A DNA stretch of 63,054 nt, filler included, from Licmophora abbreviata (lineage: Eukaryota), in the NCBI GenBank assembly GCA_900291995.1. It is 12 parts of 12 records of this genome, joined end to end, with 100 filler letters (N's around TTAATTAATTAA, not from the genome) between each part and the next. Parts side by side here need not be neighbours in the genome. Positions count along the whole stretch, not along the records: positions 33,611 to 36,610 come from OLMU01002115.1; 11 more parts are not named here. The stretch is one strand, 5' to 3'. The translations under genes were made by a program, and so were the position numbers. The first letter of the stretch is position 1; each line of letters begins with the position of its first letter. Shown here piece after piece: positions 1-63,054 of this stretch. Under the pieces are notes generated by a model. The model searched no databases. It saw nothing but the letters and a program-made list of their open reading frames with translations, and was not told where the DNA came from.

Positions 1-604
1 CAAAGGCCTTGCGAACATTGCACTCTGCGTCCGAGGTGCAGTAGGTGTCTTGTCCGGTGGTGATGACCCAAATGAACTTTCCGCGGAGGTCTTCAATTTC
101 GGGCCAGCCGTTGGCATCGATGCCCGCCTGAATGGACGCTTCCACGCCCTGCGCATCCGCGGGAGTATACAAGGGTAGTTCGCCAATGATGGAATCGAAA
201 ACTACTGGGTTGTGTGTAGTATTATCGAATCCCCCCTTCAAGTCGACAAAGATGGAGACGACCTGATGATTCGGAAAGTTGTCGTTGAATTCTTGCAAGA
301 GCCTGACGGCAGATCTCATGGTGGCGATGGAGGAGTAGGATTGGAAGTATCCCTTATCATGATAGACCCCAAACTTTCCCGGCTCCTTTTCTAGATGGCA
401 ATCGATCTCGATACTGCGAAGCTGGTGATAAATCATCTGGTCCAACAAGCCTTCACGTCGCTCGTACGAATTGTGGGAGTTTTTCTGTCGGATTTCATTG
501 TATTTCAAGAAGGCTGCGGTAGGATCAGACTGCAGAACAATCGCAGACAAGAGCAGCAGCAACGCGGGAACGTGAGCTAACAAGGAGAAAGGAGACGACG
601 GCAT
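1..604 (-). CDS. Secreted PI-PLC-like phosphodiesterase (Ca2+-dependent PI-PLC type), runs off the window's left edge
   Basis: Absent from the ORF track. Manual translation from ATG 604 gives signal peptide MPSSPFSLLAHVPALLLLLSAIVLQ, then YNEIRQKNSHNSYER, LRSIEIDCH, HQVVSIFVDLK and GWPEIEDLRGKFIWVIT, which match PI-PLC X-domain-like motifs. Confidence 0.75.
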   Translation of the reverse strand, partial: MPSSPFSLLAHVPALLLLLSAIVLQSDPTAAFLKYNEIRQKNSHNSYERREGLLDQMIYHQLRSIEIDCHLEKEPGKFGVYHDKGYFQSYSSIATMRSAVRLLQEFNDNFPNHQVVSIFVDLKGGFDNTTHNPVVFDSIIGELPLYTPADAQGVEASIQAGIDANGWPEIEDLRGKFIWVITTGQDTYCTSDAECNVRKAF

Positions 605-985
605 GGTGGCGACGAGTTATATACGATCAAAGATCTGCTGCCTTTGATCATCTTGATCGCGTGCGCTGGGGCATCGTTCGCAATGTGATGTCCATCGTCA
701 GCTGAGGAGACATCGGTGATAAGTAAATGACGCGCCAGTCGTGGTACCGTTAAGCTGGTGCCCTTCGCTCACCTCTTCCCTCCACTTTCAACTTTTTGAC
801 ACGACACTGTGACCGTGCACCAGCAAAAGGTCCAAAGAAGACACACAGTTCTCATCGCTTGTGTCACAGTTCATCGTACTCGTCGTCGTCGCACTCCCGC
901 TTTCCACCATGCCGTGCTGCTGTACTCGAGAGCGCTCCACCTTGTACGTTTCAGTTTCATTCGAAACGTGTGCTGTGCAACAACA

Positions 986-2294
986 ATGAGTCCATCGTAG
1001 GAAACCACGAACTCACACACACTCTGTTTCTACCATCGCGACCAAACTCAGGCAAATCTTGGCAGCTCTGGCTTCCTTTGCGTTATTTACTTCTATCATT
1101 TCATTGACGTCATGTCGATTCTTTGAAATGCATTTCGTCGAAGAGGGAAATAAGCAAAGCGGTGGCTTGTTCCGACTCCAGTATCGTCACGAAGTATGCT
1201 TGAATTACAAAGATATCCCCGAGCCCATCAGCTTGAACGCCAGTACCGAGGTAGCGAGAGCCTTTGGAGTCATGGCCGCCATCTTTGGAGCCTTCGGGCT
1301 CTTCATTGTCTTTGGCATGCAGTGCCTGATGCCTCCACGTGGTCTCTGGAGGACCTTGGCCCTCGTCTACCTCTGTGCCTTCTTTTGCCAATCGCTACCT
1401 TTTGGTATACAAGCAAGTCCTCGACGGCGCGTGTTCCCAGGATGGCGTTGATTGTTCCATGGGTATTGCCAGTATCTACTCCATCCTTGCTACTTGCCTC
1501 TACCTACTCATGGGACTCGCGCTCTTGTTTCTTCTTCCGCCGCCCGTGGCCACTGCCTACAACTGCCCTCGATTGTCCAAGGGGATCCGCCAAGTTGTTA
1601 CATGGACGGGCATTACGAAAAAGAGGAGCCTCCAGCAGAATCTCCAATCTCTCGGCTTGAAACAGTATGCTCTTTTGCTAGTCAGCTTGACGGCGTTGGC
1701 TTTTTCTTTTGCAGTTCTCTTCGACTGCCGCTTCTTTGAAGTTAACACACAGGGAGTACTTGGAAGAGCGGTCTCTTCGGCTACTTGTATACTGCAACTG
1801 ACTCCTGCCGCCTGTATGAATACGGAAGTCGCAGCTCCTTTGACACCTCCACCAAGGCCGCACAAGCCTTTGCCGTCTTGGCGGTTGTATTTGGAGGCAT
1901 CTTGTGTATTCTACTTTGGAGCATGCTGCTGGTCTTTGACTTTCCGAAATTTACCTACAAGATTCTATGGCTGCTTGCTTTTTGGGGTGGAGTATCTCAA
2001 GCTCTCACTTTTCTGCTCATGAAGGAAGCGAACGACAAGATCTGTGGAGTCGCATCGCAGAGTTGCAGTTTGGCGGTTGACGGTATCCTCGCTGCCATTG
2101 CAACGCCGCTCTACCTCCTCATGGTTCCGGTTGCCTGCAGCGGCAAGGTAGTGAAGCGGAGTGAGGAGGATGAGGATGGTGAGGATGAGATGGACGGCGA
2201 TCTTGTGAAAGACAATGAGCATGCGGCGGCGGACGAAGAGGCGGTGGTAGATTCGGAAACACCATCATACGACGACGGCGAAAAAGAGGCGTAG
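986..2294 (+). pseudogene. Membrane protein with two tandem 4-TM (claudin/PMP22-like) units, broken by about 3 frameshifts (pseudogene or assembly error)
   Basis: Coding sense moves across ORFs 1059-1451, 1339-2022 and 1785-2294, with shifts near 992, 1398 and 1767. The two units share CRFFE..GLF....C..Y....ST..A.AF.V.A..FG. The C-terminal tail is acidic. Confidence 0.55.
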
Positions 2295-2625
2295 CGCATC
2301 TCACCCGTCCCAGCGCAAGGGCGGGCTGGCTGGCTGTAGGGATATATGTTAAGGTAGCGCAACGGTTATAGAAATGGAAAACTGATTAGTGAACCTTGAG
2401 AATCGGTGCTTTGGTTTGACGAGTGGGAGAAGTATGATGTTGAATGTATCGTCGAGAACCCGTAACCCTAACTTCGTCGTGGTCCAGGCAGGGGAATCGG
2501 GAACTTCCCTTCATCATGAAATAATTCAACCGCAAAGCGGCTTCGTTACGTGCGATGACGACCATGGCAGTGTGTAGTGTGTCGTCGTGAACTTACTTCA
2601 CAATCAGAGTTCACTGCCGCTTGCA

Positions 2626-3889
2626 ATGCCTGTTGTTGATAGTGTGGATGGATATGGCACTATGGGCGAGGCGGAAGAGATCAATTTCATGACAAAGGAC
2701 GACAGCACCGGTTTTCTGTTGCAACGGAGTTTGATGGATGATGGTGATGGTGATGGGGTCGCCATCATCGACGACAATGGCGGGTTCCTCCGCAGCAACA
2801 AGAAACGTCGTCGTGGTCACAGCATGAAAGGGATCGTTGTCTCTTGTCTCGTTATGGCATCTGTTTCGCTCTTGGTGGTATTCTTCCGATCCATGTCTCC
2901 GTCAAAGCCTCCATCACCGCTAGTAGAAGAGCAAATCCTAGGATTGAAGCCTACTACTGCTACTCTGCCACCCGCGGATCAAACGTGGAGTCATGCTGCC
3001 AATACGAAAGAATTATTAAGCAACGCTTTGCAAGATCCGACCGTTACTGCCATTGAAATGGACCTTCTCATGGGATATGATACGGGCGTAGATCCCCTCC
3101 ACCAACAACCGAGGATACCCATCTGCTCTCACCCTCCCGAGACGGACAGCGACCTTTCCGTGTCGACCGTGATTGACATGATGACGAGTGTCCAGTCAAA
3201 CACTACCGTGCTGCACAAACACCTCAAGCTGGATTTCAAAGAGCTGCGAGTCGTCGAACCAGCGCTGGAACTCTTTGCGAACAAGCTTTCCTCCCAAAAG
3301 CGATTCGCGAGAGACCATCACGTCGTGTGGGCAAACGCTGATATACTACCAGGTCCTGGTCACAGGGAGGGTGCCAATTTCGACGCCGATGCCTTTATCA
3401 GTGCCTGCCTACGCGCCATGGACAAGAACCAGCAGCTCCCAGTGGCCTTTTCGCTGGGTTTTAGGATTGAGTATACGTCCGAGACTGGATACACGAAAGA
3501 GGACCTCGACAGTATGACGGCTCTGATTTACAAGTACAATGTCATGGAACGATCGGCAGGTAAGACGAAGACTAGTACGCGTGTGTGTATCATCACTATC
3601 TCTTGATTGCCATTTTCTCGTTTCTAACTCGTGATCACCAACATCTCATGTACATTCATGACCAACTGATGGTATAGGCGTTGTCCTTGCTATCAACGCA
3701 CGTGTATTGGCAAAGGACATGGTCCCATTCGATACGTTTCTCGAAGAATTTCCATCGGCGCAGATACTCGTCTGGACAGGGTCGGGGGAACCCCCGATAT
3801 CAAGGCGTATGGTGAATGCCATTAAGCGTCACTTTGAGGGAACGACCGCAGGTGCCAGAGTTGGGTTTGACTGTAAAATTGAAGAATAG
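2626..3889 (+). CDS. FAM151/Menorin-like (DUF2181) type II membrane protein
   Basis: Motifs TWSHAANT, AIEMD, HPPETDSDLS, KLDFKE and VWANADILPGPG follow an N-terminal TM helix. A GT-AG intron at 3560-3677 joins in frame to ORF 3707-3889. Confidence 0.8.
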
Positions 3890-3967
3890 AGGAGTAAATC
3901 CAACCATGAAGTACAACCAACTTTTGTGTATAACTACTTGTTCATACTATATATCGATTATCCCCGG

Positions 3968-6076
3968 CTAGTTTCGTGACGAAGGGTCGAGTAAACATCT
4001 ATACGAGTCCCCACAAACGAGGCGGTTCCAAAAAATGACGTTGCCTGCGAGCTCTGTCAGCTCCAAGGCCAAGCTCTCTGGCGGCAAAAGCATGTGAGTG
4101 ATGAAGATTTGTGAGCAAACAGCCGAAATGGCGAGGGACAAAAGGCACATGAAGCAGTCATACCTTGAAATTTAATACCACTGCTTCCGAGGCGGCGGCA
4201 CATGGACTGGATATCGCTTACGGCTATCAACTGTTCGCCAAGACACATCGACAGAGTGTGAGCAGAGCCAAACGGCCCACAAGATAACGCGTCAGCTGGC
4301 ACAAACAGCGTACCTTTTGAAGAATAGGCTGCGGCATGCAATAGGGAATTCCCATAAATACCTGGGAGAGCTCTGGCGATCGGTACGCGAGTATCTGCAA
4401 AAAGCAAATCCCACGCCTCCTTTCCAGTGCCGTCAAGGTCCCCGACGACCGGAACGTTGTGTCAAAAGGATGCATCCCTTCGTTCAAGTCTGGCAGTCCG
4501 GCATCGAATGAGTCGGTTATCGAAAAGCCCCGGACGTTTATTTCTTCATTCGGAGCTGCGTCCGTCGCACCGGGCAGGCGAATGCCGCTTTTCCAGTCAG
4601 CCTGAATTTTTTATGAAGCATAGACACTGTAAGACGAGGAGGAACATCAAGGTCGTACAAACCAGCAGCAGTCGATACGTACCCAACTAGCGTAATCTGT
4701 CGGAGGAGTCAAGTTGGCGGCTGCACACGCTTCCACGAAGCCCCCTGCCTCCAAACACTCGTCGATAAGATCCATCGTGGAGCTCACCGCGACGTCTGTA
4801 TCCACAGAACACTGGTTACGAAGCATGGCGCATCTCTTCTCTCGCAAATCCGGCAATGGCAAGTACGAAGCGATCAATTCTACCATGGGCTGCGGCAACG
4901 TCATGGCACCGCGCAAGGCGGACTTACCGGGCGTATTAGGGTAGACTTCCTCCCAGATATCCGGTCTATTCGCAATATCATGAAGAGACACATTGCGTTC
5001 CTTGGAGTCTCGTACCCAGGCACGTTCCTGCTGTAAAAGAGTCCACATTTGCACCATGGTATGGTTTCGCTCAACTCGTGTCGCTCGCTTCATGATTGCC
5101 ACCTGAATTTCGGGAGAGAGTATCTGGACGATGTCGTCCGCTTGTTGCAAGGCCGCTCCCTGTGCGGCTGGATCCCCTCCACGTTGCATGCTTCTTAGTC
5201 TCTTCAAGGCAACCTGACGCGCTGTACGAGCACGAGTGTCCTGAAGCTCCAAGTCGCAACCAGCTCCCAAAAGTACTTTGACAACGCCACAATGACCTCG
5301 TTTACAAGCCAGTATGAGTGCTGTCGATTGCGCTGTCGCCGTTCTGGCCTCAAGATCTGCTCGGTGTCGTACCAGTAGCTGTACCACGTCCGCATGTCCT
5401 CGCTGGGCGGCAAGCATCAAGGGAGTCATCCATTCCCTGTTGTGGCGGTTCACGTCGGCGCCGTGTATGAGCAGTAGCGAACATATCTTTCGGTGTCCTT
5501 CCTGACTCGCTCGCATGAGCGGTGTTGTGTGATGCTCATTTGCCTTGTCAATTCGAGTCTCGTCCATCTTGATGCGTCAATAGCAGCTTCACGATGGGCA
5601 GGTGACCAAAGTGCGCTGCCTGCAGCAGTGCCGTCGATCCCTTCAAAGCCTTGTGCTTGATGTTGGCCCCCTTAAGCAACAAGGCCTCGACTACCTCCAA
5701 CAATCCTTTCTGACATGCAATCATGAGAGGAGTGACACCCTTCATGTTTTCAGCTTGGACGTCAGCTCCGAGCTCGATCAATCGCAGAGCTGCGTCAATC
5801 GATCCCTCACGAATACACACATGCAGAGCCGTACTGCGATCGTCTCCAAACAAGTGTGATGGATTCTGGACGCCAGAAGTCTGCGACGATGCGTCCTCAC
5901 GAGGGAGCTCAGCAAAGACAAACGGAATCCGTAATCTACTCAGCGGTTGTTCTAGGCGCTCGGTGGCTATACCTCGAATCAATGGATGAAGATCTGGAAA
6001 CGGATTGACATCCGCTCGAGGTTGAGGCAGAGGCTCCGGAGGCTGAAAGCCTTGAAAGATATCGTTTGAAAGAAGC
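3968..6076 (-). CDS. Ankyrin repeat protein (5' end in gap, frameshift near 5562, 3' introns)
   Basis: Repeats TALHVCI, TPLMIAC, TALLQAA, TPLMRAS, TPLMLAA and TALILAC lie in ORFs 5548-5982 and 4647-5567. 3' exons are inferred via GT-AG introns through ORFs 4227-4487, 4057-4407 and 3968-4150. Confidence 0.75.
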
Positions 6077-6176
6077 NNNNNNNNNNNNNNNNNNNNNNNN
6101 NNNNNNNNNNNNNNNNNNNNTTAATTAATTAANNNNNNNNNNNNNNNNNNNNNNNNNNNNNNNNNNNNNNNNNNNN
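6077..6176. other. Artificial scaffold linker (N44-TTAATTAATTAA-N44); 11 copies in the window
   Basis: The identical six-frame-stop linker also starts at about 9665, 11337, 13715, 21308, 33511, 36611, 38021, 44895, 59103 and 60731. Confidence 0.97.
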
Positions 6177-6653
6177 ATGCCACTGTAAATCAATTCGGGT
6201 ACGTATACCTTTCGCCCTGTGGTTGACGTCGCGCCTGGCCTGCAGCCGCACGGGCTCAATATTCCGAGAAAGCTCGCGCTGTTATCATAATCGTAACAAG
6301 CCCTCATATTCAAAGCGACCAGATAATCTTGCGCGTGATCTACCATGATATTGCGAAAGGGACATGTTGACTTCTCATATTAGGTCGCCATGAGCACTTA
6401 CAGATTCCCCATGGGACGAGCTTCTAAGCGAAAGGTTGTGAAAACGTTTGTACACTTTCACTCGTGCATGAGGCCATATCGTAGCTAGACCCCAGAAACA
6501 GCACCTGAAAACGGTATCCATCGACACAACATGAGGCGAACCTTTGATACATTACGGAAGTTATTGTATTCTTAATAACCTTTATCTGGTAAAAGAGGCG
6601 GCCGAAGGCTCAACGTCTGCTGCTCTAGGAAGCCCTGTGTTGCTTGAATCATT

Positions 6654-7193
6654 TTAACGTCCATAATGAGCCGTCAGGAAGGCTCGTCCCACCACTCCTA
6701 CCCCAAACATGTTGAAATGACAGACCGCAGGAGATGTGTTCGCATCGATCGGTAGATGTTCCACAGGAAGCGCCGTCACACAAAACTGATACCGGTGCGT
6801 GCCATGGCCCGGCGGCGGCGCCGCCCCACAAAATCCCGCAAAACCAGCATCGTTCTTCAAGAGCTTGGCGCCCGCCGGGAGAGGATCCGCTCCCGTATCC
6901 AGCGATGTGACGCTCGCGGGTACATCATACAGGACCCAGTGCCAAAAGCCACTGACGGTGGGAGCATCCGGGTCGTAGCAAGTCACGACGAAACTCTTGG
7001 TGGTATCGGAAGGAAAGCCGCTCCAGCTCAACTGAGGAGATCTATCTTCACCTCCCTCGACACCGAAGGCTTTCGAAAGCTGCGGGGGTGGCATGGTCCC
7101 ACCTTCCGTTATATCGGTGGAGGTGAGGGTGAAGGACGGTGCCGACGGAAGGGACGCGTACGTATTGTAAGAGAAGGGCGCGCTGGAAGACAT
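6654..7193 (-). CDS. YbhB/YbcL-family (PEBP/Raf kinase inhibitor-like) protein
   Basis: SPQLSWSGFP, TKSFVVTCYDPDAPTVSGFWHW and GAAPPPGHGTHRYQF. Intronless. Confidence 0.9.
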   Translation of the reverse strand: MSSSAPFSYNTYASLPSAPSFTLTSTDITEGGTMPPPQLSKAFGVEGGEDRSPQLSWSGFPSDTTKSFVVTCYDPDAPTVSGFWHWVLYDVPASVTSLDTGADPLPAGAKLLKNDAGFAGFCGAAPPPGHGTHRYQFCVTALPVEHLPIDANTSPAVCHFNMFGVGVVGRAFLTAHYGR

Positions 7194-7527
7194 GCTGGTT
7201 TTCTTTTTTCGTGATCTTGCCAATGAAAGGTGCTGCAGATTGCTGGTTTGTAGCAGTGGCCAGCTTCGGAAAAGTAATGCAGAGGCGTGGAGTACTCTAC
7301 AAGAAAGTGTTGGACATGCCGCGAAGGAGAATCTTCATGGTCATGCGGACGAACTTCGTGCCGATGTTCATGTGGATTTTCCAAGAAAAGATATACCTCC
7401 GGGTGTGTTTCAGTCTCTCGCTTTTTCGACCGCATTCTTGGTCGCTCCATGACGACGAGAGACGTTGATCACGATCGTCACTTTCGCTCTTGCCTGTGCT
7501 TCACCCTTTCGTCTTGTTCCTATCACC

Positions 7528-7938
7528 ATGTCAGATTCGAAGATTCCAGTGATGCGCACTCCCGCAGATGCCATGGACGTGGGTCCGAACGGCAGCAATC
7601 TCGCCGCCGCGGCCACACAGCGCCACGCCGTGGATGTCTTGCAGCGTCATCCGAGCACTGCGACTGGAGGCTCCATGCGCGGATTCCTCGACCTCGATGG
7701 GGTGCGTCGTCTGTATGGAAGTGGATTGGCAATGACGCTTGCCACGGAACGTCAGTATGCATCGTCCAATGGAGGACGATTGCCTGGGATGGAGAATCAG
7801 TCGAATCTCTTGTTGGACACTGTCACGGGCAATGATGTCACTTTGGGCTTTGAAGATGTCTTGAGTCTTCCGGAAGAATCGCCTGTGGCTCGTATTCGAA
7901 GTCCTCATGCTGCCATGGAGACCAAGTTGGGATTTTAA
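7528..7938 (+). CDS. UMP1: Proteasome maturation factor UMP1/POMP
   Basis: VRRLYGSGLAMTLATE, RLPG, SNLLLDTVTGNDVTLGFEDVL and C-terminal PHAAMETKLG. Confidence 0.85.
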   Translation: MSDSKIPVMRTPADAMDVGPNGSNLAAAATQRHAVDVLQRHPSTATGGSMRGFLDLDGVRRLYGSGLAMTLATERQYASSNGGRLPGMENQSNLLLDTVTGNDVTLGFEDVLSLPEESPVARIRSPHAAMETKLGF

Positions 7939-8106
7939 CAATCATTTCTGGCGTGGTACATTGAGAGCCTGGGATACGATGGATCGACGCAAGCATCGAA
8001 ACTAACGAAACGATCGATACTTTGGTTTTAAGTAAGAAGACTCTACTAAAATTGCAGGTGTATGGCAACAGGAATCTTAACTTGATTCATCATAGGCTAC
8101 ATGTCC

Positions 8107-9664
8107 TTAGCATTTCTGTAGCGCCTGCTTTACTTCTTCCTCCAGAGACACGTCGCTTGCCTGCTCCGCCTCGGTTTGTCGTACAGCAACGTAGGCGTGA
8201 CCCAGTGTTGGACCCATCAAGGCCATCAAGAAGGTACTGTCGCGTAGACACTGCAAGCTCTCCATCAGTGTACTCGGTAACGCATCACCGTCACTTCTAC
8301 TATCAGCACATGATGATGACAAGGGCGGTCGCAACGACAGTCGTTGGACAATGCCATTCAATCCGCATCCGAGAATACACGCCAAACATAAATACAGATT
8401 CGCCGTATTGTCGCAAACTTTGTACTCCACGTTTGAGAATTCTTGACTATTCGCAGGATCGACGCAAACACGCAAGGGCGACTCCTTGTCTTCGACGGCC
8501 CATCCAATCCTACTTCCTGTCCAACATCCCGGACCGACGCGTCGAAACGAGTTCTGTGTTGGCATTGAGACGGCGAGGAGTGCAGGAAGGTGTTGCAGGA
8601 TACCTTCGAGAAACGACTTGCCCTCAGCACTGACTTCATTGGGCAGGTTGGCGTGGGGGAAAGCATTGTTCTTGTTCATCGGAGTGCCGCTGGTTCGTCG
8701 GAAAGACAAGTGCAAGTGACAGCCACTGCCCGCCTGGTCGGAGAATACCTTGGGCAAAAAGACGGCGCGACGCTGGTGGGCTGTTGCAACCGCAAGAATG
8801 GTTTCGCGTGCCAATACCACGTGATCGACGAGTACCAAGGGATCCTTTTGATACTCTAGCACCACTTCCAGCTGTCCAGAGGCGGACTCGGCGTGTATTT
8901 GCGACACAGAAATGTGCTGCTGACATAGTTGGGTGTACAAGTCGGATATGAAAGACTCTTGTTGATTGAGTGTGGTGGCGTTTCCAAAGACGGATTGATC
9001 GACAGGATCATTGGAGGAGGAATCAAAGATACAAAACTCGAGTTCCGCACCGACGTTCTGGGATAGACAACAATAATGCAAAGGGAGGAGAGTGGTGTGA
9101 GAAAGGCGATTCCTTTGAGCGCCGAGAACGAAACCAAGCCGATGGCACGACACTAATGACGACTCACAAAGGCAATGCCATAGTCCTCTTCTGCAGTCTT
9201 TATCACTCGTTCTAGTAATCCCCGCGTACACAGCGGACTGAGAGACGCATCCTCTCGACCGACTTCATGAGCTGCCCCCATCACGACTGCTGTCTTGGGA
9301 GCGTATGGGAGCACACGTAGGGTGCCGAGGTCGGGATGAAGCGTCAAGACCTTTCGTGCATCCAGCCCCGTTTCCTGCACAATGGAATCTCCGTAAATCG
9401 GCAGACCGGCAAAGCACACTTCCGCAATCGCCACAACGTGATGTATTAAGTCACTATCTTTGATCAAGTTCTCTAATGGAACGGCCTTGCATCGAATCGA
9501 GTTGTACGCGTCAACTGCCATGAAGCGCACAAACTGAATGCCCGCAAACTGTAGCGCGCGGAGTAAAGCAATAGAAGTCGATGCATCTCGACTTCGAGAA
9601 AAATCTGCGGAAAGGCTGTAGTCGGCGACCGACGCAATGCAAATATCTGGTTTGTCATCCATCA
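8107..9664 (-). CDS. Glutamine synthetase type I-like gamma-glutamyl ligase domain (FluG/NodGS-like); probably the C-terminal part of the gene at 9764-10908
   Basis: FVRFMAVD..NSIRCKAVP, PDLGTLRVLPY, VGAELEF, HAESASGQLE, FLPK, GSGCHLHLS, NSFRR and NVEYKVCD. An intron at 9058-9167 joins ORFs 9153-9662 and 8107-9231. Confidence 0.85.
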
Positions 9665-9763
9665 NNNNNNNNNNNNNNNNNNNNNNNNNNNNNNNNNNNN
9701 NNNNNNNNTTAATTAATTAANNNNNNNNNNNNNNNNNNNNNNNNNNNNNNNNNNNNNNNNNNN

Positions 9764-10908
9764 NGAGGCACAACACGCATCAGCAATTGCTCCACCTGCG
9801 GATTTCGTAATTCTTCCAGCACTTGTTGCGTCGAACGTATCCGCGAAAAGCCCCTCATGCCACTCAATCCCTTGGCGTGAGACTCTTCGCTCTGAGCGGC
9901 GCAGGCGTCCTCCACAACCGTCACGAAATATCCCAAATCGGCAGCATCCCGCACGGCACTCTCGACACATTGATCTGTGAGTTGACCACAAATTACAAGC
10001 TGTTCGATATGCATATTTTGCAAGACGTAATGAAGATTCGTTGATATAAACACCGAACACGATGTCTTTGGGATCAAGATATCACCCTTGCCATCTCCCG
10101 GCTGCGGTGTCAGGGCCGGCAGAAAAGTAGCTGGACTGACGGGTGACGTCGGTAGGTGTGCAAGCTGTGGCCCTGATAGTTTGTAGTCGAGCGATACATC
10201 GCGACAGTCTACTGTGAGTGCCTCGAGATAGCTGAAAATCACCTCGCACCCCTGTTCCAAGGCATCTCGTTGAGGTCTCATTTGTTCCAAAAATTTCGAC
10301 ACATTAGACACAACACGAGGCAGAGATATTCGAAACAGGTACACATTCCTCTCTTCTTGTTCTGCGGAGCTCGGAGCTGATAAGAAGTCTTGAATATCGA
10401 TAATGAGCAACGCGACCTTGCTGGGAACGAGGGTGAAATCGGCACGGTTCGAAACTCCAGGCTGAACGCTTTCTCGCAGAGTCGAGACGACAGTTTTCAG
10501 TGTTGATGAACTAATGGAACTAGGAGGAGGGACCAAGTCCCGCAACGTCTTAGGCTCGTCTTTGTCACCGCCTTGAGCCCCTCCCGAACTCAAACTGGGT
10601 GGCGCTGGTGATGAGTCCATCTCATCTGTCGGTATTGTGTCAGTTTCGTCGTCGTCGTCGTGCACATTGCTGTCAATACTACTGGACGATTTTAACATTG
10701 CATTCGCCGTATTATCAATTTTTGGAGTCGATGGACGTGGAGAAATCTCGGAAGCTATCAGTTCACCTTTGAATGGCGTTGAAAAGACATCAGGAAAGTG
10801 CACATTGCTCATCTCCGCGCTGCTACGATCAGTAGCTTCGCTCACAAACACTACTTCGCCGTCTTCGACGTCAACGTTAGAGAATGCCGATATTGCCGAC
10901 GAATCCAT
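9764..10908 (-). CDS. Isochorismatase-family cysteine hydrolase domain with a low-complexity N-terminus; open into the gap
   Basis: The catalytic D-K-C triad is visible in ALLIIDIQD, PKTSCSVF and GQLTDQCVESAVRDAADLGY. Also RDVSLDYKLSG. No stop codon occurs before the gap. Confidence 0.85.
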
Positions 10909-11104
10909 GCTTCATAGAACTCACGTGGAGTGGTGTGGATATTCCGTAGGGTACAGATCGCGGATTGCCGTGCAAGTCAATCGCCATATCGAATCGCTCC
11001 ATCATGGTCGTCGCCGGCGGCGTCTCGTCGCGGTCTCACATTGCGTAAAAAAATTGAAATCCGGGTCTTTCCCCGCCCCCTCCGAAACCCGAGCGTACGG
11101 ATCG

Positions 11105-11677
11105 TGCTATTCACTAAAATCTATGTCTAAACAGATGACCTTCGCAAGCTGAAAATTGCGCGCGAAGGGCGAGTTCTCAAATTGAAAATCGAACTGACAC
11201 ATTGCACAACATTATCCGCGACATCTCGACATCTCTGTACATCAGCATCATCGACAATAACGAGGTGAGTACGGCGCAAGGGGGCTGATCCTCACCGCAA
11301 CAGCAGCTTCGAACTGAAACCCTCTCTAAAGATTCTNNNNNNNNNNNNNNNNNNNNNNNNNNNNNNNNNNNNNNNNNNNNTTAATTAATTAANNNNNNNN
11401 NNNNNNNNNNNNNNNNNNNNNNNNNNNNNNNNNNNNGTGCTATTCACTAGAATCTATGTCTAAACAGATGACCTTCGCAAGCTGAAAATTGCGCGCGAAG
11501 GGCGAGTTCTCAAATTGAAAGCCGATTGACACATTGCACAACATTATCCGCGACATCTCGACATCTCGACATCTCTGTACATCAGCATCATCGACAATAA
11601 CGAGGTGAGTACGACGCAAGGGGGCTGATCCTTCTCACCGCAACAGCAGCTTCGAACTGAAACCCTCTGTAAAGATT
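11105..11677. repeat. About 235-bp near-identical duplication either side of a gap (allelic haplotype overlap)
   Basis: 11105-11336 matches about 11436-11677 with a few SNPs and small indels, including an extra ACATCTCG unit. Confidence 0.85.
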
Positions 11678-11724
11678 CTTCCGCCTCTCTGTTGTTGCGT
11701 CCGGCAGCTCACTTTTTCGAAACC

Positions 11725-13389
11725 ATGGCATGGCGTTCTGTTTTAGCACAATGGGAACAGTTTGTCATCATTCTGATTGGGCTGGTCTGTATGGGAGCGG
11801 GGACTGGTTTTGAACGATCTTTACTTCCCCGGATGGCCGTCACCATCTTTCATCAATACTCGGCCTTGACGAGATTGAACTTTGTGGCCACATTTGGTGC
11901 TAGCAAGGCCGTTGCGAATGCCGTCAGCGGTCCACTTGCCGACAAGTTTGGTCGCAAGCCAACGCTAGTTCTGGGGTTCCTGTTGGGACTACCCGTCATG
12001 CCGTATATAATTGTTGCACAATCCTGGAATGCAATCACAAGTATGAATATCATGTTTGGGCTTTCGCAGGGACTACTGGGAAGTGCCTTGTTCTTTCTAT
12101 TGATCGACTTGATGGGACCACAACGTCGTGGGATTGCCGTCGGGCTCGGCGAGTGTCTCATTTACGTGTCCACCGCACTAGTCAACATGCTTGCAGGACG
12201 ACTTGCTACATCATATGGGTATCGTCCCATCCCCTTCTATGTCGCTACAGGCTTTGCGATGCTGGGTCTGTTGAGTACCCTCCCATTGAAGGACACCTTG
12301 GACGTCGTACGCAGAGAGCAATCGGCGTCACAGCGTGCCATGCGCAAGAAGTATGCTAGACTCGCATCGATGCAGCCTAGTGTACTAGACGAAGAAATTC
12401 GTTCGTTGATTGGGTCTGTACGAGGGACATGCCTCGAACCTTCATTTGCTGATGTGGATGGCGGTGATGGCGACAGTGCACCTGTACGACCTACTACGGC
12501 ATCTATGGAGTCCGGTGCGCTTAGCGAGGAACGCTTAGCTTTATTCAATGGCCAGAACGGCGGCTCATCGCACACGAAGAACTACCAGGCAATACACGCC
12601 TCTTCCGATAGCGACGACACGCAGCAAGAGCCGGACCCGCCGCTCCAAGCGCTCAAGAATCTTCTGATGACGAACCCCAACTATGTCCTACTGTGCTTTA
12701 CTGGCATGGCCATCAACTTTAAAGATGGATTTGCCTGGGGATCCTTTCCAGTATTCTTTTCTGAGGAACACAACTTGAGTGATACCGAGACGGACTTGTT
12801 GGTGGCTCTGTATCCGTTGTGCTGGGGCTTCTCACAGGCATTCACGGGAGCTCTGTCGGATCGATTCGGACGCAAGCTGTTCTTAGTCACAGGAACCGCA
12901 GCGTGTGCCTTTTCCATGACACTCTTTGCTATTCCTAGTATGATTTGGGGTCAATTCGGTGGTCGTCGCCATGTGAGTGTCTGGATATTCAGCGACGTAC
13001 TGCTGGGACTCGGCACTGCTCTAGCATATCCCGCTTTGCAGGCGGGCGCTGCGGACGAGGTGGACCCTATCAACCGCGGTGTGGCACTTGGATTCTATCG
13101 GTTTGTTCGGGATTTTGGTTATGTAATAGGAGCCGTTATATGCGGTCACCTTACTGATGAGATGGGGTACAATGCTACCTTCTTTTTTGTGGCGTTTCTT
13201 TTGCTTGTGGCTCTGCTTTCACTGGTCGTGGTTTACACACCGCTGGATGAAATTGGTTTCTCCTTGCGCAGTGTACACCCATCAGTGTCTGTCCGTACAA
13301 AGACGTCTCTTGCCGAGGTAATGACGGCGGGACGGAAAGATATGTATGCCCACCTTGCTCCGAATCGACAGTGCTCGGATTCAATGTGA
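11725..13389 (+). CDS. MFS transporter (12 TM, bacterial-like)
   Basis: MFS motif A occurs twice (GPLADKFGRK and GALSDRFGRK). Also GFERSLLP and RGVALGFYRFVRDFGY. Long central loop, intronless. Confidence 0.9.
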   Translation: MAWRSVLAQWEQFVIILIGLVCMGAGTGFERSLLPRMAVTIFHQYSALTRLNFVATFGASKAVANAVSGPLADKFGRKPTLVLGFLLGLPVMPYIIVAQSWNAITSMNIMFGLSQGLLGSALFFLLIDLMGPQRRGIAVGLGECLIYVSTALVNMLAGRLATSYGYRPIPFYVATGFAMLGLLSTLPLKDTLDVVRREQSASQRAMRKKYARLASMQPSVLDEEIRSLIGSVRGTCLEPSFADVDGGDGDSAPVRPTTASMESGALSEERLALFNGQNGGSSHTKNYQAIHASSDSDDTQQEPDPPLQALKNLLMTNPNYVLLCFTGMAINFKDGFAWGSFPVFFSEEHNLSDTETDLLVALYPLCWGFSQAFTGALSDRFGRKLFLVTGTAACAFSMTLFAIPSMIWGQFGGRRHVSVWIFSDVLLGLGTALAYPALQAGAADEVDPINRGVALGFYRFVRDFGYVIGAVICGHLTDEMGYNATFFFVAFLLLVALLSLVVVYTPLDEIGFSLRSVHPSVSVRTKTSLAEVMTAGRKDMYAHLAPNRQCSDSM

Positions 13390-13895
13390 AGAACGCGTCT
13401 ATTGTGTTGTTTGTACTGTGGTCATAGCTAAATCGTAGTTGCGCCTTTCCCAGAGGGGAGGACGAAGATCCCCAAACCTTAGGGAAATGACTCGATTAAA
13501 GGCACTTTACATAGTTGTCTAGACTACATGTGATGCTAGTCCGCCGCCGGCTAAGAAAGGTGAGTGATATGTGATAGAGCTAGGGATAATGACTTGAATG
13601 GCACCATCGCGCGCCGTTGCGCGGCTCGGGTGTCGCATTCGTCCAAAAGTCATCTCGCCGTCGTCATCTCGACTGTCGACAAAAAGAGGCTCAGCAGTCG
13701 GAGATATAGAGTTGNNNNNNNNNNNNNNNNNNNNNNNNNNNNNNNNNNNNNNNNNNNNTTAATTAATTAANNNNNNNNNNNNNNNNNNNNNNNNNNNNNN
13801 NNNNNNNNNNNNNNACTGGGACGAGCTAGCACCTGTATTAGCATCTTTGGTTGTCTTAGAACCTCAAGCTGGATTGTTGTTTCGCAATTCTAAAT

Positions 13896-15116
13896 ATGTT
13901 TCAAAAGCTTGGGCGCGCAGCTCCTCTATTGATGATCATGTGCTGCGGAACAATCACCACGCCAACAGTATCAGCTCGTCGTGGACGTTTCAGTTCAGCC
14001 GCGACAGTCCAGCCGATTCCTTTACGTTCCAGAGACACGATTTTATTAGACATACGAGGAGGAGCATCTCAGCAAGGAACCTCGAGATGGTCGTCTTCGT
14101 CATCCCTTCATCGCCCGCAAGCACGAAGATCTCAACAACAGCGGTATCCCACGGTCCAAGATTTGAACAACGATGGTGATGATAAAATTTCCCAAGGCGG
14201 GCTATCAGCGAAAGAGGCGATGAATTCGTTTCTTACCCGCGAGTCAAGAAATACTTTTATTGCGCGAGTGTATGGTATTCTGACTGGACAGCTGCTCGTG
14301 ACGGCTGTATCGATCTTTGTGTTTGGAATGAATCCTCACCTAGGCGCGTGGATGAAGCAAGCCGGGTCCTTCGGTATGTCCTGTGTAAAACTGAGAGAAT
14401 GGTATATGTGAAGCCAAGTCGTGATATTCATGTCTGTTTTGTCATTCCTTTATAGTTCCACTTGTGTCGCTCGGCCTGTCGACTGTCGCCTGGTTCATGG
14501 TATGCGGATCCGTACGAGCACGCCGTGAGGCTCCCATGAAATGGCAGCTCCTGTCGATCTTTACACTGGGAGAAGCAGTGTCGGTGGGGTTTATTTCCAG
14601 TTTTTACCAATTTCGATCCGTTCTGAGCGCCATGTTGGCCACGGCAGTTGCGTCTACGACAGTGTCTCTCTATACCGTGTTTCAGCGAAACCCCAAATAT
14701 GATTTATCTCAATGGGGAGCTGGGCTATCCTCGTAAGTTCGACGGTGCCTGGATTGGTGTTCTTTCGTAGCAGTGTAGACTCACTCGAATATCGTTCACC
14801 GTCCACCTGTGCGTTGTATCGCAGATGTGGAATGATCTTTCTCGTTTACGGAATCATTCATCTGTTGGAACTGTTTGGCGTCATTCCTCAAGGCTTTCTC
14901 CCTTACAGCGAAGCCATCTACTCATCCATAGGAGCGTGTCTATTTTCTTTCTACTTGGCCTATCATACAAAGTTGATTGTGGCTGGAAAGCACGCCAAGT
15001 ATCAAATGAACGAAAAGGACTACGTATTCGGAGCCATGTCGCTGTACAACGACATTATCAATCTGTTCATATACATACTCCGCATCATTGGAGAGGATCG
15101 AGATGGGCGTCGCTAG
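13896..15116 (+). CDS. Bax inhibitor-1/Lifeguard (TMBIM) family membrane protein
   Basis: RNTFIARVYGILTGQLLVT, LSIFTLGEA and DYVFGAMSLYNDIINLFIYILRI. Introns at about 14374-14454 and 14733-14824. Confidence 0.9.
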
Positions 15117-15160
15117 CTAATCGTGCGCATGGTTGTAGATACAATCTTCTATTTTTGTTA

Positions 15161-15706
15161 TTACCAATTGTATTGCCACTTGGAAATGTCACCGCTGAGT
15201 CGTTCTCGTATACCGCTGGCAGAGTCGGCTCCGGCATCGTACTTGGTGAGAGAGTCCGAGTGCATCTTGCCCTGGTCTTTGATAGCTTGTAGTATCGCCC
15301 CAATATTGGTTTCCAGTACCATCCCTCCCATGACGACTTCATCCAGAATGTAGTGCACTCGATCAGAATGAAAGATGAGATCCAGTTCACAGACATTTTC
15401 AAAGACCTTATCCAAGGCCTCCACGAACACTTGTATCAGATCAAGGATGCCCAGATCGGATTCTTGCGCATCCACTGCAAAGACAAAAAACAACGTCGCA
15501 TAGTGTCGATAAATCAGTTTGATATTTTCACCCCACTCGGGTATGCTCCCCTCCAAGTAGTTGCAAAAAGAGTCGGGCCGCTGTGCCACTTGCTGAAAGA
15601 CGCGACGCACCACGGCCTGCTGCTTTTCTTCGGACGTGACGGATTGGTAAAATTTCGTCAGCCGTGGCTTGCCGTGGTTATTCACAATGATGACACCCTT
15701 TATCAT
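15161..15706 (-). CDS. AP3S: AP-3 complex subunit sigma
   Basis: MIKGVIIVNNHGKPRLTKFYQ, YRHYATLFFVF, ESDLGILDLIQVFVE and FENVCELDLIF. Confidence 0.9.
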   Translation of the reverse strand: MIKGVIIVNNHGKPRLTKFYQSVTSEEKQQAVVRRVFQQVAQRPDSFCNYLEGSIPEWGENIKLIYRHYATLFFVFAVDAQESDLGILDLIQVFVEALDKVFENVCELDLIFHSDRVHYILDEVVMGGMVLETNIGAILQAIKDQGKMHSDSLTKYDAGADSASGIRERLSGDISKWQYNW

Positions 15707-16080
15707 CTTAGACAGAACGAATATGTAGACAGAGAGCGTGAACTGCGATTTCAGATTGCGAGGATGCTCTGAGTAGTAATCGTTGCAATCATGCCATGGT
15801 CTCTCGCGGCGCGGTGTCGCAGTGTGTTTTTTGCTACACAGACGTTGCATACAGATCATGATGCATCGATTTGAAGGGTCACCAGATGGCCTCGTGCTCT
15901 CATCTCACTAACAAGACAGAAACCATGATGAAATTTCAGATTGGACGGCTGTGGGCGAATCTGGAGCGCCACGTAGATTCCCGTAGATAACGCATTTTCC
16001 CGCGTACTATATCTTTCTCGGCGAGCGGATCTTTCTCACTACACTTCCGGCAGAGAGTCACAATATTGTTGAACCCCACC

Positions 16081-17424
16081 ATGAAGTTCTCTACAGCCGC
16101 TTCCCTCGCCCTTGCTATCGGCACTGCTTCGGCTTTCGCCCCCAGTCCTATGGCTGGACGTATGTCCACCAGTTTGAACACGATTTTAAAGAAGACGACC
16201 GGCCAGTCAGCTCTTGATCCCATCGTCGACAATCGCTACAACGATCTTCCCTTCCCGGCTGACAAGGTCCTTGCCGAGTACGTCTGGGTCGATGCCGACG
16301 GAAACACCCGTTCCAAGACCCGCACCCTTCTCGCCTCCAAGACCAAGTCCGTCGACTCGCTTCCCATGTGGAACTTTGACGGCTCCAGTACGAATCAGGC
16401 TCCGGGCGACGACTCGGAGGTTATCCTTCGTCCGTGTCGTATGTTCAACGACCCCTTCCGCCCTCGTACGGATGGAATCTACAACCTTCTCGTCATGTGC
16501 GATACATTGACTCCTGCTGGGGAACCTCTCCCCACTAACACCCGTGCTATCGGTAAGTATGATTGATGAAAGTCGAGAACGACGTCCTGTGCCTTGGTTC
16601 TCACGTTGAGTTCATCCCAATATACACTCTGTTGCTATTCATTAGCCATGGCGTCGTTCGAAGGAAAGGAAGACGAAGAGGCGTGGTTCGGGCTCGAGCA
16701 GGAGTTCACTCTCTTCAACCTCGACGAAAAGACTCCCCTCGGATGGCCAATGGCCGGTATGCCCTCCCGCCCACAGGGACCGTACTATTGCAGTGTCGGA
16801 CCCGAGAACAGTTTTGGACGCGCCATTACCGAAGCCATGTACAAGGCTTGCCTGTACGCTGGAATTGAAATCTCAGGAACCAACGGGGAAGTCATGCCTG
16901 GCCAGCAGGAATACCAGGTTGGACCCTGCGTTGGGATCGACGCTGGTGATCAGCTCATGATGTCCCGCTACATCCTTCAGCGTGTCTGCGAAGACTTCCA
17001 GGTCTACTGTACGCTTCACCCCAAGCCCATTGTAGAGGGCGATTGGAATGGCGCAGGACTTCACACAAATTTTTCGACCAAAAAGATGCGTGAGGAGGGT
17101 GGTCTTGAAGTTATCAAGAAGGCGATTTACAAGCTTGGCGCCAAGCACTCGGAGCACATTGCCATTTACGGAGAAGGCAACGAACTTCGTCTCACGGGAA
17201 AGCACGAGACTGCCTCGATTGAGCAGTTCTCGTATGGCGTGGCCAACCGCGGAGCGTCGATTCGGATCGGACGTGACACGGAGGCAGAAGGCAAGGGCTA
17301 CTTTGAAGATCGCCGTCCTTCCTCTAACGCGGATCCCTACCTTGTGACTGGAAAGATCATGGGAACCGTCATGGAGGAGGTTGAGGTCCCGGAGATCACG
17401 CCCCTTGACAAGGAAACGGCCTAA
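16081..17424 (+). CDS. GLN2: Plastid-targeted glutamine synthetase II
   Basis: Signal peptide ending ASA-FAP, then [47 protein letters not shown] and YFEDRRP. Intron at 16553-16645. Confidence 0.97.
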
Positions 17425-17649
17425 ATGAGCATTTTGATACGTACAAGGCCATCCACGAAGATTTTTTTTCATGCGGTTTTATTCCTTTTGGACCTTTTTG
17501 GGGACCCAAGGCAATTTTTGGTTTGATGGCCAGTACGATGCTAACTAGTTGTTCTTTCGCAGATGGATCACAACTATAAACTACTTTTGCAATTTCAACA
17601 GAAGAGGAACAGCACTGTTTCTCTGTGGCTTTATGTGTACAACGCTCTT

Positions 17650-18519
17650 CTAAGAAAAGTAGGGGCGCCATCGACATGGTGCTTGCGCACCGAGTGCTTC
17701 GGCAAGTCGCTCCGTTTCGGCCTTGTTGACATCCGGACGGTCCACTGCTGTCACTTCAACCTGCAGATCCGCCATGACGGCTTCTCGGACAAAGTCACAG
17801 ACTCTGTCATGAGCCGATGATGACGGCGACGACGACAAGCCGCAGTCGTTGTCTACTTTGAGCAACGGTGCTGGTTGCATAAGCTCGTCGTACTGGATCG
17901 GGTCTGCCGTCATGACTGCCACACTGACTGCGGAGATACCACTGGACTTGAGTTCTCTTGTAATGCGAGACGCATGATAGGGAGGGAGCAAACCGTTCGT
18001 CGTTAACCGCACAGGAATATCGGCTGCCATGGAGGAACATGCGCGTGACAACCGAAGCAGTGCCTCCAGTCGCAACGTAGGCTCACCCTCGCCTCCAATC
18101 ACGATCTGTTCCGGTCGATTCTTCTTGTTCTTATCTGCCAGCACTATCCGCTGCACTTCGTCTATCAGTTTCGATACGAGAGGAAATCTTCCATCGTCCT
18201 CCTCTACATTAGCACCAGTCTCCGTGGTGTCATTGCACAAGACTCCGTCGTCTTGCAGTGTACTCACAATCTCCAAGGCCGGAGGCAGTTTTTGCGGAGT
18301 TTCTTGCGTATCTAAATACTGACACCAGTGAAACCACTTCTGTTGATCGTGTTCGATATCTCGCACACGACACAGTGAAGCGACTACCTCAGGTGGGAGC
18401 AAGAAACCGGGCCCGCGCGTCGTCGGCAGTGTGTGGGAGTTGCATCGCGAGGTAAGCGGGACGTACAGGGAACGTCCCAGTGTATACGTCAACAGCGATG
18501 TCATCACCGACTGCATCAT
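17650..18519 (-). CDS. TatD-associated radical-SAM-like protein with a degenerate Fe-S motif
   Basis: LTYTLGRSLYVPLTSRC, GEGEPTLRL, VRLTTNGL, VSVAVMTADPIQYDELMQP, VCDFVREA, VEVTAVDRPDV and RWRPY. Confidence 0.7.
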   Translation of the reverse strand: MMQSVMTSLLTYTLGRSLYVPLTSRCNSHTLPTTRGPGFLLPPEVVASLCRVRDIEHDQQKWFHWCQYLDTQETPQKLPPALEIVSTLQDDGVLCNDTTETGANVEEDDGRFPLVSKLIDEVQRIVLADKNKKNRPEQIVIGGEGEPTLRLEALLRLSRACSSMAADIPVRLTTNGLLPPYHASRITRELKSSGISAVSVAVMTADPIQYDELMQPAPLLKVDNDCGLSSSPSSSAHDRVCDFVREAVMADLQVEVTAVDRPDVNKAETERLAEALGAQAPCRWRPYFS

Positions 18520-19130
18520 CTCCGTCGTCGCGCACTGTCAAGCTTTGGAGTTGGTGGCAGCGAGAATGATGAGAACGCCATGGCACCAACAATTGCGCAC
18601 ACACACGTATCCAGGGAAGAATGTTCCGCCGATCCAAAGTTGAAAGCAGTTGAAGTTTTGTTTCCCGCAATGTTTCATTTTTGGAAAGCTCAGAACCACT
18701 TTGTCGGTGGCAAGTTTTCTACGTCACATGTGTACGGAATCCATCGTTGAAACGACACAAACGTCTCCGGCCTCTCAAACGATCTGTCGGCGTGTTGATG
18801 ATGTCTCCAATCCCGAAGCGAAAGAGCGAGTTACCACGAGACACAGCACACAGCGAAAGATCGTCATCAGTCAGAGTTCGATCGCTTCACTGCTCTCTTT
18901 TCCGTTTCTCGGACAGGGACGTACTCATCAGTAGCGCTACTGTACGGTAGCAGCAGGAGGGCGAGAGAGACCGACAAGAAAGGAAACGGACTCGTATTCA
19001 GTTCTAATTTTGGAAGGAGTTCAACCACTGAAAAAGAGTAACGCCGCCACCACACTTGTGCCATCCGTTCCATCGAGACGCGAGCCTGACGTTGTGCATA
19101 TCGATCAAGAAACAACGTACTAAAGCTATC

Positions 19131-19934
19131 ATGAGTGGCATGCGATGGGCCGATACGAGTACAGAAGAAGAGGATGAAGTGCATCCCATTGCTGTTAGTT
19201 CGGGAGAAGTTCCTCTTTCAACGACTCAAGTACGTGTGCGCCATTGTGCTCCTCGTCACTTGACTGGATTTGTGTCAACTCACACTCTGTCTTTCTTCTT
19301 ATAGATGATGGAACCCATTCAGAAAGAGAAACCTGTATCCGTCCCCCAAAGTCGGTTTGATTTTGGTGACGACGACGACGACGACGATAAGGAACATGAG
19401 GACGATGCGGCATCGGACAAGGATGATGCTGCCAACGATGACGACGACGAAAGGGACGAAGAAGATAGACTGCGACGATTGGAGGAAGCAAAGCAGAAAG
19501 CTCGCGAAAAGAATGAGGCGAAACAAAAGAAGAAGGGAAAGGCTCTGGAGGAGCAGCTCGATGACCTCGATGACATTCTCAATGAAATGGGAATCGCCCC
19601 TGACGAAGCCAAAAACGAACAAGGCAATGGCGAGGAGGGGGAGAACGAGGAAGTACAAGGCGACGAAGGAGCGGCTGCTGGAAGTGGAGCAAAGAAACGG
19701 AGAAAGAAAAAGAAAAAGGCTGGTGCGATCGCGAAATCCCCGACGACGGAGGATGGCGCGGTGGTTGAGCCGGTCAATGTTGCCGCAGTGCTCAAAGCAA
19801 AGGCGCCCAAGAAGACAAAGACGCAGGCCGAGATTGCCTCCTCGCTTGCTGCCAAGGAGGCCAAGGCAGTGAAAGAACAAGCTGCTAAGGAAGCAAAACG
19901 CAAAAAGAAGAAGGAAAAGAAACTCCTGCGATAG
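19131..19934 (+). CDS. Acidic/lysine-rich hypothetical protein
   Basis: Exon 1 reads MSGMRWADTSTEEED. An intron at about 19230-19304 leads into ORF 19305-19934, which has LDDLDDILNEMG and K-rich tracts. Confidence 0.6.
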
Positions 19935-20160
19935 ACGAGCATTGTGTTTTTTGGAGAGTCCTGATTGTGTTGTGTGTGATTGGTCTGCTCATGAGAGCTG
20001 ATGCTGTTACCGCGCACGTCCGCTATGATAGAGGAGTCGCTACTTTAAACTGCTTCTTCTCGCCCTATCTCGATACACCGTATGTTGCTACAGAAATAGT
20101 CCTATAAGATCAATTACGTAGCGAACTCTGATTGTTCGAGTATTCTCATCATTGCAACAA

Positions 20161-21021
20161 CTAGAGCATCTTCTTGATGTACTCATCCATCCTCTCACCC
20201 TTGTCACCATACTCTCGTCCTTCCTTATCGTTCAATTTTTGAGTTTCGAATCTGGTTTTGGGGGCCGCCAACTGAAAGGGCCATAAGAAGGCGGTCGCAG
20301 CCGCGAACGAGTCTCCATTACTGCCCGCATGAAGTTCATGCACCAAATCTTCGACACAAATCATTCCAGTCTCTTCGCCCAAGGCATTTTCAATAATGGT
20401 ATTGTCGGAAAGAGGGACTCGTTTCCCATTCACAAGTCCATGTCCTCGTCGGTGAATTAGATCCTCCACCATGCCTTTGCTGGGCTTGCCATACAAGACC
20501 CATGGCTCAACCAAGTGCAAGAGAATTTTGGTTTCATCCGTGTATTGGAGAAATACACCATTGTAGATATCCTTCAGTCGAAGCTTTAGGAGAGCCTTCC
20601 GAATACGTCCTGACATGCCTGCATTATCCCGGATTCGAATAGCAAATACCATCTTGGCGCCGGCCGAATTGGCCTGGTACGAGATTGTCTTGGGCGACGA
20701 CGACGTCGGACTATCGCCATCCATGTCCGGCGCTTCTTCCGCTAATACTCGAGTTTCAATCACTGGCTTGTTGGAAGCTCGTTTCTGCATTCCTTTCTTC
20801 AAGACACGTTTGTACCGAATATCGTGTTGCTTTCGCGACTTGGCCTGAGCCAAGAATGTTTCGGGCTTCTTGACATAAATGGCCTTGCGCGACTTGGAAA
20901 ACACCTTTCGATTGCCCTTGGTCTTGGCGTTGGCCAGTCGTTTGCGCTGAACCTCATCCAAGTCATGACGGCGTTTCAGAATCGTCTCTGGGACCAATGG
21001 CAAGTCTTGAGAGGACGACAT
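20161..21021 (-). CDS. RLP7: uL30-family RLP7/RPL7-like ribosome biogenesis protein
   Basis: VPETILKRR, FAIRIR, LRLKDIYNGVF, RVPLSDNTIIENALG, ICVEDLVHE and FLWPFQL. It is divergent from canonical RPL7. Confidence 0.8.
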   Translation of the reverse strand: MSSSQDLPLVPETILKRRHDLDEVQRKRLANAKTKGNRKVFSKSRKAIYVKKPETFLAQAKSRKQHDIRYKRVLKKGMQKRASNKPVIETRVLAEEAPDMDGDSPTSSSPKTISYQANSAGAKMVFAIRIRDNAGMSGRIRKALLKLRLKDIYNGVFLQYTDETKILLHLVEPWVLYGKPSKGMVEDLIHRRGHGLVNGKRVPLSDNTIIENALGEETGMICVEDLVHELHAGSNGDSFAAATAFLWPFQLAAPKTRFETQKLNDKEGREYGDKGERMDEYIKKML

Positions 21022-21407
21022 GGTGAATGCGTGATGGAGTAGACTAGTTCTATCGCCGATGCAGTGTATGTAAGACGATTGTGTCTCGTTTCGAACAAGT
21101 GTTAAAGTCAAAAACTCAAACAAAACTTTGACCAAGGCACGGGCAAGGGGGAAAACACACGGTTTCTGTGGTGCGGCGCACAATAGGTCATGAGCTTTAT
21201 CAGGTCTTTTTCGAGGAATCAGGAATGTGTGAAGTGGTCGTGCATACTGATCGAGCTGATGCAAACCGACGGATCGATGAGTATTCAGGTTTACTCGTTC
21301 ACGTAGCNNNNNNNNNNNNNNNNNNNNNNNNNNNNNNNNNNNNNNNNNNNNTTAATTAATTAANNNNNNNNNNNNNNNNNNNNNNNNNNNNNNNNNNNNN
21401 NNNNNNN

Positions 21408-21698
21408 CCCACAGTGACCAGCGCCACGAGCGGCTCCACCTACACAGGCAGTGAGGGTTCCTTGGCTTTGTTGAGTCAGGGAAAGAACGGGGCCAAGACG
21501 CGACGCACTCTGGAGAAGTTGACGGGGGCCGACGACAGAGCTTGTTGTGTGTCGAATATCGAAGCGAAGTTTCGGAAACGCAATGTTGTGACGGATGAAA
21601 TTAAACATGTCTTCAAGCAAGTTGTAAAGACCCCTCTCAAGGTCGTGCGGAAAAAGGACAATCCGAACTTGAAGAGATCGTCTGGAACTTTGACGTAG
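21408..21698 (+). CDS. 3' fragment of a hypothetical protein (5' part in gap)
   Basis: An open frame emerges from the gap, but no family was recognised. Confidence 0.35.
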   Translation, partial: PTVTSATSGSTYTGSEGSLALLSQGKNGAKTRRTLEKLTGADDRACCVSNIEAKFRKRNVVTDEIKHVFKQVVKTPLKVVRKKDNPNLKRSSGTLT

Positions 21699-21949
21699 TA
21701 GGGCGAGATGACTTTTCGTCGTGTTTGTCTCGAGCCAATGGTGCTCGAGTTGGTTTGAATATGGTTGATGTTAGGAATGATACGAGTGTACGTGTCCTCG
21801 TGAAACTCCAGGTCGGAGCATTTTTGTTGAGTTGATGGTCGAAATATAAAAAGTGATAGAGAGAATTCAAAGACTTATTGCTAGTGAACCATATAGACTA
21901 GTCTCTGATCATATCGTCCCGCACAAATAGTGGGACCGCTGTGTACTCT

Positions 21950-22900
21950 CTACGACTCATTCCTGAGCTCGATATGCTTGAACATGGCCTCGCTTTGTTG
22001 TCGATAGCTGCTAGAACTATCTGGAATCGATACTGGTGTAGCTACAGCCAGCCCGACCAATACGTTTCTGGGCATTTCAACATGTATCGACGGGGGTGAG
22101 ACATCCACATCCGGACAATCTGGGCACACTTCACATTCGCCGTCGCCCTCTGCCTCGTACTGAAACGTGAATGTACTGTCTTTGCGAGTTAAGGTGATCC
22201 AGAGGCAATCCTTGTCGTCTGGGCTTCCGTCAAAATTGAAAGTGACCATTTCACCAAACACTGCACGGTACGACCAGTCGACCTGCGTATGAGGCTGGAA
22301 GGCCACAAACACGTGCTTGGCAAACTCGTCAAGGCTCTCACGAACCATCAGGCCCATCAACCCGCAGCGACCCACTCCGTTTGGACCGAAGGTACTGGGT
22401 TCGCAATCGACACCGCAGACTTTCGAGCGAAAGCTGAAACTCTTGCTTGACGTGCTCTGATACGCAAACTGTAACGTGTCTCCCAGTTCAGGGTCAAACG
22501 GCGGGTCGTCGCCATTGTCTTTGATTTTGTAGCAGTCACTGCCGCAACTCTCCGCTTGTCCTCCAATATGGTACAAGACATCCCCGATATCGACGCTCTC
22601 CTTGACCTCAAACGTTGGGATATCGGGAGAAACGCATGAGTCATTGTCGGTGATGGGCATCGACATGCTCATACGTAGCGTCGACTCATACACGTCCGTG
22701 AAGAGCTCACCGACAATCGCGTCCTCTAAATTCCAAGACAATTTCTCCGGAGAACTCCATTCATCGGTACGGTCCCCATCCTCGACACTGGCACGGCCGA
22801 CACGTAATCGAGGAAGACGCGTCGACTGTCCAACCGCAGAGGACGCTAGATGGCCGATCTGGATCACGACGACCAAGAATAAGGCTCGGAAGCGTCTCAT
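21950..22900 (-). CDS. Secreted protein with a ConA/DUF1349-like beta-sandwich domain
   Basis: Signal peptide MRRFRALFLVVVIQIG, then GLMVRESLD, WITLTRKDSTFTFQY and VLVGLAVAT. Confidence 0.6.
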   Translation of the reverse strand: MRRFRALFLVVVIQIGHLASSAVGQSTRLPRLRVGRASVEDGDRTDEWSSPEKLSWNLEDAIVGELFTDVYESTLRMSMSMPITDNDSCVSPDIPTFEVKESVDIGDVLYHIGGQAESCGSDCYKIKDNGDDPPFDPELGDTLQFAYQSTSSKSFSFRSKVCGVDCEPSTFGPNGVGRCGLMGLMVRESLDEFAKHVFVAFQPHTQVDWSYRAVFGEMVTFNFDGSPDDKDCLWITLTRKDSTFTFQYEAEGDGECEVCPDCPDVDVSPPSIHVEMPRNVLVGLAVATPVSIPDSSSSYRQQSEAMFKHIELRNES

Positions 22901-23171
22901 GGCAGGCACGATCGACGAACAAGCTTTTTTTGTGATGCTAGTCCCATGATGCGCAACAAGGTATTCGCATTGCGACCATGTGCAAAAGCAACGTTTTGTC
23001 CCTGTTAACCAATGAAAGGAGTGTATCGTGCGACGATTCAAATTGAAGGAGCGTCCGACACGCCTGCGATGCGTTCCGCATCCAGTCACGCACGACCGCC
23101 CCCGACAGAGCAGCGCACCTCCAATGAGAAACCGGTCATGATCGTCATTGCTGGACGCATTGGATTGGATC

Positions 23172-24467
23172 CTACGACGCCCTGAGCGCCGAGTTCTGTG
23201 TCCATTCCGCGGGCAGCTGACGTTCCAGTTCAATGGCATCCGCTTTAAGTTCTCCCTTCACAACCCTTTGTAAAGTTTCTTTGTAAATTCCAGTCGGTAC
23301 ACGCTTTCTGAATTCTCGCAAAACGTGTGCGTTGACCCTGCCCTCCTCGCAGCACCGACGAAACTCTTCAGTGACAAGTTCTATTCGCATTTGACCCGCG
23401 AGGGAGGCAGTCGTCTGGAAAAGGAAGACATACATGTGCGGAGTTTTTTCCACACCATTTCGTATCATACCCTTCCATATACGCACCGCCACTCCAGCTC
23501 CTATCTTGCGAGCGGCGTCTGTATCGTGTGAAAAGGCACACGCACGCAAGACCTGAGCATACGAGGACGTATCTACCAAGTTTTTGGGCTCCAGCTCTTG
23601 CAAAAGTTGGGCAGCAAAGAATGCCTTTTTTGGGTCATCGCAAATAGCCCAGGATGCCAAGACTTGATTCCATACGACCACGTCCGGTTTCACAGCGAGC
23701 GCTCCCGCCTCATCGTAGCGTCTCTGCATTCGTTCAACGATTGCATGGGCTCGTCTCGGCCCTTCGTCAGCCGTGAGTTGTTTGGTTTTGGCGTACAACT
23801 TTAGTACCCCCAAGTACGTCTTTACGTTTGGAAGTGGCAACACGTAGGCTCGTCGTTCTGTGCTGGTAGGATAGGTGTAAAATAGTTCCATGTACCGGAG
23901 AATGGCATCGGCACGCTGCAGTACGGCGGCGCCTGCTTGGTTCTCATCAAGATCAGAAGAAGTTGTTTCGGAAAAACTGAGCTGCTGAATGGCGTGATTG
24001 CATCGCTCCGTGGTGGCTCGTTCTCCTCCCTGTTCTATGTCGTGAAAGCCATCTTGTAGGAGCTGAAGTAAAAAGCGAGTCGAGGTTTCGAGGGCAGGAA
24101 GTTGAGGAATGGGTGCAAGGCTGTTGGTAGGATCCCAGGGACTCGAGTACTCTTCCGGCGAGAACCAATCCTCCCAGTTTGGACTGTCTGGATCATACAT
24201 TGACCCGCTCCCATTATAGGGAGAATGGGAGGTAAGTCCATCCTCGTCCGTGGAAGAAGAGGACGGTTCTGATCCTATACTTTGGTTCTGAATACTTGAA
24301 AAGAAGCGCTTATTGCTGTGTGATGTATGAAGATGACGATGATTGCTTTGTCGTCGTTGCGTGATGCTGCAGATGTCGACGAGATCCTCCACCGCCGCCT
24401 GGCATGGTCGTCGGCATGTTCTCGCCACCACCACGAAGACCCTTTGAGACGAACGAGCAAGGAACAT
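23172..24467 (-). CDS. Organelle-targeted PPR-like helical repeat protein
   Basis: R/S-rich presequence followed by PNVKTYLGVLKLYAK, PDVVVWNQVLASWA, DTSSYAQVLRACA and FRRCCEEGRV. Confidence 0.7.
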   Translation of the reverse strand: MFLARSSQRVFVVVARTCRRPCQAAVEDLVDICSITQRRQSNHRHLHTSHSNKRFFSSIQNQSIGSEPSSSSTDEDGLTSHSPYNGSGSMYDPDSPNWEDWFSPEEYSSPWDPTNSLAPIPQLPALETSTRFLLQLLQDGFHDIEQGGERATTERCNHAIQQLSFSETTSSDLDENQAGAAVLQRADAILRYMELFYTYPTSTERRAYVLPLPNVKTYLGVLKLYAKTKQLTADEGPRRAHAIVERMQRRYDEAGALAVKPDVVVWNQVLASWAICDDPKKAFFAAQLLQELEPKNLVDTSSYAQVLRACAFSHDTDAARKIGAGVAVRIWKGMIRNGVEKTPHMYVFLFQTTASLAGQMRIELVTEEFRRCCEEGRVNAHVLREFRKRVPTGIYKETLQRVVKGELKADAIELERQLPAEWTQNSALRAS

Positions 24468-25548
24468 GCTGTTCAGAATAACAATGATGGACTGTAGAGC
24501 AAGACGAAGGAATCAATCAAATGTGATAGGCTTTAGGAGATAGATCGCTGCTATAAAATTGGAAGAAGAGCAAAGGGTACATGCGGTGTGGCAGTGATGA
24601 AGTTGTGATGTTTCGTTTCTTGCCGTCCTGCCATCATCCGCGCACGTACTTGGTACCGGTAAGTGGGGGGGCGATGGGACGCTGATGTGTCATTGATTCG
24701 CGCGACCAAACAAGTCAGGACTTCGCCAGGGCACGACGCCATGCAGCTAGCTCGCTTGGGAATTTGAAGCCCCAAGTGCTCATCCAACAGTCGCATGTAT
24801 CTCGAGGGGCACGCGGCAAGCGTCGATTTGACGAATATAGAGTGGTGGACGAGGTATATATAGGAGGAGTGTTGCCGCAAACAGGCATTCGGAATGTGTG
24901 AGTTGAGTTGGATTGTCTGTGCGGAGGGACTCGATTCGTTTCCGCCCAAAGAGCAATGAAGAAATTTGAATTGGACGTGTTCATGACGACTGTCGATGCT
25001 TTCGTGGCCGCGCCCGTCGGGCAGATTCGGCGAGGCCCAAGTTAAATCTCTCGAGTGTCATTACATTCTTTCATGACCATTCGATCCCGTAAATGACCCT
25101 CTACTTAACGGGGTCGTAGATTCAGTGGTTTTGTGGAACTTCCCGGAAGAGCTTGAAATCTCGCTGGCAGCTCCTTGCTTCTTGAAGTTCAGAGTTCACA
25201 AGTGCACGCTTCAAGCAGCACATCGACCGGTCTTGAGTTTGATCTTGGTTCGAGAAACGACGGTCTCTAATATAGGTGTTCCCATCTACCTATTCCGAAT
25301 TCATCGTAGGGGATCGTGAGTCCTGTCGATTGAGAAGTATGGTGAGTTTGGTTCAGAAGATTCGGACAGCTGCTGAAATGCGGGTGCAAGCAGTATTCGA
25401 GTTCGCGCTTCCAAGTCGTGCTCCGCTGAAAGCAGTCCTTTCTGGCGAGCGGCAATGCGAAACGGCTTGAAAATGGTCCGAAAGTATAATTCATCGCATC
25501 CTGTTCTCATTCTTGATTACCTCTTGCTCTTCGATTTCGTAGTTCAAT

Positions 25549-26710
25549 TTGGGATTTACGAGTTCCTCCTCTGCGTCTTCACTTCAAAGTCCTTCCGCCT
25601 ACTCCGACGCCTACACCCAGAAAGGCACCTCTCGCAAGGGTCGAGCATCGCGACGCGGTCGAAGACGCCGCCGCAATCGCAAGCGAGACGCAGTTCACGT
25701 CGACCCGGAAGACCATGCCTTTGCGGCTCATTCCAATGGAAACAAGCCCCACGATGCTCCTATGACCCGGAGTGATCTATACTTTGCGTTGGATTGCGAA
25801 ATGGTCGGCATTGGACCTGAAGGATTCGACTCGGCTGTTGCGCGCGTTACCGTGATCAATTGGGAAAATGAAGTCGTTCTCGATGCCCACGTGCGTGTCC
25901 CTGTCCCCGTGACAGATTACCGCACGCACATTTCTGGCATTTCTCCGGCCGATTTGGAATACTGAAAATGCCAAGACCTTTGAAGAAGCAAGAGACGCCG
26001 TCAGTGAAATACTAAATGGAAAAATCTTGATTGGCCATGGACTCGAGAATGACCTTTGCGCTCTGGGATTGACTCATCCCTGGAGCGATGTGAGAGATAC
26101 GGCGTGCTACGGACCTCTAATGCGGGAGTCTGTAGATCCACTCACAGGATCGGCGTTGTGGAAGCCGCGCAAGCTTCGCGATTTGGCCTGGGAGAAGCTG
26201 GGGCGCCAAATTCAATGCTACGACCGAGCGCATTGTCCAAGGGAAGATGCTGTTTCGGCCCTTGACTTGTACAAGTCAGTACGAAATGGCTGGGAACGCG
26301 ATCTCATCGAACAAAGCGAGGCAGAGGAGCGCCTTCGCGCCCCCAAGTCAAGTTCCTTCTGGCAATTGCCTCTTAGTGGATCCATGCATAGTCGCATGGC
26401 CGCAGAATCTACCATGCCCGCGCGCGGACCCTTCGTCCCTGTCTCCGGTGGGATGGTCGACATGGTGCCGGCGCCTCCTCCTCAGTCCAGCCAATCATCA
26501 TGGTTCTTCTTTGCAAGACGCGGCAGATCGAAGTCTCCACCGCCGCCTGTTGTGGAGGAGGCAAGTACAACAGTTCTCCTGGAGGACGATGACGCGACTA
26601 CGCTCATTAGCAGCTCGTTTGGAAGCTTCGAGACGGAGCCATGGTTCCTTCCAGCGGGAATGGAGAATATGACACTCATCGACGACGAGTCGTCTCCAAT
26701 TCCAGAATGA
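25549..26710 (+). CDS. REX4/ISG20-like DEDDh 3'-5' exonuclease (1-nt frameshift near 25961; start uncertain)
   Basis: ALDCEMVG, VTDYRTHISGI, ILIGHGLEND and HCPREDAVSALDLY. Removing one base in GAATACTGAAAAT restores the frame. Confidence 0.85.
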
Positions 26711-26755
26711 AGGGACTCATCGAGGACACGTCATCTCCAATTCCAGAATGAAGGG
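26674..26755 (+). repeat. 41-bp tandem duplication spanning the REX4-like stop codon
   Basis: ACTCATCGA...TCTCCAATTCCAGAATGAAGGG occurs twice. Confidence 0.85.
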
Positions 26756-27160
26756 ACAACAAGAACCCCACCGACGCGACGGGCTTGACGTTATAAAGCC
26801 TTCGTCGGGGCCCCATTTCGATACAACAAGAATCAATCCATCAACCGGGTCTACTACTTTCAGAAGATATTTCTCGCTCCGAGTCTTTTATACGATTCTT
26901 ACTTTCCCAGCATGAACTTCCCTTGCACCCCATGTATTAGTACATAAGTTACCGATGTATATTTGCTTACTTGCTAGCGTAACGAGAAGTTGCTTGTCCA
27001 TGGTTGACGGTGAAGCGCCCACCCGCTGCGAGAGGGAATCTGGAACCAGCCGATCCAATGACATGCGAAAGAAGAAAGACTACGGCCTAATTAGTGATGC
27101 ATGCGATGACCATGATGGTGTGGCGTTGGCATCTTCATCAGTCCTCGTCACCATGCAGCG

Positions 27161-28514
27161 ATGATGGCCTCGACTGATGATGGGGACACTCCAGAAGAAC
27201 ACATAAACGACGATGCATCGCTGGGACTGTGGGCGTCGCCGGAGTTGCTCAAGTCGACGTGCGAAGACGTGGGGGATCTTTGGTGTCACCGTACGATAGC
27301 GACTCTTGACGAACCTCCCTCGTCGCTCATCTTCTTTCGGGACTATGTTTCCAAGAATGTCCCCTGCATCATCCGGGGCGTCATATCCGGCGCGGGCGGC
27401 AACGAGGAACCTCTGACGCTCACGCTGGATGATTTGGTGGAGATCTGTCGAGGCGACGAGGACTCGATGTCGCTTAGTGTAGACGTCACCCCTGACGGGC
27501 ACGGCGACTGCGTTCGCACAGTACAATGTGATCGCACAGTACAATGTGACAGCAGTGATGCGAGGAAACGAATGTTTGTAACCCCAGAGCAGAGGTCGAT
27601 GACGTTGCCTGAATTCCGAGATGAGCTGCGGTGTCGTCCGAGTCCCCCGTGTGACGCGTCGGCGCTGGATGATGACGGTCGCCACGTACTGACGCTTGCC
27701 AACGATGACGACGGTGATGATACCGCCGCTGGAGGAAGCAGCAGTGCTGACCAGGAAAGACGATCAGGCAGTAAGCCTAGCGGCATCGTGTACTATTCCA
27801 AGCAGGTCGGTAGACGCGCCGCAATCTGACATCTCACGGTCGCTATCCTAGCCATTCTTTCTCTCACTGTCGCCCGCTTGTCGTTTGCTATACCACCAGA
27901 ACGATTGTCTGCGCACGGAACTTCGCCCTCTCTTTGACAAACAAATTGTGCCAGAGACGATCCCCTTTGCTGAGAAAGCCTTCGGAACGGGCCCACCAGA
28001 TGCCGTGAATCTATGGATTGGCAATGAGTACGCCGTGTCTTCCATGCACAAGGATCACTACGAGAACTTGTTCTATGTGCTGAGCGGAGAAAAGGTCTTT
28101 ACGCTCTGCCCGCCTTCCGACGCGCCGTTGCTATACCAGAGCGAATTCGAAAGCGGGTCGTTTTGTCAGAACGAAAGCGAGGAGTGGACGGTCCTTCCTG
28201 ATGAGCGAGGCGTTCCGGATGGTCGTGAGGAGCCCCCGAAAGTCCAATGGATCGAGGCCGACGTCGAACGACGACAACACGACGGCCGATACCCATTGCT
28301 TTCGTTTGCTCACCCCCTTCAAGTACACGTCAGACAGGGAGAAATGCTGTACTTACCCTCACTCTGGTTTCACAAGGTGTCACAAACTTGCGAAACGGTG
28401 GGAGTGAATTGGTGGTTCGACATGAAGTTTGATTCACCTCTTTGGTGTTACTTTAACTTCCTTCAGCAGCTACAGATCAAGCGCTCGGTCGAAGTAGAAG
28501 ACCCGCGTGACTAA
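27161..28514 (+). CDS. JMJD7: JmjC-domain protein JMJD7-like (Cupin_8)
   Basis: FFRDYVSKNVPCII, VTPDGHGD, DAVNLWIG, SMHKDHYENL and GEMLYLPSLWFHKV. Intron at 27806-27899. An 18-bp in-frame duplication (RTVQCD twice) lies at 27514-27549. Confidence 0.9.
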
Positions 28515-29000
28515 GACAGAACGTCTCCATCTCATCGGGCTTTGCCGGACCGTCCTACATGTCCCATGCCATGTATGGCCCGCACTAGGATTGCCCTGCC
28601 TCTGCTCTCTCTTAGGGTGTCGTCTAGCTCAAGTAGGTCCACAGGAGTATCTAACAGTTAAAACCCAAATTGATAAGCGCTAACTAACATTGGACGTGTA
28701 TTGTGTTGAAACCATAAATCGACACTCTAGTTTGCACGTGCGTCAGACTGAGTGTTGCTGGTCTCCTCTTCGGCGGAGTCGAGTGATTCAGTTTGCATCT
28801 GTACGTCTGGCGAAACGTTCTACCAGGTAGTATACATTGATTGCCACACAAATGATAGGTCGTTCCATGCATTGTTGTCAGCGTTTGCGTGACCCTCACG
28901 GTCGACGCACGATTTTCCATGCATGTATCGTTACCGTCGTCGTAGATCCTTCGTGAAAAGAGTGTGTCCATTTCAAAATTAACTCATACTCGGCGGCCGC

Positions 29001-32000
29001 TCACTCTGCTGGAACGTCACAGAATTCGCCGGTGTAACCGACGGGGCAGATGGTCTGACAGAGAGACCCTCCGAAGGCGGGTGGACACTCGCAAGAGCTT
29101 ACGGTCACATTACCGATGCCGGGCTGCACTTTGCAGACACCTTCATTGAGGCAAGGAAATCCGTCCCCACAAGAGGCTCTTTGGTCACAGTAAGTCCCAG
29201 TGAAGCCATACGGACATCTCAAATCGCAGAAGTAATTTCCAAAGCCATGGATGCAGTCGCAGAACGTGGAATCGCCAGTGGAGCTCGACGTTAGCACGTT
29301 GCATGTGCCTCCATTGAGGCAAGGGACTGACTCGCTGCAGCTCTGACGAAATTCACAATCGCCCCCAAAATAACCGTACGGGCAGACGTCTTCGCAGAAC
29401 AGCCCGCCGGTCCCGACTGGGCAAGTACAAGAGGTGACATTGGCGCTTCTAGTCTCTGTAACGACACAGGTGCCGTTGTTTAGGCACGGAAAGGAATCAT
29501 TGCATTCTCTTTTGTCGCAATAGTATCCCGAATATCCATACGGGCACTGGCGATCACAAAGAAAGCCTCCTGAGATTCCAAAGAAAGACAAGTAGTGAGA
29601 TGACCGAATTAAGAAGAGCTCTCCATCGATTCAAAAGACGCACCAAAGCCCAGCGGGCATTCGCAATATGTGGCCGTCTTATTTTGGTTTTCGATGCACA
29701 CGCCGCCATTACGACAACGTCTAGTACCAGACACGCGGCATTCTGCTTGATCGTTACAAGAGGTCCCAGTAAACGTGGGCGGGCACACAAGCTCGCAGAA
29801 TCGTCCGCCACGGCCCTGCTGGCACTCACACGACGTTTCGTTTAACAAGCCTGAATCTGGTGTGACACAAATACCATCATTTAGGCAAGGTACTTCGACA
29901 CTACATGTAGCTTGAATATCGCAAAAGGGACCGCTGGAGCCGTACGGACAAGGTTCTAAGAAGTAATTAGTACGGGACAAAGGCATACAGGAAATGAGCT
30001 ACACCGACTTTCCATGAACTCGCACTGTCAAGTTTACTTACCTTCACAAAAGAAGCCACCCCAATTGGTCGTACAATTGCAAAAAGCGGAAGACACAATA
30101 GAATCGACTATATCCGTTTCGCACAATCCGCCGTTCTCGCAAGGGTACACCGGGCCACATGTTTTCTCTTCGCAAAACAGTCCCGTGAACCCCGGAGGAC
30201 ATCTATCCTGACACAGACTACCACCAAAACCTACAGGGCAGGCACAGTATCGGCGTGCACTGCCAGTATCTCTCCTGCGAGATTTGCAAATTCCCGAGTT
30301 CTGGCAGGGAAAGTCTAGACTGCAGGCGACTTCATCGCAAAAGAGACCCGTGTATCCAGGAGGACATCGCTCATCGCAAAATGCCCCGCCGAATCCCTCC
30401 AGGCAATTACAGAAAGTGTACGCAATGCCGGATTCCGATATAGCTGTTTCGCAGGTTCCACCATTGTCGCAAGGGAACTCCACACCACAGTACGTCTCGG
30501 TGCAGTCGAAGCCTCCGAAACCGGGACGGCATGTGCGGCCGCAGAGTGGCCCTCCGAGGCCCTGGGGGCAAGTGCAGAAATTGAATGTCGTGTTTGCAAC
30601 TCCCGGCCGTATCTCACAGAAACCACCATTGAGACATTCAACGTCTCTGTTGCAGACGGGGAAGTCGCAATCGATTCCATAATAGCCACTATCACAGTCC
30701 TGTTCACACAAATTACCTCCGTAACCTTGTATACAGTCGCAGTAATTGAACGTGTATGGAATGATAGAATTCGACATTCCAGTTTTGCAAATACCCCCAT
30801 TCTGGCAAGGCTCCTCTGTCCTACAGAACTGCTCATCGCAATCAAATCCCATTATACCCACGGGACATTCGAGCTCACAGTATCTACCACCAAATCCTTG
30901 CGGACAATCGCAGCGCCTTTCTGTAGTATTCAGAATACCTTCTAGAGTGGCACACGAGCCCCCGTTTCTGCAAGGAACTTTTTCGCCACAGACCCGCTCA
31001 TCGCAGTCGTATCCATCGAGCCCCTCGTTACACAGATCCTGGCAGAGTGATCCTCCGAACCCTTGTACGCATTCGCAAGCCGAGTAAGCTCGATTAAACT
31101 CTCCTATACGATTGGAGCACACACCCTCGAAGCAAGGGTACTCTTCGTTGCAGCTGCAAAGAAACACAACATCAGATCCAAGCGACACCTCAGCTTGATT
31201 TTTCGTTCCAGGCGCTACTTGGTACCAAGACAGCCGCTCGGGTGTACCGCTCTCCGTTGGAGTACCATAGTCTGTCGGATCACTGATGAAGAAAGCGCCA
31301 AAGTCTGAGAAATAGGAGTGAAACGATGCAAAGTACACGATGAGGCTCTGCACATCCGTCCTTCCATCAGTTCTTTCGAGTCCCACGAGTTCCTCGCTGG
31401 TGGTAAAGATCCACCGCCGGCCCGTGAACAAGAGGAGTTCAAAGAAACCACTCTGATCGACCAACCCGAGTTGAGCATAGTCGACCTGAGAGTTGTACTC
31501 ATAAGCAAAGACGGGGCGATCATTGACCATGAGATAGGTTTTGTGCGTTTTGTTGCCTTCGACATACGGCGGACCAGACAAGAGCGGCGAGAAGAACTCG
31601 CCGGATTGCCAAAAGCCCTCGAATAGTCCACTGTTCCTGCTGTATCGGAATCGAGTCCCGGGTACAACGTCCAAACTACCGCAAGGTTCGAAAAACTGGC
31701 AATTGAGCCCATACATGCCGTTGCTGCACTGTGGCGTGGAGCCGTCGCAGGTAGTTGAGTCTAATTCTTCGCATTGAGAACAAATAAGGCTAGCAAACTG
31801 GAAAGGAACAGGGTCCTCGTCCGCATTTCCTACTAGCCAATCAACTGGAGAAATGTCGGTGATGTCATACGTCTGAGTTTCAGGCGAAATGGCTTCAAAC
31901 TCACAAGGATCAAGATTCTTGCCCTCGTACGTAAAGGTCCAAGCGGCCTCCTTCTTGCAGTATGCAAACATCGCGTTGCCACTCTTCTCTTCTTCATACA

Positions 32001-33018
32001 CAACTCTTCCGGTAAATTTCTTATTCGTCACCAGTACGTAGGTACCAGAAAAGGAGCCAAGGGCGGCCGTGGATTCATCACCGAACTGAATCGCCAACGT
32101 CGAGCACAGATACTTCCCTTTGCGTTGCCAAGCAAAGAAAATAGACCATCCGGCAATGAGAAGGAGCCAGATGATGAGGAACGCGACACGTCGGAGGATG
32201 TTCGATCCCGGCTTTTTGGGGACTTTGATCTCGCTCACATGGTGCGCCGCAACTTGAAGCGAGTCCCACATGAATCCCCGTTTCGCCAAAGCAAATGCGA
32301 GTTCACTCGCCTGCGACACGATTCCCAGAGCTGCAAAGTTCAGAAACATATCGACTACACTGGTGCTTTGCATCATGAGGGTAAAGTTGGTCCAAAGGGC
32401 CAGCGCTCCGCCAGCGAATTTCAGGGTACAGGAAAGAATCCAATTTCCATAGGTCGCAGCTGGTGCCGTCTTGAGAATCTTCGAATTGTAGCCGTCATGG
32501 AACATGATAACACTCTTGATCATGTCCGACTCGACAGCCACGGCTAGCGGAAGGAGCAGAAACTGGGAGACCGACACTTCGGTGTTTACGCCTGGTGGGA
32601 TTGCCATCGGGTTGAATGAGCCAACTTCGATAATGTCGACGAGAATCAAGATGAAGAGCGAAATCTGTAACAAAAACATGATGATGGCGAAGATGAAAGT
32701 TCCACTCATAGGACGCGATGTGAGGACGAAACTATAGATGTCTTCCGTCAGCTCGGCAAACTGTTCGTCGTTGTCACTGTCGTCCTTCTTGTATCCTTTT
32801 TCATCTCCGGCATAGACAGCTTCCTCCTCGTCACGCTTACCATCAGATTTAGTTACCAGCGGATTGAGACCAACATCGTCCGCTTCGGCTTTTTTCACGG
32901 CTCTTACGGAATATTCAGGACGGTGAGATCCCTTCTTTTCTCGCGTGTCTTCTTCCAAGCCCACCGTGCAGCCATCATCGCCGCACGAGGAAGCCCAATT
33001 TGGGATGAAATTCTGCAT
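29001..33018 (-). CDS. Polytopic membrane protein with about 12 C-terminal EGF-like repeats
   Basis: An N-terminal multi-TM region is followed by repeated PC.NGG.C...C.C..GFGG..C units in ORFs 30034-33033, 29609-29986 and 29001-29591, joined by short introns. Confidence 0.8.
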
Positions 33019-33610
33019 TGAGTTCCAAATCACAACTTTTTACTGAATTTACACGAGCTGACCCGTTTGTCGCGACGCTTGATACGTGGTGTCGTTCCAA
33101 TTCAAGTTGAATTGGGTGAGGCGGGAAGGAGGCGACACGAGAGAGGGAGGAAGCAATGATAGGATACCAGTTTGTTCGGCGAAATCATGAAATCATCCAT
33201 TGTTGTAACAAAGCACGATCGAGAGTCAGCGCGCCGGCCATCTCTCGTCGCTCTCGGCACGCGCGGCGGCAATGACAATCAATACGATCTCTTGTTATGC
33301 ATTCGCTATACTGGTTTCGAAGGGCCGACAAGGGCGAACGGTCAACCGACGAGGACAGACGATCATTCCCGGCGCACACGAGAGCGAGCACTGGACGTTT
33401 CTTCATCGCGGATGTACTAGCAACCTTTGAATGAATCTGCACCTCTCTCGGCGGGGATTGCATGTCTGCTATCATACGGTATCATATCACGAATAAACCT
33501 AAAAATTAAANNNNNNNNNNNNNNNNNNNNNNNNNNNNNNNNNNNNNNNNNNNNTTAATTAATTAANNNNNNNNNNNNNNNNNNNNNNNNNNNNNNNNNN
33601 NNNNNNNNNN

Positions 33611-33821
33611 GACATGGAGTGCAGCAGCTGCTTCGTTCACGCTTCACGACGCCATCACGCTTCAGGGCAGCGTCCCAGAGCCGCGATACGAGCGCGTCGT
33701 AGGAGGACAATCCATCCGTGATGGACACGCGAGTGCAGGCTGTACGGCCTCGCGGCGTTTCAATCAAGAATGTGACATTCTCGTTCCTAGGAGAGGCGGG
33801 GGGAGCAAGAAACAGCGACAT
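33611..33821 (-). CDS. 5' fragment of a hypothetical protein (runs into gap)
   Basis: MSLFLAPPASPRNENVTFLIETPRGR... stays open into the gap. Confidence 0.35.
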
Positions 33822-34078
33822 GACGATGGAGAAGAATGAATGCAGGGTGAATGTGAAGCGAGGACAGTGGCTGAGACGCGACAAGGACGACGAATGGGTG
33901 GCTGCGATGACGCGAGTAGTGTTCGCCGCGTGACGTGCGCACGCGACCTTTCGTGATTGATTCATTCGGTCGAGAGAGCGATGATGGCGACACAACACGA
34001 TGGCCGTGTCCTTTGTTCCTTCAGCCTTTCTCGTCTTATTTCTGTTGCTCCCCCTTCCTCCAATTCCTCCTTATTAGC

Positions 34079-34666
34079 ATGAAAGGACCGAAGCAATTAA
34101 AGGTCGGCTCGAACGTGCCAAATCTGCCCTCTCATTTGGTGAATTCCGCGGGCGACGAAATTCCCCTCGTTCACGACACGCAGCCTACACTCATTTGCTT
34201 TCTTCGTCACTTGGCCTGACTTCCGTGACACGATCACGTGCAAGCTCTCTTACAGCACGTGCAAGAGCTGGAAGCGCATGATTGTAGACTCTTATTTGTC
34301 TCGTACAGTGATCCAAGCAAGCAACTGCATCGATTGTGGATTGAAGAGTGGATCAAGAACAATATCGCTGGAACTTCCGCTCTACTGCTGCTAGATCCGG
34401 ACAAGAGTGCGTATCAGTCCTGGGCTATCCCAAGTAGTACCGTCGCTGCCTGGGGACCGGCCAATGTGTGGTACTACATCAAGGCGATCATCTGTCGCGG
34501 CCGTCGCTCGATTGAAATACAAGGCGAAGCGGGGCAGCTGGGTGCCGACTTTGTACTAGCTCCGGGCGGAAGAGTGCTGTTGCAGTACTATTGTCGTAAC
34601 CCTACGGATCGAGTGACTGTAGAGAAGCTCCTGGAGGCTGTCAGATTGCACCAAAAAGAAAAGTAA
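34079..34666 (+). CDS. SELENOL: Selenoprotein L-like AhpC/TSA (thioredoxin-fold) protein with a UxxU motif, 195 aa
   Basis: One frame runs from ATG 34079 to TAA 34666 with in-frame TGAs at 34217 and 34226, reading CFLRHLA-U-L-P-U-HDHV. Downstream AhpC-like motifs are LLLDPDKSAYQSW, QLGADFVLAPGGRV and PTDRVTVEKLL. A candidate SECIS lies in the 3' UTR. Confidence 0.88.
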
Positions 34667-34700
34667 GGATTTCGTTACACCGTTATTGCAAAATAAATGT

Positions 34701-34789
34701 GGTTGGTGGAATGACAGCGCCGTGTCGGGCTACGTAGTATGCGAATGACAGCATACGCCTGCCCGCGTCCGCTTGAACAAACACCAGCC
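34701..34789 (+). promoter_or_regulatory. Candidate SECIS element
   Basis: Helix I is GGTTGGTG/CACCAGCC. The core is ATGAC (34711) with TGAA (34774), and helix II is AGCG/CGCT. Upper stems are CGGGC/GCCCG and GTATGC/GCATAC. Confidence 0.7.
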
Positions 34790-35069
34790 TCGTTTGCAAA
34801 GTTTTATCATTACTGATTTGAAGTTGTCAGTTCTATTCTAGATAGTTTTTTGACAAAGAAAGCTTGCCTTTTTAACCCTTGCATCGGTAACACATTCAAC
34901 ATGGAAACAAACGACGAATTTGCCTCCGTCCGAATAGAAAGAAATAATGAGAGTAATATGGAAACCAGGTTACGAAGGAAGATACACAACATTAAGTCCT
35001 TACTAGCTATCATCGCACTCCAAGCGACCGACACAAACGAAGTACGGAGTTGAAGGGCAAGCAGCAAGT

Positions 35070-37179
35070 TTAGGTCGAAGGGAGAATCATCTTTTCGGGT
35101 GACACAACTCCCCTGGTTCGGTTGCTCTTGGTCAGCATTCCGAACAGCTCTCTCAAGGCGATCTCAGATTCAAACATTGCCGAGGCGTTGTGTCCAGTGC
35201 CGGGAATTTCGAGGAGTTTATGGGTTGGTTCGCCGTAAAGATCCTCAAGGTATTGCATGTATTGATATCCTCGAGTTCGGCGGCAGGGTCCTTGCAACAT
35301 GGCTGGGCACCTCGTGTCCATCTAGAGACGACACGGAAGAGGGAGCGTCAGTCGAATCACTAGCACAATCAGAGCAAACGATTGCAATCCTACTAGCCAT
35401 AACGGATGAGTACTTACCTGGTTGCGGAAGCACGGCCACTCGTCCTCAGCATAGTTCTCCCTCTTCCAACAGCTTGCATCACACACAGGAAGTCCATCAT
35501 TACACGTGTCATTCTGTCCCACCAAGTACACAACGTGAAGCTTACGATAGACACGAAGCGCTCGCTCAACACCCAGAAAGCCATCGCGCAACGCGTATGG
35601 GATGTTTCGTCCGAGCTTGTCAGCAAAAGATCCTATCCCGTAAGGCCACCTGCGATGGGAGCAGTAATATTGATGTGAGCGGAGGACAAGATCACGACTC
35701 CAGACTGACACACGTTACAGGGGACCTCTTACCTGTTATACGTCCAGACGTAGCAAGGATGTTTCGTACCGGCAGTATAAGAATGAGGCCTCGACAGCTT
35801 TGAGTAGGGAGGAGAAGGGGTGCACTCTTTGCTGCAAGTACAGTTGCGGGTGTTGCACTCGCAGTCTCCACAATTGTACTCGAAGCGGCGATCGTCCAGA
35901 TAGGTGTAGGAGGACGGGTTGGCAATCACAAACTCCAAATCAACTTCCTCGTCGTAATCCCAGAGTGCCGCAAACACGCTCATGACAGCGTATCGTTGGA
36001 CCATTTGTCCTCCTGTTGAATACCGGTAGACAAAGAAAAGAAGTTAGAGGACGGACAAGCACTGCGCCTGTCACCGCGTCTTGCACGTACCGGCAGAATG
36101 TCCGACATACGAGATCTTTCGCATTTTCGGAAAGAGTCGTTTGTTGGTCAGGAGTCCTAGCATATGATCCAGCACAGTAAAGCTTGAAACCGTTGTACCA
36201 GACTTGCCGCAGCAATTCGGATCACTCTCCGCCCCGACTCTCCAGTCGCCCCACGGCTTCGAGGAATTCCAAAAGGCATCCCGTGGGTGCACCAGTTCAT
36301 CTTTCTCGTAGTTGAAATCTGGTGCAATCACAAGAATATCGTTAAAGTTACGATAGTTCTGTTTGAGCATGAGCTGCTTGAACGAGCAGAAGTAATCTTG
36401 GGCATCCCTCATAGCTCCGTGCTGGATGAACAGGGCCATAGTCTGGTTGCCCCCCGAGCGTAGCAGCTGCGATGAGTGGTAAGGGAAAGTAATATTGCCA
36501 TACATCTGCAGGCGATACACGCGGAGACAATTCTCATCGTACGTGACGCTAGGATCATCAGAGTTTAGAAACCCTTCTTCGATAGAATTCGTGACCTCGA
36601 TCGTCGACATNNNNNNNNNNNNNNNNNNNNNNNNNNNNNNNNNNNNNNNNNNNNTTAATTAATTAANNNNNNNNNNNNNNNNNNNNNNNNNNNNNNNNNN
36701 NNNNNNNNNNAATTCGTGACCTCGATCGTCGACATGCGACGCCGGGCACCAGCTCCAGCTAGATTGTCGCAGGCTGTCTGCCAGTCAATTCCTTGGCAGC
36801 GCTTGACGCGTTCCGCTGCCGCTGCAGCATGAGCTCGAATGGCAGCCTGTAATTTTTGCTCCTTCCGAATGGGCATCATGATGCGCCGATAGGCTACTGT
36901 GGATCCGGCATATACCAGCAAACCCACCGTAACACACAAGACGATGCTGAGGGTGATGTTGAGAGCATGGCGTTTCTTAGATCGGGTACTTTCCATGGCG
37001 TTGCGGAAGTTCTTGAAAGGCATGTTGAAAACATCGGGAATCTCGGTGTAGCCATTTTTCACCCGAGTCGTCGCGTTCAGTCCAGGTGTCACTCCACCCA
37101 CAAGAGAGCTCTTGCGACTGGGATATCCCGGGCCTCCACGGACCTCAACGGGACCGTCGGCTATTTCAAAGTCGTCCAT
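35070..37179 (-). CDS. Type II membrane alpha/beta-hydrolase (bacterial-like), multi-exon, spans a gap
   Basis: N-terminal TM, FIQHGAMR, nucleophile elbow GHSAG|GQMVQRYA split by an intron, VIANPSSY, YLVGQND and C-terminal IPGTGHNASAMF. Confidence 0.8.
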
Positions 37180-37585
37180 GAGTGAATGGGCTTCGACGTG
37201 TAGTGCACCAGTAGCTAGTGTGAATAGTGATGTTCCTTATTGTGCTAGTTCCTCTGTGCTGCGTGAAGTCGCAACATGAAATGGAAGAAAGATCCGTCGA
37301 ATCTTCGGAAGTTTGGAAGCATCACTTTTTCGCGCTCCGCAGCAACGAATCCAGTGAGTCCCGGAAAGACTCGACTTGTCTTCTGTTCGAGTCGAGTCAC
37401 GGGCTAGTCTACATTAGAACCCGGAAGTTCCGTGCATATCTCGTCGTCTTTCTCGCATGACAAAAATGAGGGACAAGATTCGAAACTGACTTCTCAGTTG
37501 ATCGCGGTCTCCATACTGTAGTCTACAATTGTTAACAGTGGCGATAGCAAATCTCTCTGCGCTTTCAGACTAGTCTTTACCATTC

Positions 37586-40500
37586 ATGATGGCGTCGAAT
37601 GAGAGCGACGAGATAAGGCAGCTTGAAATCAGCTCGCTCATGGGAAATGATGAAGCGGAATCGCCTCATTTCAGAGCAGTAATGCGACTTCAACCTCAAA
37701 CTGTCCGTGGCCAATCTTGCAGCCTAGACTTTACGTCTGTTCAAGGCAAATTGTATGACCGAGAGCATGAGAAGGCGCTCCTGTTTCGTTCCTATGAACG
37801 GTTGATCGATAACTCTGTCGATCGTGCGCGTGAACTGGTGATCATCTCAGGATACAGTGGGACCGGCAAGACAGCTCTAGCACATACGCTGCGCCTTCCT
37901 GCGTCTCAGAGGGGAGGGATGTTTTTGGCTGGAAAGTTCGATCAGTTGCGCTCCCCGAAACCCTTCGCAGCATTTTTACAAGCATTCACTCAATATGTCG
38001 TCATAACAGTCAGCCGAGGCNNNNNNNNNNNNNNNNNNNNNNNNNNNNNNNNNNNNNNNNNNNNTTAATTAATTAANNNNNNNNNNNNNNNNNNNNNNNN
38101 NNNNNNNNNNNNNNNNNNNNGGCTGTACAGCAAGCCAAGCTGCAAATTCAGCAGGCCGTTGGGTCGGAATGTCAGCTACTTACCGACATGATTCCTTCGC
38201 TGGAGCAAATCCTGGGAAAGCAAAGTGAAGGAGCACCGGTTCCACAAGGCCCAGAAGCACAGGAGCGCTTCAAGTTCGTCATTCGACTCTTTGTTCGATC
38301 CATCTGTCAGGCACGGGCGGGCGAACGGCAACCCATCGTACTCCTCCTGGACGATTTGCAGTGGGCGGATACGGGCTCTCTCAAGTTACTTGACGCCATT
38401 ATGACGGACCCGGAGAGTCAGGAAAATTTACTGCTAGTGGGGACATGTCGACACAATGAAGTCTCTATCCAGGACGAGCTAGCAGGTACACTTAGAGAGA
38501 TGGAAGATGGCGGCATCGCTATCTTCAACATCCTGGTCACGAATCTTAGCCGAGCGGCGGTCACCGACATGCTGTGCGATCTCCTGCGCATGTCCAGTGA
38601 AGACAGCAACTCTCTTATGGAGATCATCTACAAGCAGACTAAGGGGAACGTTGTCTTTGTAATGTACTTTCTTCGATCGTTGGTCGAAGAAGGTATGCTC
38701 CACCTGGATACCGAAACATCTCAATGGAAATGGAACGGAGCTACGATTGACGAAGGCAGTATGGGTGGAGACGTTGTATCTCTCGTGGGCCGGACGATTC
38801 GCCATCTTGGAGACGGGATACAGGAGGAACTCAAAATCGCGGCATGCCTTGGTGCTGAGTTTTCCAAGGACTTGTTGTGTCATTCTCTTTCCAGTGCAGC
38901 GGAGCCCGTGGACTCTCTTCTGACAACTACGGCTGAGCTTGGATTGATGCTCTATGATCCGAAATCTGATAACATCCGTTTTGTCCACGATCGAGTCCAG
39001 CAGGCAGCATACGCACTCATTCCAGAAGACAAACGTGGCTTGTTTCATCTTAATCTCGGAAAGACAATCTGGAAGAATATCCCGGCAGAGAAAGTAGACG
39101 AATGGATATTTGTCTTGGTGAGCCAGCTTAGCCGTGGTATTTCTTTGGTAAAGCGCCAGAAGGAAAAGTATCGAATGTCTGCGTTGTTCTTGAAAGCCGG
39201 TGAGAAGGCTGTTCTTTCGTCTGCATTTGCGACGTCGGCTACGTACTTTCAACTCGGCATCGACTTGCTTGGTGAAGAGTGTTGGCGTGAGGAATATTAC
39301 CTGAGCTTGGCCCTTTACGATGGTGCCGCTGAGGTCGCATATTGCAACGGCGATTTCGAAGAGGTAGATCGATGTATTGCACAAGTGTTGGAAAACGCTG
39401 ACTCATTTCGTGACAAGCTTCGCGCGTGCTCCACTCAGGTGTACGCCCTTGGAGCACGGGATCGGCTGGACGAGGCGATCGATGTTGCATTCGAGGTTCT
39501 TCGACTGCTCAGTGAACCTTTCCCTCCTACCGTCAGCACCGCGACGCTTGTGATGGAAGTTATGCGGACAAAATGGATTCTTCGAGGAAAGTCAGACGAA
39601 CTGATTTTGCGACTACCGCGAATGACCGATGCCGACAAAAGTGCTGCAATGAAGATGCTAAATCTTCTCTTTCTCCATGCTTACCAGGCGCGACCGGAAT
39701 TTGTACCGCTTGTGGCACTTCGTCTGGTACGATTGACGATGCGCTTCGGCTTGTCCCCGATTTCGTCCTGCGGATTCTCCATGTATGGCATGACATTGTG
39801 TGTATCTGGAGACCCAGAGCAAGGGTATCGGTACGGGCAGCTGGCCCTTAAGATACAGGAGCTGTGTGGCGCCCCCCAGTATGTACCTCGCCTATATGCG
39901 GCTGTTTTTGGCTGCATCCATCACTGGAGCAAGCCGCTTCGGGGTTGTCTGGACAAAATTCAGGAGTACTCGAAACTGGGGTTCTTGACGGGTGATATTG
40001 AGTATGGAACATTGGGGTTAAACGTTCATTGCCTGAGCTCTCTTGATGCGGGTCTTCCCTTAGTCGATGTGGAGCAGTGGCTAAGACACAACTGTACCGT
40101 CATGACCTCCTACAATCAAGACACTGAGTTATGGCTGGCGCGCATCGTCCTGCAGGGCGTTCTCAATCTGCGGGGACAAGAGGCGAACCCACTTGAGCTC
40201 TCTGGAGAAGTCCTCGACGAGTCCGAGGCCATCACCGAAATGGTTTCCAAGAGTAACATCACATTCCTTTGCTTCATTTATATTATGAAACTGTGGAATG
40301 CCTACGTTCACGGTGAATATGAGCAGGCTGAGAAGATGGCTGCCTTGTCACGCAACGTGGCTCAGGCCGTCTTCTGTTCGTTCGACGTAAGCGTGCAGTG
40401 TTTTCTCGATGGTATGACGTCGCTCGCCCTTGCCCAGCAGAATCATCGCAGCGCCGATATCAAGGTGGCTCGTAGCTGTCTGAAACGCATGACTCATTGG

Positions 40501-40809
40501 GCCAAGCACTGTCCCTCAAACTACCTTCATAAGCGTTACCTGATGGAGGCCGAGTTTGCCGTATTGCGAGGCAAGCATGACTTGGCAATGGAGAAGTTCA
40601 CTAGTGGTATTGTACTGGCCAAAGAGCAAGAGTTTGTGCATGAACAAGCTATTGGCCACGAGCGAATGGGATTGTACCTTCTACGACGGGGTGACACTGT
40701 GGCGGCCGAATCTGAGCTGCGCAAGGCGGTCGACGTCTATGAGGCTTGGGGCGCCGTGGGGAAAGTCGTCACAATGAGAGAGAAGCTGCCTTTTCTCGAC
40801 GGGCAGTAG
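37586..40809 (+). CDS. STAND-class AAA ATPase with TPR-like helical region (multi-sensor kinase ATPase type); spans a gap
   Basis: Walker A GYSGTGKT, GKFDQL, Walker B LLLDDLQWAD, TKGN, FVHDRVQQAAY and C-terminal YEAWGAVGKV. Confidence 0.85.
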
Positions 40810-40861
40810 ATACTTTGTTAGAGTTAAAGTGTTGTAAATCATGTGTCGTGAAATAGAAGAC

Positions 40862-41908
40862 TCAAGTCTTTTCGCCGTCACCCTTTGCACCGTCCTGTTC
40901 CTCGTCGACTTGCATTGCCTCTGAACTACCATTTTGATTCTCTTGCTGTTGTTTCTTTTCTTCCATATGCTTGTCGTATTCTTCTTGTGCCGCCAATGCC
41001 GCATTCCGCTGTAGTTCGTTGCGGTTGACTGTCCCCAAGGCTGCCGCTGAGACTGTATCATGTAGGTACGTCGTAGACAAGACATCGCCACCACAGCTGC
41101 GACTACTACGTTCACCACTGCTATTGAAAAAGAAGCCTGGATCGACGCCAGCACGGACACGACTTTTATAAGCTTGTAAGACATGGTGTGGTGTCAGTGC
41201 CTCCTCTTCCGAAACCCCCTCGGCATAACTGGCCACCCGACGTGCGGCCGTGACCAATCGCTGCGCATACGCCTTGGCACAGGTCGATACCACTGCCGTG
41301 ATTTCCTCCGCCTGCCCCGGAGTGACCATTTCTTCAAGCGACGCCCTCCTGTGGCCATTGTTAGTCGAATGCGTAGGAAAGGACTGTTGCAAGGCACGTG
41401 TATAGGTAGGATCTGTCACTCCCAGACTTCTGGCACTCGTGAGCTGGCGCGTCTTTTCCGTTCGCGCGTAAGCTCGCTCCTGATGTGTTTGGAGGCAGTG
41501 TGCAATGTATCTCGAAACACTATTACTACTGAAGGTAGAGCGCCGAAAGGCTTCGAAGCGAGATTGTTCGAGTCGGTGAAAGGTGGAGAGAACCTGACCC
41601 ATGGTGGCGCCTTCCTTTGTTGCCGTAGTGCGTGCGGTGCCCGACGACGAGTCATCCTGCTGGTGGCGAGAAGAAGACGATCCAGTCTTTTTTCCCTTGT
41701 CGTTCTTTTTGCCTTTCTTTTGTTTCTTTTTCAGTGGTTTTTCGAGACCTGTATAGAAAGAGGAGCACGGGAGAGCGAGCGTGAGGCAATGTGTGCCACC
41801 CGAACTACGAGCTGCTAGCAGGAAGAGGACAGGGACACATTCTACATTGAACATGATGCACCCACCTTTCGACTCGGTTCTCGGTCGTTTTATGGACCTC
41901 TGATCCAT
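40862..41908 (-). CDS. TAF11: TFIID subunit TAF11-like histone-fold protein
   Basis: EQSRFEAFRRS, VSTCAKAYAQRLVTAARRV and LTPHHVLQAY. Probable in-frame intron at 41749-41865. Confidence 0.75.
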   Translation of the reverse strand: MDQRSIKRPRTESKGGCIMFNVECVPVLFLLAARSSGGTHCLTLALPCSSFYTGLEKPLKKKQKKGKKNDKGKKTGSSSSRHQQDDSSSGTARTTATKEGATMGQVLSTFHRLEQSRFEAFRRSTFSSNSVSRYIAHCLQTHQERAYARTEKTRQLTSARSLGVTDPTYTRALQQSFPTHSTNNGHRRASLEEMVTPGQAEEITAVVSTCAKAYAQRLVTAARRVASYAEGVSEEEALTPHHVLQAYKSRVRAGVDPGFFFNSSGERSSRSCGGDVLSTTYLHDTVSAAALGTVNRNELQRNAALAAQEEYDKHMEEKKQQQENQNGSSEAMQVDEEQDGAKGDGEKT

Positions 41909-42160
41909 CTTAAGCTCGATCAGCTTTCTGCATGCAGAGTGAAGATTCTAATAGTCCGCTGATATCAAGCAAGAAAGACTTTGGTTCGTACAAACAAGCC
42001 GTCGTCCTGCTCATCACTCGCATCATGGCGAGAAGCGTAAAGAGTAAAAATTGATTTCGAAACGTCGTCTCTCTGATGGTGTTCCGAAAATGACGTCATG
42101 AGCGAACTCTAGGGTGCAATTACTATAGAAAATGCGAAGACAGCACAATTTCTCGTGACC

Positions 42161-42891
42161 ATGAGGATGATGGCGACGCCGGCGACAACGACCAACGCGA
42201 CGCCTGTGTACCAGCACGGCGAGCCCTCCGAGGGCATGATGTGTCTTTGTACTATGGAAGATATTACACTGGAGGACGGAAATTATGGTAAGCTGGGGTG
42301 AAGAAATTGAAGAACGAAGATGGCGTCATACTCACACCCCTCGCTCTTGGCTTTCTACGTGCCGTGGTCGTTTCATTTTATTCACTGCGTGCTAAACAGT
42401 TGAATATCAGTGCTATCCATCCATGAAATGGAAGCCGGCCTTGTATGAAAAGAGTACTATCGAGGAGGTGCGTTCCAATCATGGATGTGGTCTCGCAGTG
42501 TGGGCTTGGAACAAACAATTGCACGGTGCTCAACATTCATCTTGTTTCTCCGCTCTATCGTTAGTTACTCCAGACGCAGTTTCAACAGTATGTCAATCGA
42601 GTCAAAGAAACCGACTGCCAGGCCGAATTGCGACGACTTCTTGCTAAAGGTCCACCAATTTACGTGAGCGACAAGCATGCGCTCCCACTAGATGACGACG
42701 ATGATGATGACGACGAGTATGTTTGCAGGCTGTGGTTTGCCGATACCAATACCGAAGTCAGTAGCAAGCTGCAGGGTGCGTTGGAAGGAAAGGAACGAGA
42801 GGAATTGTGGGAGTCACTGAAGGAGTTTATCATAGTGGAAGGAAAGGAAGAAGGGGATGACGAGGAGACAGATGAGAATGGAGAGGCCTAG
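42161..42891 (+). CDS. Small multi-exon hypothetical protein
   Basis: Spliced reading CLCTMEDITLEDGNY|VEYQCYPSMKWKPA...|QFQQYVNRVKKTDCQAELRRLLAKGPPIYVSD, with two GT-AG introns. Confidence 0.6.
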
Positions 42892-42950
42892 TAGTCGTGT
42901 CGTTTGCAATTATTCATTAGTCTAGAGTTATGTACTACTTCCGAGTCATA

Positions 42951-44017
42951 CTAGCTCGATGGGACAGACAGGGCTTGTCCCACACTGGACGGCAGTAGCA
43001 ACGATGTGACTGCTTGATGCCCATATGTTACCACTCCGGATACTGCCGTCTTGACGGTCGCTTGCACGTTCCTTTCCACAGACCTGCGCAATGCCCCCTG
43101 ACTTCCCCGTCGAATCGCTGTATCGACAAAGGCGTGCAAGTGACGAAAGAGTGACGACAAGCCTCCTGCATTTACTGCACTTTTCCCATGTGTTGACTGC
43201 GATGATGATGATGCCTGATGCTGTGCGTTTGGAAGTACATGACCAAGTCTCTTGCCCACAAATCTCCACACTCTCTTCCAGGCCTCGACGAGGAGCATCT
43301 TGTGAAAGGTTTCCCATGCGAGCGGCAGTATTGTTTGAGTGACGTAATTGTCAAAGTTCTGTTGCGATACGATGTGAAAGACTGCCATGACATCGACCCA
43401 CAGATACTCCCGGTGTCCTTCGAAAGCACCCGTCGTTCCCGACCAGCCCAGCCACATCCAGGGTACCAGAACGGCGAGTGACGATGCCATTGACGTGAGC
43501 GTATCCACAAAGACTTTTGGAGTCAAGAATGCCGATGCCACAGCAGCAAGGACCAGAGATGAAACTGCAAGAACTGCACCCTGATGAAGTGCAGTGGTGG
43601 CAGTTGGCATCGCCTGATATGTCTGTCGTGTCGTCCATACGACCTCGTCCTCTGCGAGCGCGAGACGTTTCACAAAGTCAGTCTTTGTGTCAATCCTCTT
43701 GTCGCCATCAGAGTCGGATTTCAATATTAAGTAATCCATGTATTCTGCCATTGTCATTTGATCGTTCATGCGATGACGGGATGTCGTCTCGTCCTTTCGT
43801 CCTTTCGGTCGCATCGCTGCTTTGGTAGACGCGAGCGTGCGGAGCGACCCGAGTTGGCGTCGTCCTTCGCCCACTATTTCGGGGGGTTCCAGGTTTTGAG
43901 CGCTGGTATTTTGTACAAGGGAGGAAACCAACAGTACTGTGGCGAGGCCTGAGCGCCCCACACCACTGCACAACTGCCGTAGGCGGCGACGACCTGGAAT
44001 ATTCGAAATCGTCATGG
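42951..44017 (-). CDS. Hypothetical membrane protein
   Basis: Long ORF with several hydrophobic segments. No family recognised. Confidence 0.55.
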
Positions 44018-44178
44018 TCACCAAGAAAGTGAAGGACTCAAAAAATCGCGAGAAACTGTGGCGCGCGAACAGTCTGCCTGTCGCGCCTGAGTCGTGGATA
44101 TGCGCCACGGTCGAAATGTCAGTCCACGTCATCAAAGGAACCCGAGACCTTTTCGAGACTCAACGGACGCGCATAATT

Positions 44179-44206
44179 AAATCTCAAATCTCAAATCTCA
44201 AATCTC
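44179..44206 (+). repeat. (AAATCTC)4 microsatellite in a divergent promoter
   Basis: Four exact 7-bp units. Confidence 0.85.
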
Positions 44207-44380
44207 ACAATTTTTGTCGAGCGTCCGCTTCGATCGTGCCACCAAGAGACGACGGCGACTAGTACAGATGCCGCTCTGATCACCGCACATGCAAGTATCA
44301 CTCACTCACGAACGTTCCGAAGCTTGTTGACAGAGTACTGGCGTCTGTGAGTAGAAGAAAGGGGGGTCCAGGAATCAGCC

Positions 44381-47300
44381 ATGACGACGCGTAGAAGAAG
44401 TTCCGTCCGGACCGTGAACATATTTGCGCGCTACTATTACTGGGCAGCGGTGTTGGCCCTAGTGACTAGTACGAGTATTCTGACGACGTTCGCTCAAGTT
44501 CCAGTGCTGGGAAAATCAAATACGAAGTCCTCTCAGTCAGAAACGCGCAAGCTCAAAGTGTCACCAGATCAGCTTCATACACTTCACAAGGCAGCCGAAT
44601 CAAAGCTGCTCCGGGATGCAAAGTCTTTGTCCAAGTCCGCCGCTTCAGAAGAGTCCTATTCGGGCGATGGGGTTTCCAGCAGTACCATCTTGACCGTCGA
44701 AGGAGACATGACTCCCATGTTTCTGTGTCCAAAGGATGATACGACATGCAGTGCATCGGCCAAGCTTCAGCAAGACGCCATCATTTCTCAGATCCAATCG
44801 GCGTATCCCGGTGCGCAGGTCGTCTCACAAAGCTTCAAGCTGGTCAATGCTGTCTTTATGAAGATGCCAAGTGTAACTTCCGAGACTGCGCAGGNNNNNN
44901 NNNNNNNNNNNNNNNNNNNNNNNNNNNNNNNNNNNNNNTTAATTAATTAANNNNNNNNNNNNNNNNNNNNNNNNNNNNNNNNNNNNNNNNNNNNAAGCTA
45001 TCAAAGCTTGTCGGAGTGCGTCAAGTTTTGCCCCATACGACATACTATCCCTTGTTGAACGAGACCGTGGCACATATTGGCGGCGTCCAAGCACAGACGA
45101 CCTACTGTGCGACCGGAAGAGGGGTCAAGGTGGCAGTACTGGATTCGGGGATTGATTATACACACGAGGCGATGGGAGGACCAGGAACGAACGCTTCATA
45201 TCAGCGAGCCTTTGGGAGGAATATTTACGATGCCCGAAACCGAGTGCCGGACGGCTTTCCTACAGACAAAGTGTATGGCGGCATTGATCTCTTGGGCGAT
45301 GTGTGGGATGACTTCCGATTACCAGTTTCGGACTTGGATCCTATCGATGCTCCAGGGGGACATGGAACTTCCGTGGCTTCCAACATTGCGGCGGTGGCAC
45401 CTGATGCTACCTTTCTGGCGGTCAAAGTGTGCGGGACGGCAGCCACTGCGGGATGTCCTTCGTTTGCCTTAGTGGGAGGGATAGAGTATGCATTAGATCC
45501 CAACAATGATGGAAGCTTTGACGACAAGGTACGCAACGCAGGATTGAAGAAAAGATTAGTTCGCGTGTAGTGGTGGTGTCTAGTCGGACGCTGTCTTACT
45601 CACCGTCTCTGTCCTACCGCAATCGCAGGTTGACATTATCAACATGTCACTCGGTACTTTCATTCTCTCGTCGTTCTATGACATTACGTCATTCGCGTTG
45701 GAGAACGCTTTCAAACTAGGAGTGTTGGCAGTGGTAGCGGGAGGCAACAGTGGAAATCTACCGTACATTGTGGGCTCCCCAGCGTCGACCGCTAATGCTA
45801 TTGCTGTTGGAGCAACTGGCTATCCCGGAAGCGAGTTGCGAGGCGTTATGGAATGGTACTCATCAAGAGGTCCAGGCGAGTTCAATCGATTAAAACCCGA
45901 TATAAGTGCGCCATCGCGGTCTCTTGCTGCCAACGCTGGCACTGGCAACGGATACGAGTCAGCCGCTGGTACATCGTTCTCGGCACCGGTTGCAGCAGGA
46001 GCTGCAGCGCTTCTTAAGGAAAAGTGTCGTGACTGCTCTCCGCTGGCCATCAAGGCGCTGCTCATGAACAATGCCAATCGCAATGTCAAAGCTACGAATA
46101 CGACTGATGAGGTGGCCCCCGTGACGCTCATGGGAAGTGGCGAATTGCGAATAGATGCTGCTCTGGAGGCTGACTTCTGGGCATATTCGCCGGACGTGGG
46201 CGATGTGCAGCCTTCGCTTAGTCTCGGTCTTGTCGACGCAGCGGAGGATACTGTCGTTCGTCGAACTATTACAGTCAGGAGTCTGACAGAGGTATCACAG
46301 AGACTCGACATCAGCTACGTTTTTCGTGATCCTAATGACGAAACGTCGGGGGCGCTCGAGATCGTTGCGAACCCTCCTTCTGTACTTCTTGATGGCTGCT
46401 CCAGCGAGGCGACATTTGAGATCGAGTTTCGTGTGGACGCATCTAACGCTCCAACCAACTTTATGGGATCAGGAGGTCTGCTTGGGTCGGATCCAAAGTC
46501 ATTGGACAAGAATGAATTCGATGGTCATATTCTCATAGAGTCGGCGGCGACCGGAAAAGAGATTGGCCTCCCCTTTCTAATGCTGCTTCGTCAAGCATCG
46601 GAGGTGACCCTCGATGATCTTGATTTGCCTCGGTCGTCCATTTTTAGCAGCGTTTCGTCGACGACGCGAATAACACTGGAGAACAAGGGTTCTGGAATAG
46701 CACAGATCGATGCTTTCACCTTACTGGGCACAAGCGAGGACGACCCAGAGGCGTCGCACGGGGAAGAAAATTTGCCAGGGGACATACGCGCAGTTGGCTA
46801 TCGTACTTTGGAAGTGCAATCGCCTGGCTGCTCCTACATGTTGGAGTTCGTCGTCACGTTCTGGGAGCGCAAGGCTCATCTGATCCCGACATATGGTCTC
46901 GTGCTTATGGATATGGATGGGGACCTAGTCGCAGACTACGCACTCATCCCATCTGGCCTTCGTAACGTCACTGGCGAAATCTTCGACTTTGAATTGGGAA
47001 AGTTTAGGTGTACAGGATTTCCCATTGACCATGCAACGAGCACGACGAATTTGGTTCTTCGAACTTGCGCAGAGGACGTCGGCCTATCTTCCCAAGAAGA
47101 GCGAACTATTACGATCGCCTTTCTTGCACAAGCCATACCATCTACCGAAGACTTTACGGATTCTCTGGGAGACTTCCGGATAACGCTTCCTGGCTCGTCT
47201 CTGACAGCTCCGTCAGTAGACATCCACCCTGGGCAAGTTCTGGACGATTATATCATTGCGAATGAGCAGCACGGGACCTTTACGTCATCGAAAGGCGAGG

Positions 47301-47910
47301 GAGTGTTGCTACTGACGAACGCTTTCCGCAACGAGAATCGAACGGGTTCCGCCACTGCAGAAACCGAAACTTTGTTTGTCCTTCGAGAGGGTGTCAGCAT
47401 TCCAGAAGAGATAACATCTGACGGTGGCGCCTCTTTCCCAGATGCCGAAGAGACGTCAGGTCCTCAATGCGAATGGCAGGAAGAGTTCTGCTTGTTTCCC
47501 ACTCCCGCACCGATCCCACGCCCGCTTGCTACAGCTATTCCTACAGTCACGTGGACCTTTTTGCCCACCAGGACTACGGCACCAAGTCTTTCTCCTATAG
47601 AGCGTGCCGATCAACTCGACAGCCCGACTTGTACATTGGTGGACGTCCCGAGGGCTGAAGTACCGACGATCTCTCCATCCACATCATCGGCGCCCTCATC
47701 GATAACCAGCACCGCGCCCTCCGCCGCGTCTTACATCTCGAATGCACCATCAATCTTGCAAAGAGACACTGTGGATGTTGACACCCCCGTCCCCACAAGC
47801 ATCCCGACAAGTTCGTCGACAAGCGCCTCGCGAAGCTCACCCCTTTCTCAATCATGACCATGGCGGTGCTCCTCATTGGCGTTATACACTCGTTTAGTGC
47901 ATTCATATAA
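44381..47910 (+). CDS. Secreted subtilisin-like S8 protease (Vpr-like) with prodomain and S/T/P-rich stalk, probably GPI-anchored; spans a gap
   Basis: Triad VAVLDSGID / GHGTSVA / GTSFSAP, oxyanion AGGNSG and SSRGP..LKPDISAP. Intron at 45529-45628. The hydrophobic tail lies in a shifted frame to 47910. Confidence 0.88.
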
Positions 47911-48259
47911 TAGGAATGCCCCGTTATGCTATAATAGATCTTGCAAGTGCGTGTTGAGGTGCATTATCGTTGTACATGCGAAACGTATGCATCGATCGAA
48001 AGCAAAAGCAGTAACCCCTTTAGCTACCCTAAGAGGTAAACGAGAGCTTCGCGACCGATCTTCCCTATAGGTATCGGTATGTCATATGATCACCGTAAAC
48101 GTACCAAATCGAATACGAAACCCCAGGTTTGCTATTGCAAATCGGTCATCGTCGCGCACCGCTCTCTCATGGCATGCCGCAGCAGCTCAGAGTTGTATGT
48201 CGTCGTCTTACGACCTTGTCGCTTCCCTCTTCTCTTTTTAAAAGCGCATCCCTTTCACT

Positions 48260-49600
48260 ATGCCTCCCCATGAGTCAGACGCGAATGAGCCTGAGGAAGC
48301 GATCCGCCCATTGCTTCGACTCGCAAAACCTCCTATCGACTATTGCGACACCGCCACGCTGAGAAACCTAACAAAGCTCAATCTTCCCGAATGCGGTCTT
48401 TCCGAACTACCGAGTGCTCTGGGAACGCTCTTGCCCAATCTTAGTATCCTGTTTTGTCCCAAGAACGAGTTTGAGGAGATTCCAGCTGTCATTGGGTCTT
48501 GTTTGAAGCTCCAAATGATCTCCTTCAAGTCGAACAGGAATCTCACGCGCATTCACCCAGATGCCCTCCAGCCTCAGCTTCGGTGGCTCATTTTGACAGA
48601 CAATGAAATTGAGGAACTTCCGACAACCATAGGGCGCTGTACCAAACTTCAGAAATTAATGCTGAGCGGAAATCGACTCAAGAGTATCCCCGACGAAATC
48701 AGTAACTGCATCAATTTGGAGCTGGTTCGCTTGGCTTCGAACCAGCTGAGCGAGCCGCCTATGACTTTGCTCGCGCTTCCGTCTCTGGCATGGATTGGAT
48801 TGTCGGCGAATCCCTTCTTGTTATCAGCTCTGACCTCGGGAACTGCCATTGCCAGTGACTCTTCTCTTGCTGTCATTTCCAACTTCACCGAGGGAAAATT
48901 GCTCGGACAGGGTGCGAGCGGCTTGACCCACCAAGCCGTATTGCTGGAGGACGGCACGGACGTGGCCATCAAGACTTACTTTGGCAACATGACGTCTGAC
49001 GGGAATCCACAGGAAGAGCGTAGACTTGCGCTAACTGCATCGCGACTGCAGTGTTCGTCGTTGATTCATGTGCGAGGACAAACACCCGAAGGAAACTTGG
49101 TCATGGACTTGTTGCGGGAGGTGCGTGTGTTGGCCGACCCTCCATCGATGGAGACCTGTTCGAGAGATGTATACGACGATGATGCTCGAAGAGGGATGAC
49201 TGTGCAACTTGCTCGGAAGATGATAACAAGCTTGTTGGAGGCACTGATGAAACTACACAGCGTCGGTATTTGCCACGGCGACTTTTACGGTCACAATATT
49301 ATATTCCACAGCGACGATGGCACCATTGGTGTCAAACTATCGGACTTTGGAGCGGCGTTTGCGTACGATACAAGCAGTGAATATGGACGGAGCATCGAGC
49401 AAATCGAGATTCGAGCGTTTGGAATATTGGTGAATGAAGTCATTTCTCTGCTGGCGAAGAATGAGGATGCGACAGCAATAGCGAGACAGGAGCTGATCAC
49501 GGAGTTGGAGTCATTGAGGCACGCATGTCGCAAGACTGCCACGACGTTCCCTGAAGTGCACAAGGCATGGTCGAGTGCGGAGCTGAGTTCTACAGTGTAG
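48260..49600 (+). CDS. LRR plus protein kinase (bacterial-like LRR-kinase family)
   Basis: LRRs (LRWLILTDN, LQKLMLSGN, LELVRLASN), then LGQGASG, VAIK, TSDG, HGDFYGHN and LSDFGAA. Confidence 0.85.
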   Translation: MPPHESDANEPEEAIRPLLRLAKPPIDYCDTATLRNLTKLNLPECGLSELPSALGTLLPNLSILFCPKNEFEEIPAVIGSCLKLQMISFKSNRNLTRIHPDALQPQLRWLILTDNEIEELPTTIGRCTKLQKLMLSGNRLKSIPDEISNCINLELVRLASNQLSEPPMTLLALPSLAWIGLSANPFLLSALTSGTAIASDSSLAVISNFTEGKLLGQGASGLTHQAVLLEDGTDVAIKTYFGNMTSDGNPQEERRLALTASRLQCSSLIHVRGQTPEGNLVMDLLREVRVLADPPSMETCSRDVYDDDARRGMTVQLARKMITSLLEALMKLHSVGICHGDFYGHNIIFHSDDGTIGVKLSDFGAAFAYDTSSEYGRSIEQIEIRAFGILVNEVISLLAKNEDATAIARQELITELESLRHACRKTATTFPEVHKAWSSAELSSTV

Positions 49601-49649
49601 AATAATACACGCCGCGTATAGCTCTCTCTCTCTCTTTAGAAGTACTACT

Positions 49650-50306
49650 CTACGCCCGAGGTCCGCCTTGATATCGATAGGGGACCGCCTTCTTTCCTTG
49701 CCTGAGTCTCTCCCGTACCTCTGATTCATCTATACGCCACCTAGTATTGACCTTGTACTTTCCATAGCGATAGATCCATCTCATTTTCGAGGCTGGCGCC
49801 AAGACGTGCAAGTGCAGGTGATTGACAGAATAAAAAGGCGGTACGTGATAGCACAGAATGAAATCCTTCGATTGGTACGCCTCCGGATGGTAGCGTTGAA
49901 CAAGTCGGAGTCCCATGTCTCTCATATCTTCCAAAATGTGTACATCGTCGCCGGGTGATGTCAAGTCGAATAAATTCGGAACGCGGGCTTTCGGAATCAC
50001 CAACGCATGGAGCGGTGCATTCCTAGCCCTATCCTGAAATGCGAGCAGCGTATGCGACTCGTCGAATACCCTGGCCGGCAATTCTCCACGCAATATACTG
50101 CCAAACACGGTCGGATTCCTTGCATAGTCCACTGTGGGAGGCGGCTCGTGAAAGACAGACGTTAGGCCGATCGCATCTGCGGACGGTGGTGGCGGCATCA
50201 GTGATGTGTTCTTGGAATAGGAGTATGCTGCTGATGTCGACGTTTGGGGAGCTATTATCAGCGCTAGGATGCTTTGTATCGCAGCCTGACGACTCCGTAG
50301 ATTCAT
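49650..50306 (-). CDS. HIT-family protein, HINT3-like
   Basis: VFGSILRGE, AFQD...APLHALVIPK and HVPPFYSVNHLHLHVL. Confidence 0.85.
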   Translation of the reverse strand: MNLRSRQAAIQSILALIIAPQTSTSAAYSYSKNTSLMPPPPSADAIGLTSVFHEPPPTVDYARNPTVFGSILRGELPARVFDESHTLLAFQDRARNAPLHALVIPKARVPNLFDLTSPGDDVHILEDMRDMGLRLVQRYHPEAYQSKDFILCYHVPPFYSVNHLHLHVLAPASKMRWIYRYGKYKVNTRWRIDESEVRERLRQGKKAVPYRYQGGPRA

Positions 50307-50671
50307 GAAAAGGAAGAGAGGATAATAATTGTACTACGGTATAGACAACACGAGCAGCAACAGTGTAGTGGACGCAGTGAGCGGCCACGCTGTCGTGTCG
50401 CGATACATCGATACATGATTTGCTCTCTTCACACGGCGGCGCTCGTCATGAGCGCGCGAGGCGACACCCACACATCTGGTTACGACGACCCGTGTCCGGT
50501 CATATTCATGTACACCCCCACATTGCAGAGTATCACCGACCTTGTTGACAAACAACGGGTGTCCTATTGTATTTGAAACAGCCTAAAGAGTACTGCAATG
50601 CGGAACATGCATTTGGATTGAACAGTGCCGTCCCGGATGTCGTACTATACACTACTATTATAACATTACCA

Positions 50672-52376
50672 CTACATCCATAAAGCTCGGTACCTCCGCA
50701 TAATCTCTTCTTTCACCTGTTTCTCTTCTCTCGCCGCGTCGGGATGAAAGACCAAATCATACATGAACAAGGTTGCTCGTTCGGCAATCGCCTGGGCGTC
50801 TTTGTCGTTCTCAATCACCCACTGTACCATCTCTTCTGCGTTGCTGCCGTTTGGATGAATGGGAATATAGTGCTGGTTGACGACGACGAGTTGACGCATA
50901 GCGATGACGATGAAACAGAGGACTTGTTAGCGCACTTGCACTACACCATAGAGTTTACAAAACATGTACACGTACCACCCACGGTTCCAAGAGTTCCTCC
51001 ATGGCCCATGAGGTTCGAGTCGGAGGAGGCATAATTACGACCGAGTTGCTTAACAGATTCCACTTGAGTCCACTGGACACATCGTTCCCTTCAAAGCTCA
51101 GTATCGCCTTGTATCGAAGGAAGCCCCGAACAGATATGGAGCGCTTTACGACACGTACGCCGTCGACGGATCGCGATGTGAGCCAACCCAGATGCTTCGT
51201 GAGGCCTGCATCGATCGACTTGATCTTGTTAGCTTCGTAGACAAACCAACAGCGTTGATTGCTTTGGCACTTTTCCAGGTCGGTCTTACTGCTAGAAACG
51301 CCATCCGTGGTACCAGACATGACTCCACGCCAAATCGCAGTCGGTCTCTTGCGCTCCCAGGGAATGTCGTACTTGTGAAGGCCATTCAATGGCTTCCAGT
51401 GTCGATTACCCCCCAGTTTCCAAATTATGGGAGAGAGCGTATTTTTATTCTGTAACGATGATGACGATTGTCGTATTGCATCAGTTAAAAGTGGGAGACC
51501 TGGGCGATGCGACGACGACGACAAGCACGAGCCGTCGTCGTTGTTCCCTTGCTTGGAAATCGTCGCATGCGTCGTAATTTGCTCCACAGATTCCTTGGTG
51601 GCTGCGGCACCACGAAACTTGGCAAAAATTGGGATTATCATTGTATCCATAATGGAGGTGATTGTGCAATCACCAAATTGAGCAATAATGGGGTAGTACG
51701 AGGCGGAGTTATCGCTCGCAGCAGCAGCATGATACAGATGATGGCGGTCGTAAATGTCCAACATGTCCAAGACATCGACACAGTACTTGTCCATGTTGTT
51801 TCTCAGGTATACGCGGTCGTCGGTCGGTCGCCTGCCGTAGAAGAGGGTTTCAAATCGATACGGCCACTTGGGTCTAGCGCAGTCTTCAACAACACTACGA
51901 GTAATGAGAAAAGGACGGTCCGGTCGAATGGTAGTGTCCAGCGTCAGTGATAGTCTAGAGGATGTGCTGTTTTGGAACAGAAATTCAATTTTCTGGTCGT
52001 AATGATGCTGCTTGTCCGGGTGGTTCATGACTAGTTCGTAGCGAGTACCATTCTCAGTGGGTGATGGTGATGCAGTACCGGAACAGGGTGGCAAGTACCA
52101 GTTGTGCATGTACAACTTGACTCGTTCTTGGACAGAAGGAAATCTTTCGGAACGAGGCAGGCTTAATTTGGATTCCGAGAAGGCGTAGTAGTGGTTCTGC
52201 GACTGATCATTGCCGCCTTGTTGTGCTAGCAACACCCACGGCGGCGACCAGAACAAGTGAAAATTGAAAGAAGCAAGGAGCAACAGGGCTCCATAGCATA
52301 TCCGTCGTAACAACGTCAATTTCCAGAGAGCACCGTGAGTACTCTCTGTCGACCCGCTGCCCTTGCGGAGCTTCAT
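50672..52376 (-). CDS. Glycosyltransferase family 90 (CAP10/KDELC-like) type II membrane protein
   Basis: N-terminal [16 protein letters not shown] and [27 protein letters not shown] is joined by an intron at about 50873-50975. Confidence 0.88.
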
Positions 52377-52615
52377 TTGGGTTTTGGTGTGTGTACGACG
52401 GCGCCGGCAATGTGACTTTTTCTCATGGTCGCATCGCCGGCCGATTCGGATGTACTCTATCCAGCGTGCATCATCGCGCGATATGCGCGCTGAGCTCGAA
52501 ACATCTCGCAAAAGAGAAAGTTGGCGTCAAATTTGGAACAAAAAGAGACTTCAGATCACAGCATCACACATTCATCGACGTCGATACTCTTTTGTCGCCT
52601 TCTTCATCATACAGC

Positions 52616-55600
52616 ATGGGAGTCAAGGGACTTTGGAGGCTCTTACTACCAATCGGTCGGCGGATATCCATCGAAACGTTGGAAGGCAAGATTCTAGCGA
52701 TCGATGCGAGTATATGGCTGACGCAATTCCTAAAGGCCATGCGCGATCCACAGACGGGCAGCGTCCTCCCCGCAGCACACTTGATTGGATTCCTTCGGAG
52801 ATTATCCAAATTACGATTCCATGGGATCCGACCAGTCCTTGTCTTTGATGGGGCGACGCCTGAAATTAAGTTGCGAGAACTTCAACAGAGACGACAACGA
52901 AGGGAGCAGTTTGCGAGTGAGTCGAATGCGTCCAATCTGCAACGACTGGCCAAGAGACTCTTGATGGAACAATTGCAAAAAGAAAAGCTCGAAAAAATGG
53001 CAAAACAGGGAAAAACTAAGAGTAGGAATGGAGCGTTTGCTCCTGGATTCACCTTGGAAGAAGAGCAAGAGCAAGTACCGGGAGAGGAGGAGAAGGTCAT
53101 CAATGTAGATGATCCAGACCAATCCGTCAGGGCTAAACCTCATCCATTACAGGAAGAAGAGGATGTGCTGGTTGATTGTACTGGTCTGGAAGCTATTTGG
53201 AAAGAGCCTTTGAATCAGGAATCTACCCCAAATGACTGGGATCAACCGATTGTCCTTGACGAAGACGACGAGATATCGAACGACGATCGAGATGACGACG
53301 ACCGACAACAAGTACAACCACCTCATCATCACCACGACGGCAACGAACAGTTTAGTATCGATCGCATATCCTCATTGCCCTCTAGTATGCGCAAGGAAGC
53401 GATTGAAAACGCCAAGCGTCAGCAGCGTATGAAGAGTCGACGAGAATTTATGCCTGTTGCCGGTCAACCGGATCAATACTCGCAAACACAGTTGCGGAAC
53501 TTTTTGCGGAGCAGTCGACTCAATCAGGATATTGTTAGTATGGTACAACAGCAAAATAGAAATGATGGCTGCTGCGGTGATGGTCACATAATTGGGGAGC
53601 GGGTAGCGTCGGACTCATCGCGGCGGATTGTGTTCACCAAGGAGATCACGACGACGGGCAAAAGTAGGCCCATGACGACTGGCAGTGACGGGGCTGGGCA
53701 TGACTGGAAGCGACTTCACAAGGAGACGTCATTGCGCAAAGATGACGGCGACGAGGAATTCGAGTGGGACGAGAGTTCTGGACAAGCAAAGCATGATGAA
53801 TTGGAGGATTGCAATAGCCGGGACCACCTGAAGCTATCTCCACAGAACCTTGGTAGGAAGAGGCCTGCTGTGGTTAACAGCGATGACGACGACTCGACAG
53901 TGTACGCCACATCGGCAGTCACAACACGAGACTCTGGTGGTGGATTTCTAAATGAGGAATCTTCGGTTTTTCCTCTGGATGCTCGCGTCAAGGAACGAGC
54001 GAGTGCAGTCACTGAGGAAGGTGACTTTCTCAGTTCGTCTCGCTCACCTCCTCTAAATGATGATCATGAAGGTTTCGTTTTGGGGAATCAATCTATTTCA
54101 GCACCTTTTGCTGACAGAGAGCGCTTCCCAATAGCGTCTTCCACTCGCGGCAATGCAGTTCAGGAGCTTGAGGATGCTTGTCTAGCACGGGCGCTTCAGG
54201 AGAGCGAGGCACCCATGTTTCAATCTCAGGACCGCGAACGGCTCCGAGACAAGAGGCTCCCGGAGATGGCCGAGATGGAAACGATATCATCGACAGTGAG
54301 AACGAGTCCGACGAAACTGTTGACTGGGAAGATGCGGACTCTGGAAAAGACGATATGCTACCTGGCGGCGCACTGGCGGAGGTAGAGCAGAGCGAGCACA
54401 GGCGGCGTTTCCTTGATTTCGATGTTAGAAACTCGACACATGGTCATCCTCTTACGAAGGACTCGGAGGAAGAATCATTTTGCAAGGAGGAGTTTCGAAG
54501 TGGATCGGGTGAGCGAGTTGAAGGCATTCATGACGCGTCGCTCACGGTTAAGACAGAAAGTGTCCGCCTCGTCGCTGCACCTTCGAACAAGCTCACCCAG
54601 ACGGATCCCTTGCCTGAAGAAAGTGTCGATGAAGTCGGGCAAGAAAATGCGCAGCAAGATGGAAATAGCCAAGCTCTCGCACACGCTCAGGAAACAGCAT
54701 CTCATCTGACGGACTGGGCTGCGCGCGCATTTCGAAGGGCGATCGCCCAGCACGAAGAAGAGCAAGGATTGCGTCATAGTGGCAGTTTTGAGAGTCATGC
54801 CGAGAAAGAGACTGACATGCCTGCTTCAGAGAACGCTGCGACCGGAACCGTTTCGCAATCGTTATCACAGGAAGCAGCCTCTCACTCTGAAAATATTGAG
54901 AAGCGCCCTGAACGCAGTGTTGTTGATGTAACGAACGCAGGAGCTCGCGCGACCGGTGACCCAAATTTGCCGATGACTGCGTCTCTTGCGGATGTTGTGG
55001 CGGGCGTCTCCGAAGATCGCCAAAGACAAGAAAGAGACGCAGGCACTATTACCGACGAAGTGAAGGCTGAGATATTGGAGCTCATCCAGTTGTTTGGAAT
55101 CCCGTATGTTGAAGCACCTGCAGAAGCTGAGGCTCAGTGTGTTGCGCTGGAAGAGATGGGACTGGTCGACGGTATGTCACTGAAGACAGCGATGTTTTCG
55201 TATTCGGTGGCACAACAGTGTACAAGAACATTTTCGACGATCAAAAGTACGTCGAAGTCTACCGCTCCGAGGATGCTAAGCGAGATTTAGCTCTCGGTCG
55301 GAACGAAATGATTGCTCTAGCGATGCTGATGGGTGGAGATTACACTGAAGGCGTGAAAGGAGTCGGCATTGTGAACGGAATGGAAATCCTCCAGGCTTTT
55401 GATGTATCGGAGAATCTCAAAAGCGGACTAAGCGCTTTTCGTCAATGGCTGGACGGATTCGACCCGGCTGGGATAGAGAAGTTGAACGCGGAGCATGACT
55501 CATTGTCCCTGAGAAATGCTTTTCAGGCCAAGCATAGGACGGCTCGGTCTCGCTGGATCGCGCCGAGATACTTTCCTGCCGACAACGTTCTCAACGCGTA

Positions 55601-55937
55601 TGTGAACCCAGTGGTTGATCGCTCGAGCGAGACATTCACTTGGGGAATGCCCGATTTGGATAGTCTTCTGGTCTTTTGTCGGTTGAAGCTGGGTTGGGAT
55701 GAACATGATACAAAAAGGCTCATTGAGCCTGTGCTTGAGCGCCTGGAGAACCCCAGTCGTCAAACGCGGCTGGACTCATTCTTCATGTCGTATGATGACA
55801 ACATAAAGTTTGCCAATGTCAGGTCCAAGCGATTACGAGATGTTTTCAATATCATCCAGGAGAGTCGCGACGGTAGCGCGGAGGCCAACAGTGCCATCGC
55901 AACTAAAAGGACAAAGACGGGGATCGCTCATGACTGA
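52616..55937 (+). CDS. ERCC5: XPG/RAD2 endonuclease (frameshifts near 54250 and 55175)
   Basis: N-domain [16 protein letters not shown] and PVLVFDG. I-domain [21 protein letters not shown] and GGDYTEG. PIP-box QTRLDSFF. Confidence 0.92.
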
Positions 55938-56039
55938 CAACTATAAGTAATCCTAATAGATTCTGTTTTGACTGAGGCGGTGCTCATATATATGAAAAGT
56001 AGTGCTACTATACAGTTGCATATTTTCTTCCAAGTCAGC

Positions 56040-56663
56040 CTAGCATCCTTCTTCATGCTTTGGTGGATTGGTGAGTGATGTCACAATTAATTCAATTTGA
56101 GGCCGGAATCGATAGCATTCTTCTCCAAAAGTGAACGCCAGATAGCTGGTAAGTTTCTTTTCCAGAAGGGTGTGAAACTTCCACATGATCGTCTCATAGG
56201 TGGCGTCCGTGTCGTCACCGCTGAGATCTCTATTACCACTATCTACCGCGAACTGCTGACTGCGAGCCAAACTGAGCAGACTTGTGTCCATAGGTGTGTT
56301 GGAATAGGTGAGTTTGCCTCTGCCATGCCACGTCCATCCGGACTCAAGCGGCCGAAAATCTGAGCACTCAATAGATGATATGTTTTGCACCGGCGCCATA
56401 ATGTGCCCCATTTGTGATCCCATTTCCTCGATAACCATCCTTACTGCGTCTCCTACCTCTCCTGACTCAAGTTTTTCTAAGCAAGCTCTGTCACTGCTTA
56501 GATTCTTGATGTTGATTTCTTGCAAGAAGTGCCTCTCGTTTGAAGACGTTGCGTCCCGACGTGTGAGATTTGGCCTTTTCCCTCGGACGCTTCCTGCGAA
56601 AACTGGATTGCACGCCAAGAACAATGCAACAAGGAAAGCAATCATCGGCATCACTCGTGACAT
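56040..56663 (-). CDS. Secreted hypothetical protein, paralog A
   Basis: Signal peptide ending VFAG-SVRG. Motifs are shared with the neighbouring gene. Confidence 0.6.
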   Translation of the reverse strand: MSRVMPMIAFLVALFLACNPVFAGSVRGKRPNLTRRDATSSNERHFLQEINIKNLSSDRACLEKLESGEVGDAVRMVIEEMGSQMGHIMAPVQNISSIECSDFRPLESGWTWHGRGKLTYSNTPMDTSLLSLARSQQFAVDSGNRDLSGDDTDATYETIMWKFHTLLEKKLTSYLAFTFGEECYRFRPQIELIVTSLTNPPKHEEGC

Positions 56664-57023
56664 GGTGGTGGCAGTGCTGAACTGTGGCCGGAAAGTTGTT
56701 TTTGTACCGGTAGTGTAGTGGTGGGGTGGTGGGCCATTTGCGCCGAATGTAGTCATAATGTGAGGCAATTGTGCCGAGTATGATAGAGATTCATTCGATT
56801 CTCTTGTCTCAAAAATGTCCCGATGAGAACCCCAAATTCGAAAATACATATAAGCCCTATCATGACCAAGGTGACCTAGATCAGACAAACAACAAAAGGA
56901 GAACTTGCGAAGCAAGCTCGGTATCCCTACACACGAGCGACAACGTGCGCAATAGATACATTTGAATTACAATCGTTCTCTTCTATGTGTAGACGTACAA
57001 AAATAAAGGGAATTACTTTCATG

Positions 57024-57755
57024 TTAACAGTCTGACATGGTAGCCTCGTACAGAGAACCAACAGGTGTGATGAAGCAGTCAACATCTGTCGTGGGTTCGA
57101 AACAGGTATCTCCAACTGTTTCATTCAAGTGCACAAATATTCTAGTCTTCAACAAGGACCGATAGTTCCAGAGTATTGAGTCAAACGTGAAATCCGACCC
57201 ATCTACTGTTTCCATTCGATACCCATCCGACTTTCTCAAGGCACTGTCCGTTTCAAGGTTGTCGGATGTGGCCGGTGTCAACGACCCAGTTTGGTTGGTT
57301 TGCTCCAATCGTTCGTTATTGGTCATGCCCCTTGTACTACCACAAAACATGGTGTGTCCCCCACCGCCCCATAGCCACCCAGTACTATGGGAAATGTCTA
57401 GCCGTCGGGACTTACTGCACATACTCGATCTCAAACTTGGTTTTGCGGCCATTGATCCGATCATTTCCAATCCCACCGACGTGGCAATCTTGTCGATCGC
57501 CTGTCCCATCGCTACCGACGAGATTTGACTCTGGCACATGTCATTGTCTGTAACGTTCGTTACCATGATTTCTGTCGTGTAGTATCCTTGTTTCCCATTC
57601 ACGGATCCCGAGCCACAGTCGGGTATCTTCAACACTCTTCTGTAGAGATCTTCGCCGATAGCCGCCGGCCTCGACCCCCCGCGAATACTTCCTGCTCTAC
57701 ATTGCCCCAGGAAAGCAAAAGATAGACTGTAAATGAATGCGGTGCGAAGAAACAT
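57024..57755 (-). CDS. Secreted hypothetical protein, paralog B
   Basis: Signal peptide ending CRAG-SIRGG. Motifs are shared with the neighbouring gene. Confidence 0.6.
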   Translation of the reverse strand: MFLRTAFIYSLSFAFLGQCRAGSIRGGSRPAAIGEDLYRRVLKIPDCGSGSVNGKQGYYTTEIMVTNVTDNDMCQSQISSVAMGQAIDKIATSVGLEMIGSMAAKPSLRSSMCSKSRRLDISHSTGWLWGGGGHTMFCGSTRGMTNNERLEQTNQTGSLTPATSDNLETDSALRKSDGYRMETVDGSDFTFDSILWNYRSLLKTRIFVHLNETVGDTCFEPTTDVDCFITPVGSLYEATMSDC

Positions 57756-58272
57756 GGTGGTAAAGGGCCGAGGAGTGGCATTTTGTGGCTGTTTCACGGT
57801 TCACAGTTTTCAGATTCAATTCGGCCCAAGGCTCAATCACGAGAGGCCCAAAGTTTAAATAGGCTTGTGATTGGTCATTCTACAATGACATAATATAGTC
57901 TTGCCGTCTGACGGATGAGCAAAGATCGGCGACGCGCGACGTCCAATCGAAGTTTGGCGGAAAATGCGACACTCCGACTGTTTTGGATCCAGCTGTTCGT
58001 AGCGATCGCAAAGCGTTGACCACACTGTGACACGATGGGGTGTTGTTGAGTGGGGCCGACATCTACCCATCCAGGTACGACGAAAGTGCTACTGTAAGAC
58101 AGCTCGATAGCATTCGCTCAATATAAAACTGATCTACGACAAGTAAACTGTGCAACTCGCTGATTTTGGATTCTCAAACTGTTGGGGGGCACCATCTAAT
58201 TCTCTGCTTGGACTTGAACTTATTCACAGAGCTGTAGTCCTACCATCTCCAAGTTTCGTCGTTGCAGATACC

Positions 58273-59040
58273 ATGAAAGCGTTCACAGAGTCCGTCAGCG
58301 AAAGCAAGTCTCACTCGCCTTTTGCGTTTGACAAGTCGAGTTCTTTTCTTTCCGAGGGCGACGTTGCTTCCGTAACGGACACCGAAGTATCTTTTGACAT
58401 TGTGTCAGACACCGCTTGGCTGGATGGGGAATCCGTTACCCCCGCTCCTCGAAGAATGCCGCTTCAATGGGAGTTCAAGGGTCTCACACTCTGGATCGAG
58501 TTTGAGGAGTTCGAGAATGATTTGACAACTGCTGTTCACGACGCAGCCTTTTACTACGGCACGGAGATTATCCCGACACCTCATGCGACAGCGATCTATG
58601 GAATGCAGCACTTGTCGGTTCAGGAAGCTAAGGGGAAGCTTCATAAAGTTCCTTCAATTCTTCCTAAAGGCAAATGGCCAGACATGGATCACCCAGTGGC
58701 GATAAAGCAGGATATTGCTCAGGAAGGCCGACCTGGCCAGGTCTGCTCCATCTCGTGGGCTGAGCTCACACTTCAGACCAGCGATGCTCACGAGGCAGCT
58801 CTAGATGAATTGTATCGCTTGTTTGAACTTGGACCCCGCCAGGGACCTTGGACGCCACACATTAGTATTGCGTACGACAATCCTGAGGAGACTGTTTTAG
58901 ACCTCGGCGATACTATCTCGTACGTTGCGCGCCACCCCAGTCTCCTTGCCAAGAAGCGACGAGTGAACGCCATCTCACTCTGGGATACGAATGGCAAATT
59001 GGCAGACTGGAGGTGCCTTGATAGAATAGAGTTTGGCTGA
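58273..59040 (+). CDS. 2H phosphoesterase (cyclic phosphodiesterase-like)
   Basis: Two HxT/S motifs, PHATAIYG and PHISIAY. Confidence 0.8.
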   Translation: MKAFTESVSESKSHSPFAFDKSSSFLSEGDVASVTDTEVSFDIVSDTAWLDGESVTPAPRRMPLQWEFKGLTLWIEFEEFENDLTTAVHDAAFYYGTEIIPTPHATAIYGMQHLSVQEAKGKLHKVPSILPKGKWPDMDHPVAIKQDIAQEGRPGQVCSISWAELTLQTSDAHEAALDELYRLFELGPRQGPWTPHISIAYDNPEETVLDLGDTISYVARHPSLLAKKRRVNAISLWDTNGKLADWRCLDRIEFG

Positions 59041-59361
59041 GTGATTTATAATAATAGAGATACTACATTGCATTGTATCGCCATGTCATACGAGAGCAAC
59101 ACNNNNNNNNNNNNNNNNNNNNNNNNNNNNNNNNNNNNNNNNNNNNTTAATTAATTAANNNNNNNNNNNNNNNNNNNNNNNNNNNNNNNNNNNNNNNNNN
59201 NNATAGAGTTTGGCCAGTAGAGTCATCGGATCGACTGAGTGATTTATAATAATAGAGATACTACATTGCATTGTATCGCCATGTCATACGAGAGCAACAC
59301 AATGTTCATATGAAGTTAAATACAAAATCCGTTTACAGTTCTTATCCGTTAGCTAGACCCT

Positions 59362-60730
59362 TCATAAACGCTTCTCTTGGAGCTTGCCGGAATCCTTCTG
59401 GCCCATCTTTCCTCGGAGGACATAACGCTCGTATCCCCAACTGACCAAGGCAAAGACGATACCGTACAAGGCAACGACGGCCAACAGCGGAGCCTGAATC
59501 GGATCAATATACGCAAGCGCACCACCCAATACGGGTCCAATCATGCCGGCACCGCTCTCGACGGCCGCAAGAATTCCAAAAAGTCCTCCAATCTCATCCG
59601 AGGGCGCCAAGTGGCTCGTGTCGGCCGTCAGTACAGTATTAACGACACCCAACGACATGACGATGCCTGCAAACATGACATAGACCGCCACCAGACTCGA
59701 CGTTTGAAATGCAATGTAACGCCCTGCACCTAGCAGGACACAGCACGCGAGAATCACTCGGACCCGTCCCGAGTTCGTCTTTGTTCCAAAATGTTTCAGT
59801 AGCAATTTGGCTACAAAGCCTTGCGATACAGCATAGGTCAGACCAATAAACGACATGAACTTGCCGTGATCGGCGGGGCCAAAATCAAAACGCTCCTTGA
59901 GCGACGCCATCCAGATAGTCTGGAAAATGTGATAGGCGAGAGCCATGCAAGTCCGTACAGTCATGAAGAGCAGTGCCGCCGGTGTCCGTGCGGCCGGAAC
60001 GGAAAGGAAGCCTATCAGTAAGCTAGAAGGCGCTGGACCATTTTTCTCAGCGCCGTTTGATTCTGCATTGACACTGGGTATTTGTAGAATCAGCACAAAG
60101 GACACGACAGCACAGAGCATGGCGACCAATATCGCCTGATCATAGGTCTGTAGCACAGTCGCTCCAAGTAATGGCCCGGCCATGAATGCTAAGCCTGCTG
60201 CCATTCCTACGAGACCCACACTCCCGGCTCGGTCCGAGGAAGACACTTTCTCTTCCGAAGAGAAAGCCGCGACTGCATCGTAGTAATCGCTAAACAGTGC
60301 CTTGACGACGCTGAAATTCTGTTGAAAGAGCGATCCCGGAATCAAGCTGACCCACATGCCTTGGATGGAAAAGGTATTTGCTGCCACGAACAAACCAGTC
60401 AATGTCGCAAGAGATCCCACCAGCATGCAGAGCTTGCGAGCACCGCCCCATGCACTCCATGCAGTCGAGTCTGACCACCTTCCCACCACTGCACTCCCCA
60501 CTAAGGATAATGCCGATCGAGCGGACATCATGCTCCCAAGACACATGGAATCACAGCCCAACGCATCACGTCGACTCTGCATGTGTGGTAATGTTAATGA
60601 GAACGACATTGTCAGCAGCGCAATGGACATGGATCCATACATGACTCCTTTCTTGAGGTTTCGCATGGCATGTGCCAATTCAGAGTTTGCTGATGACGAT
60701 GACGACAATGTCCCGTCGGTATGATCGCCG
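59362..60730 (-). CDS. MFS transporter (SLC22A18/TetA-like), 5' end may extend into gap
   Basis: About 12 TM segments, VVGRWSD, GLAFMAGPLLG and AGMIGPVLGG. Confidence 0.85.
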
Positions 60731-60830
60731 NNNNNNNNNNNNNNNNNNNNNNNNNNNNNNNNNNNNNNNNNNNNTTAATTAATTAANNNNNNNNNNNNNN
60801 NNNNNNNNNNNNNNNNNNNNNNNNNNNNNN

Positions 60831-61238
60831 TTCCAGGACATCATTGATGTACTCCTTGAAAAGGCGCGTGTAGACGTTGAGAAGTTGAAGGGCCTGTTCT
60901 TCTGACATTTCATTGATAGAATCTTCGTCGAGGAGTGAGAGCGATGTTGACGAGGAGCAAGAAGACACTGAAGCATTCTCCAGTAGCGATTCGATGGAGC
61001 TCTCGAGGGTGCCTTGAAGCAGTTCGAGTTCGGCAAGGCTGCGCTGCAAATACACATTGTCGCGTGCGAGAAACGAAATGTCGAGCGAAGGGTCTGACGC
61101 CGCCTTTTGTTCGGCAATACAATGTAACTGGGCAAGCTGTATCCTGTTTTCCAACATTCTGCCGACGATCTCTTGGAGTAGATGGAGCTCTCCAAGCGAA
61201 GAATTTTCAAAGAATGAGTTCATGGTTGGGATGGACAA
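60831..61238 (-). CDS. 5' fragment of a hypothetical coiled-coil protein
   Basis: The ORF stays open into the gap and has a helical composition. Confidence 0.4.
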
Positions 61239-61894
61239 TGAACAACGAGATGGATCAGACTGTCTCGACCGCTCACACCCTTCGATCGATGAGAGAAAAG
61301 GTAGGCGACAGGAGGAATGGAAGAGTATGAGAAAAGGAAGAAAGGCGAAGGTACGCCCGAAGCGTCAAGATCGTCTCGTGTCGCGTGTACTTTGTCACTC
61401 TAGAGTGAATTTGATGTAGTGGATGGTGGATGCGCGAATGCAGAGGTGAACCTCCGCTTCATCCCTCCGGGTATTATACGATTTATCCCGCGCTGAAGTG
61501 AATTTCGTGATGAGGTTCGCGGCTCTCGGCTTTACTATGGATTTTTGAGTGGACGTCATACTCCGATGCCCTCTCATTCTTGAGAAGGAAAAAGATTAAA
61601 TTTATAAGTAGAATGGCCTGCGCGCGTGCGAAAGCTACACTATGTCTTTGTCCGTGCGTTGCCCGGCGGTGCTGTGGCTGGCGGACTCTGAGCGGCTGGC
61701 AGGAAATCAAAGTTTGAAGTTTGAAGTTCTGCAGGGGCACAGCGCGCAGATCCACAGAGAGCACACAGCATCACGAGAATCTTCGAGCTGCTGCAGGCAC
61801 ATCGTCGCTGCCTTGCTGGAACAAAGTGCACTTTGGGGGGTAAACGGAAGGCTCCTTTGTACTGACACGTCACGGATAACGAATACTGGAAAAG

Positions 61895-63054
61895 ATGGTG
61901 GAAAGAATGAGAGTTTGTAGTGCCTACTTTGTGTGTTTGGGGGTCCTCTCCACTGGGTGCTTGATTTCAGGATTTGTCATCCCAGCGTCGTCATTTGTAA
62001 ATACTCGGGGGGATCCCAGAGAAGCTGCTTCTGGTATGCCCTTTTCATCTGGACCCTCGCTAGGTATGGCCTCTTCAATTCCCACCCTGGACGACTGGGA
62101 ACTCATGGAGGATGGCTCAGTGGTAGGCACCGTCTCGAATCACCACAGTATTGAAGACGGCGACATGGTTGCCACCTCCCCCATTGTCGACCCCAACAAG
62201 GCGCGCCCACTCGCCATTATCACGACCATGTCGGGATCGCAATACAAATTAGGGGTCCCGTCTTTGCCTAAGTCAAGAGACGACAACTCAGCATCCCAAA
62301 ACCTCTTTGGGAAGATATCGCAGTCTATTGCCGTAGATCCACAAAAGGCCTTCAAGGATGCTCAGCGGGTCGCGAAGCTTCAATTTAGGCGGATTCTGAA
62401 AACGCCATTTGTCGATTCGACTTATTCTTCGCCAGAGCGCAGTGGATTTGACTTACTGGACGCGGGTGCTGGAGGTACAAATTGGAATGAAAAGGATGTC
62501 TTGATGGAAGCCAAGAGGGCCGCCAAGTCTATGTATCAGACGGCTCTGGGAAAAGCACAGCGCGCCGCCAGGTCCAAGTACGATCTCAATGGACTAGAGA
62601 TTGGAAGGTATCTACTCAGCGGTGATCCTATCGAAAGCACATCCGGCAAGAGTCAAATATGGACAGCGTATCAGACCGATGACGATGGACTGCCCACGGG
62701 AGAGGCAGTTGTCGTTAAGGTATCAGCGGTGCAGGATGCATTGGAGAGAGAATACGGTAACTACAGCGTCATCACACGGGGTGGCTCCAACCAACACCAG
62801 TTTGTCCAGTGCCATGATTATTTTCCAGACGTTTCTGATAGGACAAGCTGCCGAACGTCCAAGCGACAGTTTCGTAGTCAGTGCGCGCTTGTTCTGGAAA
62901 GAGGCACGGACGATTTGAAGACGTTTGTGGGGCGGCATGGACGTGGTCTGCAAGGGCCCGCCCTGCGTGACGCTGCCATGGCGGCAGCACAGTGCTTGCA
63001 AGCTCTGCACTCTGCCAATATGGTATGGACCGACTTGAAGACGGAGAATTTCAT
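61895..63054 (+). CDS. Ser/Thr protein kinase-like, putatively plastid-targeted, truncated by the window end
   Basis: Absent from the ORF track. Frame from ATG 61895 gives signal-like ...CLISG-FVIP, then GKSQIWTAY, VVVKVS, ALVLERG and LHSANMVWTDLKTENF. Confidence 0.8.
   Translation, partial: MVERMRVCSAYFVCLGVLSTGCLISGFVIPASSFVNTRGDPREAASGMPFSSGPSLGMASSIPTLDDWELMEDGSVVGTVSNHHSIEDGDMVATSPIVDPNKARPLAIITTMSGSQYKLGVPSLPKSRDDNSASQNLFGKISQSIAVDPQKAFKDAQRVAKLQFRRILKTPFVDSTYSSPERSGFDLLDAGAGGTNWNEKDVLMEAKRAAKSMYQTALGKAQRAARSKYDLNGLEIGRYLLSGDPIESTSGKSQIWTAYQTDDDGLPTGEAVVVKVSAVQDALEREYGNYSVITRGGSNQHQFVQCHDYFPDVSDRTSCRTSKRQFRSQCALVLERGTDDLKTFVGRHGRGLQGPALRDAAMAAAQCLQALHSANMVWTDLKTENF

Follow-up and report, generated by a model that had tools for sequence, protein, structure and literature searches.

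Can two TGA codons that interrupt one reading frame, three codons apart, both stand for selenocysteine (Sec, U) in a small algal redox protein? The question is raised by a locus in the window, by which we mean the whole stretch of DNA that was analysed (63,054 nucleotides, filler included). Two ORFs, 33935-34219 and 34238-34666, share a frame there, and just TGA CTT CCG TGA (34217-34228) lies between them. In our judgement the locus is very probably a genuine, functional gene for a protein with two Sec. With equally high confidence we describe the gene as intronless, and its product as a single-domain AhpC-TSA_2 (PRXL2/SelL-like) protein of a diatom-like stramenopile, with the motif U47-L-P-U50. 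The answer draws on the frame, the conserved TGAs, the selection on either side of them, the fold, the alignment with CxxC proteins and a conserved RNA element. The features within the frame are the following.

34079..34666, plus strand: intronless coding sequence of the putative 195-residue selenoprotein (from the frame, collinear full-length homologs, Pfam AhpC-TSA_2 and an AlphaFold pLDDT of 93).
34217..34219, plus strand: TGA 1, predicted Sec47, in the first Cys column of CxxC and directly before helix 48-58 (from translation, alignment and model).
34226..34228, plus strand: TGA 2, predicted Sec50, in the second Cys column of CxxC (from translation and alignment).

When TGA is translated as U, positions 34079-34666 yield 195 residues followed by TAA (34664-34666), and the frame contains no stop besides the TGAs at 34217-34219 and 34226-34228. 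The two Sec codons correspond to U47 and U50 in the motif FLRHLA-U-LP-U-HDHV, and the peptide around them is HLA-U-LP-U-HDHVQALLQHVQELEAHDCR. A preliminary description of this DNA had reported two same-frame ORFs split by TGA-CTT-CCG-TGA alone, and a readthrough product of 195 residues with this motif; the sequence, the ORF list and the translation agree on both points. Further, the 145 residues on the C-terminal side of U50 contain no Met, and the conserved domain can therefore be obtained solely by readthrough of both TGAs.

Two short contigs from sequencing runs overlap the locus. The first, of 406 nt and from a DNA run (X2), covers both TGAs with no difference and may share its source with the window itself. 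The second, of 276 nt and from run X5 (where the RNA type is a guess), covers 34460-34735. No joints are seen in the short contigs of these runs over the locus, and they are neutral as to expression. Elsewhere in the window, paired runs of 44 N with 12 readable bases between them occur at 11 sites (for example 6077-6176, 33511-33610 and 36611-36710). These are filler joints, and the one nearest to the gene is about 470 nt upstream.

What kind of protein does the frame encode? The Pfam profile AhpC-TSA_2 (PF13911; PRXL2 family) matches residues 60-172 over profile positions 5-112 of 114, at 30.3 bits with a gathering threshold of 27; the match to AhpC-TSA, at 24 bits, is below its threshold. 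An AlphaFold2 model built from a 31-row alignment has a pLDDT of 93.0 and a pTM of 0.89. In this model 36 residues precede strand 1 (37-41), which is followed by helix 1 (48-58) with Sec47 at its N-terminus. The order of strand and helix places U47 at the classical CxxC site of redox proteins with a thioredoxin fold. Structural matches found with Foldseek include BCP/PrxQ, ResA, human prostamide/PGF synthase and other peroxiredoxins, with E-values of about 1e-8 to 1e-7. The fold, as modelled, is thereby described as Prx/Trx-like.

At the level of sequence, the sole match among solved structures is a weak one to human PGFS (E 0.03), where C44 and C47 align with U47 and U50. In the 31-row alignment, 11 non-algal rows cover the motif, and in seven of these the U47/U50 columns read CxxC; the remaining four consist of one SxxC, two Cxx(V/E) and one misaligned row. 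The earlier proposal that the motif sits where AhpC/TSA-like proteins carry CxxC is thus in line with both the alignments and the PGFS cysteines.

Are the two TGAs conserved? A word-indexed search through 5.8 billion proteins returned 13 close homologs of the window protein, with 57-78% identity. It had been anticipated that gene callers would truncate or miss such a gene, and this is what is seen: ten of the 13 start 3' of the motif, and the three that are full-length (P0002, P0003 and P0005) all read LRHLA-W-LP-W. None of the 13 is predicted correctly, which is an annotation gap in a collection of this size. Metagenome contigs were scanned as well and yielded five such loci, which belong to two organisms: L001-L004 encode the same protein, and L005 is from a second species. 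The proteins of these sister species are 62-64% identical to that of the window, and TGA CTT CCG TGA is found at identical alignment columns in the L001-L004 organism and in L005. The Logan protein P0182 equals the translation of L003 at 194 of 196 residues, and both mismatches are W at the TGA codons. As these are the only mismatches, W in such database proteins stands for TGA. Conservation of TGA or Cys had been suggested as a check, and its outcome is that both TGAs are kept in all three species with DNA and that the Cys homologs have CxxC.

All three species have CTT CCG between the two TGAs (window 34220-34225, L003 2630-2635, L005 2624-2629), in spite of the saturation of synonymous sites elsewhere. 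Two codons are too few for significance, but the surroundings of the UGAs may be under constraint. No match to the TGA-CTT-CCG-TGA context was found in the viral contigs that were scanned.

If the two codons are decoded as Sec, what could direct this? Downstream of the gene, on the same strand, we find one element with the following parts.

34697..34792, plus strand: SECIS-like stem-loop in the 3' UTR (from folds, invariant blocks and compensatory changes).
34701-34708 paired with 34782-34789, plus strand: predicted helix I of this element (from the fold).
34711..34714, plus strand: AUGA, the 5' side of the putative SECIS-type core, within the invariant block GUGGAAUGACAGC (from the three-species comparison and the fold).
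34774..34776, plus strand: UGA (G.A partners), the 3' side of the core, within the invariant block GCUUGAACAAA (from the three-species comparison and the fold).

In the window the element lies 45 nt past the stop and 494 nt past the first UGA. Its blocks GTGGAATGACAGC and GCTTGAACAAA are invariant in the three species, with the second located 49-65 nt beyond the first, and the element that they mark begins 40-58 nt past the stop. Within 800 nt downstream, the two blocks hold the sole words of at least 9 nt that are common to the three species, and outside of them the three 3' UTRs cannot be aligned. On the other side of the gene, the 500 nt upstream contain no word of at least 8 nt that is common to all three.

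Folded separately, the three elements adopt the same shape: a lower helix, an internal loop with AUGA opposite UGA, above it a second helix starting with AGCG/CGCU or AGCA/UGCU, and then a long upper stem. A loop with AA to AAAA caps this stem. Of the 18 pairs in the consensus fold, six show a compensatory change. Judged from these folds, the layout is that of a eukaryotic SECIS, with a kink-turn core of tandem G.A pairs, and it is this core motif together with the conservation that suggests a SECIS function.

In two respects the element departs from what is usually searched for. The SECIS models of Rfam match nothing in the window stretches 33000-36500 and 34680-34810, nor in 3090-3210 of L005; even the narrowest searches, over 121-131 nt with E up to 10, were negative. 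Further, 22-29 nt separate AUGA from the unpaired A residues in the apical loop. The classical spacing used in SECIS searches is about 10-13 nt, and by this measure the element is non-canonical. Each of the genes has one conserved stem-loop of this kind with the AUGA/UGA core. That a SECIS-like element can be invisible to Rfam bears on how complete the surveys of algal selenoproteomes are.

Trained on the three elements, a covariance model matches the window element at 70 bits, this element being one of its training sequences, and it detects no second copy in the window, L003 or L005 beyond the training sequences. A weak match at 38153-38221 on the plus strand (12.4 bits, E 0.11), at the start of ORF 38188-40809, is probably due to chance. 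A bacterial-type or "redefinition" hairpin directly after the UGAs was considered as well and finds no support, as the z-scores in the three species are -0.34, -0.68 and +1.28 and no fold is shared.

Where does the protein belong? Selenoprotein L (SelL) of fish and aquatic invertebrates was reportedly described by Shchedrina et al. 2007. The available passages of Mariotti et al. 2012 and Jiang et al. 2012 (PMC3316567, PMC3473315) state that SelL has two Sec, two residues apart, that it uses one SECIS, and that it is present in fish and invertebrates. They agree with the background given in the preliminary description, where UxxU in a thioredoxin fold was taken as the mark of SelL. For algae, the accessible part of Jiang et al. 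2020 (PMC7539508) lists SELENOL among the Trx-like selenoprotein families. A literature search, the reach of which ended at running text, before figures and supplements, returned no text that describes a UxxU SelL in diatoms.

To find more distant relatives, we used a family profile that retained 143 positions, all 3' of the motif. Against 1.84 billion representatives it gave 329 matches at E <=0.001, and the best 150 of the 329 are considered here. Among the matches listed, many are 125-140 residues long and start just past the motif position. We read 31 of the longer matches, and two kinds are found among them. The first is short and has CxxC, as in P0028 from Chloroflexi, an "AhpC/TSA family protein". 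The second consists of two-domain, animal-type proteins of 280-380 residues, among them fish Cys forms with the NCBI names "uncharacterized" or "thioredoxin-like protein AAED1".

The link to SelL is found within this second kind. The match P0079 (E 1.1e-8) is in the same 90% cluster as KAK6997796.1, "selenoprotein L [Biomphalaria glabrata]". The animal-type proteins P0154 and P0269 carry LRHLS-W-LP-W-RDHI and LRHFA-W-DP-W-RDHI, respectively, and the match of P0154 to the Biomphalaria "selenoprotein L" extends across both domains (E 8e-38). A relatives search started from P0154 added one further relative. In BLASTP the window protein (P0001) is 30% identical to P0154 (E 2e-20) and 29% identical to a fish Cys form; to the Chloroflexi CxxC protein P0028 it is 34% identical over the full length (E 6e-34). 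We also observe that three gene models, namely that of the Biomphalaria "selenoprotein L" (P0169, KAK6997796.1), P0040 and P0052, omit exactly the stretch that bears the motif, as is explained by a gene predictor that avoids in-frame TGAs.

We built an unrooted maximum likelihood tree from 50 rows, hand-picked from about 190 family proteins with all other matches left out: 16 algal, 9 short CxxC, 12 truncated, 9 animal-type and 4 further eukaryote-like sequences. All algal sequences fall into a single clade (100/98) with a long branch, and those of animal type into another (98/94), which is joined to the eukaryote-like fourth group (87/86). Both the algal and the animal-type clade stand amid poorly resolved short forms. 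With the tree unrooted and its deep forks open, orthology between the algal clade and animal SelL is neither shown nor excluded. We consider it likely that the window protein belongs to the SelL-like/AhpC-TSA_2 family in a broad sense. The earlier characterisation as a "short, single-domain algal SelL" stands as far as the single domain, UxxU and the homology to SelL are concerned; a specific grouping with animal SelL is not seen.

A set of bacterial loci is relevant here as well. A scan of prokaryotes, with one genome per species, gave 242 relatives, and the best 80 of the 242 were read (L006-L085). Among these best 80, nearly all are from Chloroflexota MAGs, mostly Anaerolineae, and the first motif codon is TGA in 77. 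At the second position, 74 of the 80 have TGC or TGT, two have TGA (L060 and L067) and two have TCG; one locus is CxxC, and in two loci the pattern matched the wrong place. The context of the motif is RHLG-TGA-[LIV]-P-Cys-REH. Since the first position is TGA in 77 of the best 80, this site is probably a recurrent Sec site of the family, and the same TGA explains the truncated database entries, many of which start with "MAQLR". Read from their codons, the bacterial relatives would mostly be UxxC selenoproteins, and together they look like a widespread, mostly unannotated selenoprotein family.

These loci bear on the first alternative to be weighed, namely that we deal with a two-Sec protein that is not SelL in the strict sense. 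It would then be the diatom branch of a bacterial-type AhpC/TSA family with UxxC, its second Sec would have been gained independently, and the gene would perhaps be of bacterial origin and later have been given a eukaryotic SECIS in its 3' UTR. It may even be the same as AhpC_b of Thalassiosira oceanica, which the passages available from Jiang et al. 2020 (PMC7539508) describe as a diatom selenoprotein with an AhpC_TSA domain, UxxC/CxxC and only prokaryotic homologs in the databases. We regard this as possible but rather doubtful. The window protein is indeed closer to P0028 than to P0154, the algal clade lies apart while the animal-type clade groups with the other eukaryote-like sequences, and the best 80 bacterial loci provide 74 cases of UxxC and two of UxxU. 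However, the deep forks of the unrooted tree leave room for a common Sec-containing ancestor with animal SelL, and the algal motif has its flanks, LRHL(A/S)-U-x-P-U-xDH(I/V), in common with the animal-type P0154 and P0269.

A more far-reaching version makes the diatom-like clade a lineage of UxxU diselenide oxidoreductases in its own right, derived from the bacterial UxxC family and possibly acquired by gene transfer. This would include the gain of a second Sec and of a eukaryotic-type SECIS with a long upper stem that standard models miss. We consider such an independent lineage unlikely, and mention it for what it would entail: SECIS-dependent surveys of algal selenoproteomes may systematically overlook genes of this kind, and the signal peptide present in some species would place a diselenide centre in the secretory/plastid pathway.

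Next in order is the view that the TGAs specify one of the standard amino acids, namely Trp, Cys or Arg, through an altered nuclear code or programmed readthrough. Some gene callers do print W at both positions, and Sec is what we infer. However, of 26 long ORFs checked in the window, 9 end with TGA, 11 with TAG and 6 with TAA, and the standard code leaves the long ORFs open, so there is no general reassignment of TGA. Further, the two positions are those of a redox CxxC, where W or R would be non-functional, and a conserved SECIS-type element follows the gene. A standard amino acid at these sites is therefore very improbable.

Could the locus instead be a pseudogene, or a chance pairing of two ORFs, with the TGAs as inactivating mutations? 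A standard reading does yield two short ORFs. Against this, the TGA pair is kept in three species with DNA and presumably in three more, and the homologous loci, at 62-64% protein identity, are not recent copies. Among the three species with DNA, pS is 0.58-0.82, i.e. saturated, and pN is 0.18-0.29, with similar values 5' of TGA 1 (43-46 codons) and 3' of TGA 2 (145 codons). These values point to purifying selection on both sides of the TGAs, and low pN with saturated pS on either side of conserved TGAs excludes a pseudogene or a chance junction; we give this idea next to no credence.

Hardly more credible is a short intron that removes the TGA stretch, or a start of translation downstream of it, as the models of relatives that skip the motif region (P0040, P0052 and P0169) might suggest: these models result from the predictor's avoidance of TGA, no Met is available 3' of U50, and FLRHLA-x-LP-x-HDHV aligns without a gap to FLRHLGC(L/V/I)PCR(E/D)H(V/I) of the Cys homologs, so that removal of an intron would delete the active site. 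In all, a pseudogene, an intron, a downstream start and a reassigned code are rejected for the reasons given above.

The beginning of the gene is less certain than its active site. In L003 (2402-2485) and L005 (about 2405-2491) an in-frame upstream Met adds a leader that resembles a signal peptide, MQRPFLLCYLVLTLLISSASS... in L003 and MQTPLLLLSYLVLPLLLLNAGFASS... in L005, and P0005 has an upstream leader as well. In the window there is no in-frame ATG upstream of 34079. It is uncertain whether ATG 34079 is the true start, since the sister species have an upstream Met and a signal peptide and the window does not. A leader-like ORF is observed in another frame of the window (33981-34082, plus strand, MMATQHDGRVLCSFSLSRLISVAPP...), whose TGA overlaps ATG 34079 as ATGA. 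This ORF could be a uORF, or the result of an indel or of a missed small intron.

The surroundings of the gene are eukaryotic in kind. Neighbouring ORFs carry the domains TAFII28, XPG_N and LRR-kinase, and the best named relatives of the XPG-like neighbour are from a Bacillariaceae MAG, Triparma, Fragilariopsis, Cyclostephanos and oomycetes. Together the domains and these relatives make "diatom-like stramenopile" a reasonable name for the host, consistent with the earlier label "diatom-like". A search for tRNA genes found none within the window. Diatoms as a group have tRNA-Sec and 16-44 selenoprotein genes, according to the passages available from Lobanov et al. 2007 (PMC2375036) and Jiang et al. 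2020 (PMC7539508). In addition, the source label of the homolog P0014 is mmetsp, a collection of marine protist transcriptomes, which implies that a relative is transcribed somewhere.

Returning to the reading that we prefer, a functional gene with two Sec, we infer Sec insertion, a diselenide and the substrate of the protein. The single SECIS-type stem-loop, 45 nt past the stop and about 490 nt past the UGAs, would recruit the Sec-insertion machinery, and both UGAs would be decoded as Sec, as described for SelL. Sec47, at the N-terminus of helix 1, would be the nucleophile that attacks, and Sec50 the residue that resolves. As a thiol/selenol oxidoreductase, the protein would then switch this pair between a diselenide and a two-selenol state.

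Natural proteins with two Sec in one redox motif are rare. To our knowledge, fish SelL, which forms a diselenide, is the sole protein of this type that has been studied biochemically. A small, single-domain and intronless UxxU protein would be a simpler model for the chemistry of diselenide redox reactions, and an algal UxxU gene would ease the study of how one SECIS serves two UGAs that are three codons apart. In the databases, truncation at a TGA affects most of the bacterial relatives, too.

How does the algal protein compare with what is known? PRXL2B (human prostamide/PGF synthase; PDB 9us9 and 9usa) shares with it the Pfam family AhpC-TSA_2 and a CxxC that aligns with U47/U50, and it is a structural match with TM 0.65/0.76 at 22% identity. 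However, PRXL2B is a Cys protein and a weak match by sequence (E 0.03), and it is unlikely that the prostamide/PGF synthase function carries over to the alga.

AhpC_b, compared by description only, is alike in being a diatom selenoprotein with an AhpC_TSA domain, a CxxC-type motif and prokaryotic homologs, as far as the accessible passages of its description go; it differs, on the same basis, in that UxxC is reported for it and the window protein has UxxU.

The Chloroflexota proteins, i.e. those with UxxC (L007-L085) and the CxxC protein P0028, are alike in having a single domain of about 175-185 residues and the motif RHL(G/A)-U-(L/I/V)-P-(C/U)-xxH, with 34% identity over the full length in the case of P0028. 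They differ in that Cys is mostly kept at the second position, where the algal proteins would have Sec, and the tree sets the algal clade apart from them. A further difference concerns decoding. In bacteria the SECIS has to lie inside the coding sequence; the algal genes carry their SECIS-like element in the 3' UTR, and no hairpin is conserved behind their UGAs.

A further close resemblance is to SelL of fish and aquatic invertebrates. On our reading, both have UxxU at the CxxC position of a Prx/Trx-like fold and two UGAs three codons apart that one 3' UTR element would serve, and the homology is detectable (P0079 cluster, E 1.1e-8; P0154, E 2e-20). In contrast to the algal protein, animal SelL in the strict sense has a helical N-terminal domain before the Prx-like domain, and the animal-type proteins P0154, P0269, P0166 and P0169 have about 130-230 extra N-terminal residues. 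Further, the algal sequences form a separate, long-branched clade, and the upper stem of their SECIS-like element is unusually long. The protein of the window is SelL-like in motif and fold and probably in decoding, and differs by its single domain, its own clade and its non-canonical SECIS-like element; with it, the gene adds to a known kind, the SelL-like UxxU proteins.
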